A stretch of 59,435 bases of DNA, filler included, from Circinaria calcarea (taxonomy: Eukaryota), in the NCBI GenBank assembly GCA_051942165.1. It is 5 parts of 5 records of this genome, joined end to end, with 100 filler letters (N's around TTAATTAATTAA, not from the genome) between each part and the next. Parts side by side here need not be neighbours in the genome. Positions count along the whole stretch, not along the records: positions 11,913 to 23,724 come from JAVECS010000638.1; 4 more parts are not named here. One strand, written 5' to 3'. Of the stretch, positions 1-59,435 are shown piece by piece. The stretch's first letter is position 1; every line of letters starts with the position of its first letter. The position numbers were made by a program, and so were the translations under genes. The notes under the pieces were generated by a model. It saw only the letters and a list, made by a program, of their open reading frames with translations. It searched no databases and had not been told where the DNA came from.

Positions 1-1232
1 TCCGGCATGAGACCGTTCGTCGGGTTGTCGATGCCTTTAAACCACCGCAGATCGGACACGACCCCGCGGTGAGCGCCGACTCCACCTACCCCGCGAACCA
101 TGCGGACGTCCCAGCATTTCACCCATCCGTCACCAGAGCCGGAAAGAACGCGGTGGCCGTCTACGCCCCAATCCAGGGCGTAGATCTCGCGAATATGGCC
201 GTCGAGGATCATGACTGTCCGACCGGTCCGTAAATCCCATATCCGGCCTATGCTGTCAAGTCCGGCGCTGGCGAGTAGAGAGCCGTCGGTGTTGAAGCTT
301 AAGGCATAAACTTCTCTGGAGTGACCTTCTTGCAGTTGGAGCTCGGTAGTGGTGTTGATGTCCCATAATCGCCAAGTGGTATCATAAGATGCTGAAGCGA
401 GGTACTTCCCAGAGGGATGAAATTCAACCCTGCAGACACGTCCAGTATGACCCGCTAATGTTGAAATGGGAGTATCTTGGGTCAGAGACCACAGATGAAC
501 GTTGCCTTCCTCGCCACCGGAAGCAAGGTTTACTGACTCCTCTGAGACAGAGGTACCGGGTAATGTAGATCCTGGCATCCAACTGATCCCCCCTACCCGA
601 TCTGTGTGGCCTCGGAGGGTCTTCTTTGTGTCTAAATTCGGGACGTCGAGTAGTTTGACACCTCCTCCCCAATTACCAGCGGCTATAGTTTGTCCATCAG
701 GGGAAAATCGTGCGATACTGACAGGTCTGTCGCCCGCAATTTGTGTTCCGACCAAATCAAACATCTGGAGGCGATCTTTGGTAGCTTTTCGGTGCTTGAT
801 ATGTGTACGTAGCGGAATTGAAGACTCTGCCTTCTGGCTTGCTATCCTTACCTTCGCCCTGGGTAGCGAGTATCGTGCAATGATCTTTCGAGCCTCCAGT
901 AGCTCTTGTATCCCGGCAGAATAGAATTCTTCCTCTTGCTCATGCTGTGATTCCTCAACACCTCCATCCTGCATTTTTGTATCACCATCCGGTTCCACCT
1001 CCTTGGCTAACAGTTGCCTAAGCCGATCTCTTCGATCTCCAGCATCTTCACCGAAGAGCGTCACAGGCTCTCCCATCCCCCGCAGACTGGCACGCACTCG
1101 GCCATCATCGGTCGGGACAGCAATAGCGGCTGCACGTCGTCGCTGCAAGAACTGTGACAACAGGATCGCGGAGGAATCTGGTCCGGCATCGTGCTCCGCC
1201 TCATCGTCTTCTTCTGAGATAGAGACTTGCAT
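1..1232 (-). CDS. PRP4: U4/U6 snRNP protein Prp4 (PRP4 motif + WD40 repeats); 3' end runs off the window, possible extra 5' exon
   Basis: Minus-strand translation gives RRAAAIAVPTDDGRVRARLRGMGEPVTLFGEDAGDRRDRLRQLL (PRP4 motif) and WD repeats such as WDLRTGRTVMILDGHIREIYALDW and SGSGDGWVKCWDVR. Confidence 0.9.
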   Translation of the reverse strand, partial: MQVSISEEDDEAEHDAGPDSSAILLSQFLQRRRAAAIAVPTDDGRVRASLRGMGEPVTLFGEDAGDRRDRLRQLLAKEVEPDGDTKMQDGGVEESQHEQEEEFYSAGIQELLEARKIIARYSLPRAKVRIASQKAESSIPLRTHIKHRKATKDRLQMFDLVGTQIAGDRPVSIARFSPDGQTIAAGNWGGGVKLLDVPNLDTKKTLRGHTDRVGGISWMPGSTLPGTSVSEESVNLASGGEEGNVHLWSLTQDTPISTLAGHTGRVCRVEFHPSGKYLASASYDTTWRLWDINTTTELQLQEGHSREVYALSFNTDGSLLASAGLDSIGRIWDLRTGRTVMILDGHIREIYALDWGVDGHRVLSGSGDGWVKCWDVRMVRGVGGVGAHRGVVSDLRWFKGIDNPTNGLMP

Positions 1233-1845
1233 CGCTGTTTTATGAGGCAGTAGTACTAGTTCGACAAAGGGTTGCAATTACATGTCTGCTACCAAGAGCT
1301 GTTCTTGTAGCTTATCTAACGAGTGACTTAGGATCCTTTGATTGAAGCATTTTGGACCCTCTTAGCAATGAAAGATGTCTTCGAGACGACACCTGTGCTA
1401 GTGTGAGACTTTGTGCGGAAGATGGAGAAGACGGAGTTGTTAACAGACGGATTTGATATCGACGTTTGGACTGCCTATGGTAAAGAACACAGGACTAGGA
1501 GACCATCAGGTCACCAAAAGCAGCGCTAATGGGATTTGAACCCAAATGTTGGTGATATTCGCGCAATATTCGCTTTCACCTAACGAGTCTTTCAGTAAGT
1601 TAGCGCCACCGTCATCTGTGGCTGAGGCTCAGCCTGAGGAAAACGGATCGATGGGTAACTTTTCCGAGAAGGATTTTACGCATAGCTGTTTGTATCAACA
1701 TGATTTCATTCGTTTTCTTTGTTCTTGCATTTGATTCTATGGTAAGCTATCACTGAGACCTCATATTCCATTCACTGTGAGCTACTAAGCTATTCTACAT
1801 ACCACAATGGACTGTTTTTGTCCATACCTTGGATAATAGAGTTTG

Positions 1846-3038
1846 ATGGCCACGATGCGGCCGCTAAAAGCCGTTGGTCTTCTGAGTCTCTCACCCGTCG
1901 TACAGAGCTCCTCCTGTCGAGTTAGCCCTTTCTTCACACAGCGCGATTTTCAGAATCATTGCGTGCCATTTTCGACTTCTACTTTGCCAGAGTCCCTCAG
2001 CTATCGAATAGCAGCTTCATTCTCTGCAAAAGGCCGTCGCTTCAATCCCAAACATGACCTGTTCTCTTTTGACCCGCAAAACCAGCCCAGCTTTAACCAC
2101 GGCACCACGAGGCGAAGACCCAACAGTGGCCAAGACTCCTTTTTCGTCACGGGTATCGGGAATAGTACAAATGTGGCCTTTGGAGTTGCAGACGGGGTAG
2201 GGGGCTGGATTGATTCTGGAATCGACTCGGCCCATTTCTCACATGGTCTATGCGAGTCAATGGCAGCTGAAGCACAGTCGACGGACTTGTCTAAGAAAAA
2301 GAGGCTTTATGCCGGCGAGCTCCTGCAAAAAGGTTATGACAAGGTTATTGCAGACAAAAGTGTCACAGGTGGCGGGACTACGGCATGTATAGCCATTGCC
2401 GGAAGCGACGGGAACCTGGAAGTGGCCAAGTAAGCCAACCAATCAGAAGTAGAGGGTCGGGGCTGGCTAATGATACCCATAGTCTGGGCGACTCTGGATT
2501 CATTCAACTTCGGCCGAATGCAATTCATTATTCCTCTAATCCTCAAACTCATGCCTTCAATACCCCTTATCAACTATCCATCATTCCTCCCAGAATCTTA
2601 GCGAGATCAAGGATCTTTGGCGGTGGACCTTTGCACGACTATCCTCGAGATTCCAGTATTACCAATCACCAAGTCAGACATGGCGACGTGTTGGTCTTCG
2701 CAACTGATGGCGTTTGGGACAATTTGAGCTCTACCGATATACTCAAGATAGTTAGTCGATATATGACCGGCTTTGGTGCATGGAGGACAAGCAAAGACGG
2801 CTTAAGTGCGTCGGATGAATTGAACATATTGACCCAAGCCGGCGGGATTGCTAAAGAGCACGAGAATACGATTCAGGCTTTACTGGCCGTCGCGATTGCC
2901 TCGGAGGCAAAGATGGCCAGCCAGGATACGAAGCTAGATGGCCCGTTTGCTAAAGAGGTGCACAAATTCTATCCCCATGAGGATTATCGTGGCGGCAAAG
3001 TCGATGATATTTGTGTTATAGTAGCTGTAGTGGTCTAG
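1846..3038 (+). CDS. PTC7: PP2C-family protein phosphatase Ptc7/Azr1-like, 2 exons (intron 2430-2482)
   Basis: Motifs GQDSFF, GVADGVGGW, GGTTACI, spliced ANLGDSGF, ATDGVWDNL and GGKVDDI. GT..AG intron with a GCTAAT branch site. Confidence 0.9.
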
Positions 3039-3426
3039 CCGCACCGTTCCGGAAGATCTCGATTTAGCCAGGCGTCTGGGCGAAATGTAGCATTGCCATC
3101 TTGTTGTTCATAGCCAATAGACATAATATATTATTTATGTCCATGCTGGGGATACTCTTCCATACTTACAGTCAGACGATCGGAGCTTACTCGACCAGTT
3201 CAGGGGGCGGCCGAGAACCGTTGCCCGGCCAAGTTGTATTTACGAAACGCTCGGACCATTCTCCTTGAATTTGATAATGGACTTCCTCGCGACTAGACCG
3301 TTGCGCGACAATATTTTTGAAATCCATGCAAGGTATGCTTTGTGGTACATGATAGTATACACTTCATGAAGGCATGTCATACGATGCGCGTGAAAAGCTT
3401 CCAATTGATCCAATAGAACGCGCGCT

Positions 3427-5973
3427 ATGACCACAGTCTCACCTACACCTCTTGGCTGTGGCCCCGATGCTCTACCTAGACGAGTACCGTCTCGACAATT
3501 TACACGTTCTCAGCCACTGCGACCAGGACTGAAAAGAGGATCTCCTCTATCGAGAGTTTCAAATGGCCATTCCAACTATTCAGCAGCTATTCAGCCGAAT
3601 TCGTTAGGAGATAGCTCCGACGACGAAGGTTCTGCTCCGCTTTTAAGCGCTGCGGCGGAGGAGATATTGGGAGTAAGAGGTGTGAACTTGGAAAAAATAT
3701 CATCGCAGAGAGAAGGGAGCGCTATCGATGGCACTGCGATACATCCTGCAAGAAGCAATTCCGTGAAACAAGCAAGCCCCATACCGCTTCGACCACTATC
3801 CGGCCTTGAGCAACGGACAACCTCCCCATCATCATTACGCTCCGGAAGCCCCCGCGTAGTAAAGATTATCTCAGGCACCAGGGGATCTTCAGGCTCTGCG
3901 ACGCTTCGACGTACAGCATCTACTATAAACGTGTTGCGTGGTAATAGTCCTATTGGACGACAAGACCAAGCAGGACTCAATACCCCAGTTCCATTACCAA
4001 GGCAAGTTGATCAGGGAATCGTTCATAAAACTTCAGAGGATATCGTTCCTACGCAGACACGAGCTACAACTCCTTGGCAAACCTCACAAATTGGCGCTGG
4101 TGCCTTGCGCACCTCGCCTGTGGGGGGATTAGGGGACGCAAACCAAGATGCGGTGCTACAGTCGGGGAGTTTGACAGTGAACAGAACTAAAGGCGAAGAT
4201 CTTGGGGTCATCGGATCGTTAAGGATAAAGAGGGTTGGCAAGGTCACCGGAAGGTTCCTGAGCGGGCCTGCAAGAAGAGGGATCATCAGGAGACATAGCG
4301 AAGAAGACCAAAGTCCAACCCAGCAAGGAGAGACGCCTCCTGGAGAGTTACGACAGGCTTCTTCCGAAAACCAAGAGAACGAAGGCCGAGAGCATGTATG
4401 TCTCTTACCAAGTACTCAAGAGAAGCCAGCTTCAGGCGTGGATAAAGGACTACATCAACAGCCGCATCATGTTCGCTTTGCCAGCCAGCAAATCAACTCT
4501 AAAGATTGGGCAGTGAAATCAACGGAAAAACCTCAGCTGGCAGGTCCGGAAGAGAACAAAGCAATACCGCCGCGATCCGATGTTTCTAACAACTCTGTGA
4601 AACAGTTCAAAGTACCGCCATTGCCCCCTCTACCTTCACGGTATGATCAAGAAAACGAGCCTCCGCCTACGTTCAAGCGTAACAAGTCCAATGGTCTTGA
4701 TCTTCTGGATCAGCCCAAGAAATTCTCGGTGATGGTGGATGACAAAATGCCAGCTAAGACGCCTATAACAATCTCGCCACCAAGGAGGGTACTTGCGCCA
4801 CGTAGCCAAAACACACCATTACGGCAAGCACCGCCTCCTCCCAAAATGACCGTATTGGAAACCGCAACGGCTACTGGAGGCGCTGCATCAGCATCTCAGG
4901 CGAAAAAGAAAAGGAACTACATTTCTGTCAATGGAAAGTTATTCACCCGTATGGATTGCATCGGACGTGGCGGCAGTGCTAAAGTCTACCGAGTCATGGC
5001 AGAAAACTACAAAGTGTTTGCATTGAAACGAGTGTCTCTGGAAGATGTAGATGAGCTAGCCATTCGTGGTTACAAGGGCGAAATCGACTTGCTTCGGAAG
5101 CTGGAGAACGAAGACAGGGTGGTCCGGCTGTTCGACTATGAGATTAACGATGAAAGACAGACACTCAGCGTTCTCATGGAAATGGGAGAGTCCGATCTTA
5201 ACCGAGTCCTCACCCTGAAACTTAACGCCGAAAATGCCAAGTTTGACATTAGCTTTACCCGCTATTTCTGGAAAGAGATGCTCGAGTGCGTTCAAGCAGT
5301 TCACCAGTACGACATTGTGCACTCCGACCTGAAGCCTGCCAACTTCCTCCTCGTTCAAGGGAGACTTAAGCTCATTGACTTCGGCATCGCCAACGCTATC
5401 CAAGACGACACCGTCAACGTGCACCGCGAACAACAAATCGGTACGCCCAACTACATGTCTCCGGAATCCCTCATCGACTTCAACGCCGCGAGCGGACTCC
5501 CTTCTAGCCTAGGCAAGTTGCTTAAGCTTGGTAAACCGAGCGACGTCTGGAGTCTCGGCTGCATCCTCTACCAAATGGCCTACGGGAAACCCCCCTTTGC
5601 CCACATTGCCAACCAGCAGCTCCGCATAATGGCCATCCCAAATCCGAACCACGTCATCAGCTATCCGGAGCGCGGAGTTGGCGGTGCGGCTGTGCCTGCG
5701 GGCCTCGTGCGGACGTTGAAGAAGTGCCTCAACCGCAATCTGGCCCAGCGGCCGACGGTGGCCGAGCTCTTGGCCGAGGACGATCCGTTCCTGCACCCGG
5801 ATCATCAGCTCCAGGGCACGATCCTTGTTGGACAGGATTTGATCGCGAGGCTGCAGAGCAGCATCGTCAATCGGATCCGCGAAAAGGGCATGCCGGGTGA
5901 TGCGGAGCTGTCGACGTGGCCGGCAAAACTGTACCTCAGTATCAAGGCGATTGTGGACGAGGGGCAAGCTTGA
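3427..5973 (+). CDS. MPS1: Spindle checkpoint kinase Mps1/TTK, single exon, 848 aa
   Basis: C-terminal kinase domain with IGRGGSAKVY, HSDLKPANFLLV, DFGIANAIQDDTVNVHREQQIGTPNYMSPE and DVWSLGCILYQM, typical of Mps1. Long disordered N-terminus. Confidence 0.92.
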   Translation: MTTVSPTPLGCGPDALPRRVPSRQFTRSQPLRPGLKRGSPLSRVSNGHSNYSAAIQPNSLGDSSDDEGSAPLLSAAAEEILGVRGVNLEKISSQREGSAIDGTAIHPARSNSVKQASPIPLRPLSGLEQRTTSPSSLRSGSPRVVKIISGTRGSSGSATLRRTASTINVLRGNSPIGRQDQAGLNTPVPLPRQVDQGIVHKTSEDIVPTQTRATTPWQTSQIGAGALRTSPVGGLGDANQDAVLQSGSLTVNRTKGEDLGVIGSLRIKRVGKVTGRFLSGPARRGIIRRHSEEDQSPTQQGETPPGELRQASSENQENEGREHVCLLPSTQEKPASGVDKGLHQQPHHVRFASQQINSKDWAVKSTEKPQLAGPEENKAIPPRSDVSNNSVKQFKVPPLPPLPSRYDQENEPPPTFKRNKSNGLDLLDQPKKFSVMVDDKMPAKTPITISPPRRVLAPRSQNTPLRQAPPPPKMTVLETATATGGAASASQAKKKRNYISVNGKLFTRMDCIGRGGSAKVYRVMAENYKVFALKRVSLEDVDELAIRGYKGEIDLLRKLENEDRVVRLFDYEINDERQTLSVLMEMGESDLNRVLTLKLNAENAKFDISFTRYFWKEMLECVQAVHQYDIVHSDLKPANFLLVQGRLKLIDFGIANAIQDDTVNVHREQQIGTPNYMSPESLIDFNAASGLPSSLGKLLKLGKPSDVWSLGCILYQMAYGKPPFAHIANQQLRIMAIPNPNHVISYPERGVGGAAVPAGLVRTLKKCLNRNLAQRPTVAELLAEDDPFLHPDHQLQGTILVGQDLIARLQSSIVNRIREKGMPGDAELSTWPAKLYLSIKAIVDEGQA

Positions 5974-6490
5974 AAGAATTGGAGATATTCTCTTGGTTAT
6001 TGTTTTGTATATAGTTTTCGCTTCTTGGAGAAGACGGGGAAGGTATTGGAAGGGAGGGGGTTTTGGATGGAGCTTTTTTTTGGGTATTCCACGGTTTTAC
6101 GAATTATGAGAGGAATTGGTTTGTTATGCTAGCGAGTAGCCGTGGTCGGTGAGCGTTTGAAGCCTAGGGTGGTACTCTACCACGTCTATTTCTAGTGCCT
6201 GATAGGGGCTTTTTATAGATTCAGTCACATGCATTCTGTATAGTATGAGAAGACTGACTGAGAAGTCTACCAATACTACTGATAATATCTCAAATTCGAA
6301 TAGTCCAAGCCAAGGGATGATTTAGTTATGTACAGTCTATTCAGTAAAGATGATGACGGGCCACCATCTTTTGGGTACTTCCGTCCAGTCTTTGACTGAA
6401 ACTTCAAGTCCTCCACCCAAGCAAGCTAAGACTCAATGAAGATTCGGTCTTCCATAATTATCTCCCTATATCCAACCCATCCCACCTATG

Positions 6491-7240
6491 CTATACACCT
6501 TTATTCCCTACTTCCACCCCACCCTCATCACCCCCATGATCCTTCCCGGCCTCCCTCTCCCCTTCCACCTCCTCCAAACTCCTCACCCTCAGCTCCTTCA
6601 CCTTGAGAATCGTAAACCGCAGCTTAGTCTTCACGTGCTTCACGTGCCTCTGCCGCCTCTTCGTCTTCTCCAGCACGCGCATCGGCTCCGCCTCCGTACC
6701 CGCCACCACCGCCCGGCACTCGAACAGTCGTTCGTCGAGGTAGGGCGCCCCTTGCATCGTGTAGTCCCGGCTGCCGATACTGGAGGCGCGCGTCAGGCGG
6801 AGGACGTCCCCGGGCCGCACGAGGGGCATGTGGAAGGGGAGCCGGAGCGTGTCGCCGAGAGTGAGCAGGTAGGGCCGCGCGTGGATGTGGGCGGTGATGT
6901 AGTGGGAAGGCTGGGCGCGGAGGAGAGGGAGGAGTTCTTTGACTGAGGGGGAGAGGGGCGGCAACGGAGAGGTTGGTGGTGGGGGGAGAGGCGAGGACGG
7001 TTGAGTGCATGTCGACTGTCGCAGAGCTGATTGTCGCGGCCTTGTGGATAGTGGTGCAGGTGTGACGTTAAAGACACCCGCGTTCCGGAGAGATTCGGGC
7101 GGTGGGTTTGGTTTGACGAAGTTGGCTGTTGTTGAAAGACGGGCGCGAAGGGGGAGCAGGAATGTTGGGGGGAGGGCGAGGAATTGGCATTGGGCCTCCA
7201 GTGCTACTCGTTGTATACTTCTGCCCAGGATCATGGTCAT
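6491..7240 (-). CDS. MRPL49: Mitochondrial ribosomal protein bL21m (Mrpl49-like)
   Basis: HYITAHIHARPYLLTLGD..GDVLRL..GSRDYT..KTKRRQRHVK..FTILKVKEL matches the L21 fold. Presequence-like N-terminus. Confidence 0.8.
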   Translation of the reverse strand: MTMILGRSIQRVALEAQCQFLALPPTFLLPLRARLSTTANFVKPNPPPESLRNAGVFNVTPAPLSTRPRQSALRQSTCTQPSSPLPPPPTSPLPPLSPSVKELLPLLRAQPSHYITAHIHARPYLLTLGDTLRLPFHMPLVRPGDVLRLTRASSIGSRDYTMQGAPYLDERLFECRAVVAGTEAEPMRVLEKTKRRQRHVKHVKTKLRFTILKVKELRVRSLEEVEGEREAGKDHGGDEGGVEVGNKGV

Positions 7241-7813
7241 CGTGTAACTGCTGATACCTAGAAGTTATGATTCTTCGATATCGGAGATGTTCAACTGAAA
7301 TAGCTTAGCGGCCCGCGATAAAAGCGCTTGCGCTTCGAATGCCAAGAACTAAATACAGCAATGTATCAAATACGAACTACATGTAAACTTACCTAGCAGA
7401 CAACTTCGAGTTTCCGACGTCAAAATGATTCCAAGCCAGAGGCGGAGGCTATGCTCTCAAAGCATATGCAGGTGAGAGGAAGGCTGATGTAAATGCACAT
7501 GTATCTGTCTATGTTTGTCTCAGCTGCAGCCACGGTAGCTTAGGTGGGATGCTTGCAGCCAATCAGGTATTTTGTGATAGACGCCGTTATGGTCAAAATG
7601 CCTGCAGTGCAACCCTACCTCCTTAATCGCAGCAATATGGCATTTTGGGGGTCGCGTTTTGAATCGGCCATGTCTTATTAATTCAGCCTGCTACACGATG
7701 CCGTCGGTCGTGTTCATGGGGAGCAGCTTTTCCGTTCCTTTTCTATCTCCCATTCGGCATGCCGGTAATATAACAGGTGGAAGGTCCACGTACTCTCCAT
7801 TCTCCCATCACGT

Positions 7814-9067
7814 ATGCACCCTACTCTTGATGATACCACCTGTCCCCCGACTGCTGCGCGATGCGGTTGGGGGCCCCAGCAGAATGACCGCGACATTATG
7901 GATATCACATGGAGTTGCGGCTCCGCCCTATTCATCTGCTTGTGGGTAATGCTACATCTGAATATACCAGCAGAAGATGACGGCTACTGGCGCATCTTTT
8001 GGCGCAAAAGTCGCTGGCTTCTCCTCGGCTTGCTAGCTCCCGAGGTTCTCCTGCTGTCCGCCTGTGGGCAATGGGCGTCTGCCCAAAGGTCGGTGCGAGA
8101 TATGAGAGCGTTGGGGCACAATCGGTGGACGATGACACACGCTTTCTACTCCGACAGCGGCGGTTTTGTGCTGAAGCCTCTGGGCAGCTTCCCGTTTCCA
8201 ATCACGGCCAAGCAGCTGCACTATCTGGTCGAGGAGGGACATTTGGAGACTCCGGGTATATCCAAGAGGGAGATTTCCGATAAGAGCAATGCGGATATAT
8301 TTACGAAAACCATCGCGGCCTTACAACTAGGCTGGCTTGTGCTGCAATGTGTGGTGAGAGCTATATTAGACCTTCCCGTCACGCCTCTGGAGCTCTCGAC
8401 TGTCGCCATTATTTCGTGCACTGCATCAACATATTTCTTTTGGCTCCATAAGCCCTTTGACGTGGAGCTGCCAACTGTTCTTGAGACCCACGTCAGTATA
8501 GCTAATATCCTGCTCCGCGCAGGCGACGCCGCAGCAAGCCCTTTCCGAGACACTCCGCTGGACTTTGCGGATCCGCAAGTCCACACACTAAGTCTATTTC
8601 GTGGCGATTCGAGGCTGTTTTCTTGGCTCACCTCAACCAAGCGCCGGCCGCTAAACCGTATCCCCAACGATCGGAATCCGCAATTCGATTCTTTCCTGCA
8701 GCGCTTGCTCCTCGCCTTCATCACGGCGACCTTCTCCACCCTTCACTTTTGCGGGTGGAATTTTGACTTTCCCAGCACCGCGGAGCAGATCATATGGCGG
8801 ACTTGTTGTGTGGTGGCCGAAGTCTCGCTCGGCGTCCACGGTGTCCATGAGATGTACCAATACTTTTTTGATCCCGGCTATCGCCAACGACCTTATATAC
8901 ATGATGACAAAGTTAACTGGCCGGGTAATATGCTCTTTCTCATTCCCGCCGGGCTTTATTTCATGTCCCGTATCGCTCTGTTGCTGGCTGTCTGTTCTTC
9001 AATGCGGTCTCTTCCTCGAGGCGCGTTTATCAATGTGCAATGGACGGCGTCCATACCGCACATTTGA
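7814..9067 (+). CDS. Uncharacterised fungal multi-pass membrane protein, 417 aa
   Basis: Long ORF with several hydrophobic segments. Motifs SC..LFICLW..LHLNIP, HAFY.DSGGF, DKS.AD.FTK.IA.LQ and FW.HKP.DV recur in a fungal hypothetical membrane family. Confidence 0.7.
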   Translation: MHPTLDDTTCPPTAARCGWGPQQNDRDIMDITWSCGSALFICLWVMLHLNIPAEDDGYWRIFWRKSRWLLLGLLAPEVLLLSACGQWASAQRSVRDMRALGHNRWTMTHAFYSDSGGFVLKPLGSFPFPITAKQLHYLVEEGHLETPGISKREISDKSNADIFTKTIAALQLGWLVLQCVVRAILDLPVTPLELSTVAIISCTASTYFFWLHKPFDVELPTVLETHVSIANILLRAGDAAASPFRDTPLDFADPQVHTLSLFRGDSRLFSWLTSTKRRPLNRIPNDRNPQFDSFLQRLLLAFITATFSTLHFCGWNFDFPSTAEQIIWRTCCVVAEVSLGVHGVHEMYQYFFDPGYRQRPYIHDDKVNWPGNMLFLIPAGLYFMSRIALLLAVCSSMRSLPRGAFINVQWTASIPHI

Positions 9068-9303
9068 GGGATTTATTTGAAGGAGTTGTGTAGGCTATTG
9101 TAGTGTGAATATACTGCTGTCGCAGGCACTGCAATATATTAATAGTTAATAATATCGAGAATCTCAAAAACCTATACCGGCCCGTTTCCTATCTCAAAAT
9201 AACTTGACTGTCCATTAAAAGAGATAAAATACGAAAGTTTTGAAAAATTTAAATTTATATAAAACTCCATCATTCGCGCTCATCTACCTAGTTGCGATGA
9301 AAA

Positions 9304-10661
9304 TCAGCCCAATGCAAACGGACATCCTCCCGGTCTCTGCCCAAGGAGCCATTTTTTGGTCTCGTCCATATACTCGTTTCCTTTCCCCTGCTGGAATTTC
9401 GGACCCATGGTTCTCGGATCATATCCTTGCGGTATATACTTGTCGCCTTCATCGCCAGGTAGTGTTCCCCCTTGAAGCCATAGCATCCAGCCCCGTAGAC
9501 CCCATCGTTTCCTGAAAGTTGGCTTAACATACCACGGATGCCCTCTATACTTCAGCATATGAAATCGGCCAGCTGTCGCACTGTCCGAGAAATAAGGAAC
9601 AGGCTGGACTCGCGGGAGGCAGAGGTAACGGATAAACAGCTTCCGAAAATGCATCGCCCCTTTCACGATTGTTTGATAAATTCCTGGTGGATCTGGAAAC
9701 CTGCACCACCCGTTGATAAGCTCTCGGTTTAAGAATGAGCCGCTGCTAGCAACACTTACATCATTGATGCACGAAGCCTCTGATCCAAAAGGCACGTGAA
9801 AGCTTTGGTGCCTACTCCATGCAACCGCGATGGTAGCCCAAACAAAAGGATCCTCGTCGTCGCCTCTCCCAATTTTTTATTGTTGATATCCGGCACCATA
9901 TACTTCTTCTCGTATTCAATGCTCCACTCGTCAATCTCCTGAAGCCAATGGAGTCCATCCTTCCATCCAGTTTTGCTTGACGGAAGCTCATCGTAGGATA
10001 TCAGCATCGCGTCACCCATCCACTTCCAAAAGGTCCCAATAGCGCATAACTCCATGTCCGTCAGGCACCGCCACTCATATCGGGCCACCCATCTCGACGG
10101 CTCGAGAGTAAATAAGCTGAGCGTGTAGAGCATGTCCTGGTCGAGAATTTTGCCAGACTTCCGATGGCGGTCATGCAGAAAGTTGATCCGCGCGATGGCA
10201 GTGGCCGAACGATCGGATGTGGGGGGATTGAGGACAGTCTCCAGAAGCAAAGCACCAGTATCCGCAAAGCGCTTAGATGTAGTGGTGGGATTTGCGAGCT
10301 GTCCCGTTGCCACCAGGAGACGAGATACGGTAGGTATCCCGTATGTCTATCGAAGCGTCCGGGAAAATTAGCTCCTGTGCTTAATCTCGAGGGTGTGGGT
10401 TTCTGAACTCTCGATAGGGCAAGAAAATTGAGCTGTCTATACTTTGAAGAGCGCAAAGAAAACGGAGGTTGAGAATATTTTCGGGAATTCTAGCTCAGCC
10501 AAATACATTTGTATAGCCCAAGCATCATCCGTGACCATTCGTGCGAACGACGCTCGTGTTGGGTAGTTGAACTTTGCGTGCATTGTTCGAAGCCTTCGAT
10601 GTCGAAGCAATGAGACGGTGACTATGTAGGCCACCGTGGCCGCTAAAAGCAAGAATTTCAT
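9304..10661 (-). CDS. ER-bound oxygenase MpaB/DUF2236 (latex-clearing-protein-like) family, 3 exons (introns 10347-10442, 9701-9759)
   Basis: Spliced product contains an N-terminal TM anchor, LEFP, FALFKTYGIPTVSRLL, KRFADTG, AIARINFLH, DMLYTLSLF, W..MGDAM.I and PWYVKPT..RWG. Canonical GT-AG introns. Confidence 0.8.
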
Positions 10662-11130
10662 GATAGTAGATCTCCAAATATCGCGAATGGAAGCGCCTGA
10701 CCCGTAAGGGCGTTCGATTGCAAGAACTCAAGTGGCAAGGTTACTGCCCTTGAAACGAGGCCGGTTGCCAAAATCGTTGCTGAATTCTACTATGGTAGCC
10801 AGAGCGTTTGGCAGCCGGAGCCAGTGCTGGAAAAGGGAAAGTTGCTGTCATGGTGGTGATGGTTGTATTCATAGACCTTATGCACGCTCTAAGGGTGTAT
10901 GCAGGCTGCCATCTCTAGTATAGGTAATGTTCTCCGTGTTAAAATATGAGCAGCTCGACTTATGAAAGGTGATCTACGGAGTAAGCGATAGACCAAAATC
11001 TGCTCGGCAATGGCTCCAAACATACGCACCTGTGAGTATATTTCTGTCCGCTTTTGCCAAGATTTCGCAAGCACAGCTTTTTTGAAAAGCAGAGAGACTC
11101 ACTTCGAAGACGAGCGAAGTTTAGTTCACC

Positions 11131-11812
11131 ATGGTATCTGCCTTTCTTACCCTCAGTCGTTCTCACGAAAATTTGCTAACCTACTTCTAGCCTCAAAATG
11201 AGTACATTGAACGGTGGCAAAAGCAGCACGGAAAGCGCTTCGACTACGAAGAGAGGAAAAGGAAGCGTATAGCCAGGGAAGGCCACAAGCAATCACAGGA
11301 TGCCCAGAAACTGCACGGCCTTCGCGCCAAGCTCTACCAGAAGAAGCGCCATCATGAAAAGATACAGATGAAGAAGCAGATCAAGGCACACGAAGAACGG
11401 AATGTCAAGTCTTCAGCCCCCAACGAGCCTTCATCCACTCCTCTACCCGAGTACCTGCTAGATCGTTCTCAGGCGACGAACGCTCGAGCCTTATCAACAG
11501 CAATAAAAAACAAGAGGAATGAGAAAGCCGCAAAGTTCTCAGTACCGCTACCGAAGGTTAGGGGGATTGCGGAGGAGGAGATGTTCAAGGTTGTGAAGAC
11601 CGGGAAAAAAACGGCCAAAAAGGTTGGGATGAACACCTCTTGGATGATTGTTGAGACTGAACTTTGGACTGCGATAGGGTTGGAAGAGGATGATTACAAA
11701 ACCTACATTCGGTAACATCACCATTCCATCGATGGCTCTCAGAGGGCTGAAATATTCTAGTTGGAAACGACTTCACCCGTCGCCCTGTCAAGTACGAGCG
11801 ATTCATACGTCC
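11131..11812 (+). CDS. NSA2: Ribosome biogenesis protein Nsa2, truncated by the gap; coding exon 1 is only ATG
   Basis: [69 protein letters not shown]. Confidence 0.93.
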
Positions 11813-11912
11813 NNNNNNNNNNNNNNNNNNNNNNNNNNNNNNNNNNNNNNNNNNNNTTAATTAATTAANNNNNNNNNNNNNNNNNNNNNNNNNNNNNNNN
11901 NNNNNNNNNNNN
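11813..11912. other. Artificial contig spacer (N-TTAATTAATTAA-N)
   Basis: 100 bp of Ns with a central six-frame stop linker. Confidence 0.98.
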
Positions 11913-12059
11913 ATATTTGCTGTTCCGCATGGAGTGGGCAAGCTACAGGGGCATGACTACCATAAATACTACTATAAACCCATAGTATTTCGATAGTTCA
12001 ATACCAGAAATTGACCTCTCAAAATGCTACAGCACAACGTGACCGTAGCTATTTTATCA
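11913..12059 (+). mobile_element. Partial LTR-like element (left copy), cut by the contig end
   Basis: Reverse complement of 14653-14799 with 2 mismatches in 147 nt. Ends ...TTTATCA and is followed by AGTAG (CTACT on the minus strand). Confidence 0.85.
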
Positions 12060-14652
12060 AGTAGAGCCACTAGTGCTATCTGCAGAGCGGTACAGACAGT
12101 TTGCGAGAAGGCAGGATCATGTATTTGACTTGTGGCTGCCGGCTCTAGCAATGCCTCCTCAATAGTCCAGTCAGGTTTTCGCTGTAGTCGGCTGAGTACG
12201 TTATCCAAATATCTAATTGCCTGTCTGAAAACAGCGTATTCCTGCAGCAGTTTATGGCCCACTATAGAATAGACGAGTCAGCAATAAAGCTCTGCAGGGG
12301 CCATCCTGTACCCAGGTCTTGAATTTTCAGGAGGTCACTTGCGTTCACGAATAGTAATCTTCGTGAGACTTTTCAAGATTGGTAAGCTGACCCAAATCTT
12401 CCTACGGAAGGGGAAGAAAAAGCTTAGACAAGACTACCAGGATAGTTTGGACTCACTTTGTGGCCATTGAGCTCCTTGTCCTGTAAAGACAAAACCAATG
12501 CGTCTCGCAGCAGAGCTGGGGGCCTTTCCGAAGGTTACCTTTTTGGAATCAAGTCCGTCGACCAACACTCTAGACTCAGCGACGGCGAAGGCTCGGCGGG
12601 AGAAAGTCGATCTTCGACGAGAAAGGGTGTAGAGCAAGTCAGCGAGGTCAAAGTTGCTGAGTGAGGCGGAGATCTCGGAAACGGTTAACTTCAAGGCTCG
12701 TTCATCATGCGCAGACATTGGCAGCAAGACGAATGGTCGAACTCCTGCTTGTTCCACCTGAGATATCTTGGCTGTGGTGCACCAGCTGACATATGGAAGA
12801 TGGTTATTGCCATCCTGATACCCAATTTTACAGCCACTAGTGTGACCGTTGGTGTGGCCGTCAATGTAACCATTAGTATAGCCATTCTTATGGCTGTTGA
12901 TGAAGCCATTGGTACTTGGTAACCCCCTTGGGATCGAATTCTTATATGAGAAAGGAAAGCCGCGTAGTTGATACCCTGGAATGACCACACTCGGATGGTC
13001 CAAGATGCAATGTGCATTGGCTCCGCCATATCCAAAACTATCCAATCAATTAATATTCGAGGTTAACGCTTCCATTGATTTTAAGCCCGCTCCTAGCCAG
13101 AAAAGACGAATAAAAAAAAGGGAAAGAAAAAGACAGATATGTCTCACCTGTTGATGCTGACACGTCGAAGCAGATGAGTAGGCCATGGTGTCATCTTGGT
13201 GACAACCTTAACTTTTGCGCTTTCGAAATCGATGGCAGGATTGAACTTTTCAATACCGATGGTAGCTGGAATCTCGCCATGCTCCATGGCTAGGATCGCC
13301 TTCATGATCTGGGACATAGCGCTCGCAGCTTCACTGTGTCCGAGGTTTGGCTTTATCTGTAAAGTGACTGGTCAATGAAAAGCATTATATAAGAGTCTCT
13401 CAGTATTCTAAGAAGTTTTTGGCGGAGGAAATAACGTACTGATCCAATTAGAAGAGGCCCCTTGGTACGTCCAGAAGAAAAGACTCTGCCCACAGCGGAA
13501 ACCTCGATCGGATCTCCAACCGCTGTACCTGTCCCGTGGCATTCAGCGTACCCAGTCAGATCCGGGTTCAGGTTGCCAGCATTCTGATATGCCTGCCTTA
13601 TCACAGCCTCCTGACCATCAGGGCTAGGATGAGAGATGCCGCCTGTTCTGCCGTTGGCGTTAAAGGCTGTACCACGTATGACAGCGCGGATCGGGTCTCT
13701 ATCCGTCATTGCGTCTGAAAGAGTCTTCAGATAGAAGGCACCGAAGCCTTCAGCCCTTGCATAGCCATCTGCTGCTACATCAAAGGTATGACAACGAGAT
13801 GTAGGGGAAACAGCCCCTAGTCTGGTTGTGAAGATCTGGTTATCTGGGCCTAGGATAACATTGGCACCGGCAACAATAGCACCAGAGCAATCCCCATTTC
13901 TGATGGACAACACAGCTAGGTGCAAGGCATACATTGATGCAGAGCAGGCCGTGTCAACCACCAAACTGAACCACCAGCGTTAGCACTTATATATATATAT
14001 ATTTCCATCTTTCACGTCTCAAGAGTCTATGAAGCTCGGTTTGCTCGAAAGCCAAAGGGCAGACTGACCTTGGTCCCTGAAGATTGAAGACATAGCTGAT
14101 GCGGTTGCTCAAAATAGTAGGACCACCTCCTGTTACAACATAGGGAAGAGTGTGTTCTGAATCTCGGTACTGCATCATCTGGTGCTCATTATTAAAATTC
14201 CCCACAAATACACCTATCTTGGTGCCAGTAAACCGCTCGAGAGGTACACCGGCACTCTCAACGGCTTCATATATAACCTCGAGCAATTTTCGCTGACTTG
14301 GGTCTAAAGCCATTGCCTCTGTAGCCGTAATGCCAAAGAAGGTCTGATCGAAATCCCGGGTATTTTCGTTGAGCAAAAAACCACCCCTTATATACATGCT
14401 CCCTGGGCGTTGGCCATTCGGATGATAAAAGCCGTGCACATTAATGCGATCCTCAGAAAATTCAGAGTAGCCATCATGTTCTTTTCTCAGCAGATCCCAT
14501 AATTGTGATGGATTACGAACTCCACCAGGCCACCGACAGCCTTTCAAAAGTTAGGAACTAGTGCCTGAGATGAATAAAAGGGGGTATAATAATGGATTTA
14601 TTTACCTATTCCGACGATCGCGATTGGCTCTGGAAATTGCGCCAGAGAAAGA
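12060..14652 (-). pseudogene. Inverted 5' part of an HR-PKS: KS domain, linker and N-terminal half of AT; no start codon
   Basis: Exons translate to FPEPIAIVGIG|CRWPGG, DTACSASMYALH, ECHGTGTAVGDPIE, KPNLGHSEAAS, SFGYGGANAH, FVFTGQGAQW and SQTVCTALQIALVALL, then run into the repeat. Confidence 0.9.
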
Positions 14653-14901
14653 TGATGAGATAGCTACGGTCACGTTGTGCTGTAGCATTTTGAGAGGTCA
14701 ATTTCTGGTATTGAACTATCGAAATACTATGGGTTTATAGTAGTATTTATGGTAGTCATGCCCCTGTAGCTTGCCCACTCCATGCGGAACAGCAAATATG
14801 TAAACAAAGGGTTCATTGAACCTCCGGGAACACTCTGCATGGAATGCGCGGGTGTGCAGAACTTCTGCATGGAAAACCATATGTTCCGCCACCTTCCAAC
14901 A
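14653..14901 (-). mobile_element. 249-bp solo-LTR-like element, probably Copia-type
   Basis: TG...CA termini; the minus strand begins TGTTGGAAGG, similar to Ty1/Copia LTR ends. It interrupts the AT coding sequence with a 5-bp TSD CTACT (14902-14906). Confidence 0.75.
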
Positions 14902-17900
14902 CTACTCAGACAGTGGGGGATATCCCCTGTTGCCGCAGTTGGACACTCCTCTGGTAAGACCCCTTTTCGCATTCTTGAGCTCTCATCAGATGTACCTTAG
15001 TAGTTCTGGAGGCTTAAAACTAACGGCACGTAGGAGAAATCGCAGCATCATATACTGCCGGTCGTCTGAAGGCGAGCGAGGCGATTGTTTTGGCATACTT
15101 CCGTGGTAAAGTGGTGACTACCAATCCAAAAAATGGTCTGATGATGGCCGTTGGCCTCGGGTCAGACGAAGCCCGATCGTATTTAGACGATCTCGAGGCT
15201 GAGGTTAAAATTGCGGCTATCAATTCCCCTGGCAGTGTCACCTTATCTGGCGAACCAAAAGCCATCGAAGCACTAAGCCAAAAGCTTGCTAGCCAAGGTA
15301 TTTTCGCCAGAGTGCTGAAGACTGGCGGCAACGCATATCATTCCCACCACATGCTGGTTCTTGGAAGGCCGTACGAGGATCAAGCCACCGAAGGTCTTAA
15401 CGATATTAAGGCTCTGACGGAGAATGAGCCGCCTGCCCCTTTGCTGAAATGGATCTCGTCAGTGACAACGCAGGAGGAACAAGGGTCACCTCTTCCTGAG
15501 TACTGGCGGCGAAACCTGGAGTCGCCGGTGCTCTTCTTTCCAGCTGTAGAAAGACTAGCGAGAGAAGAGCCGCTAGACCTTTTGATCGAAATCGGACCAC
15601 ATCCAGCGCTTAATGGTCCGTTGAAGCAGATTCGCTCAAGTCTAGAGAAAAGGGGCATAGTGCTCCCGCCTTGTCTAGCGTCTCTTCGCAGGGGCGAACA
15701 TGATGTGGTAAGCCTCTTGACTCTCGCAGGAAATTTATTTATCAGCAATGCTTCTATCGACTTGGTATCTGTCAACGCGACCGAGGACAAGACGGAAGCT
15801 GACAGCGCCATCTTGCTTCGTCACGGGTTCTCATGTGTCGACCTTTTCCAGTACCCGTACTCATATTCAGAAGTGCCGGTCTACTTCGAGAATCGGTTCA
15901 ACAAGGAATATCGTACCAGGAAATATCCCCGTCACGACTTGCTCGGAGCCAGAGTCCCTGCAGGTTCAAGGACACACCCACAATGGAGGAATGTGCTGCG
16001 CGTGAAGGACCTGCCTTGGCTCGACGACCACAAGCTACTTCCCTACGCTGTTCTCCCCGGAGCCGCATACATTACGATGGCTGTGGAAGCAGTCACTCAA
16101 CTGCACTATGACGACGCGGAGCTTGCAGGCGCCGTTGCGAAAATTAAGTCCTTCAAGCTTCGTCAGGTTGCTATCAACTCTGCGCTCCGTGTAGAGGACA
16201 CGGAGCTGGGCATCGAAACAGTCTTGAACATGGAAAAAATGGCCCTGACGAACGCCCCTCTCCTGTCGCAGTGGTACAGGTTCAGCATTGGCTCTATGGT
16301 ACCTAATAGTGATATTTGGACGGAGCACTGTACCGGCATGATATGCGTGATGACAATAGAAACCTCGATAGATGAGGATCAAAGACTAGAAGTGGATGCA
16401 CGTTCGAGGTCACTCGATATGACGCGCTGGCACGAAAAACTCGCTGCTACCGGTCTGGGATACGGCCCAGCCTTCCAAGGTCTGTCAAACTTGCAAGCCT
16501 ATCGGAGCACCAACACCGCCGCTGCCAATGTTGCTTTGAAACCCACTATCGACGTCGCAAATGAATCCACGTATCCCATCCACCCTGCAACGCTGGACAC
16601 GTGCATCCAGTTGGTTCTAATATCTTGTCATGCGGGTCAGGTCGAGAATTTGGAGAAGGCGGTCGTTCCAGTTTTCGCGGACAACATTTGCATATGGAAT
16701 CCAGAAGGTCACAATGCAAAGCAAGCCTGGGGAGTAGCAAGCGGAAGCCTAATGGGCCTCCGAAGCGTTTACGCGCGAGTGCAACTTTACAACCTGTCTT
16801 CCGAGGTTCCGCTCCTAGAAATAGGGGAGCTCAAGCTCGTGACTTACGATGGAGCACCACATACTGACGATTCTAAGATCGCACGAGAACCGTACTGGAG
16901 GCCCGTGGCGAGAATCGACTCGGACACTTTAACAGCACGCACCGCCGGAGCCTTATTCAACCCGAAACAAATATCAGCAGCAACTTTCGCGGCTCTCGAT
17001 ACATTATCTGCTCATGTCATTGCAAGTATCGAAGAAGAACTCCGGAAAGCAGGCACCATCCGGGATAAGACTCGTAATCATGACAAGTTTTCTGACTGGA
17101 TCAAGGCGTGGATGAGCTCATCTGAGCGTAAAGATGTTCTTAGTGTCGGCAGAAAGGCAGATAGATTCGCTATCATTGAGAAACTGGCTACGGAATTGCA
17201 TGACATTCCGGAAGCGACATGTCTGAAAACCCTACACGATAACATTGACAGGGTTCTTAGTGGAGATACGAACAGTGTCAAAATACTCATGGAGAGCAAT
17301 CTTCTAACAGAGCTTTCTACGTCTGGCATCTTCGTTAAAGGAGCTTAGTCGCAGCTTCAAGATCTAGTTGATCTGCTGGCTCATAAAAACCCCCGAATGC
17401 GTATCTTGGAGGTCGGCGTCGGATCGGCTGGTGCAACGGCTGCCGTTCTGGAAACCTTATCAGCCAAGTCCACATTCAAGAGATTCGCGGAATATGTGCT
17501 CACGGACTCCGCAGACTGGTGTCTCTCCAATGCGAAAGTGAGGTTTAGCGATTATGGTGGAGGATTGGTTTTCCAGACCTTGGATATTCTTAAAGATCCT
17601 GTCTCTCAGGGTTTTGAGGAGCATTCGTTCGATTTGATCATCGCCGCAGGATGTCTGATCGAGCTTGACGATCCTGCTAGTGGACTTGAGCACCTACACA
17701 CTTTGCTGAAACCTTCAGGATCGTTGGTCTTAGTAGAGATTACACGCTCAGCATTAACCCCGGAGATTCTTTGTCGCACTTTGACTGGAAAATGGTCTCA
17801 AGGGGAACTCTTTATGACGGCTGCGGAATGGAACGATGTTCTCAAAAGATGTGGATTTTCAGGTGTCATCGTGTCCCTCCAAGATGTAAGTACCTCTCCT

Positions 17901-20900
17901 TCCCCCGTGGCACCTACTGGTACCTGCGCTCCTTACTCGAATCCTGTGAGCTTCTCTGCTCTAGATTCCTCTTGGAACTTCAATGCTAATAGGAATGAAC
18001 TGAAAAGTATGCCGGTGATCAAGGCACATCAACAGTCATGCTCTCGAAAGCCCATGGACTCGAGGCTTCCGCACTTACAACACGGCGACCATTAGACGTC
18101 TATCTCGTCTTCCGAGATAATCACCCTCCTCTGCTTGTAGAAATCATTGCGGCGGTCCTAGCCAGGGATGGCCGGGACGGGATTCTCATTGATCTCTTTT
18201 CCAGCTATCAAATCCCCTCCAATGCTCTAGTCATTTCCCTGGTGGACCTTTGTGGTTCTACTATCACATGCCGAGATGAGACTTATCTTAAAGCAATGAA
18301 GACGCTGATTCCACAGGCTTTGGGGATGGTCTGGGTCGCCGCTGACCTCCACACACCGGCTGAGTCTTCTATCATGAAGGGTATGTTAAGATCCATCGCT
18401 GCCGAGAACGTACTCTCCAAATACTGCTTTGTTGAGATTGATTACAGCCACTACACCTCCCAAGCAAGAGCTGCGGAATTGATACTTGGCAAGCTGGACG
18501 AGTTGCATGTATCTTCGTCTTCAGGTGCCGCTGTTGAAGCTGAGACTGTACTTCGTGGAGGATTTTTCTATGTGGAACGTTTACTTCCTGAGGAAGGTCT
18601 CAACGAAGAATACCGCCGGCGGCACAGGCTTGAAAATGATGTTCAAGAATGTGCTGTGAGTGATCAGGGGCCTCTGAAGGCATGTTATGGTCAGCCTGGT
18701 CTGCTCTCGTCGTTGTACTTTAGCAACGACCCTGCTTTTAGCCAGACGTTGGATGACGACTGGATCGAAATAAAGACCCAAGCTATAGGACTTAATATGA
18801 AGGTAAATTCTTTTTCAATTCCCCCTAAGGAAGCAATCTAGTTGCTACGTCTCATCTATCTCCTTCCTCGAAGCAGCCACTAATAAGGTGATGAAAATTT
18901 CAGGACTTGGCAGTGGCTACGGCAAGATTTGATCTGAACAAGCTTAGTACGGAGGCAGCGGGTGTCGTAACTCGGATCGGTTCAGCCGTGACGTCCCTTA
19001 AAGCGGGCGACCGAGTCTTCGGCATGATCCCTGGAAATATGGGCAACTACCTCCGGTCATCCGCTTCGCTTGTTACCAAGATTCCAGACCAGCTCTCAGC
19101 CGAGGGCGCTGCATCCATGCCCGTGGCTTACCTCGCCTCGATCTACGCTCTCCGCCACTTGGCAAACCTAACCAAGTGTGAATCCGTCTTAATCCAATCC
19201 GCAACGGGTGGCTTGGGGATGGCAGCTATTCAGGTGGCTCAGCATCTAGGCGCGGAGATCTTCGCAACTGTAGGCAATGACGAGAAGCGTAAGATACTAG
19301 TTGAGGAGTTTAATATCCCTCTCAGCCACATTTTCAACTCGCGAAAGATGAGCGCTATCGACGAGATCATGAAGGTCACTCAACGAAAGGGTATTAATGT
19401 CATCCTCAGCAGCGCTGGAGGAGACTTAATGCATGAGATGTGGAGATGCATCGCGCCTTTGGGTCGCTTTATTGACGTCGGTAGGACAGATGTCCTTGGT
19501 GGCGGCAGACTTGGCCTTGAAGTCTTCAGAAAAAATGCCACATTCTCATCTTTTGATATGGGACTGGTCTACAGCCAGAAACCCTCCGTAATGGAAAAGT
19601 AGGTATTCCACCGACCTCCCCTTCCTGATACTACTCTGCAAGGAACTTCTCGCTAATTAAGACTTTAAGATTGATAACTGAGATGAACGAGCTTATAGAT
19701 CAGAGCGTCATTGGTCCCATCAAACATCTGACTTCTTTCGATATCTCTCAGCTAGAGTCTGCTTTGAGCTTTTTCTCCAAGGGCGTGCATACCGGAAAGC
19801 TTGTCATCACGTTTCAGGACCCCAATACGACCTTGAAGGTTTTACGACCAGTGGTTCGGGCTTCATTCGATCCAAATGCTGCATACCTGCTGGTCGGCTG
19901 CTTGGGCGGGCTTGGACGCAGCGTGGCCACCTGGATGGTCGAGCGAGGAGCTCGGCATGTCATTTTCTTCTCCCGATCTGGAACCCACAAACCTGAAGCT
20001 GCTTCTGTTGTGAGGGATCTGGCCGAAACAGGCGCAAAACCTCAAGTCGTTCGATGTGACGTCACCGATGAAAAGACTCTTGTGTTGGCTGTGGAGCAAA
20101 TCACTAGCCAACTACCTATAAAAGGAGTGATACACGCTGCCATGGTTGAGGGTGTAAGTTTGTCCGCGCTATTCTCAGCCCAAAGAAGAAGACTATCTAC
20201 AACCAAATGCTGTGTCTAAAATACTGACAGAGAATACAGGATTCTTTCTTCAACAATACTTCCTTGTCCCAGATCCGGAGTGTCCTCGCGCCTAAGGTTA
20301 CAGGTACCGTTAATCTCCATAAAGCCACGCAGCATCTCCAGCTAGACTTCTTCCTAATGACCTCCTCCATCGTTGGAACCGTAGGCACGCCAAGTCAGGG
20401 AGCGTATACGGCTGCGAATGCCTTCCAGGACGCTTTCGCCAGGTTCCGCCTTTCGCAGTCTCTGCCTGCTACAGCCGTTGGACTTGGACTGGTCCTTGAG
20501 GTTGGCTCGGTCAGCAATTCCACTGGATTCCAACAAATGCTCCAGCGCAATGCTATCGAGCCATGGTTCCGTCCTATCTAAACTCGACCCCAGCTGTCCT
20601 GCTCAAGTCGTGACTGGACTCGAACCCGCTCACTTCATTTCCTATCTGGAGACCGGCCGGGCGAATGATCTTGTCTGCTTCAAGAACACCAGGTTCCAGG
20701 CAGTCACGCAGGCGACTTCAGAGCGAGCTCGGGCGCGCAACTTGGTTGCCAACAACGCGTCTGGAGGGACCTCGTCGCTCGCCAACAGGTTGCAGGAGGC
20801 ATCGTCGCCGGAAGAAAAGCTAGCGATTGTGCGAGAGGCTATCAGTTCGCGGATCGGAGAGCTTATAAACCTTGCAGCGGAAGATATTGATGTTGAGAAG

Positions 20901-21062
20901 CCGATTTCACATTATGACGTGGATAGTCTTGTAGCTGGGGAGCTGAGAAACTCGCTGCTTAGGTTTTTTGGTGTAGAAGTATCGCTGCTCCAGTTGCTGA
21001 ATGAGAGCACAAAAATTGAGGATCTGGTGAAGAAGGCTGCTGGGTTAGATAGCAAGACCTAG
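14902..21062 (+). pseudogene. 3' part of the HR-PKS: AT C-half, DH, cMT, ER, KR, ACP; premature TAG at 17346-17348 and frameshift near 20555
   Basis: LLRQWGISPVAAVGHSSG|EIAA and AYHSHHM (AT); HKLLPYAVLPGAAY and HPATLD (DH); ILEVGVGSAG (MT); LIQSATGGLG (ER); YLLVGCLGGLG and GAYTAAN (KR); DSLVAGELR (ACP). Confidence 0.9.
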
Positions 21063-21788
21063 GTGGAATGATCTGCTCAGGGCGGGCAAAGACGGGCTTT
21101 AGAGTGATTCTTGATCATCACGAACAGCAAAATCAGCTTTGACTATCATATGAAAATCCTCCATGATCACGGTGTAGCTGAGCTTCAGCGAAAGATAATA
21201 GGATATGAAATGTCTAGCTATATACATAATTAAGTATATAAAGTACTTATGTGATAAGCATATAAAAAAGGCCACTAGCAGGCGTGCGGAACCTGAGCTG
21301 TACACGGAGCTACCCCAATCTATTATTTAATAATTATACAATTATTTAGCTACTCAGCTAGGTGCACGCGAGTCACTATGAATGGGATAAGCCTCTACGG
21401 TTTGTGGTGAATGTCACAGTTAATTGAGGTGTATAGCTTGAGCTCATGCCATAATCTCAATGCTGGCTTTTTGCCAAGAATTGGCTTGGTCGAAACGGTT
21501 GTCCGAGTGTCCTTATGTATAGCGACAGCATAATCAGGCATATGTAGGACATTGAGTTGAACTGGACAGTGGACCAATGATACTCCAGGTATATCATATT
21601 TTATTGCGATGAGTGATAAATCACCAAGCGTCAGCCAGATGGTATCGCAGTTTTATGATCACAGTAGAACCCAGATGGTAAACCGTTCTTATACTTCGAG
21701 GCGTACGCTACTAGATCTAAGAACACAATCAATCCATGTTACCACCCCCTTAACATATTAATACTATAGTGAATTATAGGATTAGTGT

Positions 21789-22009
21789 TGTAAGGGTCTC
21801 TACCAGAGAACCCCTACGAACCCTAGGGGTGAACTCTACACCGAGGTCACGAGGTGTTGGCTTAGCGAGAATGGTTTTCCTCGCGAAGCGTTACACCAGA
21901 ATTCTTTAGCAATAATTCATACGTTATGCGAACCAATTGAGCACATTATCACACAATTTACCGACCCTTATTCGTAAGATCATTATACCATTCGTAAAGG
22001 ATCCTTACA
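21789..22009. mobile_element. Possible solo LTR remnant, 221 bp
   Basis: Bounded by inverted termini TGTAAGG...CCTTACA in non-coding DNA. No TSD found. Confidence 0.45.
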
Positions 22010-22528
22010 CACCACCGAACCCATTCTCGACGTCGAATTCGCCTATAAAATTGAATAGAAGGTAAACAAAACGAAATGTTGGGGGCAGTGGAAAGACCTC
22101 TGGTCCGTTGTATTGCTAGGGAGGTGTACTGGCAGACTATATACAGCTGCCACTACGCTAGTCCACTTACGGCTCCGCCCCTACGGGTTCTACCCCTACG
22201 ACCTAGCCTCCTGTCAACTTATTATAAGATAATATGTTACGTTAGGGGGATTTATCCCATCAGCATAACGTGTGTATTCAGTAGTAAGAGAGATGAGATG
22301 CAGCCAGAATGGCTGTACGAAGCTAAATACATGGCCCATAGGGCTGCGCCGGGCCGACATGCCTCCGTGTATAGGGAAGCCCAGGGTTGATCCGCAACAT
22401 AACAGGTTATTTGACACGGAGGGTTTGTATTCAGGACCAATAATGGACTTGAGAAGGAAAGGCTACGGGATATGAAATAGAGTGATCGACTCGATATAGC
22501 GCTGGTGTTATTTCCCGAAACCTCCCAC

Positions 22529-23724
22529 TCAATACCCTGCACAGGCACCTGAAATTTCACAGGCTATTTTCTCAGCAAAAGCATCTAGAATAGCATTAGA
22601 AGAGATTCCAACACGGTTAAGAAGAGTACTTACAAATGGTAGCTTGAGGGTGACCAGGCGGCAAGATTGGGAAAGCTGCCGCATCCACAACTCTCAAGCT
22701 CTGCACGCCGATAACCCTTGACTGGTTATCCACAACGGCCTTACTATCGTCCGGGTGACCCATTGCACAGGTACAAGCGGCATGGTAGAGGGTGTTAAAA
22801 CTCTTTCGAATAATGCTTTCAATCTGTGCATCGGTTTGAATATGAAGACCGGGAAAGGCCTCTTCTCCAATAACGAACGGCTGCATCGCCTTTGATTGCC
22901 AGAAAGCGCGTACACGCTTGAATCCTGCGATTGCAACCTCTACGTCTGCGCGATCGGTCAGCCAGTTCGGGTTGATTATAGGCGGGACTGTAGTATCGGC
23001 GGATGCAATGGTCAGATTGCCACGTGACCGTGTTGCTACCAGCGAAACTGCAAGCGAAGCATAGTTGTACCCGTCATTCGGATCGCCTGTGGCCAAGTTC
23101 TCTTGATAGCCCAGATAGGCGCCCACGGCGAGGTACTCAAGCTCGGGCCAATCTGCAGGAAAGGTTGCAAGCGCGGCAAGTGTGCTGTTCGACAACGTTG
23201 AACGTAACGGTTGAGGGACTTTCTCCCACGCAAGTACGTCCGTGGTGGGGTTGGTGTACATTCCCGCCGCCCTCTCGTTGAAATCTTTAGCTGCTTGAGC
23301 GGCAAACGCAGCATTAGAGAAAGACGAAAATGTGGGGGCATTAACTCGGGAAGAAAGACCAAAATAAATATGATCCTCCATATTCTGGCCAACTCCGGGC
23401 CGGTCTGCAATAACAGGTATGCCATATTGTTGCAAAGTCCTAGCCGGGCCTACACCAGAAACCATCAACAATTGCGGCGACCCAAACACACCAGCTGACA
23501 AGATAACTTCTTTGGTTGCTGACAAGGTATATATTCTGCCTTGAGTGTCCACAATCACGCCGGTAGCCTTTTTATTCGCATCGAAGAGAATTTTCTTCGT
23601 CATGGTCGACTGGTAAACCATGTAGTTGGAATAAGCCAGCCCTCTGCGGAGAAATGACGTTTCCGAGGAGTCCCTCGTCATGGTTGTTGCGTTGATTGTG
23701 AACATGCTGTAAGACTGGCCCGAT
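22529..23724 (-). CDS. GMC oxidoreductase, C-terminal part; 5' end lost in the gap
   Basis: EVILSAGVFGSPQLLMVSGVG, VGQNMEDH, YHAACTCAMG, VVD..RVIGVQSLRVVDA and PGHPQATI|YAFAEKIA (last intron 22585-22633). Confidence 0.9.
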
Positions 23725-23824
23725 NNNNNNNNNNNNNNNNNNNNNNNNNNNNNNNNNNNNNNNNNNNNTTAATTAATTAANNNNNNNNNNNNNNNNNNNN
23801 NNNNNNNNNNNNNNNNNNNNNNNN
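23725..23824. other. Artificial contig spacer
   Basis: N-TTAATTAATTAA-N, 100 bp. Confidence 0.98.
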
Positions 23825-23972
23825 ATTTGGTTCCAATCCGTTACTTTTCGTGAGTCAGTCTTTTACTTACCACGCAATTGCCACTTTCTTTTCCATTAAT
23901 CCATTACTTCTCCTTCGTTCGCTGTTCTCCTTGAGATGCGCCGAACGAAGCTGAGTTATCTCAGCCATAGCC

Positions 23973-25867
23973 ATGATGGACGATGACACTGGATCTCCAG
24001 AGGACGAACGCGCAGTCGAGCTCTCTACCATAGCAGCCATCTTTCCGGAACTGGCCTTTGACCCTGCAGATTCATTTACTGCATCAATAGACCTTCCGGT
24101 CACTCCAGCAAAGCCACTTGCTGTACGGTTTCTTGCCTTGACTGGAGATGCGGTACCTAAAGGCATTCCAACACCTCCAAATTCGGAAAGCGCCAGTGAT
24201 GAGACGTTAGTACATGTAGGAGCTACTCTGGCAGTACAGAATGTTCGACATCTTTCGCACCTGCCTCCCATAACGCTAAAAGTGTCACTTCCGTGTGACT
24301 ACCCTGCGAGAGGTCCTCCAGTCTTTCACTTAGCGTCTCAACTGTCCTGGATACCAGACACTAAATTGCGCGAGCTTGAAGGTGCGGGGCATGCAATATG
24401 GGAGGATATGGGACGAGATCAGACTGTGTATGCATATATCGACTACCTACAACTGCAGGCAGAAGATTGCTTCGGGCTTCGGTCTGATGGAGATGCGTTA
24501 AAACTGTCAAAGGATCTTGAAATCTCACTTCTGGACTACGATATAAAGGCGAAGAGGATTGTCTTTGAGCAGCAAACCTTTGAATGCGGAGTCTGCTTGG
24601 GTATGGCACTTGGACGATATGTATTTAGGTGAGAAAGCTAACAATCTTCGGTCCAGAACCCAAGAAAGGCTCAGTATGCCATCGATTGCTACTTTGCTCC
24701 CACGTCTTCTGTGTCGGATGTCTTCAGGACTTTTACAACAACTGCATTACGGAAGGTGATATCACTAATGTTAAATGTCTTGCTCCAAACTGTGATAAGG
24801 AGGCGAATGCACAACCCACGCCAGGTTCAACGCAGCGAAGGAAACGACGCCGCAAGGGTGACCGAACTTTGGATCCAAGTGAACTCCTCCAAATTCCCCT
24901 TGACCAGGAAACCGTCCAGAGATACGTAAAGCTAAAACGCAAAAAGTTGCTCGAATCCGACCGGACAACGGTCTACTGTCCAAGGCAATGGTGTCAAGGT
25001 GCTGCACGATCAAAGAAATATCCCAAGGCAGAGGATTTTGCACAATTTGCGGAGTCGGAGTCTGAAGGGGAGGAAGAGCTACCTCAGAAGTACGACCCAA
25101 ACGCAAACCAAGAGGCGTTACCACCACCAAACGAACGGCTTGCCATATGCGAGGATTGTTCTTTCGCCTTCTGCAAAGTCTGCAAATCAGGCTGGCATGG
25201 AGAATTCGCTAGATGCTTCCCACGGCGGCAATATGAACTGACAGCTGAGGAGAAGGCGACTGCAGAATACATGAAGGCTCATACCACCGCTTGTCCGACT
25301 TGTGACGCCCGTTGTCAGAAGACGATGGGGTGTAACCACATGATCTGCTTTAAGTGCAACGCACATTTCTGCTACTTATGTAGCGCTTGGCTGATGGAAG
25401 ATAACCCTTATGTCCATTTCAACACCCCTTGGACCTCCTGTTACATGAGATTGTGGGAGCTCGAAGAAGGTGACGGGATAGGCGTCGTTAGGGCGCCCGA
25501 AGCTAGAGTACCGCCTGTTGAGGTTGAATTCGTGGAAGAAACTGACGACGAGGTTAACGCCGCTCCTCCTGCCCCTGCTCCGCCACAAGCGCCAGCAATT
25601 GCGCGCCGAGCAAACGGCGCCGTCAATGCCCCTCCACAAGCAGTGCATGATAACCAAAATGGTGTCCGAGTGAATGCACGGATACAACAAGGGCTTGCTC
25701 GACCCCAACCCATTCTCCCGGCCCAGAATCGAGGTCCCCCGGTTCAAGGACTTCAGCGGTTCCTTCGAATGGTCGAGAACGATGAAGAGGATGAGTGGGA
25801 TAGTGATGAATTGGACGAACGTGGGATGGATAGGGATGATGAGCGATCGGACATTATAGTCCGATAA
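23973..25867 (+). CDS. ITT1: RWD-domain RBR E3 ubiquitin ligase (Itt1/RNF14-like), intron 24601-24656
   Basis: N-terminal RWD (ELSTIAAIFPE, HLPPITL..LP.DYP), RING1 CGVC..CSHVFCVGC, an IBR, and RING2 CPTC..KTMGCNHMIC..CNAHFCYLC. Confidence 0.85.
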
Positions 25868-26434
25868 AACGCTCCCAGTCACGATATCAAAGTCGATGAG
25901 AGGACCGATGGATACTTGCTGCATAGCGCGGAGTTCTCGAAATAGCCCGTTGGGATATAGCATAGGTCAGGTCGCGGCGATATCTGTATGTAGCCATCAT
26001 GCTATCAATAAACAATTAAAAATCTAACCAAAATCCTCCAACTCTTCACCCTTTCTCCATCTTGTGTTCTCGTGATCTGAGGTCCCATGTTTGATGCCGC
26101 ATAATCGTTTAATATTATCCATAAACGATAATCTACATGTAAATTGGTACTGTCGCTGTAAGGGGATGACATGGATTCTGGTTGCGGACAGGGGTCATCG
26201 TCGTCACCGATTCGTACTTCCTTTGCCCCGCCAAAGAAAGTATGCTCTTGCTGCTTCAGCATTCCACCGAGCCGACTATTTCTTGTCTACACTCTATTCC
26301 GTGAGGATCCAGAGTACTGAGAAACAGTGCCTTATCTTTGGACAGCAATCAAGCTTCCATGCATTCCCATTACAACTAAACTCACGCTGAGGCTATCCCA
26401 CTTCGCGCGTGGAGAACCCCCTCCTTCCGCTCAG

Positions 26435-29186
26435 ATGACCGCGAGCTCTCCAACATTGCAAATGACCCCACCGCCTTCGCCCCCTTCGCCATCTGCGTCT
26501 TTCTATGATTTGAGTGATGACGAAGAAGGAGAGTACAATACTATCATGCACAGTACTTCCGGGCGGGGAGTGAAGCTGCTGTTCTCAAAAAGCAAGGTGA
26601 GCTACCCCAGGGTGGAGGGGGGCATCCAGGACTCAACTAATACGGTGCCGTAACTATTAAATACGGATATAGGTTTACATCCATCCGACCCCATCTTCTA
26701 AAGATAATATCCCTGGCTTCATCGCTCTGATTCAGCAGAAGCCCTCGGCCGCTGAACCACAGGAACGTCCAACCTCATCTTCTTCCGCTAAAAGTCTTAA
26801 AGCTTCTTCTCTACTATTGTCGTGGGTACCCGAGTCATCACTAGGTGATGCACTCGATGCCTACGTCAAGGTAGATCTGTCAGACTCCTCCTCGCCCCCC
26901 AAACAAACTCCTCTTGTACCGCCGCCACCAACCACCACAGTTCACAGTAGTGCTATCGGCACCTACTCGTTTGCTGTGCCTGTCAGTGAAATATACTCGC
27001 TATTAGTGAGGCCGCCAAGTCTGGGATGGTGGTTCGGTAGTGTCGTTATCAATACTCGAGCCGGTGATAGCTTTCCGGCTCTATTCTTTCACGACAGCGA
27101 GTGTCAGTCTACAATTCTACAGAAGAAACGTCTTGTACGGGAAAGCTTTGATCCTTTTGGTGAAACCGGTGGCACATTCTGGGGCGGCGATGAAGTTCTC
27201 CGTTGGCTCAAGAACTATGTAGCAGTGGAAAAGTCGGGGGCAGACCCGTCTGTGTATCTTATAGAGCCGAGCGCAGAGGACAAACTAGGGTTCGGTTCGA
27301 ATCCAGGATCTCCTACTAGCAGCACAGCAACCGGGAGCAAGGCAGCCAGACAAACTGGAGTAGTAACAGGAAGCTCGAGTTCAAATTCCGGCGGTCGAGA
27401 TGCAGGAATGGATCCATTTACAAAGGTGCTGAAGCAAGCGCGCTGGAGTTTCTTGGAGAAGATGAGTCAAGTGACGACTTTTACAAAGCGGACGGCACAA
27501 GATATTGTCGAGAACCCAAAGGTACCCCCACAGGTGCGGCGCCTGATGAAGAATCCGGAAGTTCAAACATTGCAAGATGAATTTGACAGTGCGAGGGTAT
27601 ACCTTGCAAGATGGGCTGCAGGGATTGCGGAGCAGGGTGAAAAGGATAGGGCGCAACGAATTTGGACTGCAAGAGATGTCCTGGAAATGGAGGATAGTGA
27701 CGTTGGAGAATTCGAGATTCTGGACATGGACGCTAGTGGGATGTCCTTGGCCGACAAGAGGAAACCGGTCACGTTGAAGGAATTGAGCGGCTTCTTCGAT
27801 TCGCAGACCGGCCGACTTCAGATCACACCTGATGAAGTCAAGGAACGGATCTTCCACGGCGGTCTAGACCCCAATGACGGGGTCAGAAAAGAAGCCTGGC
27901 TCTTCTTGCTAGGCGTTTACGATTGGGATAGCACATCGGACGAGAGGAAGGCGATTATCAACAGCAAAAGAGACGAGTTCGTGAGGCTGAAGGGTGCATG
28001 GTGGGAGCGAATGGTCGATGGTAGCGGTACAACCGAAGACAGTGATTGGTGGAAAGAGCAGAAGGGAAGGATAGGTAGATCTGCCCGTCCATCCGCGGCT
28101 TATAAGCTTGGAAGGCTGACTCATCCCATTGCTTTGGGGTTCGGCATATAGAAAAGGACGTTCATCGTACTGATCGAAACATCAAGCTATTTGAAGGAGA
28201 GGACATCCCTCACCCTGACCCGGATTCTCCATTCGCAGATGTCGGCACCAATGTGCATCTGGAACAGATGAAAGACATGCTTCTAACATACAACGAATAC
28301 AATCGCGACCTTGGCTATGTGCAGGGTATGAGTGACCTATTAGCGCCAATCTATGCTGTCATGCAAGATGATGCAGTAGCATTCTGGGGCTTCGTCGGTT
28401 TTATGGGGCGTATGGTCTGTACTTACCCGACCTCTTAACTTTGTTGATCATAACCCGTACTAACAACTTTCAGGAACGTAATTTCTTGCGGGATCAGTCT
28501 GGCATGCGAGCGCAGCTTTTGACCTTGGACCATCTTGTTCAACTCATGGATCCTAAACTTTACACGCATTTACAATCTGCCGACTCCACCAACTTCTTCT
28601 TCTTCTTCCGTATGCTGCTTGTGTGGTACAAACGGGAGTTTGAGTGGCCCGATGTTCTCCGACTATGGGAGATATTATGGACAGACTATTTGAGTAGTGG
28701 CTTCCACCTCTTCGTGGCTCTGGCAATCCTGGAGAAGCATAGGGATGTAATCATGCAGCATCTACAGCATTTTGACGAGGTTCTCAAGTATGGTAGGTTA
28801 ATGGATCCAGTCGCCGACTCGACAAAGCTCAAGACTAATACATCTTAGTGAATGAACTAGCGAATACTATCGATCTCCAATCAACAATCATCCGTGCAGA
28901 AGGTCTTTTCCGCCGCTTCCAGCGTACAGTTGAGGTTATCGACAAGAAGCATAATTTCCCCGCGCCCAGTGTTCGACAACGCAAACCAGGTAATGCCGAT
29001 CAAGGCGGGCCAAGTAGTGCTGCTACAGGTATTGATGCTAGTAAGAGCATCGGGAAAGCCGTCGCGCAGGATGGCGGAGCAGAGAAGCCGAAGGTGATCA
29101 GTCCAGAATTGAGGCAATTACTCAGCCGGAACATTGTTGTCCTGGACAAGAAAGACATTGTCGAACACGGTGGTGGGATTAACTGA
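26435..29186 (+). CDS. GYP7: Rab GTPase-activating protein Gyp7 (TBC domain), multi-exon
   Basis: VKLLFSKSKVYIHP, FPALFFHDSEC, VRKEAWLFLLGVY, IEKDVHRTDR, YVQGMSDLLAP and FFFFRMLLVWYKREF. Confidence 0.92.
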
Positions 29187-30062
29187 AGGTCGGAGACGAG
29201 AAGGAAGGGAAGCCTTTGTAAGACCTTAGTTTCATTGGCGGAGGCGTACCGGCAGATCTGGACAATGTTGACTGGCATTTAACACGGGACTTGGGTGGAA
29301 TGATGATGGATGGTGTTTTGGCCAGCTGAACTTCCGGGCGATAGCCAAGAGCGGTTTCTGTAGATATACCCAATCTGTTTATGAAATGGAATACCATCTA
29401 TTAACTTATTTCGGCCGTCGGTAGTCCCCCCTAAATACAGCCTGATGATAACGGCCACACCTTTGTACCCTGATCAGGCAATACTCCAAAGGGACTGAAC
29501 CCGAAATTCCGTGGCACTGCTGTACAAACTGCCTTTAGTTCCGCGGAATTGAAATCGGAAACCTTTATATCGTGATTACATATGCCTTCTCGTGCTGGCG
29601 ACACTGGCCGGATTGAATGCTTTACTTTTTGCCGCCACTGCAGCTATTATAATGCAATGTATTACGGGAGGGTGTGCTTTGGCAGCCCCTTCGCTAATTG
29701 ATTGATAAGTACGACGTGTGATTGGGTGAAATGAGTTCGTTGAAGATGGCTTAAGATGGCCTAAGATGGCGTAGCGTCGACGTTATGCGGGGCATAATCC
29801 AGGTACCGGGAAACCTTCTTCTCGACCCTGCATGCCTGCATAAAGCTTTCCCCGGATTGACAAGTGTGGCCGTTTGTTCGGGCATGGGCGTGTAGATAAA
29901 TAGGTGGACGGCCCGGCTTGTTCTGGAGTTTGCGATTCTGTGCTTCAGGTGCCCCCCCCTTCTCTCGATTCCGACAACCACCCCATCCCGAACTGGGAAA
30001 TCTTCAACGCCTACCATGTCTCGTTCAAAGCGACGTTGAATGACGGTGCCCATGGACGCACA

Positions 30063-33000
30063 ATGAGCCAATTAAACGCCGACCCCACCGTGCTAAGTCC
30101 AACGTCGCGCTTTCCACCTTATGCCTACCGTTCTAGCCCTACCTCCCCTTCGCGCTCGCCGGAGCGGCGGCAGCGGTTTTCCAATGTCGAACTTGACCCG
30201 CTACTGGGAAACCTATCCCCGGGCTCGACACTCAAAGCCCTCACCGACACAAATGCCGTGTCCATTGAGCAAGTGCACAACAGCAATCCACTATCTAGTA
30301 GCGTTGCCAATGCGTCAATGGCAGAACGAGCTTTGGGTATACGTGCTGCGCTGGCAGGAAAGAAACTCCGAGAATGGTACAGCGAGGTGCGGGGTTGGCA
30401 TTGGCCACGCACTGGATTTGTGAAGCCATCTGCAAACGAGGGGCTCGCTGGTAGGGTTGGTGAAAATGATCATGAAAATCAATTGAGCCAGGTGGTGGCA
30501 GGGGTAACGGAGGCACAAAATGAGGGCGGGGGACAGCAGGTTTACTGGGGCTCTCTACCTGCAACGGCGGTCCAAGAACTCGAGAAGAGAATTGAGACCA
30601 TAAAAGATGGCATGGAAGACCTGGGTATTGAGGGGTTGAAAGACCATATAAGAGAAGCCTACATATCCCGATCAAGACCCACCTCCTCCTACAGCGTTCA
30701 AAGCTCACTATCTATTCTCTCCGATCAGAATCGACTCGATGACTTCACTGTTCTGATCACAGCTACCATCATGCAGGCCTTACCGTATATATCCCGTCTC
30801 AACGCTCTGCTATATACCTGGTCAACACGTTTGATAGTGCTACGCCAAGTACCAGGGTGGATCAAGAAGATGGAAGACACCCAGATCGTTCTAAAAGCTG
30901 CATGGCGGTCGATTGGGAGGATCAGAGTCGACGAGAGATGGGTCGATTCGGATCTCACCAGAACGGCATTCTTAACGATGAAGTCTATCTCGGAAGAGAA
31001 GATCGCAGTGCTCGGCCAGAGGACGGACGCTATGCTGGACTTACTGGAAGGTAGGGAGGATACCTTACCAGACGAATGGATGGACCACATGGATAGTGTA
31101 GAGGAGGAATATCAAGCTTGGCTAGCGGAAGCGGAGAGAGTAGTCGAAGTAAATGAGTTGAGAGAAGAGGCAAAGGGAAAAGCAATAATCTCTACAGTGG
31201 CAGGAGGGCCTTTTCCGGGCATCTTTGCCAATGCTACAACAAATTCCGTAATGACCCCTAGAATTCCTTCTAGTGATGCGGTAACGGGAGCAAATCACGC
31301 AATCGCCTTGGGAGACGACTCCTCTATGCTTCTACCGATGGTGGTCAATGGAGTAGGACAAGAACGACAATATGATAGCTTTGATGGCATCTCCGATCTG
31401 GATAGAAGCAGGCAAGCAGTAGAAAACGACAGCACTGCTTTCCGAGAAGATGAAGGAGATATTCTTGAGAATCTCAAGGAGAATAATGAAGTTGGAGGTG
31501 TCCCTGCCGAAAGATCTCTATCCTACGTGAAAAAAGAACCCGTACCCCACTCTGGTAGCCAAAGACGGTCCCTCCATACCTTACAAGAACCAAATAATGA
31601 GGATTCAAGACCACAAGATGGCGTAGGGTCACCTACTCAACCTCGTACAGGGTTTTCATTAGAGTCAGCATACTTTGAATTGCCGGATGGATCTTCTAAC
31701 CACATGAAGCATTCGGGACTTGAACGAATGGGGCTTGTTCGGAACGATGGAGACTATAATTCCATCCCACAGAGAGAGGAACGTTTAGAGCAGGCCAAGG
31801 ACCAGGAGTCGACGTATTTTACGAATGGACATCTCCACTCTCTACCAGAAGCCAGGCACCCAACTGGACATAGGCCTGCCCCTTTGGATCTACGGCAGGA
31901 AAATGCACACTATGATGCCAATTTATCCTCTGATACGTCTCGACCAGGTTCCGCAGTATCAGGATCCTTTTCCAACATGTCAAGCCCAGAGATCCTTAGT
32001 GCTTCACGAGTCGAGTATTTCGGAACCCCAACGGAGGTAATGTCTCCTATTTGGCCGTCTAGAGAATCCGTGACTCCACATGACACGATCTCTCGTCAAT
32101 CCAGCCAACGTACCGAGACGGCTCTCAGTACATTAAAAACGGATGGTATTTCTTCCGAATCGATATCACGCCTATCCCCGCAGAGTCAACCACCAAGTCT
32201 CGTACCAGCACCTACTGTACCTGAAAGTCCTGTGTCTGCTGTATCCAATATGACCTACGGTGAAACCGAGAAGCCTCAATTCGAGTTGAGAAGAGCTTCG
32301 GCTACTTCTGTTGAGGTTAAGTCAATACGTGAAGTATGTATACCTTTATAACTGCCTTCGCCCCTTCTGTTCAAGCACTAAGTATAACTTAGGTTCGAAG
32401 CATTACGGTATTGAGAAGCTCCAGCTATTCGTCAACTTCATCAACTTCATCGACTCAAAAGCGCTTGAGGGGCGAAGGGCCCTTGCTAGAGGAACTATCC
32501 TTGTACGCGGATTCGCATTCTATTGACGAGGCTAAATCCCGTTTCAAAGAAAGGCTACAATTATCTCCTGGTATTATCGACGACCCAGACCATTCTGTTT
32601 TGATACGGTCTCAAAGTTTACAGCGGTCGATATCTAAGTCGCAGAGCAAGCTGGACTTCTTATCCAAATTTCCAAAGGTTCCTTCAAGGTCACCGGGGCG
32701 TCTGTTGAACAAATCGCTACTAAATCACGGACGGGCTTCTCCAAAGGCAAGAGGAGATGCAGAAATCGTTAGCGATTCTGATAATCATGGGACCTTCTAC
32801 GACGATAATACCACAGGCGCTACTACCCCACTAAAGACTACTGAGGACCAGCTTGAGGAACGGATTAGCTCTATTCTTACAAATATACCAGGCCGAATAC
32901 GGCTGACCTCTGGACCTGGGATCAATTCAGTAGAAGTACAAGGACCTAGGGCACCTTCAGGGTCCAAAAAGTCCGACGTGATGTTTCCACCCATGCGTCT

Positions 33001-33760
33001 GGCTCGAGCTCAAAGTTCGACGTCTTCGTTAACTTTATCGCCGGCTTACTCTAAAGTATCGAAATCAAAACCACAGACTGGAGAATCGGAGATTAAGCTA
33101 TATCATCTACATCAGCCTGGAAAGGATGTGCCGATTAAACTGTTTGTAAGACTTGTTGGTGAGAATGGTGAGCGCGTGATGGTTAGGGTCGGTGGCGGCT
33201 GGGCAGATCTTGGGGAGTACCTGAAAGAGTATGCAAGTCATCATGGTCGGCGATCTGTCGTGGACGGCAGATTTGAGGTACATGGGCTTCCGTCAGCGCA
33301 TTCCGGTTCGTCCGTGACTACTTTAGCTGGTGGCTCCAGTGGGTGGTCAACCCCATCGAGCACACCAGGTTCTCCCGAATACCGACCTAGCTCCTCACAC
33401 CTTAGCATCAGGAAACTTAAACTCTCGAGCGAGTCTCCTGTCAATCCAGGGAATCCGAGCACCCCGGACGTGTCGAACCGGAGGCAGCAAAACGCCACCC
33501 CTGGATCGGCTGACACCGCTACGTCAAACCGGCGCTCCTCTTCTCCGTGGGTGGAAGATGATACCCCTCTGGGTTTGGCAGGCCCAAGGAGCAAGAATAC
33601 CGACATATCACCTGGTAAACAAGCATGGGTGGACGGTATGGTCGACCAGGCCAGAAAAGCTAGCGGTGAGAAGAAACGAGTGGGGGTGGGGGATTTTGGA
33701 GATCTCGGAAAGCTAGGTGGAACGAGAAGAGTCTTCTTTCGGTCGAGTAAAGGTGACTGA
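30063..33760 (+). CDS. GAS2/GAR-domain cytoskeletal protein, 2 exons (intron ~32334-32391)
   Basis: C-terminal PIKLFVRLVGENGERVMVRVGGGWADLGEYLKEY is the GAR signature. The start codon is uncertain. Confidence 0.8.
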
Positions 33761-34586
33761 TCAATGAGGGAGGATTTGGAAGATGTGTGTTCCCATTAGT
33801 ATCAGGGTTTGGTACCGGACGGTATCGGCAGCATGTCTGCTTGGTTTGATGTAATGATGTCTTAGCGAACGATACCTTATGATGTTTGCAAAACCCTACA
33901 ATTCGGGTAATTTGGAGGACCTTCTTGGTTTTTCTTGTCCCCCTGACCAGTCACCCACATGAGGTAGAATTACACACGATTATTTAGAATTTTGCAACTG
34001 CTGAGATGTCCCGGTTTATTCATGCCCGAAAATGCTTCCAAAGCGTACACGGTTCGTTCACGTCAGAGCAAACAATGTTAAGGGGATAATCGCGTTGGTA
34101 CCTAGTAGCCTCCCTCTCATATGGTAAATACTTGTGGTTGCAGGGGGGAAATAATCTTTAGTACCTAAATTTTCGATATCCCCGTGTATATTTTATAAGT
34201 AACCGTATCAAAAACCTAGTAGGAAAAGGGGAAGCTGGTGGATAGGCTTTTCCGGTTATATATTCCCGCCTGTATGGTTTTTGGTTTTGGTGTAATTATT
34301 TGCAATAGAAGACTAGCGTTTTTAACTGTTTTCTACAGCGTATCGGGAAATACTCTGTACCATAGTGATTGTAACGCCGGTATTGCGATAGAGATATTGC
34401 CACAGTAATTTTTTAATGGATAATAACTTGGTATGGTAGATTTGCGAGAATAGTTTCTATGAGGATGATTTCAGTAGCCGGCCTTTAGGAGTCAAATGTG
34501 GACTATGAAGAACGATGGGTGGGGTATGAAATGCATGAAATTTTCAGTTTTATAGAAAGACAGCCGCGTGCTCGTACGATCCAGCA

Positions 34587-35630
34587 ATGAGATTCAAGGC
34601 TTCCGTGAAAAACCTGAATACTTTCACCAGTACGTGCTCTCGTGAATATGCCGCAATCCCAAACCCTAACCGTTGGCCGCCAGAACTCACATGGTCCTTG
34701 AGTTCGCTGGGAAAGGTCGCCTGGGTCCGCCTCGACGATGATCAGGTCCGCTTTACAATCATCCCGGAGCAGGGCTCTCAAGTCTGGGCGTGAGTGAAAT
34801 TCAAAATATGCCCTCAGCTGATGGGGTGATAAGGGTAGCTAAACTCCCTACAGCGTACTTTCAATCGTTTGCGTTTTCCTGATCCATTGGATGATCTGAT
34901 ACCATGGGGCTGATGTAAACCCTAGGACGCCATCTTTGAAGATTACACCATCCAATCGGCCGTAGCCAGCAACACCATCAACCTCGAAGTTCCCATCGTC
35001 CAGCTCCACCGCGCCCTCCGCTCCGCCCAAAACGCCACGTCCGCATCCCTCCGTCTCACCAAAAAGGACAACATCCCCGTCCTCTCCCTCACCATCATCA
35101 CCGCCACCCCCTTAATCAGCTCAGGTCGACCAGCCACCGGTCTCGGCCTCGAAGGACGACGCGCCTTCCCGTCCGAAGAAGGCTCCAGCGACGCTTTCCC
35201 CGACGAGGTCGGTTTCACTCACGCGGCCCAGCGGGAAACCACAATCACCCAGGACGTCGCCATCCGCGTGCTGCCGACGGCAATGGTCCAAGGCATCCAC
35301 GAGCCCCGCTGCCGCGAACCGGACGTGCACATCCTGCTGCCGGGCCTGCTCCAGCTCAAATCCATCTCGGAGCGCTTCACCAAGCTCGCCCTGTCGGCGC
35401 TCCGGAAACCGGCCGTGTCGGGCCTCGTCCCATCCGCGGGACCGCGCTTGGAGCTCGCGGCCAACATGCACGGCGAGCTGCGCGTGGGCATTCGAACCGA
35501 GGCGCTGAAAATCGAGAGTCGATGGGAAGGGCTGACGAATCCGGAATTGGATCCGGGCCAGGTCGAGGGCGGGGAGGAAGGGGTCAGGGAGCATCCGAGC
35601 ACGAGGATGAAGGAGAAGGTGGGGGAGGAG
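34587..35630 (+). CDS. HUS1: 9-1-1 checkpoint clamp subunit Hus1, truncated by the gap
   Basis: MRFKASVKN..SLGKVAWVRL..QVWA|VLSI|DAIFEDY..NTINLE..LRLTKK..EPRCREPDVHILLP..LAANMHGEL..W.GL.NP. Confidence 0.9.
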
Positions 35631-35730
35631 NNNNNNNNNNNNNNNNNNNNNNNNNNNNNNNNNNNNNNNNNNNNTTAATTAATTAANNNNNNNNNNNNNN
35701 NNNNNNNNNNNNNNNNNNNNNNNNNNNNNN
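35631..35730. other. Artificial contig spacer
   Basis: N-TTAATTAATTAA-N, 100 bp. Confidence 0.98.
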
Positions 35731-36581
35731 GTATAGTTATGGCTGATATAGGGGGAAGGGTATGGATCCCAGAAGGTTATCGATGTGGTCTTGAGTTGAG
35801 GATCTGCTGATAGGCCTGATGCGGATCTTCAACACGCCAACCTTCGATTGGGTCTATCAGGTTCGAGTCAACAACTGCCATGCTAAAGAACCTATGCTCC
35901 CGGGCTTATCGTTCCCTTAGGACGAAACAAGGGAGAGCACCAACTCTGGAACTTTAACTGGTACAACTACGGAGGTTGAAAGATCCAACCGGAGTCTTCA
36001 CGCCATAAGCCCATACTTCATTCTTCCTAGTATCCACATCTCCATACAACACACGGATCGATTTTTACCTCCTATCATCGACAACGGATTGAAAGAGGAG
36101 AACTTATATTCTATCCAGGATGCGATGCTAGACAGGTTATGCGACAACTAGGGAACCGGCAGAGAATTCCGACAATCCTGGGGCTGATTCGAGTCAAGTC
36201 TTCCCCGAGAGTTATTGGGTTGGACATTTGGTCACGAGAAGGGCGGATATGGACTTGAGAGGTTTGGCTTGAGGATGTCTGAGGTGTCATGCTTGGCTTA
36301 TGGCCTCGATTATGAGGAACATCCCGTAGCTTAGTGATTTATCATTTGGAATAGTTAGGAAGAAGAGATTCATCTACACTATGAGGACAGGAAATGATTC
36401 CCAGCACCTGGAGCAGCTCTAGTTTCAATAATCTGGGTATCATATTAGATACAGCGGCCACGCTCATCCATTCATTTATACCATCACGCCCAAAAAAAGG
36501 CAAATGCTTCAACTGTCTAGACGCATAAACGTGAGAAAAACCTTGCTCTATAGGCGTAGAAAAGGACTATGCTAGGGGGTT

Positions 36582-38169
36582 TTATGGTGAAGGGGTCGCT
36601 GCAGCTTTATCCGCTGTCTTGTGATGTGAGTGAAAGCCATGATGATGATGCTGAGTTGAGGAGTCCTCCTCTTTCGCTTCCTTCTTAGCCTTCTTCGGAT
36701 CCTTCTTCTCGTCTTTTGCTTTCTTGGTGGCGGCATCGGCCATTAATTGTTCGAAGGCCATGAAATCGCCCTCTTCGTCAGGATCTCGCTTGGCCTGTCA
36801 CGATGAAATTAGTAAATGCTGCTGCTGCAGCTGCATGTGCACGTCAGGGACTCACGTTTTGATAGATTGTTCCACAAATGATCATGGCATGTGCCCGCTC
36901 CACCCTCTTCTCCAATTTGACACTCTTGTCGTTAAGCACTTTGTCGCATACGTCTCGGAGCACCCCTTGTATCTCATATTTGCTACCTTTCCATGCGGCG
37001 GCCAAAATCTTTCCGGTCACCCTTTTCTCGTACTCTTGTTTCTTTTCATCAGTCCAGTCCTCTCCACCTTTCTCTTCCATCTTCGCCATCTCCTCCATAG
37101 TCATTTGAGCATCAATGGCCGTTGAGATAGTGTTCCAGGTCTCCTTCGCCAGGGTCCCCTTGTCCTTTAAACGAGAGAAGAAGCCTGATATCCCAAGGAA
37201 CTTTTGGGATTTGAGAAATGAGCTTGCTTTCTGTATGTATGTTGTACCAATCGAGTGCAGTATTTCCAAACCAAACGACTCCATCTTCAAGTTCTCAACT
37301 TCTAACCGTGTCTTCTCTTGAAAGGCCTTCGTGACATCATTACCCTTATCTGTCTCTGTCCATATACTGATTCGATCCAGCAGCTTCTTCGCCAAAACCT
37401 CGACCCTTTCCTCCCTGATACGTTTCCTCTCTGCCTCATATGCAGCAAGCTCTTCCCGTTGCTCTTTCGAGAGGCCTTTTTTCTTCTCCTTTTTCCGCAA
37501 CTCCTTCTCCTCGGGGGTTAAGCCGGCTGCGTCCATACGAGCGTCTTCTTCAGACCTCTCCATGATGGCTTGCTGGCCTAGCTGCCGCCTTGGAGTTGAT
37601 GCGCCAGAAGCGGAAGATGCTCTCCCAGGAGATTTGCCCCGAACTGGCAAAGTGCTAGTAGGAGTCTGCGGTGGGAGGTTACTGGAAGCGTGAGGAGGGG
37701 CTGTAGATTCCGGAAAGTTTGCGGTACCATCGGCTACTGCTGTATCCTTCTCCTTTTCCTTTGCGTCAAGTTTGGCTTCCGCAGATTCCACCGCCTCCTC
37801 TTCTTCCATCTGCTTCATCGTGATATCCATAGTCTTAGTCAAATCCTTCATTAACGAGATTTCCCCGATCAAGTCTACAAAAGCGTCGCCCCCAAAGATC
37901 ATACCGAAGAACTCAGCTGGGTCCTCGAAGCCACCACTAGGCATAGCCTGCTCCTTTCCGAACTTGTCATATTGCTTTCTCAGGGCATCGTTGCTCAGGA
38001 TCTGATATGCTTCGCCGATAGCTTGAAAGCGTGCGTGAGCTGTCTCATCACCAGGGTTCTTGTCTGGATGTGTGGTTATGGCTAATTTTCGATAAGATTT
38101 CTTTATCTCAAGTTCTGTGGCAGTAGGTTTAACGCCCAAGGCATCGTAATACGTAGTATCTACTACCAT
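36582..38169 (-). CDS. DnaJ + DnaJ-X domain protein (Djp1/Caj1-like), 2 exons
   Basis: MVVDTTYYDALGV..HPDKNP J domain, and an X-domain LKMESFGLEILHSIG..EIQGVLRDVCDKVL. The last exon AKRDPDEEGDFMAFEQLMADA follows an intron at ~36795-36856. Confidence 0.88.
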
Positions 38170-38689
38170 CTTCGCAAAGACAGTATAAATATCAAGATGT
38201 CTCGAAGGCAGGTTTGTCAAGATCTTTCCGTAGATATGGTTGGGAAGACGCGTGGTAGCTGTGGCAGTGTCCACAGCTGACTACGTCAAAATATATCTGC
38301 TTGCTATCACAGGCAAACGGGCGGATGCCGCTAGACTAATCCAAATCAACCTAAATCGGCCGCTAGGGATCTGGGTTTATCCAGACATGTCTACGGTGAC
38401 CAGGGTTGGAACGCGTCTACGGGATCTGGGGAAATTGATCTTTCAAATTCCTCGAGAGGATCGACCATCACAGGCGCACCAATTGACCTTGTGAGTGGTA
38501 CCATTACGATTTGCTACCAGCCAGCTGCACAATTACCGCCCTTTGGCCTTCCTTTTCTTCGTTTTGTACGCTGAGAATCAACTTGCTGTGAGGTGACAAG
38601 TTACGGCCTGCCAACGAACCGCTCTTTTTCACTGAACTGGAAATTTGGTGTGGACGATCCTTTGTAAATTGGGGGGTTAACTCGGAGAT

Positions 38690-40339
38690 ATGGGAATCAG
38701 GGCTGGAGATGTTCTGTACTATACCATACACCCTCAAGAGCTAAAAGCCATCATACAATGGTAGGTATAGCGCATAAAGCTCAATGGATCTGGGATAATC
38801 ATTTCTGCAGGAAAACATGGCATAATCCCGTACACGAGCGTGACGAAGCGAAGGAGACCAAATCTCTGAAGATATGCTTCGACTTTCTAGACAAGACGAG
38901 TCGAAGTTTTAGCGCCGTCATTAAAGAGCTGCATCCGGAACTGTTGGTACCCGTGGTCGTTTTCTACTTAAACCTCAGGGGCTTAGACACCATTGAAGAT
39001 GATATGACCATCCCACTCCATCGAAAAGAGCCCTTGCTAAGGAATTTCCATACGATCGTTGAGAAAGAGGGTTGGAATTATGATGGCAATGGCCCAAACG
39101 AGAGAGACAGAGAGTTGCTGGTGCAGTTTCACTACGTTATCGAGGAGTTTCGCAAAGTCAAACCAGAGTATCGGTCAATAATCCGGGACATTACAAAGAA
39201 GATGGGAGATGGCATGGCGGATTTTGTCAATATTGCAGAGCAGAATTCGAATGGTGTAGACACGGTGAAAGATTACGACCTGTACTGCCATTACGTTGCC
39301 GGATTGGTTGGTGAAGGTCTCACGCGACTATTCGTAGAGAGCGGGCTTGCGAACAAGGCTCTTCTGGATCGCCCACAACTACAAGAATCAATGGGGTTGT
39401 TCCTGCAAAAGACGAACATCATTCGTGACATCAAAGAAGACTTTGACGATAAACGGAGGTTTTGGCCGACAGAAATCTGGTCAAAGTATGTGGATAAATT
39501 TGAAGATCTCTTCAAGCCGGAAAACGTGCTTGTGGCCCAAAACTGTAGCTCTGATATGGTTCTAAACGCTCTTAACCATGCGGATGAGTGTCTCTTCTAT
39601 CTAGCAGGTCTGAAAGAACAGAGCATCTTCAATTTTGCAGCAATCCCCCAATCGATGGCTATAGCGACGCTCGCACTCGTGTTTCGTAACCCGGCAGTTT
39701 TCAAACAGAATATCAAGATCTCAAAAGGAGAGGCGTGTCGAAATATGCTACAGTCCACACAGAACTTGCGCGTTGTCTGCGACCTTTTCAGGACTTACAC
39801 GAGAAAGATACACAAGAAAAACACTCCTCGAGATCCAAACTTCCTCAAAATCAGCATTGCCTGTGGAAAGGTACGAACGGAAGAGAACTTGCTCCTAGCC
39901 AACCCCTAATATTACACAGATTGAGCAATTCATCGAAAGCCTTTACCCATCCCAAGATCCCAAAACAATCGTTCGTGGACAGGTCGCCCAAGCAGCTCCA
40001 GTAAGCGCCGAAAAGCAGAAAGAGATAGACGAAGCAAAGCAGGACATGAGTAACTCCACCTTCCGCTTCCTTGACTACTCTCGCTGATTAATTTCCTAGT
40101 GTACATGCTTATAGCTGTTATGGGAACCCTTTTCCTACTTTCCTGCATTATGGCAAGTTATCACTTACAACTCAAATCACATTCAAGCAGTGCTGACTTT
40201 GCTTCAGATTGGTGTTGCTTACCTCTTCGGCGCGCGATTTGACGTTGCGATATCCGAGCTTAGAAGAGGGAAGCTCACGCAACCTAATCCTGCATCGGCA
40301 GAAGAGATTGTACGAAAGTACGACCATGGGGAACTGTGA
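38690..40339 (+). CDS. ERG9: Squalene synthase, 5 exons, last intron GC-AG
   Basis: [44 protein letters not shown] and [14 protein letters not shown]-terminal TM segment ending HGEL. Confidence 0.95.
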
Positions 40340-41854
40340 TGGGGCTGTTCCCATATGTGCATATTCTTCTATTTGTTCAAAGTCGCTTTCCCTATGACTA
40401 ACTATAATGAAATGTAAGATAATCCTCTGTGCATCTTGCGAATAGAAACAATGCAAAATATACATGGATGAAGACACTGTTTTGGACCTGTCATTATCTA
40501 TCTCGACACTACGCAAATTTGACCGTCACTTTTCTCATGCCTCTTTCTGCCCACAATCCCACAATTGTTCCATGTCGTGCTCACCCTCTCTCCTATCTCT
40601 TCTTGCTCTTCCCATTGCACGGATGTCAAATTACAGCTCACTCCCTCTCTTTATGGGTTAAGCTGTGCCGAAGAAGTGCGTACAAAAATCCAGTGCCCAG
40701 AGTCAGCGATGACCACCGCGAGCATATTCCCTTCTGGGTTTCAGGGTCAGGCTTTGCTTGGCATGACTTGCGGTTATGGCGTATATATGGGGTCAGGAAG
40801 GATGTTTCTGAAACTTCGTGTGTTCATGCCCTCAGGGTTCTTCATTGCCCTAACTTTCTCACCACGTTGTTCTTTTCACCTTGAAAGTTCGCCTACACTG
40901 CTTATTATGGAAGACTGTTCGAATGTACGTAGCGGCACGTGGTCGATAGGAGTAGGATTAATCTCATCATCTTAGCAGACTAGAAAGAGCAGAAAGCTAG
41001 AAGATGATAGCGCAAAGTAAGATATTGTTGACGCTTTAGAGTACCAAGAGAACTTTTTGTTCAGAAAGTCAATCTTATCTGCACAGCGGTACTATCTCAA
41101 TACAAGCAGCTTGGCCTTGGAAACTCGACATAGGACACTATAGTCCTCGGTAGAACAGAGGGAAGATTAAGGCCAGTGCTTGAAAGGTGGCAGGAAGCGC
41201 CCGTCTGTGGTTCAATCAATAACGCATCCTAAATTGTATTATATATCTGGATCATTAGGACTGCAAGTGACGTGGTTTGTAAATGCACATGTGCGGCCAT
41301 CACTCTCAATCATCCACATTCTACTCCACTAAGCTCCCGCTTCTCTTCCTAGCCTTCCATCCTGGGCTTTTGGGATGATTGACCTTGGTCCTGATGTACG
41401 TACTATGGAAATGCCTTACATCCGTGTGATTTAAGCCAACATATCATTGGTCCAGGCAGAGGTTGGGTAAGATTAAGGGAGCTAAAAATAGAGGAGCACG
41501 TGAGGACCTTCCGCGATCGATTGCTCGAAATACGCCTAAGGCTGACGCTCCGCCCCCGTTATCATCATGACAAAATGTTCCTCATCCCACTTCGTCCGTA
41601 TGTCGCAGCATTACCTATGATCAAGGGCGGTATGGAAGGCCTATTGAGCTAATATCAAAGACGGATACGCTCGTTTACGTATAATGCTCCACTGCGACAG
41701 CCCCCGTGGATGAAATCTGCCCGGCAGTACAGTCGCTGTTCATCTAGCTCTGCGCAAACTACAGTGACAACGTCCTCCTTGCATTTCAATTGTACCTCCA
41801 GAGCCTACCGAGTTAGGGCTATTGTCTCTCATGAATTAGCCTTTAGGCTCTGTC

Positions 41855-43606
41855 ATGATGCTCTTAGAACGACCACCATGTCCGCCGTCTACGATCACCT
41901 ACTCCTCCTCCCCAAACTTCGCTACCTGGAAAATGTTCAATCTGCCAACCCATCGGCCCAAAAACGCAATCCTCACTGCTGAGCAGAAAACTCGGAGCTT
42001 GAGGCCACCACCTACTCAGTCAATATCCTTGCAGCCTACGGCTTTTCCCAACTCACAGCCTAGGCAACGGGAATACGGCGCGCCAACGCAATTAGAAGAC
42101 CTACCTGTGGAGATACAGCAAAACATCCTAGATATGCTCATTGGTAACCTCAGTTCAACATCGCCTACCTCAACAGATGGGAGTCAGGGTATGCGGAACT
42201 GGAGCAATGTGATGCGGCACCCAAGAAGAAAACAGCTCTCAGATTTAGCGTTAGTTTCCGATGCATGGCGTCGTATGGTGCAGGAACGACTCTTTCGGCA
42301 CAGTAGGTGGTCTCCGATTTTTTTCTCCTCTCGAGGACTTACTGATACTACTATAGTAAAGATCAAAGGCACAAAAGCAGGATTGGAAGAGTGTGCCGAG
42401 TGGTTTCTGACGTACACCCATCTTCAACCGTATGTTCGCCATATTGAAGTTTGGATACCAGTGTGGGAACGAAGACCAGGAGGGAATGTTCGTTCCGGTC
42501 TTTCAGGGACAATGACATTTGAGCAACACGCTCGTCCACGTGCCGTTGTAACCGTCGTGAATCCGACGGTCAGGCAAGAACAGGACAATATCAACCTAGT
42601 GTACCAGCTAGCACGACAGAATGCGGCGCTAGACGAGATATTCGGATGTGTGAGCGTCCTCTTTTCGTCAGCCTGCATCCTTACAATCGAGGGTGGTCAT
42701 TGCAAGAAGCCCCCGATGATCCAGCACTTTCGAGAAACAGACGATCGTCCAGCAGTGTCGAGATCTATGTTTGAGATGCCAAGGCTACCGAAACTACCTA
42801 ATATACGTACACTCATCCTCAAAGGCGCTTGGAACATCATACGAGAAAGAAAGCATTTTGAATTTCTGTCGATGGCCCTCCCCAATCTCCGAGAGTGGCA
42901 CTGTACGTTCGCTAAACCAAAGACGAAAGCTTATCAGACGATTTCCACCGTTCTTCGCTATTTCCCATCGAATCTCACCCGCCTCAACATCTGTCTTGAA
43001 GGATTTTATAGCAAAGATACCCCATCTACAATAAAAGTGCGTCTTTTGCAATTAACACATCACCTGTGTGAAGACCTTAGCCACATTCTACCTCAACTCG
43101 AAGCTTTGACGCTGACTGGACGTGTTTGCAACTCGTTGTTCAGAAACGCCATCGGCGCCTCAGAGTCTCGCAAGTCAAGACTGAAAAGTGTCGATTTGGT
43201 AGTTAAAAATTGCTGTCGAGAGTTCGATGCCTCTAACGACGGCACGGGCATACACAACTGGGACTTCATCCAAGCCTTTGGAGAACTCGTCACTTCGGCC
43301 GTGGGTTCCCTCGGAGTATTTCCCGACCTCTCGTTCCTCCGCATTCGCTTTCTCGATCTCGATTCTCCTTGTCCGTTTCTCAATCCTTATTTCCAGCTAC
43401 AAGACGGTATGTGCACCGGTATTTGGACGGAGGAAATACTAGGAACCCTCGGTCAGGTGAGGCCGGCTGCGGTGTTTCCGCGTAGGAGTGAGGACTCAGA
43501 CTTCGGAAGCGCCAAGGAGTTTATGAAGCTCGATATGGCCTGGCCGAGACAGAAACCGAAGAGCATCATGTTGGCAAGCTATGCGGCGCTTGCGCAGAAA
43601 GCCTAA
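41855..43606 (+). CDS. F-box-like conserved fungal protein, probable in-frame intron 42303-42356
   Basis: LEDLPVEIQQNILDML..LALVSDAWRRMVQERLFRH is F-box-like, followed by leucine-rich segments. Confidence 0.65.
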   Translation: MMLLERPPCPPSTITYSSSPNFATWKMFNLPTHRPKNAILTAEQKTRSLRPPPTQSISLQPTAFPNSQPRQREYGAPTQLEDLPVEIQQNILDMLIGNLSSTSPTSTDGSQGMRNWSNVMRHPRRKQLSDLALVSDAWRRMVQERLFRHSRWSPIFFSSRGLTDTTIVKIKGTKAGLEECAEWFLTYTHLQPYVRHIEVWIPVWERRPGGNVRSGLSGTMTFEQHARPRAVVTVVNPTVRQEQDNINLVYQLARQNAALDEIFGCVSVLFSSACILTIEGGHCKKPPMIQHFRETDDRPAVSRSMFEMPRLPKLPNIRTLILKGAWNIIRERKHFEFLSMALPNLREWHCTFAKPKTKAYQTISTVLRYFPSNLTRLNICLEGFYSKDTPSTIKVRLLQLTHHLCEDLSHILPQLEALTLTGRVCNSLFRNAIGASESRKSRLKSVDLVVKNCCREFDASNDGTGIHNWDFIQAFGELVTSAVGSLGVFPDLSFLRIRFLDLDSPCPFLNPYFQLQDGMCTGIWTEEILGTLGQVRPAAVFPRRSEDSDFGSAKEFMKLDMAWPRQKPKSIMLASYAALAQKA

Positions 43607-43973
43607 ATCTTCGGAAGCTTTCGCTAGGATATCGGATGCCAGGCTATGGCGGAAATTGAAAGAACTGCGGTTTCGTTAGGAAAATCTTCTCGGTACTAGA
43701 AAACTCATCATTGGCGCGTGGGAACTTGGAGGATGGTCAAAAGCTTAAAGCTCGGTATGGACAGGGAGATGGGATACTAGCTGCATAATTTCACGGCGCC
43801 TTTGGACGATATACCCCAATTTCCCTTGATTGCTCACAAATCTTGCAATGGCTGAGACCTAGGTTTCCGGATAATTAGACGAACAGGATATCTTTTCCTT
43901 ACAGGTGCAAAGATGATCATTCTCGCATACACTTTGAACGTCAGAAATAACTAAACGTTTTCACGTGTCCATT

Positions 43974-45504
43974 TTATTTCTCTATTGACATGTCTATGCA
44001 GCCAGGTTTCCTCCGTCCGATATCCTCGATCATGATGCCCAGGATCCACATGTTGACGGCGAAGAAGAGGAGGCTGCTGAGCCAGAGGCCGGGGACGAAG
44101 GTGCTTTTGCCGAGGAACTCGAGCCGGTAGCCTTGGTGGAGCCACAGTGCCTGTGAGGGAAGGTATTATTATTATGTATCGGTTGCGATAGATGTAGAGT
44201 GGACGGTTGGATGCCCGAAGAAGGGGAGAAGTTATGACGAGAGGAAAGATCTCGGTAAGAGAGGAGGCGGAGGCTTACCTGCGTGCCGGCCCATAGACCC
44301 GCGGCGGCGAGACCGAGTTTCGGTTTGGCGAGGAAGGAGGAGGAGGGGAGGTAAAAGGGGAGGAGGATGATGTACCAGAGGAAATACTACGGTTGGAAAA
44401 GGAGGGGGATCAGTAGTGAGGCGACTGAGTTTATGCCAGGGGTACACTGGATTAAAGTGGAATTTGAAGGGGGAGAAAAACACCTACCTGGCTCGTCACC
44501 ACCTTATTTAACGCCACAAACGCCCACGTCTGCGCCAGCATGCACCCGGCCAGATTCCTCTTGCCCAGCGCCAGCGGAATTAAGACCGCGCTCAGTCCCA
44601 ACTGCGGCACAAAGGCCCAGCTCTCGAATCTGACTGCCTTGCTCCAGAGGTAGCTATTGGCGGAATGGGTAGATGAGCTAGGGGAGGAAGAGAGGTAGAG
44701 CAGGGTGTTGTAGGGGGAGAAATTATGTCGGTGGTCGATGCGCGTGAGGTGGTGGAGGTAGGTTTGCTGGAGGAAGGGGTGGCCGTAGAGAGTGTACATG
44801 AGGCCGTTTAGGGCGGTGAAGGTTAGGAGAGAGGAGAGGGTTAGGGTTAGGCGGGGCCGGTTGAGGAAGGTTTTGATTTGGGTGGAGAGGGAGGGGGAGG
44901 TTGCCGATGAGGGACGGTGAGGGGAAGGGCTTTCGAGGGACCAGAAGATGGAAGTTGCGTAGATGAAGGGGTAGATTTTGAAATGCACCGCTAGGCCGAG
45001 AAGAACCCCTGCGAGCGTGATATGGCGATGCGTGACTGCCCAGAGGAGAGCTACTACCATAACGCCCAGGAGACCTTCAGAACTACCTCTGGTGCTGATG
45101 GTAGCGACCATGGGGTTGAGGAGCCAGATGCTCGCGAACTTTAAGCTTCTCTCCACCGACATACTGCCTCCAGATGGGGAGCGGAGAACCAGAACCATTA
45201 GCCATCCGGCAATGATATCCGCAAGGCTAAAGACAACTTTGCCGAATGAGAACCAGCCGGTACCTCGCCAGGCTGTGGGTAGGAGGAGCCAAGCGAGGAG
45301 GGGCGTGTAGCGGTACGTCTCCCGTTGGTAGGGCGAGAGACCACGGGAGACGTAGCGGGAGGCGTCGGTGAAGACAAGGTAGTCAATATCGGTGTATTTG
45401 ATGGGCGAATAGGCGTCTTGGAAGAGGCCGTAGAAGAGGAGGAGCAGGCGTAAGAGGATTGCGGATGAGAAGGTGATCGAGGGGGACCAGAAGGAGATGG
45501 CCAT
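43974..45504 (-). CDS. GPI14: GPI mannosyltransferase 1 (PIG-M/Gpi14), 3 exons
   Basis: KYTDIDYLVFTDA, PYQRETYRYTP, ISTRGSSE, HFKIYP, RIDHRHNFSPY, NKVVTSQ|YFLWY and W..QGYRLEFLG. Confidence 0.93.
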
Positions 45505-45855
45505 TTTGGTAAGGCGTTTCAGAGGTATTTAGTAAAGTTATTTAAAAGGGGAATTTTTCCTAAGAGGAAGGCAGTAAAATATGGTAGAGCATACCATAAA
45601 TGTAGAATAAACACAGGTGTAAATTCAGATGCAGCACGAATCAAAATACGATATGAAAATCAAGGCGCTCGAGGACAAAAGAATGAAGATTACCTCCGTA
45701 TATCATCTCGTCCACAGTTCCTACATTAGTGTATGCAGAAAATAATGGGGAGGGCATGGCGCTCCCGCCGCTAAGCCCTACCCTTTCGTCACCCGGCTTG
45801 AAGCTATCGTTTCACCATGACGGTATATATACTTTGTACTCACAAACTCAACACA

Positions 45856-46814
45856 ATGGCAGGATACAAACGCGCAGCTAACGGCGACAAGAAAATCCCC
45901 GGTCCGTCGACAAGCATGTCACCCTTCATGCCCATGTTCAATACCTTCCGCAACGAGCTGGACGAGCACCATGACCGACGGGAGCGCATCGTCAAAGCGT
46001 CCCGGGACATTACCGCTTTGAGCAAGAAGACGTGAGCTCCGTCTGGCCTGCTGGATGGGAATGCCTTCGCTCATGAATATTGTAGGATATTCTCATTGCA
46101 GCGGTATGACCCCTTTTTGATATTAGTATTGATATCTTAGGCTCTGGGGAGTTAACCTGTATTCTATGGCGCTTCAGGGTTCGCCATCTCAACTCCCCCA
46201 TCCCCGCTCCCGTTATGAAGGAAAATAAGCCCCGTCAAGAGACAATCAATTCCCTTTTCACCTCGATCGCCCTCGACTTGCAGGGTATGAACGCTTGGCG
46301 CTACCAACGGTCGATTTCGGGGGGAATCCAGGAGTACATGGAAGCCATCTCTTTTCAGCACTACCTCGAAACACAACTTCTGATGTCTCATTCGGAAGCC
46401 CAAGCGAAGCTCCCGGAAGGTATCATGTTGACGGAGGATGATTACGTCCTTGGGTTGTTTGATCTGGTGGGCGAGTTGATGCGCTTCGCAATTACGAGTA
46501 TGGCTACGAATGGAGAGTTACCTGGTCGTCTCGAATCATCCGATGATTCAGGATTATTAACGGGGTCAAATGAGACCAGGAGGGATATGGCAATGGACTT
46601 GAGGTCTCTAAGGGCTTATTTCGAAGCCTTGGATACCAAGGGATCATCCCTGAGTAGGGATCTTGGGAAGAAAATGGAGGTCATGCAGACATGTGTGGAA
46701 AAGGTGGAGAACGCAGTATATGGAATGATTGTAAGAGGGAGGGAACGGCCGAAAGGATGGGTGCCAGATCTGAGGGACGATGAAAGGGGCGCAGAAGCGG
46801 TTGAAAGTCACTAA
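45856..46814 (+). CDS. Translin-associated factor X (TRAX) homologue, with an 18-nt exon at 46086-46103
   Basis: ELDEHHDRRERIVKASRDITALSKK|IFSLQR, GIQEYMEAISF, DYVLGLFDLVGELMR and KVENAVY.MIVRGRE. Confidence 0.88.
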
Positions 46815-46927
46815 CTGCCCACCGAGCATAGTCTGAGTTTTCTGGACTAGAGGCCATATGCTCATCCATACCCAAACATAATCAATTCCTCCATGCTAAA
46901 TCCTCTCATCCCTGCCTGTTCCCTTTT

Positions 46928-47518
46928 TCATTCCCCTTTCCCAAACCCTTCCCCCTCCTCCAGAATCCCCTCCCGGATCAACTCCTCCGGCTTCGGTCTC
47001 GCCTGCAACTTCTGCTCCAGACTATCCGCCCGCATGTGTCTTTCGAGCTCCCGCTGCTGTCCCTGAATCGCCGGCGCAGCGGTGGAAGCGGGCAGGATAT
47101 TGCCTATACGCCAAGAAAACACCGATGACGGATCAGAAAATGGGAACCGTATGATTGATGGAGAGTAAAGGAGAGGGGGAAATCGGATCGACACGAACGT
47201 TCAATCAACTCCTCCCGCCCCACCCGCCTCTCTAGCCCCTTTTTCAAACTGTCCGTCTTGACCTGACGCTCGAGTTCCACCTGCATGGATTGTAAAGCCC
47301 TTGAGGTCCCGCCAGTCAGTCCATTACCTGATCATCGCTTCAGGGACCCAGGGAAGATGGGAAAGAAATAAAAAGACATACGGCGCCGCGTTAGTGTCCA
47401 GCAGGATATTGCGATTCTTCAGATCTTGCGGGTCGGGCCGTGTTTGCAGGTGTTTCTCGATCGAGGCGCGGCGTTCTTTGGGGGAGAGGGGGGTAGTGTC
47501 GATGGTGGAGGCGGACAT
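46928..47518 (-). CDS. Small RPEL-repeat protein, 3 exons
   Basis: Three RPEL-like motifs: LQTRPDPQDLKNRNIL, LERRVGREELIER.NIL and LQARPKPEELIREGIL. Confidence 0.8.
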
Positions 47519-47535
47519 TGTGGATGGTGGGGGGG

Positions 47536-47635
47536 NNNNNNNNNNNNNNNNNNNNNNNNNNNNNNNNNNNNNNNNNNNNTTAATTAATTAANNNNNNNNN
47601 NNNNNNNNNNNNNNNNNNNNNNNNNNNNNNNNNNN
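47536..47635. other. Artificial contig spacer
   Basis: N-TTAATTAATTAA-N, 100 bp. Confidence 0.98.
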
Positions 47636-47897
47636 GGAATATGGAATGGTATCCCCTATGCGAGGTTGGGGGCCAAAGGGGGGGGGAACCAAAGGAAGGA
47701 AAGAGAGAGAGAGAGAGAAGAAAAACGCACGGCCGCACGTATCGCCCAATTCCCTGTCTTGCTCGGTGCGCAGGAGTAAATTCTTGTAGAGGTATACGAG
47801 CGCGCGCATACTGGGTTTGTGGTCGAGGGCCTCAAAATCGAGACCGAGAGGGGTGTTGTTATCGGCGTTCGTTATATGAACATCTGTCGGCCCTCAT

Positions 47898-50225
47898 TTA
47901 AATGATTGTGAACTCCTGCCGAGTAGTATCGGCAAATATATCGCCCAGTGGCTCTATGCTTCCCACAAATCCAATCCCGAGGCGCTTAAATTCAGTCGAA
48001 GTCGTATCGGCTTCCTCCAGAATCAGTATGAATGTATTATAGCGGTCTCCATAGCCAAAAGCACTATCCCAAGTACCAACTCTCAAGCACCAAACGATTT
48101 CGGGGTTTGTATCAACATCGTCCAACTCAAAATGCCGGTTCTTAGGCTTCAGAGTTCGCAAATCCAATCCAGCCCATTCCGGGTGGCCTAGATCCGAGAT
48201 CCAGCGCGTTTTTTGAAGTATGCCAGCTGCATACAGTGTCCCACTCTGGACTTGCCCAGATTCTTGGCCATTTCTATATTCCACATATGCATTGAAAACC
48301 TGCATATCATAATTGTGCTGCAACAACCGTTGGCCATAGATAAACACGTTTCTAAAGTACGCAGCGCTACCATCCATTGAGGCCCAGCTCCAGGAAGGAG
48401 CATGGTAGGTACTGAACCGAGAAGTACTAGACATCCAAAGTAATCCTCGGGGTAAGTCGTGTAGCCATAACCCCGCAAGATACTTGTCATCCAGCAGATC
48501 TCTATATTGGTGTGCCAATCCGTCCAAGGCAATTAGCTTGTCTTTGCTAAAAGTCAGTTTACGATGAGTATATGCATAAACAACAATATACCAAGAATCG
48601 TAAAGGTGATCCTCATCGTTATAGGGGCGAGATCCATCGTCATGTTCTAATAAAGATTTGTGAAGCGGATGGGTAATAGTACTCCAGCCGTCTTCGGTCA
48701 TATAATGTTTCCGGCACTCCCATGCCAAGATATCTTTACCCCAATGTAGAATAGCTGGTGCTGTCAGATGCTCCTGCAGCACCCATGCTCGGGTATGTAA
48801 AACTTTACTCTCCAGGCGTCCAGTATGTCCTTTTGCATCAGTACAACGAATAAAAACCTCACACTTTTCGTGAGACGGAGCTCCATTGCACGCCTCGACC
48901 TTGAGGAATTGAATTCTGCGCTCGCAAAAGATACCGGCCCGGCTGTTTACGGCGTCACTTGCAGATATACATAAAGCGGCATTAGAGTAGTAAGATTTCA
49001 TTTTGACCGCTTCTCTGTCCCAGTCAGTGCTATCGTCTTGGATAATGCACAAGGCATCGATCCATATGTACTTGAACTTGAGGCGTTTCGTGATCTCAAT
49101 GGCGTCTCGGAATGTCTGTGGAATATCTTGCCAGGGAATATGCTGTTCATACTGCGAGATATTGCATTTAAGGGTCTTCACGGCGATATTTCCACCCCAG
49201 CAATGGCTTAATGCAACATAAGTACCAGTTTCGCCATCTGATAATGTTTGATGGAGGTGGATCCGCGGATGACCCTCAGAATAGTCTATCTGCAAGACGC
49301 GCTTCGGCAGGTAAGAGATCGTAGCTCGCTGACATTGCTCGTGGCGTTCTGTACAATCATTCAACCATTTGTTCGCAAGGGCTAGACAATCAACCGAGTC
49401 TGAATCTGGAAAGACCTCCCGTGCCAGCTGGAAGTACGGGTAGTATCGGTGTTTGGCATACTGGATGCTGAGCTCTAACCCGTAAGGGCCGTTAGCTAAA
49501 TAGTACCTGTAGGCCCGCTACGTGTCACGAACCATGCAGGCCAACATACCTTCATCGTAGTGGCTATCTAGATATGGCCCATCTATCACGTTCGAAGAGT
49601 TGAGATTGTGTTGTATGAAGAATTCGCAAAAGCCAATGATCGAGCGAAACCTTCCCTTCTTACCAATCCTAAAGCCCATTGTCCGGGACATGTCGTAATC
49701 AAACTCCAACCAGAGCTCGTAGTTATCAGCGGGTGTCATATCGTTGCAAGAAGTGTGATTTGGAGGTAGGTTATTTGTTGCGAGTAGCCGTCGAGCAATC
49801 ATATCACATAATTCGCAGCTTCCAGCTGAAGCTTGCAGCGATTGATAGGTCGAGTGATGATATTTATAATAATACCTATCAATATCCGTCTCGCGTCGCG
49901 TCTCCCAATGGTTATCAACAAAGAAGCTTCTTGACAGCACGGATTGAGCAAGACATTGACAGGACGAGCAAAGATTTTGATTGCCCGCAGCCAGGTGAAG
50001 ATTCTGGTAGACAGTCTTATTCTCCTCAGAAGCTTCACCCTGCTGCTCAGGATTATTAGAAGTTTGGTTAACATGATTGCTAATTTCGTGGTATGTGGTA
50101 CTATGGTCTGCAAGTGGGGAGTGGCTGCTTGTAGATACTGGAAGACTGATGATACCAGAGGAAATAATAGAATCGTTTTCCGCCGCAGTGGAATGAGGAC
50201 ACTGTGTGCAATAGAAGTCTGCCAT
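47898..50225 (-). CDS. HET-domain protein, 2 exons (intron 49475-49549)
   Basis: YVALSHCWG, PQTFRDAI, YIWIDALCIIQDD..DW..E..KM..YYSNA, RAWVLQE, LT...DKL.AL.G.A, YLAGLW and APSWSWAS. Confidence 0.9.
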
Positions 50226-50636
50226 ATGCCCTGAAATGAGGTACGAGAGGAAGGGTTGAAATCTGGGCACGATCCTAGTAAAATTCTGCTGGAGTCGTAG
50301 CAAAACACTTAAGGACTACCGTAAAGGGTATAGTTTTCTATGCTTTTCGGCCTAGCTTTTCTCCCTCTTTGGGCCTTATGGTAGCGGTTATCTTTCTCGA
50401 TTATATAGTATCTGCGCATATATCAAGGACCGGTATGCTGCATGCCATTGCTATGCTGCGTGTTCTTTCCATGCTATGCTATAGCTCATGCTACGCTGCA
50501 GCTATTGAGCAATATATATAGTGGCATATAATTCTATGTGAGTGTATATCTATTTAAGCTAGCCTACAGCGAAAAACGCTTTTAGAGGTGTATGGAGAGT
50601 ATGGAGCATGGACCACGCATTATCCGTTAATAGCAC

Positions 50637-50698
50637 GTGACTCGGTGAGCCCTATGCTTTTCAATAAATAATAAGTGACTCGGTGAGCCCTATGCTTT
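50637..50698. repeat. 24-bp direct repeat GTGACTCGGTGAGCCCTATGCTTT x2
   Basis: Exact copies at 50637-50660 and 50675-50698. Confidence 0.9.
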
Positions 50699-51575
50699 CC
50701 AAGAAATCTTAATAAAGCTTCCTTCGCACCACTTCCCCAAACCCCCTACATCTTGCTTCTGCTGTAGACTCTAATAGAAATATCCCCCTTTCCTGAAAAC
50801 CCTTCACATAGGATAAAAGTCTAGTGATACGCCGGTAACAAGCCCCAAATTCCCAGATATTTGAAGAAAGGGTATAAAAGATAGAAGCTTGTTCGAGAGG
50901 AAAGACGCTTTGGATAGAGGGGCCTGAATAGGGAAAGACATAAAGGAGAGCGGGTTTGATTGAGGCTTAGAAGGTGGGGATTTTAGAAAAAGGAGATGGA
51001 GAGCTTCCCAAGAGGAAAGGAAGGAACGAAACTCCTTTTCCAGTGGTGGAGTAAAGATTTGGGATGGTATCTGCAACATGGAATTGACAAAACGTCTTTT
51101 GGGAACGGTCAAGAACCGTACTGTTTACGAGTATGATATGTAAATTCTAACCATGGATTCGGACAAGGGGAGTAATAACTTCCATCTGGCAGCGCTGTAG
51201 CTTCGCTCCCGAGTTTCCTTTTTTTGAGAAGTGGCAAACCCTTGTAGCTTCACCGACAAGGAAGCCCTTGGACGCAGTGTCCTTTGCTGAACGGGAGAAA
51301 GTCGATGCAATAACGAAGGCTGCTTGACGTATAGATTCACGCCAATGAGATACTGGGTGAGTAACGCACGATGCTCACAAACCGTAATTGAATCCGTCTC
51401 CTGAGTCACCAAATCTCACCATCGTTGCCATGAGTCTTTATTGTTTTCCTTCATTTCGCAACGAGTACATCTCTCCTCAATAAGCTCTTCTCCTCAATTC
51501 CCCAACTTCACACCAAGAACTCCCCTCTGCCATCTCCTACCTCACCCTAACCGCCTCCTCTCAGTATTTCCCACC

Positions 51576-52610
51576 ATGTCTACCCCACCTCCCACCCATC
51601 CCAAGAACTTCTGCCTACCCCTCCTCATCGGCCAAGTCGCCTCCTCCGAATCTGACGGCGAAATCATTAACCCATGGGGGCCTACTCCAAAGGGGAAAAG
51701 GAGAGCATATCCAGAAAGAATGAAGAGGAAACTCCCTCTCCTTATCGGGCAAATCAACTCTTCCGACTCAAGTGGGGAAGTTAGCTATCGGCGGGGTCTG
51801 GCGGCGAAGGGAAAAGGGAGGGAAGTTGACGATGGGAGGAGAGGCCAGAATGTTTCTGTAGTTTCGGAGGAAGCGCGGGTGGGGGCGAAAGAAGCAAGTC
51901 CGGAGGAGGTGCTGAGTTTTTATTATGAGGGGGCGCCTGGTTCTGGATCGAAGGGTGTTGATCGGAATCGGACGAGCAGCGAGAGCGGAGACGGGAGAAA
52001 CCCGATCGCTCCAGCTGCAGCCCAATATGATGGCAGAGCAGAGCTGGAGGAGATAGAAGCCAGACAAGGACTTATCTTGTATACCGTACTCCTGCATCGG
52101 CAGCTCCAGGATCTGGCAGATCAAATTGCCCTTTACCGAGCAATGGACTCCCTTTTCGATGGAAGTGAGCATACTGAAAATTTGCATCCTGGGCGGTATT
52201 GAAGGAGCTGACGGTGCCCAGCACAAATGTCTAAAGGCTTATACGCATGGGAATTTCTCTGCACCCTCCATCTTCAACGTGTACGGAACGCAATACATAA
52301 CGTCGAGCAAAATCCAGCTGGGCCGGTGGTGTTGGCGAAAAATAAGTTTCTGGCGGGATCATTGTATCGGATTTGGAAATCGGATCGAGTTGGGGATGGA
52401 GTTGATTTGGCTCAATTCTTGGAACCTCCTAAATTCACGAGCTTAACGACCAGGAGGAAGAAGCTCAATGCTTTCTTGCAGGTCCTTGGAGAGACACTTT
52501 CAGGAGTTATTGCTGCGGCTGAGAAAGGTGCGCAATCAGCGGCGCAGCACATGATGGCTGTGGTAGCAGATGCTATTGAGATTTTGGGTAAACGTCGTCT
52601 TGGGCCGTGA
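51576..52610 (+). CDS. Orphan protein of ~325 aa, 2 exons (intron 52165-52221)
   Basis: CCACCATG start context. A GTGAGC..GCTGAC..CAG intron joins ORFs 51441-52202 and 52227-52610 in frame. Confidence 0.55.
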
Positions 52611-53413
52611 TGTTTAAACGTCCGCGTCCTTGAACCGCCCGAGTTCGAGAATGCTCGAGTAATTACTCAACAATTAGTTTCTTTTGTAGTTGAATTTTGA
52701 GATTGTTGCCTTGTCGAGATTGATCAATTAGGTGCTGAATTGAGGGAGAACAAATTGCATGTGGTTCATTCACATCTACAGTGTTTGATAAGCCGTTTAT
52801 TTGAACAGGCTTCGGCTTCCGAAACAATAAGATTGCTGTGCTACATGGTGTTTACTTGCCGTTTTGACGAGTGGTGAAATGTGACGATACCAGTTTGGCT
52901 AGGAGGGCAATCAGAAAACAATGTTTGCCGCAAAGTATCTGATATGGATGTACTGACCTTGGCAACCTCGTCGATAAGTGGACTACCTGAGTAAAGAATC
53001 CCAGGTGATGGTGTATTGGATGATGTAGCTGCCATACATGGTATGTCAATCTATATGAATGCCAAAACGTATTGCCTTGTGGGCATGCTTTTCGGATCCT
53101 TCCTATATGCCAGCTCAGAGGTGACTAGCGACGCTACCTCTCAGTGCCGGCGCAAACAGCAGCACACTGTTGTTTTCAAATAAGTCAAGTTAAGCTCCTA
53201 GATTTCTTGTGCAACATATCATGAGGTAAAACAAGTTGTATATCCCAGGCTATTCGATTTGGAAGTTCGATCGAGAGAATCAGAACACTTTAGATATCTG
53301 TCAAAACCTTGACCGTGTCCAATCGTGAATACCTATACGCCTATCATATTTGTTGATACCGCTCTCTGAACGCCCCACATGCGGTAAATCAGAGCACCAG
53401 AGCACCATAGATA

Positions 53414-54061
53414 TCATGAATTGTCTTCCAAACTCGCCCTCACACATGCTCTACACCTCTTCCTAAATTCTTTTATGTCATCCCTCCATAATCTTGCGGC
53501 CTCGACGTTCGCAGGGCTCTCATCGTTTGGGCTACCAAGCAGACTGATGACACTGAGCAGTATAGTTTCCGGCGTCTGCACCGGGGACCAACGTTCTGCT
53601 GCAGATTCGTAGCCGTATACATCTGCTTCAGGCGCATGGAGAATACTGATACAGACTTCACCGTTTGGATAGACTGCAGCCAGGGAATCGGTGGTTAGTG
53701 ATATTGCGCGTAGCAGAACGACTTAGAAACGTACTGTTGGGGTGAAATATAGGTGTTTCGAACTTCATCTTCGGTGGTAGATGTGGGTATTCAGGAGGAA
53801 ACGACAGTCGTGATCGAAAGAAACCACCTATCCATCCGGAGGACTCTCATGTTAGCTTCCATATTCCTCAAAAGATATCAACCCTTTCCAGCATATATGC
53901 GTACCCCCATAAAATCTGCACTCATCCGAGATCATGAGCATCACCTCCCACTCAAACACGTTGTTGCCCACCAGTCCGCAGCTAATCCCCGGAATGTCTT
54001 TGTCTCCTTGCATATGCTTGAATTGGCGACCTAAGAGCCCTGCAGCTGCTGAGCTCGCCAT
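53414..54061 (-). CDS. Ubiquitin-conjugating enzyme E2, UBE2G/Ubc7 family, 3 exons
   Basis: FPPEYPHLPPKMKF..FHPN|.YPNGEVCISILH, an acidic-loop insert YGYESAAERWSPVQ, and PNDESPANVEAA. Confidence 0.9.
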
Positions 54062-54560
54062 GTGTTTGAGGTAGTCTCTATCAAGTGGCGTTCGTGTGCA
54101 CGGTAAGACTCGGGGAGGCTAGTGAACAGGACCAACGAAGGAGGAATATGGATCTAAAAGGTCAGGATCTCAAATTACTGGAATATGAAGCAAGCTATAT
54201 CAGAGGGCTATTCTTGCTGTACTAGAATCTTAAAGCTTCTTGAATATTCCAACAAAGAAGGGTAAGTACGAGAGTTGTAGAGCCGAGTGACGGAATAAGG
54301 CCGGTTCTTCGGGAGCCTTCCGGAGCTAAGATTGAAAAGCCCTAATCTCGATCTATGTGGTGGTCTCTAGACGAAATTGCCCTTACGATGAATTACGACT
54401 CTACGTTACATAGGATAAATTCTAAGAGCACACCGCAGTGGCAGACAAGCTTGCCCCATCTCACATATGGGCAAGAGCAAATTCAAAGGCACATAAGGCT
54501 ACATAACCTGGTTCACATGATCTTGACTTCTGAGGATACGTTACATGGACGAGCTTGTTC

Positions 54561-56622
54561 CTAATCGATTCTAATCGAGCCATATATCCTATGCACGAAC
54601 GCCCAGCTTGCGAAGAAGCCAATAGTCCCTATTGACACCATTAGTGATCGCACGTTTGCTGACTGAGATGCTCAGACTTACCAGTCAAAACGAAGAAGAG
54701 GAAACTGATCAAACTGCTGTAACCTATGAATAGGACTACCGAAGTAAGACCAGAGAATCGAATTTTGATCATCCAATAGAGCAGGGAATACGCAAGCACA
54801 AACCCAGCACTCGCTCCAGCGCTGGAGAATGCCCTCCACTGCCACTGGTAATTCTCGGCACAAAGTAAATAGTATATAAACATAACAGTCACAGAAGCAC
54901 ACGTTATGATCATGATACCATAACAAATAAAGAGCCAGCCGAACATATAGTACACTTTGTCAGACCAGAGACTGTTCATTATGAAGAAGAGCTCGACGGA
55001 AATGGCGCCGAATGGTAATGCACCCACGAGAAGCATTGATGGGAGTGGACGGAGATAGTGCGTGCTTGGTGGAATTTGTCGAGGTATTTGATTCGTCTTG
55101 ACAGGTGCTTGAATTGCCTACAGCGGGTTATTCATGCGTTCAAATTATCTAGGATGGAGGTTCAGATACGTACCGGCTGTTTGAATCCAACCCAGCTTCC
55201 AACAAAGCTCAGGGGTACACTAACCAAGAACCATATACACACGATGACGAGCATTGTAGTGAATGGAACAGCACCACTTGATCTTCGAGCCCATAAAAAT
55301 AGGTTCAACAGGAAAAAGGTTCCAAACACGATTGCGGGTATAAAAACCGGGGTGAAAACAATGTTCTGCTTCCACGCGTCGCCCCCAAAAGTTTTGTAGA
55401 CGCGTGCAGATGTATAGCCACCAACAAAGCCGAACATGGTGTAGAGTAGTATCATCGTAGTGCCCAGGGAACCTCGCCATGAAGGCGAAACGAGTCCGAC
55501 AAGTGCAAACATGATAGTGATACCCGTCATGAAGAAGAGCTGAGTGCCGTTACCAAGGAAAATACTGAGGAGAAGTGGGTTTTTAGGTGATCGAAACACA
55601 TCACCATGTACCAACTTCCAGCCAGAATCTTCCTGCACACCATCCTCGGCGACTGCAGAGGTGGTAGAGAAATCATCAAGATTGAAAGTATCAAGCCTGT
55701 TATATCTCGCAAAGTCTTTCTTCAAGGCCCTCATGAGGATCGCCGACACAGTTCCAGTTAAGAAAAGGACGATGACAGTCGAGTTCACTAGTGAGAACCA
55801 ATGTATCGGGGGGTCTACCACACGGAGATACGTATCCCATCGTGTACCCCATGCAGTCGAGGAAGGCCGCCAAAGCACGCTGTAAGTCCAAGTCACGCTC
55901 GTTTCACCCTCTTCGGCCAAACTCAGGCGGTTATTTTCGTCTTCATATCCGCAGTCGGCACTATTCTCATCGAGGATCTTGTTGTTGGATCTTGAAGACG
56001 GACGGACCAGAACGCCGACAACGCTGTATTGTCCGGCACCATCATCATGGTAGTCGATGTATATCTCATGGTGATTGTTGAGTGTGGGTGGCTTGGTATC
56101 GTAGTGCTCACCCAACGGGAAGCCACGGCTGTAGTACTCCGGTCCGCCATCATATTCCGGGTATGGCGTCGCTGCTGGGAGACCGTCGATTAACCAGTTC
56201 ACAGAATAACTCTGCCATATTCTCATGTTGACAAACTTAGCATCCATCGGAAAAAACTTCTGCTCCTCGCATTCCGGTATCCGCTTGCACGTCTCATTCT
56301 TTAGCATGCGCAGTTCATAAGGTGAGTTCTTTATCCGGTCCCCAAAAATCACAGCCCCCAATGACTCTGATCCAACATCCTTTGGTCCATCTTTCGGTTG
56401 GCAAAAGTGAAAGGCTGGATGGTAGTAATCGAAAGAAATTGTTGACTTTAGTTGAAAATCGGGACCTCCTTGAACGGGAGTCAATCTATTGACGTTCAAC
56501 GAGACTAACTCGTCTCTTTTGTACGAGGTTGGCGCAACCCCTGGGATGTAGAAAGCCGCGGATGGGTTTGCTAGGAGTAAGGAAAGTAGGCCGCTCGAAA
56601 GAAGTGAGTTCTGCCACCGCAT
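54561..56622 (-). CDS. Nonaspanin / TM9SF (Emp70/Tmn-like), 3 exons
   Basis: Signal peptide then FYIPGVAP, ESLGAVIFGDRI, IHWFSLVNS, QEDSGWKLVHGDVFR, GALPFGAISVEL, ENYQWQWRAF, ending IYGSIRID. Confidence 0.93.
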
Positions 56623-57296
56623 GTTATCTTCACCACAAGTTGAACGTTGGTGAGTGATGTGATGCTGGCTTCAGGAATTCCCTGCAATGGGCTTCTCACG
56701 GCTGTTGGTTTCTAGGGTAAATCTTTCTCATCAGTCTGGAGGTCTGCATCCGCCGCAGGAAGCTTCAACGACAATGTTCGGATACTAGTAGGTTAAATTT
56801 GAATAATGCCGATGCGCCTGGTTTTCAGACACAGAAACCAAAGGTGTGTTTTGCTGTGATTAGCTGTCACGTAGTAGTTCTAAAAGTTCGGAGACCATCT
56901 AACAAGTGTCCGCTGCAGGGCTGACGCGCCTCAAAGGCAGTGAGCGTGGATCAACGGCCTTAAACCTTATTTGAACTGACGCACTAGTCCAGGTGATGAT
57001 ACAAGTAGTACTACTGTATAAAATACTCCATTCTACGTCTGGTTCGAATAGGGTTAAATACACTCTTGTGCAGACTACATGATCCATCTTAGTAGGCTAA
57101 ACAAATGCTGCACCCTCGACTTTCTACATAATTGCATGAACACATGATGTTGTAAGGCAAGCTAATCCCTCGCCCCTGAAAAAGACCACGGAGCCGATGG
57201 ATTGGATAAATGGCCTCAGGATGCCCTGATGATGGGTGACTCTTTGAGGGGTGAAAACGAACTCGACCAATCATACATAGGAAGTGGGATATCCTT

Positions 57297-58226
57297 TCAA
57301 ACCAGACCATCATAAAGTGACAATGCGGAAACAATAGTCTCGTCCCTCTTGCTCCCTTCCTTGAACTCGCCCATGTCCAGCGACCCATTCTCGTCTTTAT
57401 CCATCATCCGGAAGATCTTCTTCACTCGCTTTTCTGGGGTATCCTCATCCGGCGGTAGTTTCACCATTGAGCCAACCTAGTTTGGGCATTAGTTCCGACC
57501 CCATCCAAGGCAAAAAGATGCAAGTACCATTTTATAGATCGCTTCGACTATTTGTAGCATCTCACTGTAGCTGATCTGGCCGTCGCCGTCGATATCGTAG
57601 AGTTGGAATGCCCAGTCAAGCTTATCCTCCATTTTACCCCTCGACGTGACACTTAAAGCGCAGATAAACTCCTTGAAGTCTATCGAGCCCGATTTGTCTT
57701 TGTCGAAGACGTTGAAGACGAAGTCTGCAAAGGATGTAGGGTCGCCGTAGGGGAAGAATTGTCGATATATCTTTTGGAACTCGGGTTTTGTAAGCATACC
57801 AGAAGGACAGTCTTTCAAAAAGCCTAGGAGCAGGTGAGAATCTGGTCGGAACAGCGGGTGGAAGGCAAGCTTTACCCTTATACCATTGCTGGAGCTCCTT
57901 CTTATCGAAATGGGTCTCCTTCTGTAATTGGATAAGCTCATCTTGCGAGAGCTTAGACTGCCTAATGCCGCGCTTTAGTACACGGTGAACTTCTCTATCA
58001 CGGGTTTGAGTAGAGCCAGGCGCGACTCCAAACCCAGAACTTAGGGATGGAAGGTGTATGAAATCGAGCGGAGCATGTATATAGCTCTCAGACGATATGC
58101 TGCGAGGAGTGCCTCCAATGCGATTTGTGCTGAGTACTACCCATTTGGTTGCGCGGCAAACCGCCTTCAACTGAGAACCGCAGTTTGATATGAGAAAACA
58201 GAAACTGCTTCTTACCGATTTCCCAT
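57297..58226 (-). CDS. FRQ1: Neuronal calcium sensor / frequenin (Frq1/Ncs1), 4 exons
   Basis: [37 protein letters not shown]-hands [20 protein letters not shown] and DKDENGSLD. Ends ALSLYDGLV. Confidence 0.95.
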
Positions 58227-58750
58227 ATTCGTCTACCACCGTCGAAGGTTCTACCTGCGTCAAAGCTTGAGCAAATTCCGTATGTTGTATGTTGACAAAT
58301 CCGAATTGAGGGGCAAGGTCAATGAAGGAGGGGTAGATAGCTAGAGCAAGCAGCAATGCGGTCGTGAGCTTCCAATACCCATATATCAGGGATAGCTGGT
58401 GAAGAGGAATCTGCAATGATGGTTGAGAGCAAGGGTAGCACAAGTTCAGTTTAGTTAAATGGGAAGAACCGATCGTGAGAGCCAAATAAGATAGGCTGCT
58501 GTTAAGGTCGCCGCCTGCCTATCGCATGCCGCGAGAAATGCCTGCATGACGCTTGGCCTTGTGAGGTCTCGACCTATTATCCCCACATATTGGGATACAA
58601 GGTAGTTCGCTAAAAATTACCTTAACTTCTCCCATCAATTGATCTGTCACATCTGCCCATCGTTCACCAATTGCCTGCACTTTTATCTTCCTCAATACTG
58701 CCTCCCCAACCGATACCCTTCCCTCGCCATCTCCCCACCGAAACAAAACA

Positions 58751-59435
58751 ATGAACACCTCTCTCCAAACCTCCCTGACCAGCCTCGAAACCGCGCTCAC
58801 CACCCTCATCGACTCCATAACCTCTTACAACCCCTCTCCCGCCGCCGCTCAAGACCTCCTCACCGCCGACGACGCTCTGACTCAAAATCTCCACCGCTGT
58901 AACCCTTCCACCCCATTCCCCCTTTTCTTCTTTTAACACCCCTCAAAATTTCACCCCTCAAAATTTCACCCCTCAAAAACTCACCCCTACCAAAACCCAC
59001 CATTCGCTAACCCTCCCCTTCCTCCCACAGTATCCACCCACCAAACCAACCACCAGCGAATCCTCTCCCTCAGAAACACAGCCGCCAGCCTCGACGAGTC
59101 GATAAAATCCACACTGACCCTCCTCGCCGAGACGCGGCAGGAAATCCTCGCCACGCCCGCAACCTCCACCCGGCCGAACGAGCAACGACGACCGGTCCCC
59201 TACGCCGAGCTGATGAACTACGCCAAGAACATTGCCAGATACACGCCCCCTTCTCCACCGGCGCCGGAACCTCTCCCCCCCGCCGACCCATCCACGCAAA
59301 TCTCCGAGTCGCAACCCCAACGGCCGAGTCAACTGTCCAACGGCATCAGCATCTCCCTCTCCTCTCAAACCCTTTCTCAAACACCACCCTCCCTCGACCC
59401 CCTTCCATCAACATCCACAACTACCAACCCCGCCC
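58751..59435 (+). CDS. MED4: Mediator subunit Med4-like, runs off the window
   Basis: LETALTTLIDSITSYNPSP.AA.DLL.ADD.L, HQ.NH.RI.SLR and VPYAELMNYAKNIARYT. Intron ~58899-59030. Confidence 0.75.
58937..58996 (+). repeat. Intronic 15-bp tandem repeat (CACCCCTCAAAATTT), ~4 units
   Basis: Two exact and two degenerate units. Confidence 0.85.

Follow-up and report, generated by a model that had tools for sequence, protein, structure and literature searches.

Analysis of the window, the whole stretch of 59,435 nucleotides from Circinaria calcarea examined here, showed a highly reducing PKS gene that is knocked out by two oppositely facing copies of an LTR and is broken in either orientation of the segment between them. 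In the assembly, the segment that carries the KS appears flipped relative to the rest of the gene. This apparent flip is probably a misjoin made by the assembler, with the gene order in the organism still colinear. The core of the LTR is collapsed in the assembly, contigs end after 140 or 141 nt of shared repeat, and the information needed to phase the copies is missing.

A highly reducing PKS gene with two LTR insertions

The gene contained the domain set of fungal highly reducing PKSs, KS-AT-DH-(MT)-ER-KR-ACP; the minus strand encodes the KS domains and the plus strand AT-DH-MT-ER-KR-ACP, as the first-pass annotation had described (Table 1). Homologues were divided in the same manner. Of 120 listed, five were tested, and in every one the first ~700 residues from the N-terminus matched the minus strand, from 14645/14541 down to ~12055–12120, and the remaining part matched the plus strand from ~14900. 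Among the 30 top homologues shown, 29 had an AT stretch that ran unbroken across the split, and the motif was absent from the remaining one; the coding frames on both sides agreed. The order in relatives was thus colinear (5/5 mapped, 29/30 printed), the ancestral order expected for a transposon-mediated inversion. The best homologues shared 60–69% identity with the PKS, and two of the top ten carried prosolanapyrone synthase as source label; the PKS was accordingly labelled as putatively Sol1-like, a type assignment that follows automatic labels of homologues. A structure search returned generic PKS relatives only, and no tRNA genes were detected within the window. A GMC oxidoreductase gene lies downstream of the PKS.

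LTR copies of the same family stand at both ends of 12060–14652, 2.6 kb apart and in opposite orientation, as in transposon-mediated inversions and in agreement with the two opposite insertions proposed earlier. Over its 147 nt, the left arm is the reverse complement of 14653–14799 except for 2 mismatches, which fall at element positions 5 and 7; the CTACT duplication is split across the segment, both as first annotated. The probability of a chance match of either 5-mer is ~1e-3. These features are confirmed for the sequence as assembled, which says nothing on whether the organism has that orientation. Contig G000:C638 begins at window position 11913. The sense of the LTR strand was assigned by reference to the primer-binding site in an older relative. 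Since positions 8–249 of the right-hand LTR are common to other contig ends, it may be a composite of two loci.

The PKS copy is broken in four places, by the two LTRs, a nonsense codon and a frameshift. All of these persist in either orientation, so that flipping cannot act as an on/off switch of the PKS; a programmed invertible switch would have a working gene in one orientation, and neither orientation provides one here. RIP indices did not set the LTR or the PKS apart from ordinary contigs.

With their TG...CA termini and 5-nt target-site duplications, the LTRs are of the Ty1/copia type. Perfect duplications were found in five older copies (GAACC, AGTTC, CCTTC, AAATG and TCCAG). In an older family member that is 76% identical (the C241 copy), the LTR is followed by the primer-site-like motif GGTTATGAGCCC, which we take to be the tRNA-Met primer site, and then by protease-like, rve (E 0.0026, below the cut-off), SH3_retrovirus (E 6e-11) and RVT_2 (E 2e-24) matches. 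This is the copia order, with the integrase before RVT_2.

Table 1. Positions of features in the window.
Feature	Position	Strand	Remarks
Artificial linker N44-TTAATTAATTAA-N44 between contigs G000:C637 and C638	11813..11912	.	Not biological; contigs unrelated
Copia-type LTR arm interrupting AT exon, 147 nt	11913..12059	+	Contig starts inside it; strand is the element's own sense
CTACT, half of target-site duplication of AT-exon insertion	12060..12064	-	Precedes left arm on minus strand
PKS segment, exon 1 to mid-AT	12060..14652	-	KS with TACS, HGTGT and GHSE motifs; KS-AT linker; first part of AT
AAAGA, half of target-site duplication of exon-1 insertion	14648..14652	+	Other half after LTR, at start of C1135
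LTR as assembled, 249 nt, TG...CA	14653..14901	-	Positions 8–249 are the core identical to other contig ends
CTACT, second half of AT-exon duplication	14902..14906	+	Directly after element
Remainder of highly reducing PKS	14902..21062	+	AT (GHSSG)-DH-MT-ER-KR-ACP
In-frame TAG, start of MT region	17346..17348	+	Amino acid at that position in 30/30 top homologues
Frame change between KR and ACP (approximate place)	20554..20556	+	No room for intron; 11/12 homologues, 1 gave no hit

Collapse of the LTR core at contig ends

At least four young, near-identical LTR copies, with 1–2 differences in the stretches compared, were found in the genome. Four entry flanks (AAAGA, CTACT, AAGAC and AATGG) and three exit flanks (CTACT, AATGG and AAAGA) surround one core, and all three exit flanks have their duplication partner among the entries. 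The promoter contig, predicted earlier to carry AAAGA/TCTTT beside an LTR, was recovered as G000:C1135, where the same LTR is followed by AAAGA; this contig also carries O-methyltransferase, P450 and SDR. For the fourth young copy (flank AAGAC), none of 22 hits obtained with one mismatch allowed was an exact exit partner; its exit contig may have been filtered out, and the shortest contigs noticed were just over 1 kb. The internal domain of the young family was not found in the assembly (eight of nine matches were fragments of 71–88% identity) and was present in none of the seven young flanks, while matching flanks occurred on no young copy as assembled. We infer that the young copies are solo LTRs whose internal domains are gone; the young internal domain could also be missing from the assembly through binning or a length filter.

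A core of 242 identical nt, common to at least four LTR copies, was assembled once, and every 37-mer of this core recurs in other contig ends. Core positions 8–249 are identical wherever two contigs overlap, making phasing by private bases impossible, and no word of up to 243 nt includes private bases from both of the joined sides. Because a read of at least 244 nt is needed to tie the two sides together, both orientations yield the same graph. The assembled path on which the duplication halves are swapped crosses exactly this collapsed core, which is unphasable below 244 nt.

At the ends of C4811 and C492 and at the start of C638, the stretch shared with the next arm measures exactly 140 nt rather than 141, and the three dead-end arms each stop 140 nt past their last private base. 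C1135 and C2055 share an identical first 141-mer and then diverge, and overlaps of exactly 141 nt were present in five unrelated end pairs among 33 sequences checked. Across the genome, contig ends overlap by 140–141 nt, as is characteristic of a de Bruijn graph with k=141; together with the collapsed core, these overlaps substantiate the caveat, raised in the first-pass annotation, that the contig ends inside the repeat in the way a de Bruijn assembly breaks. The default top k of MEGAHIT is 141, and from the overlaps we infer that this was the assembler used.

Only one of the four copies was run through by a contig, whereas resolution based on read pairs should also have joined C4811 to C2055, both of which carry AATGG. 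On either side, the arm that was joined is the one whose private base is closest to the core (positions 7 and 250), so that graph shape alone would favour this join. One run of public reads was found, containing 0.05 of the words; its alignment at 80% likeness consisted of 13 short pieces, with no joints and no piece located at either junction.

Misjoin or inversion

A misjoin would have arisen as follows. A young Ty1/copia-type LTR of 249 nt entered the putatively Sol1-like PKS twice, at one site in exon 1 (duplication AAAGA) and at a second in the AT exon (duplication CTACT), in opposite orientations. Both insertions would have been reduced to solo LTRs by loss of their internal domains. The order in the organism would be promoter (C1135) - LTR - KS...AT - LTR - AT...ACP. 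All copies were merged into the single core by a short-read de Bruijn assembler, with a probable top k of 141, which would have led one contig through it from the exon-1 side to the AT side, and cut the remaining arms. Because the two LTRs face opposite ways, a wrong pairing mimics an inversion with swapped duplications. The earlier claim that 12060–14652 is inverted is thus unsupported by an assembly in which the core was assembled once and no word below 244 nt ties its sides. Since the graph is identical under both orientations, nothing in it shows colinearity either, and the odds of a misjoin rest on the prior. In a study of MEGAHIT bins, chimeric contigs were common (444/640; interspecies chimeras; 10.64898/2026.10.15.759294). 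Against a misjoin, an excerpt of a review names MEGAHIT among the assemblers that detect chimeras by read pairs (PMC7299287); moreover, two inverted repeats of 99% identity at a distance of 2.6 kb are well suited to recombine, and a flip is neutral where the gene is already dead.

A real, fixed inversion is unlikely. In that case a crossover within the LTRs (positions 8–249) would have flipped 12060–14652 and swapped the duplication halves, and the junction that the assembly left open would be the reciprocal one, KS end - LTR - C1135. The assembled path bears exactly the signature of such an inversion, but an arbitrary path through the collapsed repeat gives the same one, the join cannot be read-backed at k=141, and the reciprocal junction is absent from the assembly. 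Ectopic recombination between oppositely oriented transposon copies is a known route, modelled in an excerpt of PMC12368964, and polymorphic repeat-flanked inversions are described for Candida albicans in an excerpt of PMC12047244. Among 25 resolved older LTR copies, a perfect 5-nt duplication was present in 8 (10 with up to one mismatch) and absent in 17, indicating that LTR flanks in this lineage are often truly reshuffled or decayed; since resolved older copies are this often discordant, genome-wide concordance of duplications does not separate a misjoin from an inversion. The youth of the copies at the PKS leaves little time for an inversion.

It is very improbable that both orientations coexist in the sample or the natural population, with host homologous recombination recurrently flipping the 2.6-kb intragenic segment. 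The geometry permits this, the inverted repeats being 99% identical over the 147 nt compared, but the other readings need no site-specific recombinase, and the PKS is interrupted either way, so that a flip cannot switch it on. The earlier suggestion that the segment could still be invertible found no support. Hardly credible is a single event that made both LTRs, a staggered-break inversion that duplicated an LTR already present at one end and 5 nt at the opposite end. In its favour, staggered breaks can leave inverted duplications (excerpt of PMC12368964), and of the four youngest copies, two are found within 2.6 kb in a 31.5-Mb genome (~1e-3, a rough uniform estimate). Against it, the termini of both copies fall exactly at TG...CA and each copy has its own 5-nt duplication, which is the footprint of an integrase; each copy also has a private base that distinguishes it from the other two young ones, and the clustering is explained by relaxed selection, the gene being dead.

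Misjoin or real inversion, either is a known kind of event. Most likely, the locus adds one more case of retrotransposons killing a secondary-metabolite gene and matters little. It does call for caution: swapped target-site duplications in a short-read assembly prove no inversion when the repeat is longer than k, and the same holds for features at contig ends with 140–141 nt of repeat. A true inversion would be a small instance of a known mechanism, and wider interest would arise only if both orientations coexist. Were the flip recurrent, the locus would serve as a natural and neutral reporter for recombination between inverted repeats of 249 nt, and it would capture a biosynthetic cluster in the course of being dismantled.

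Related systems and other LTR copies

Exchanged target-site duplications are reportedly diagnostic of transposon-mediated inversion in the Galileo work on Drosophila buzzatii. As in such inversions, opposite same-family copies stand at the segment ends, and the duplication halves appear exchanged on the assembled path; unlike them, the exchange is visible only across a collapsed short-read repeat, one junction is unassembled, and the segment is 2.6 kb long and lies inside one gene. In common with MEGAHIT-type misjoins, a repeat longer than k was assembled once, contig ends overlap by 140–141 nt, and one arm is run through; the chimeras counted in 10.64898/2026.10.15.759294 are interspecies, whereas the PKS case would be intragenomic and inversion-mimicking. 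The copies resemble Ty1/copia solo LTRs in their TG...CA ends and 5-nt duplications, the solo status of the PKS copies being presumed. The PKS shares KS-AT-DH-MT-ER-KR-ACP with Sol1 (prosolanapyrone synthase) and with AmpB, described in an excerpt of PMC9146101 as the PKS of the amp alpha-pyrone cluster, a putative kinship that follows automatic labels of homologues. The O-methyltransferase, P450 and SDR of the promoter contig are further points of likeness; the copy here differs in being broken and in the GMC oxidoreductase that comes after it. At the level of search results, literature on PKS with solo LTR or retrotransposon insertion, or on inverted LTRs, contained no report of this locus.

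Other LTR copies of the genome were compared as well. In line with a misjoin, a second LTR family has an internal-domain contig, C1992, that runs through a merge, and five other arms stop 140 nt past their last private base; a third family, collapsed without any arm running through, speaks against it. As a candidate control chimera, the C266 copy was dropped, being interrupted by other sequence rather than misjoined, as were the C797 and C2494 copies, which are only 94% alike and hence not collapsed. C4659, a young copy of another family, has a private base yet mismatched flanks, with the partner flank at the end of C1948; this mismatch may be a real exchange.

Two opposite LTR insertions in a PKS gene

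Two copia-type LTR copies were found inserted in opposite orientations, with target-site duplications AAAGA and CTACT, in a Sol1-like polyketide synthase (PKS) gene. The 147-nt inverted repeat (its arms differing at positions 5 and 7 of the element) and the split CTACT duplication, both described in the first-pass annotation, were real. The existence and opposite facing of the insertions are independent of any doubtful join, as the unique KS segment contains the two junctions. The window comprises five contigs of ~11.8 kb from a fungal assembly of 31.5 Mb in 5512 contigs; repeats across its linkers were rejected as concatenation artefacts.

By Pfam matches, KS is encoded on the minus strand, and the plus strand carries AT, DH, MT, ER, KR, and ACP. 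All five homologues mapped by tblastn (taken from 120 listed) switched strand at the LTR break, and the AT stretch was unbroken across the split in 29 of the 30 top homologues, the remaining one being without the motif; the ancestral gene was therefore colinear. The closest homologues among those listed were fungal highly reducing PKSs (60–69% identity), with the source label prosolanapyrone synthase on two of the top ten. The predicted promoter contig was identified as C1135, which opens on the final 139 nt of the element, with AAAGA directly behind them; on its reverse strand, an ATG-led ten-codon frame reaches the element, at the distance found in homologues before the first KS motif. Its O-methyltransferase, P450, and SDR genes probably form the rest of the PKS cluster, and the same types occur in the sol-like amp cluster, as described in PMC9146101. 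With the two insertions, an in-frame stop, and a frame change, the gene is a pseudogene in either orientation, its decay having occurred already before the LTR insertions or since.

Coordinates of the features (window positions unless a contig is named)
Feature	Position	Strand	Remark
Contig G000:C638	11913-23724		inverted repeat and split PKS at its very start
Partial LTR (left arm)	11913-12059		inverted repeat of 14653-14799; CTACT precedes on minus strand
LTR (element)	14653-14901		249 nt, TG...CA ends; AAAGA before, CTACT after
In-frame TAG in PKS	17346-17348		amino acid at site in 30/30 homologues
Frame change in PKS	near 20554		supported by 11/12 homologues
GMC oxidoreductase gene, 3' of PKS	22617-23724	minus	truncated by contig end
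N/TTAATTAATTAA linkers, all identical	11813-11912, 23725-23824, 35631-35730, 47536-47635		between unrelated contigs
O-methyltransferase, P450, SDR matches	C1135 (L047) 1464-8312		upstream of PKS
Stretch adjoining fourth young copy	C492 (L005) 146-900		AT-rich, decayed-looking, GC 0.40
Young C1717-family LTR	C4659 (L078) 271-456		private base; mismatched flanks TATAT and TCTTA
Intact copia element, different family	C1717 (L067) 5580-5996		1706-aa frame, 186-nt LTR
Open frame, 404 aa	C241 (L051) 2806-4020		where old copia RT frame ends

Collapse of the young copies in the assembly

In window orientation, the young copies had four entry flanks, AAAGA (C638, internal), CTACT (C638 start), AAGAC (C492), and AATGG (C4811), and three exit flanks, CTACT (C638, internal), AATGG (C2055), and AAAGA (C1135). 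Every exit flank had its duplication partner among the entry flanks; an exit partner of AAGAC was searched for in the assembly and not found. Two of the four copies lay within 2.6 kb, for which a rough estimate under uniform insertion is ~1e-3, and an insertion-tolerant dead gene would be the simplest reason.

The core (element positions 8–249, 242 nt) was present once in the assembly and identical wherever two contigs overlapped, and each of its 37-mers recurred in another contig end. The ends of C4811 and C492 and the start of C638 shared 140 nt, not 141, with C492, the C638 start, and the internal copy, respectively; C1135 and C2055 opened with the same 141-mer and differed at base 142. Among 33 sequences checked, five unrelated end pairs overlapped by exactly 141 nt. 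The assembly thus derives from a de Bruijn graph with a top k of 141, presumably the MEGAHIT default, although no literature passage stating this default was found. The caution of the first-pass annotation about de Bruijn breakage was well founded. Linking the private bases at positions 7 and 250 requires a 244-nt word, and therefore colinear and inverted genomes give an identical graph: the assembly is unable to phase across the two insertions.

Origin of the apparent inversion

The assembled flip is probably a misjoin, and the inversion proposed earlier between opposite LTR copies is left unsupported by that identical graph; colinearity is equally beyond what the assembly can show. The assembly ran through one of the four young copies, which counts against pair-based repeat resolution, since this would also have joined the C4811–C2055 copy. 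The arms joined were those branching nearest to the core, which suggests that graph shape set the assembler's path. In a second LTR family, the internal-domain contig C1992 likewise passed through the merge, while five other arms ended 140 nt past their last private base. MEGAHIT is not known to use read pairs for more than local extension. The one public read run found contained 0.05 of the words, with zero cover at the junctions. According to a preprint, 444 of 640 near-complete bins from MEGAHIT include contigs that are chimeras between species (10.64898/2026.10.15.759294). Speaking against an artefact, a review names MEGAHIT among assemblers using pairs against chimeras (PMC7299287).

A fixed LTR–LTR inversion is unlikely but has precedents: published work describes inversion between opposite transposon copies as a known route (PMC12368964) and segregating inversions flanked by repeats in Candida albicans (PMC12047244). 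Duplications were perfect in just eight of 25 resolved LTR copies (10 with at most one mismatch), which points to real exchanges or decay in the lineage. This count covered uncollapsed copies of three families aligned over both ends, excluding partial alignments, contig-end copies, and two copies beside a primer site; values were entered by hand and LTR ends extrapolated from alignments. The mismatched flanks on C4659 may likewise reflect a real exchange or else a chimeric join inherited from a smaller k; TCTTA has its partner in the entry flank on the terminus of C1948 (locus L095, the contig's start), and the C1717 family otherwise collapsed without any arm being run through. An ongoing flip is highly improbable, and a single staggered-break event even more so. 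None of the four readings gives a switch, because no orientation yields a working PKS.

Copia-type families in the assembly

The own-genome search with the element scored 40 matches from 48 candidates. An older copy on C241 (76% identity) was followed by GGTTATGAGCCC, which we take to be a tRNA-Met primer site, on the strand opposite to that of the first-pass annotation. Protease-like and integrase matches, all weak, come next, ahead of SH3_retrovirus and RVT_2. This is the copia order, so in its own sense the element reads as the reverse complement of 14653-14901. A young internal domain of this family was not found in the assembly; barring a loss of such domains during binning, the young copies therefore appear to be solo LTRs. 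The 404-aa frame on C241, possibly a nested insertion, by eye resembles a non-LTR reverse transcriptase/RNase H. Only ~90 nt outside the 5' LTR of the C1717 element lies a second LTR copy in inverted orientation; as a result, the two ends of the contig run into one and the same 141-mer, each in the direction opposite to the other. Ten RVT_2 matches were located (L057–L066, on C1308, C1717, C1992, C2276, C2436, C426, and others), four of them inside open frames of 1247–1706 aa, so that several copia families appear to have been active recently; signs of RIP were few.
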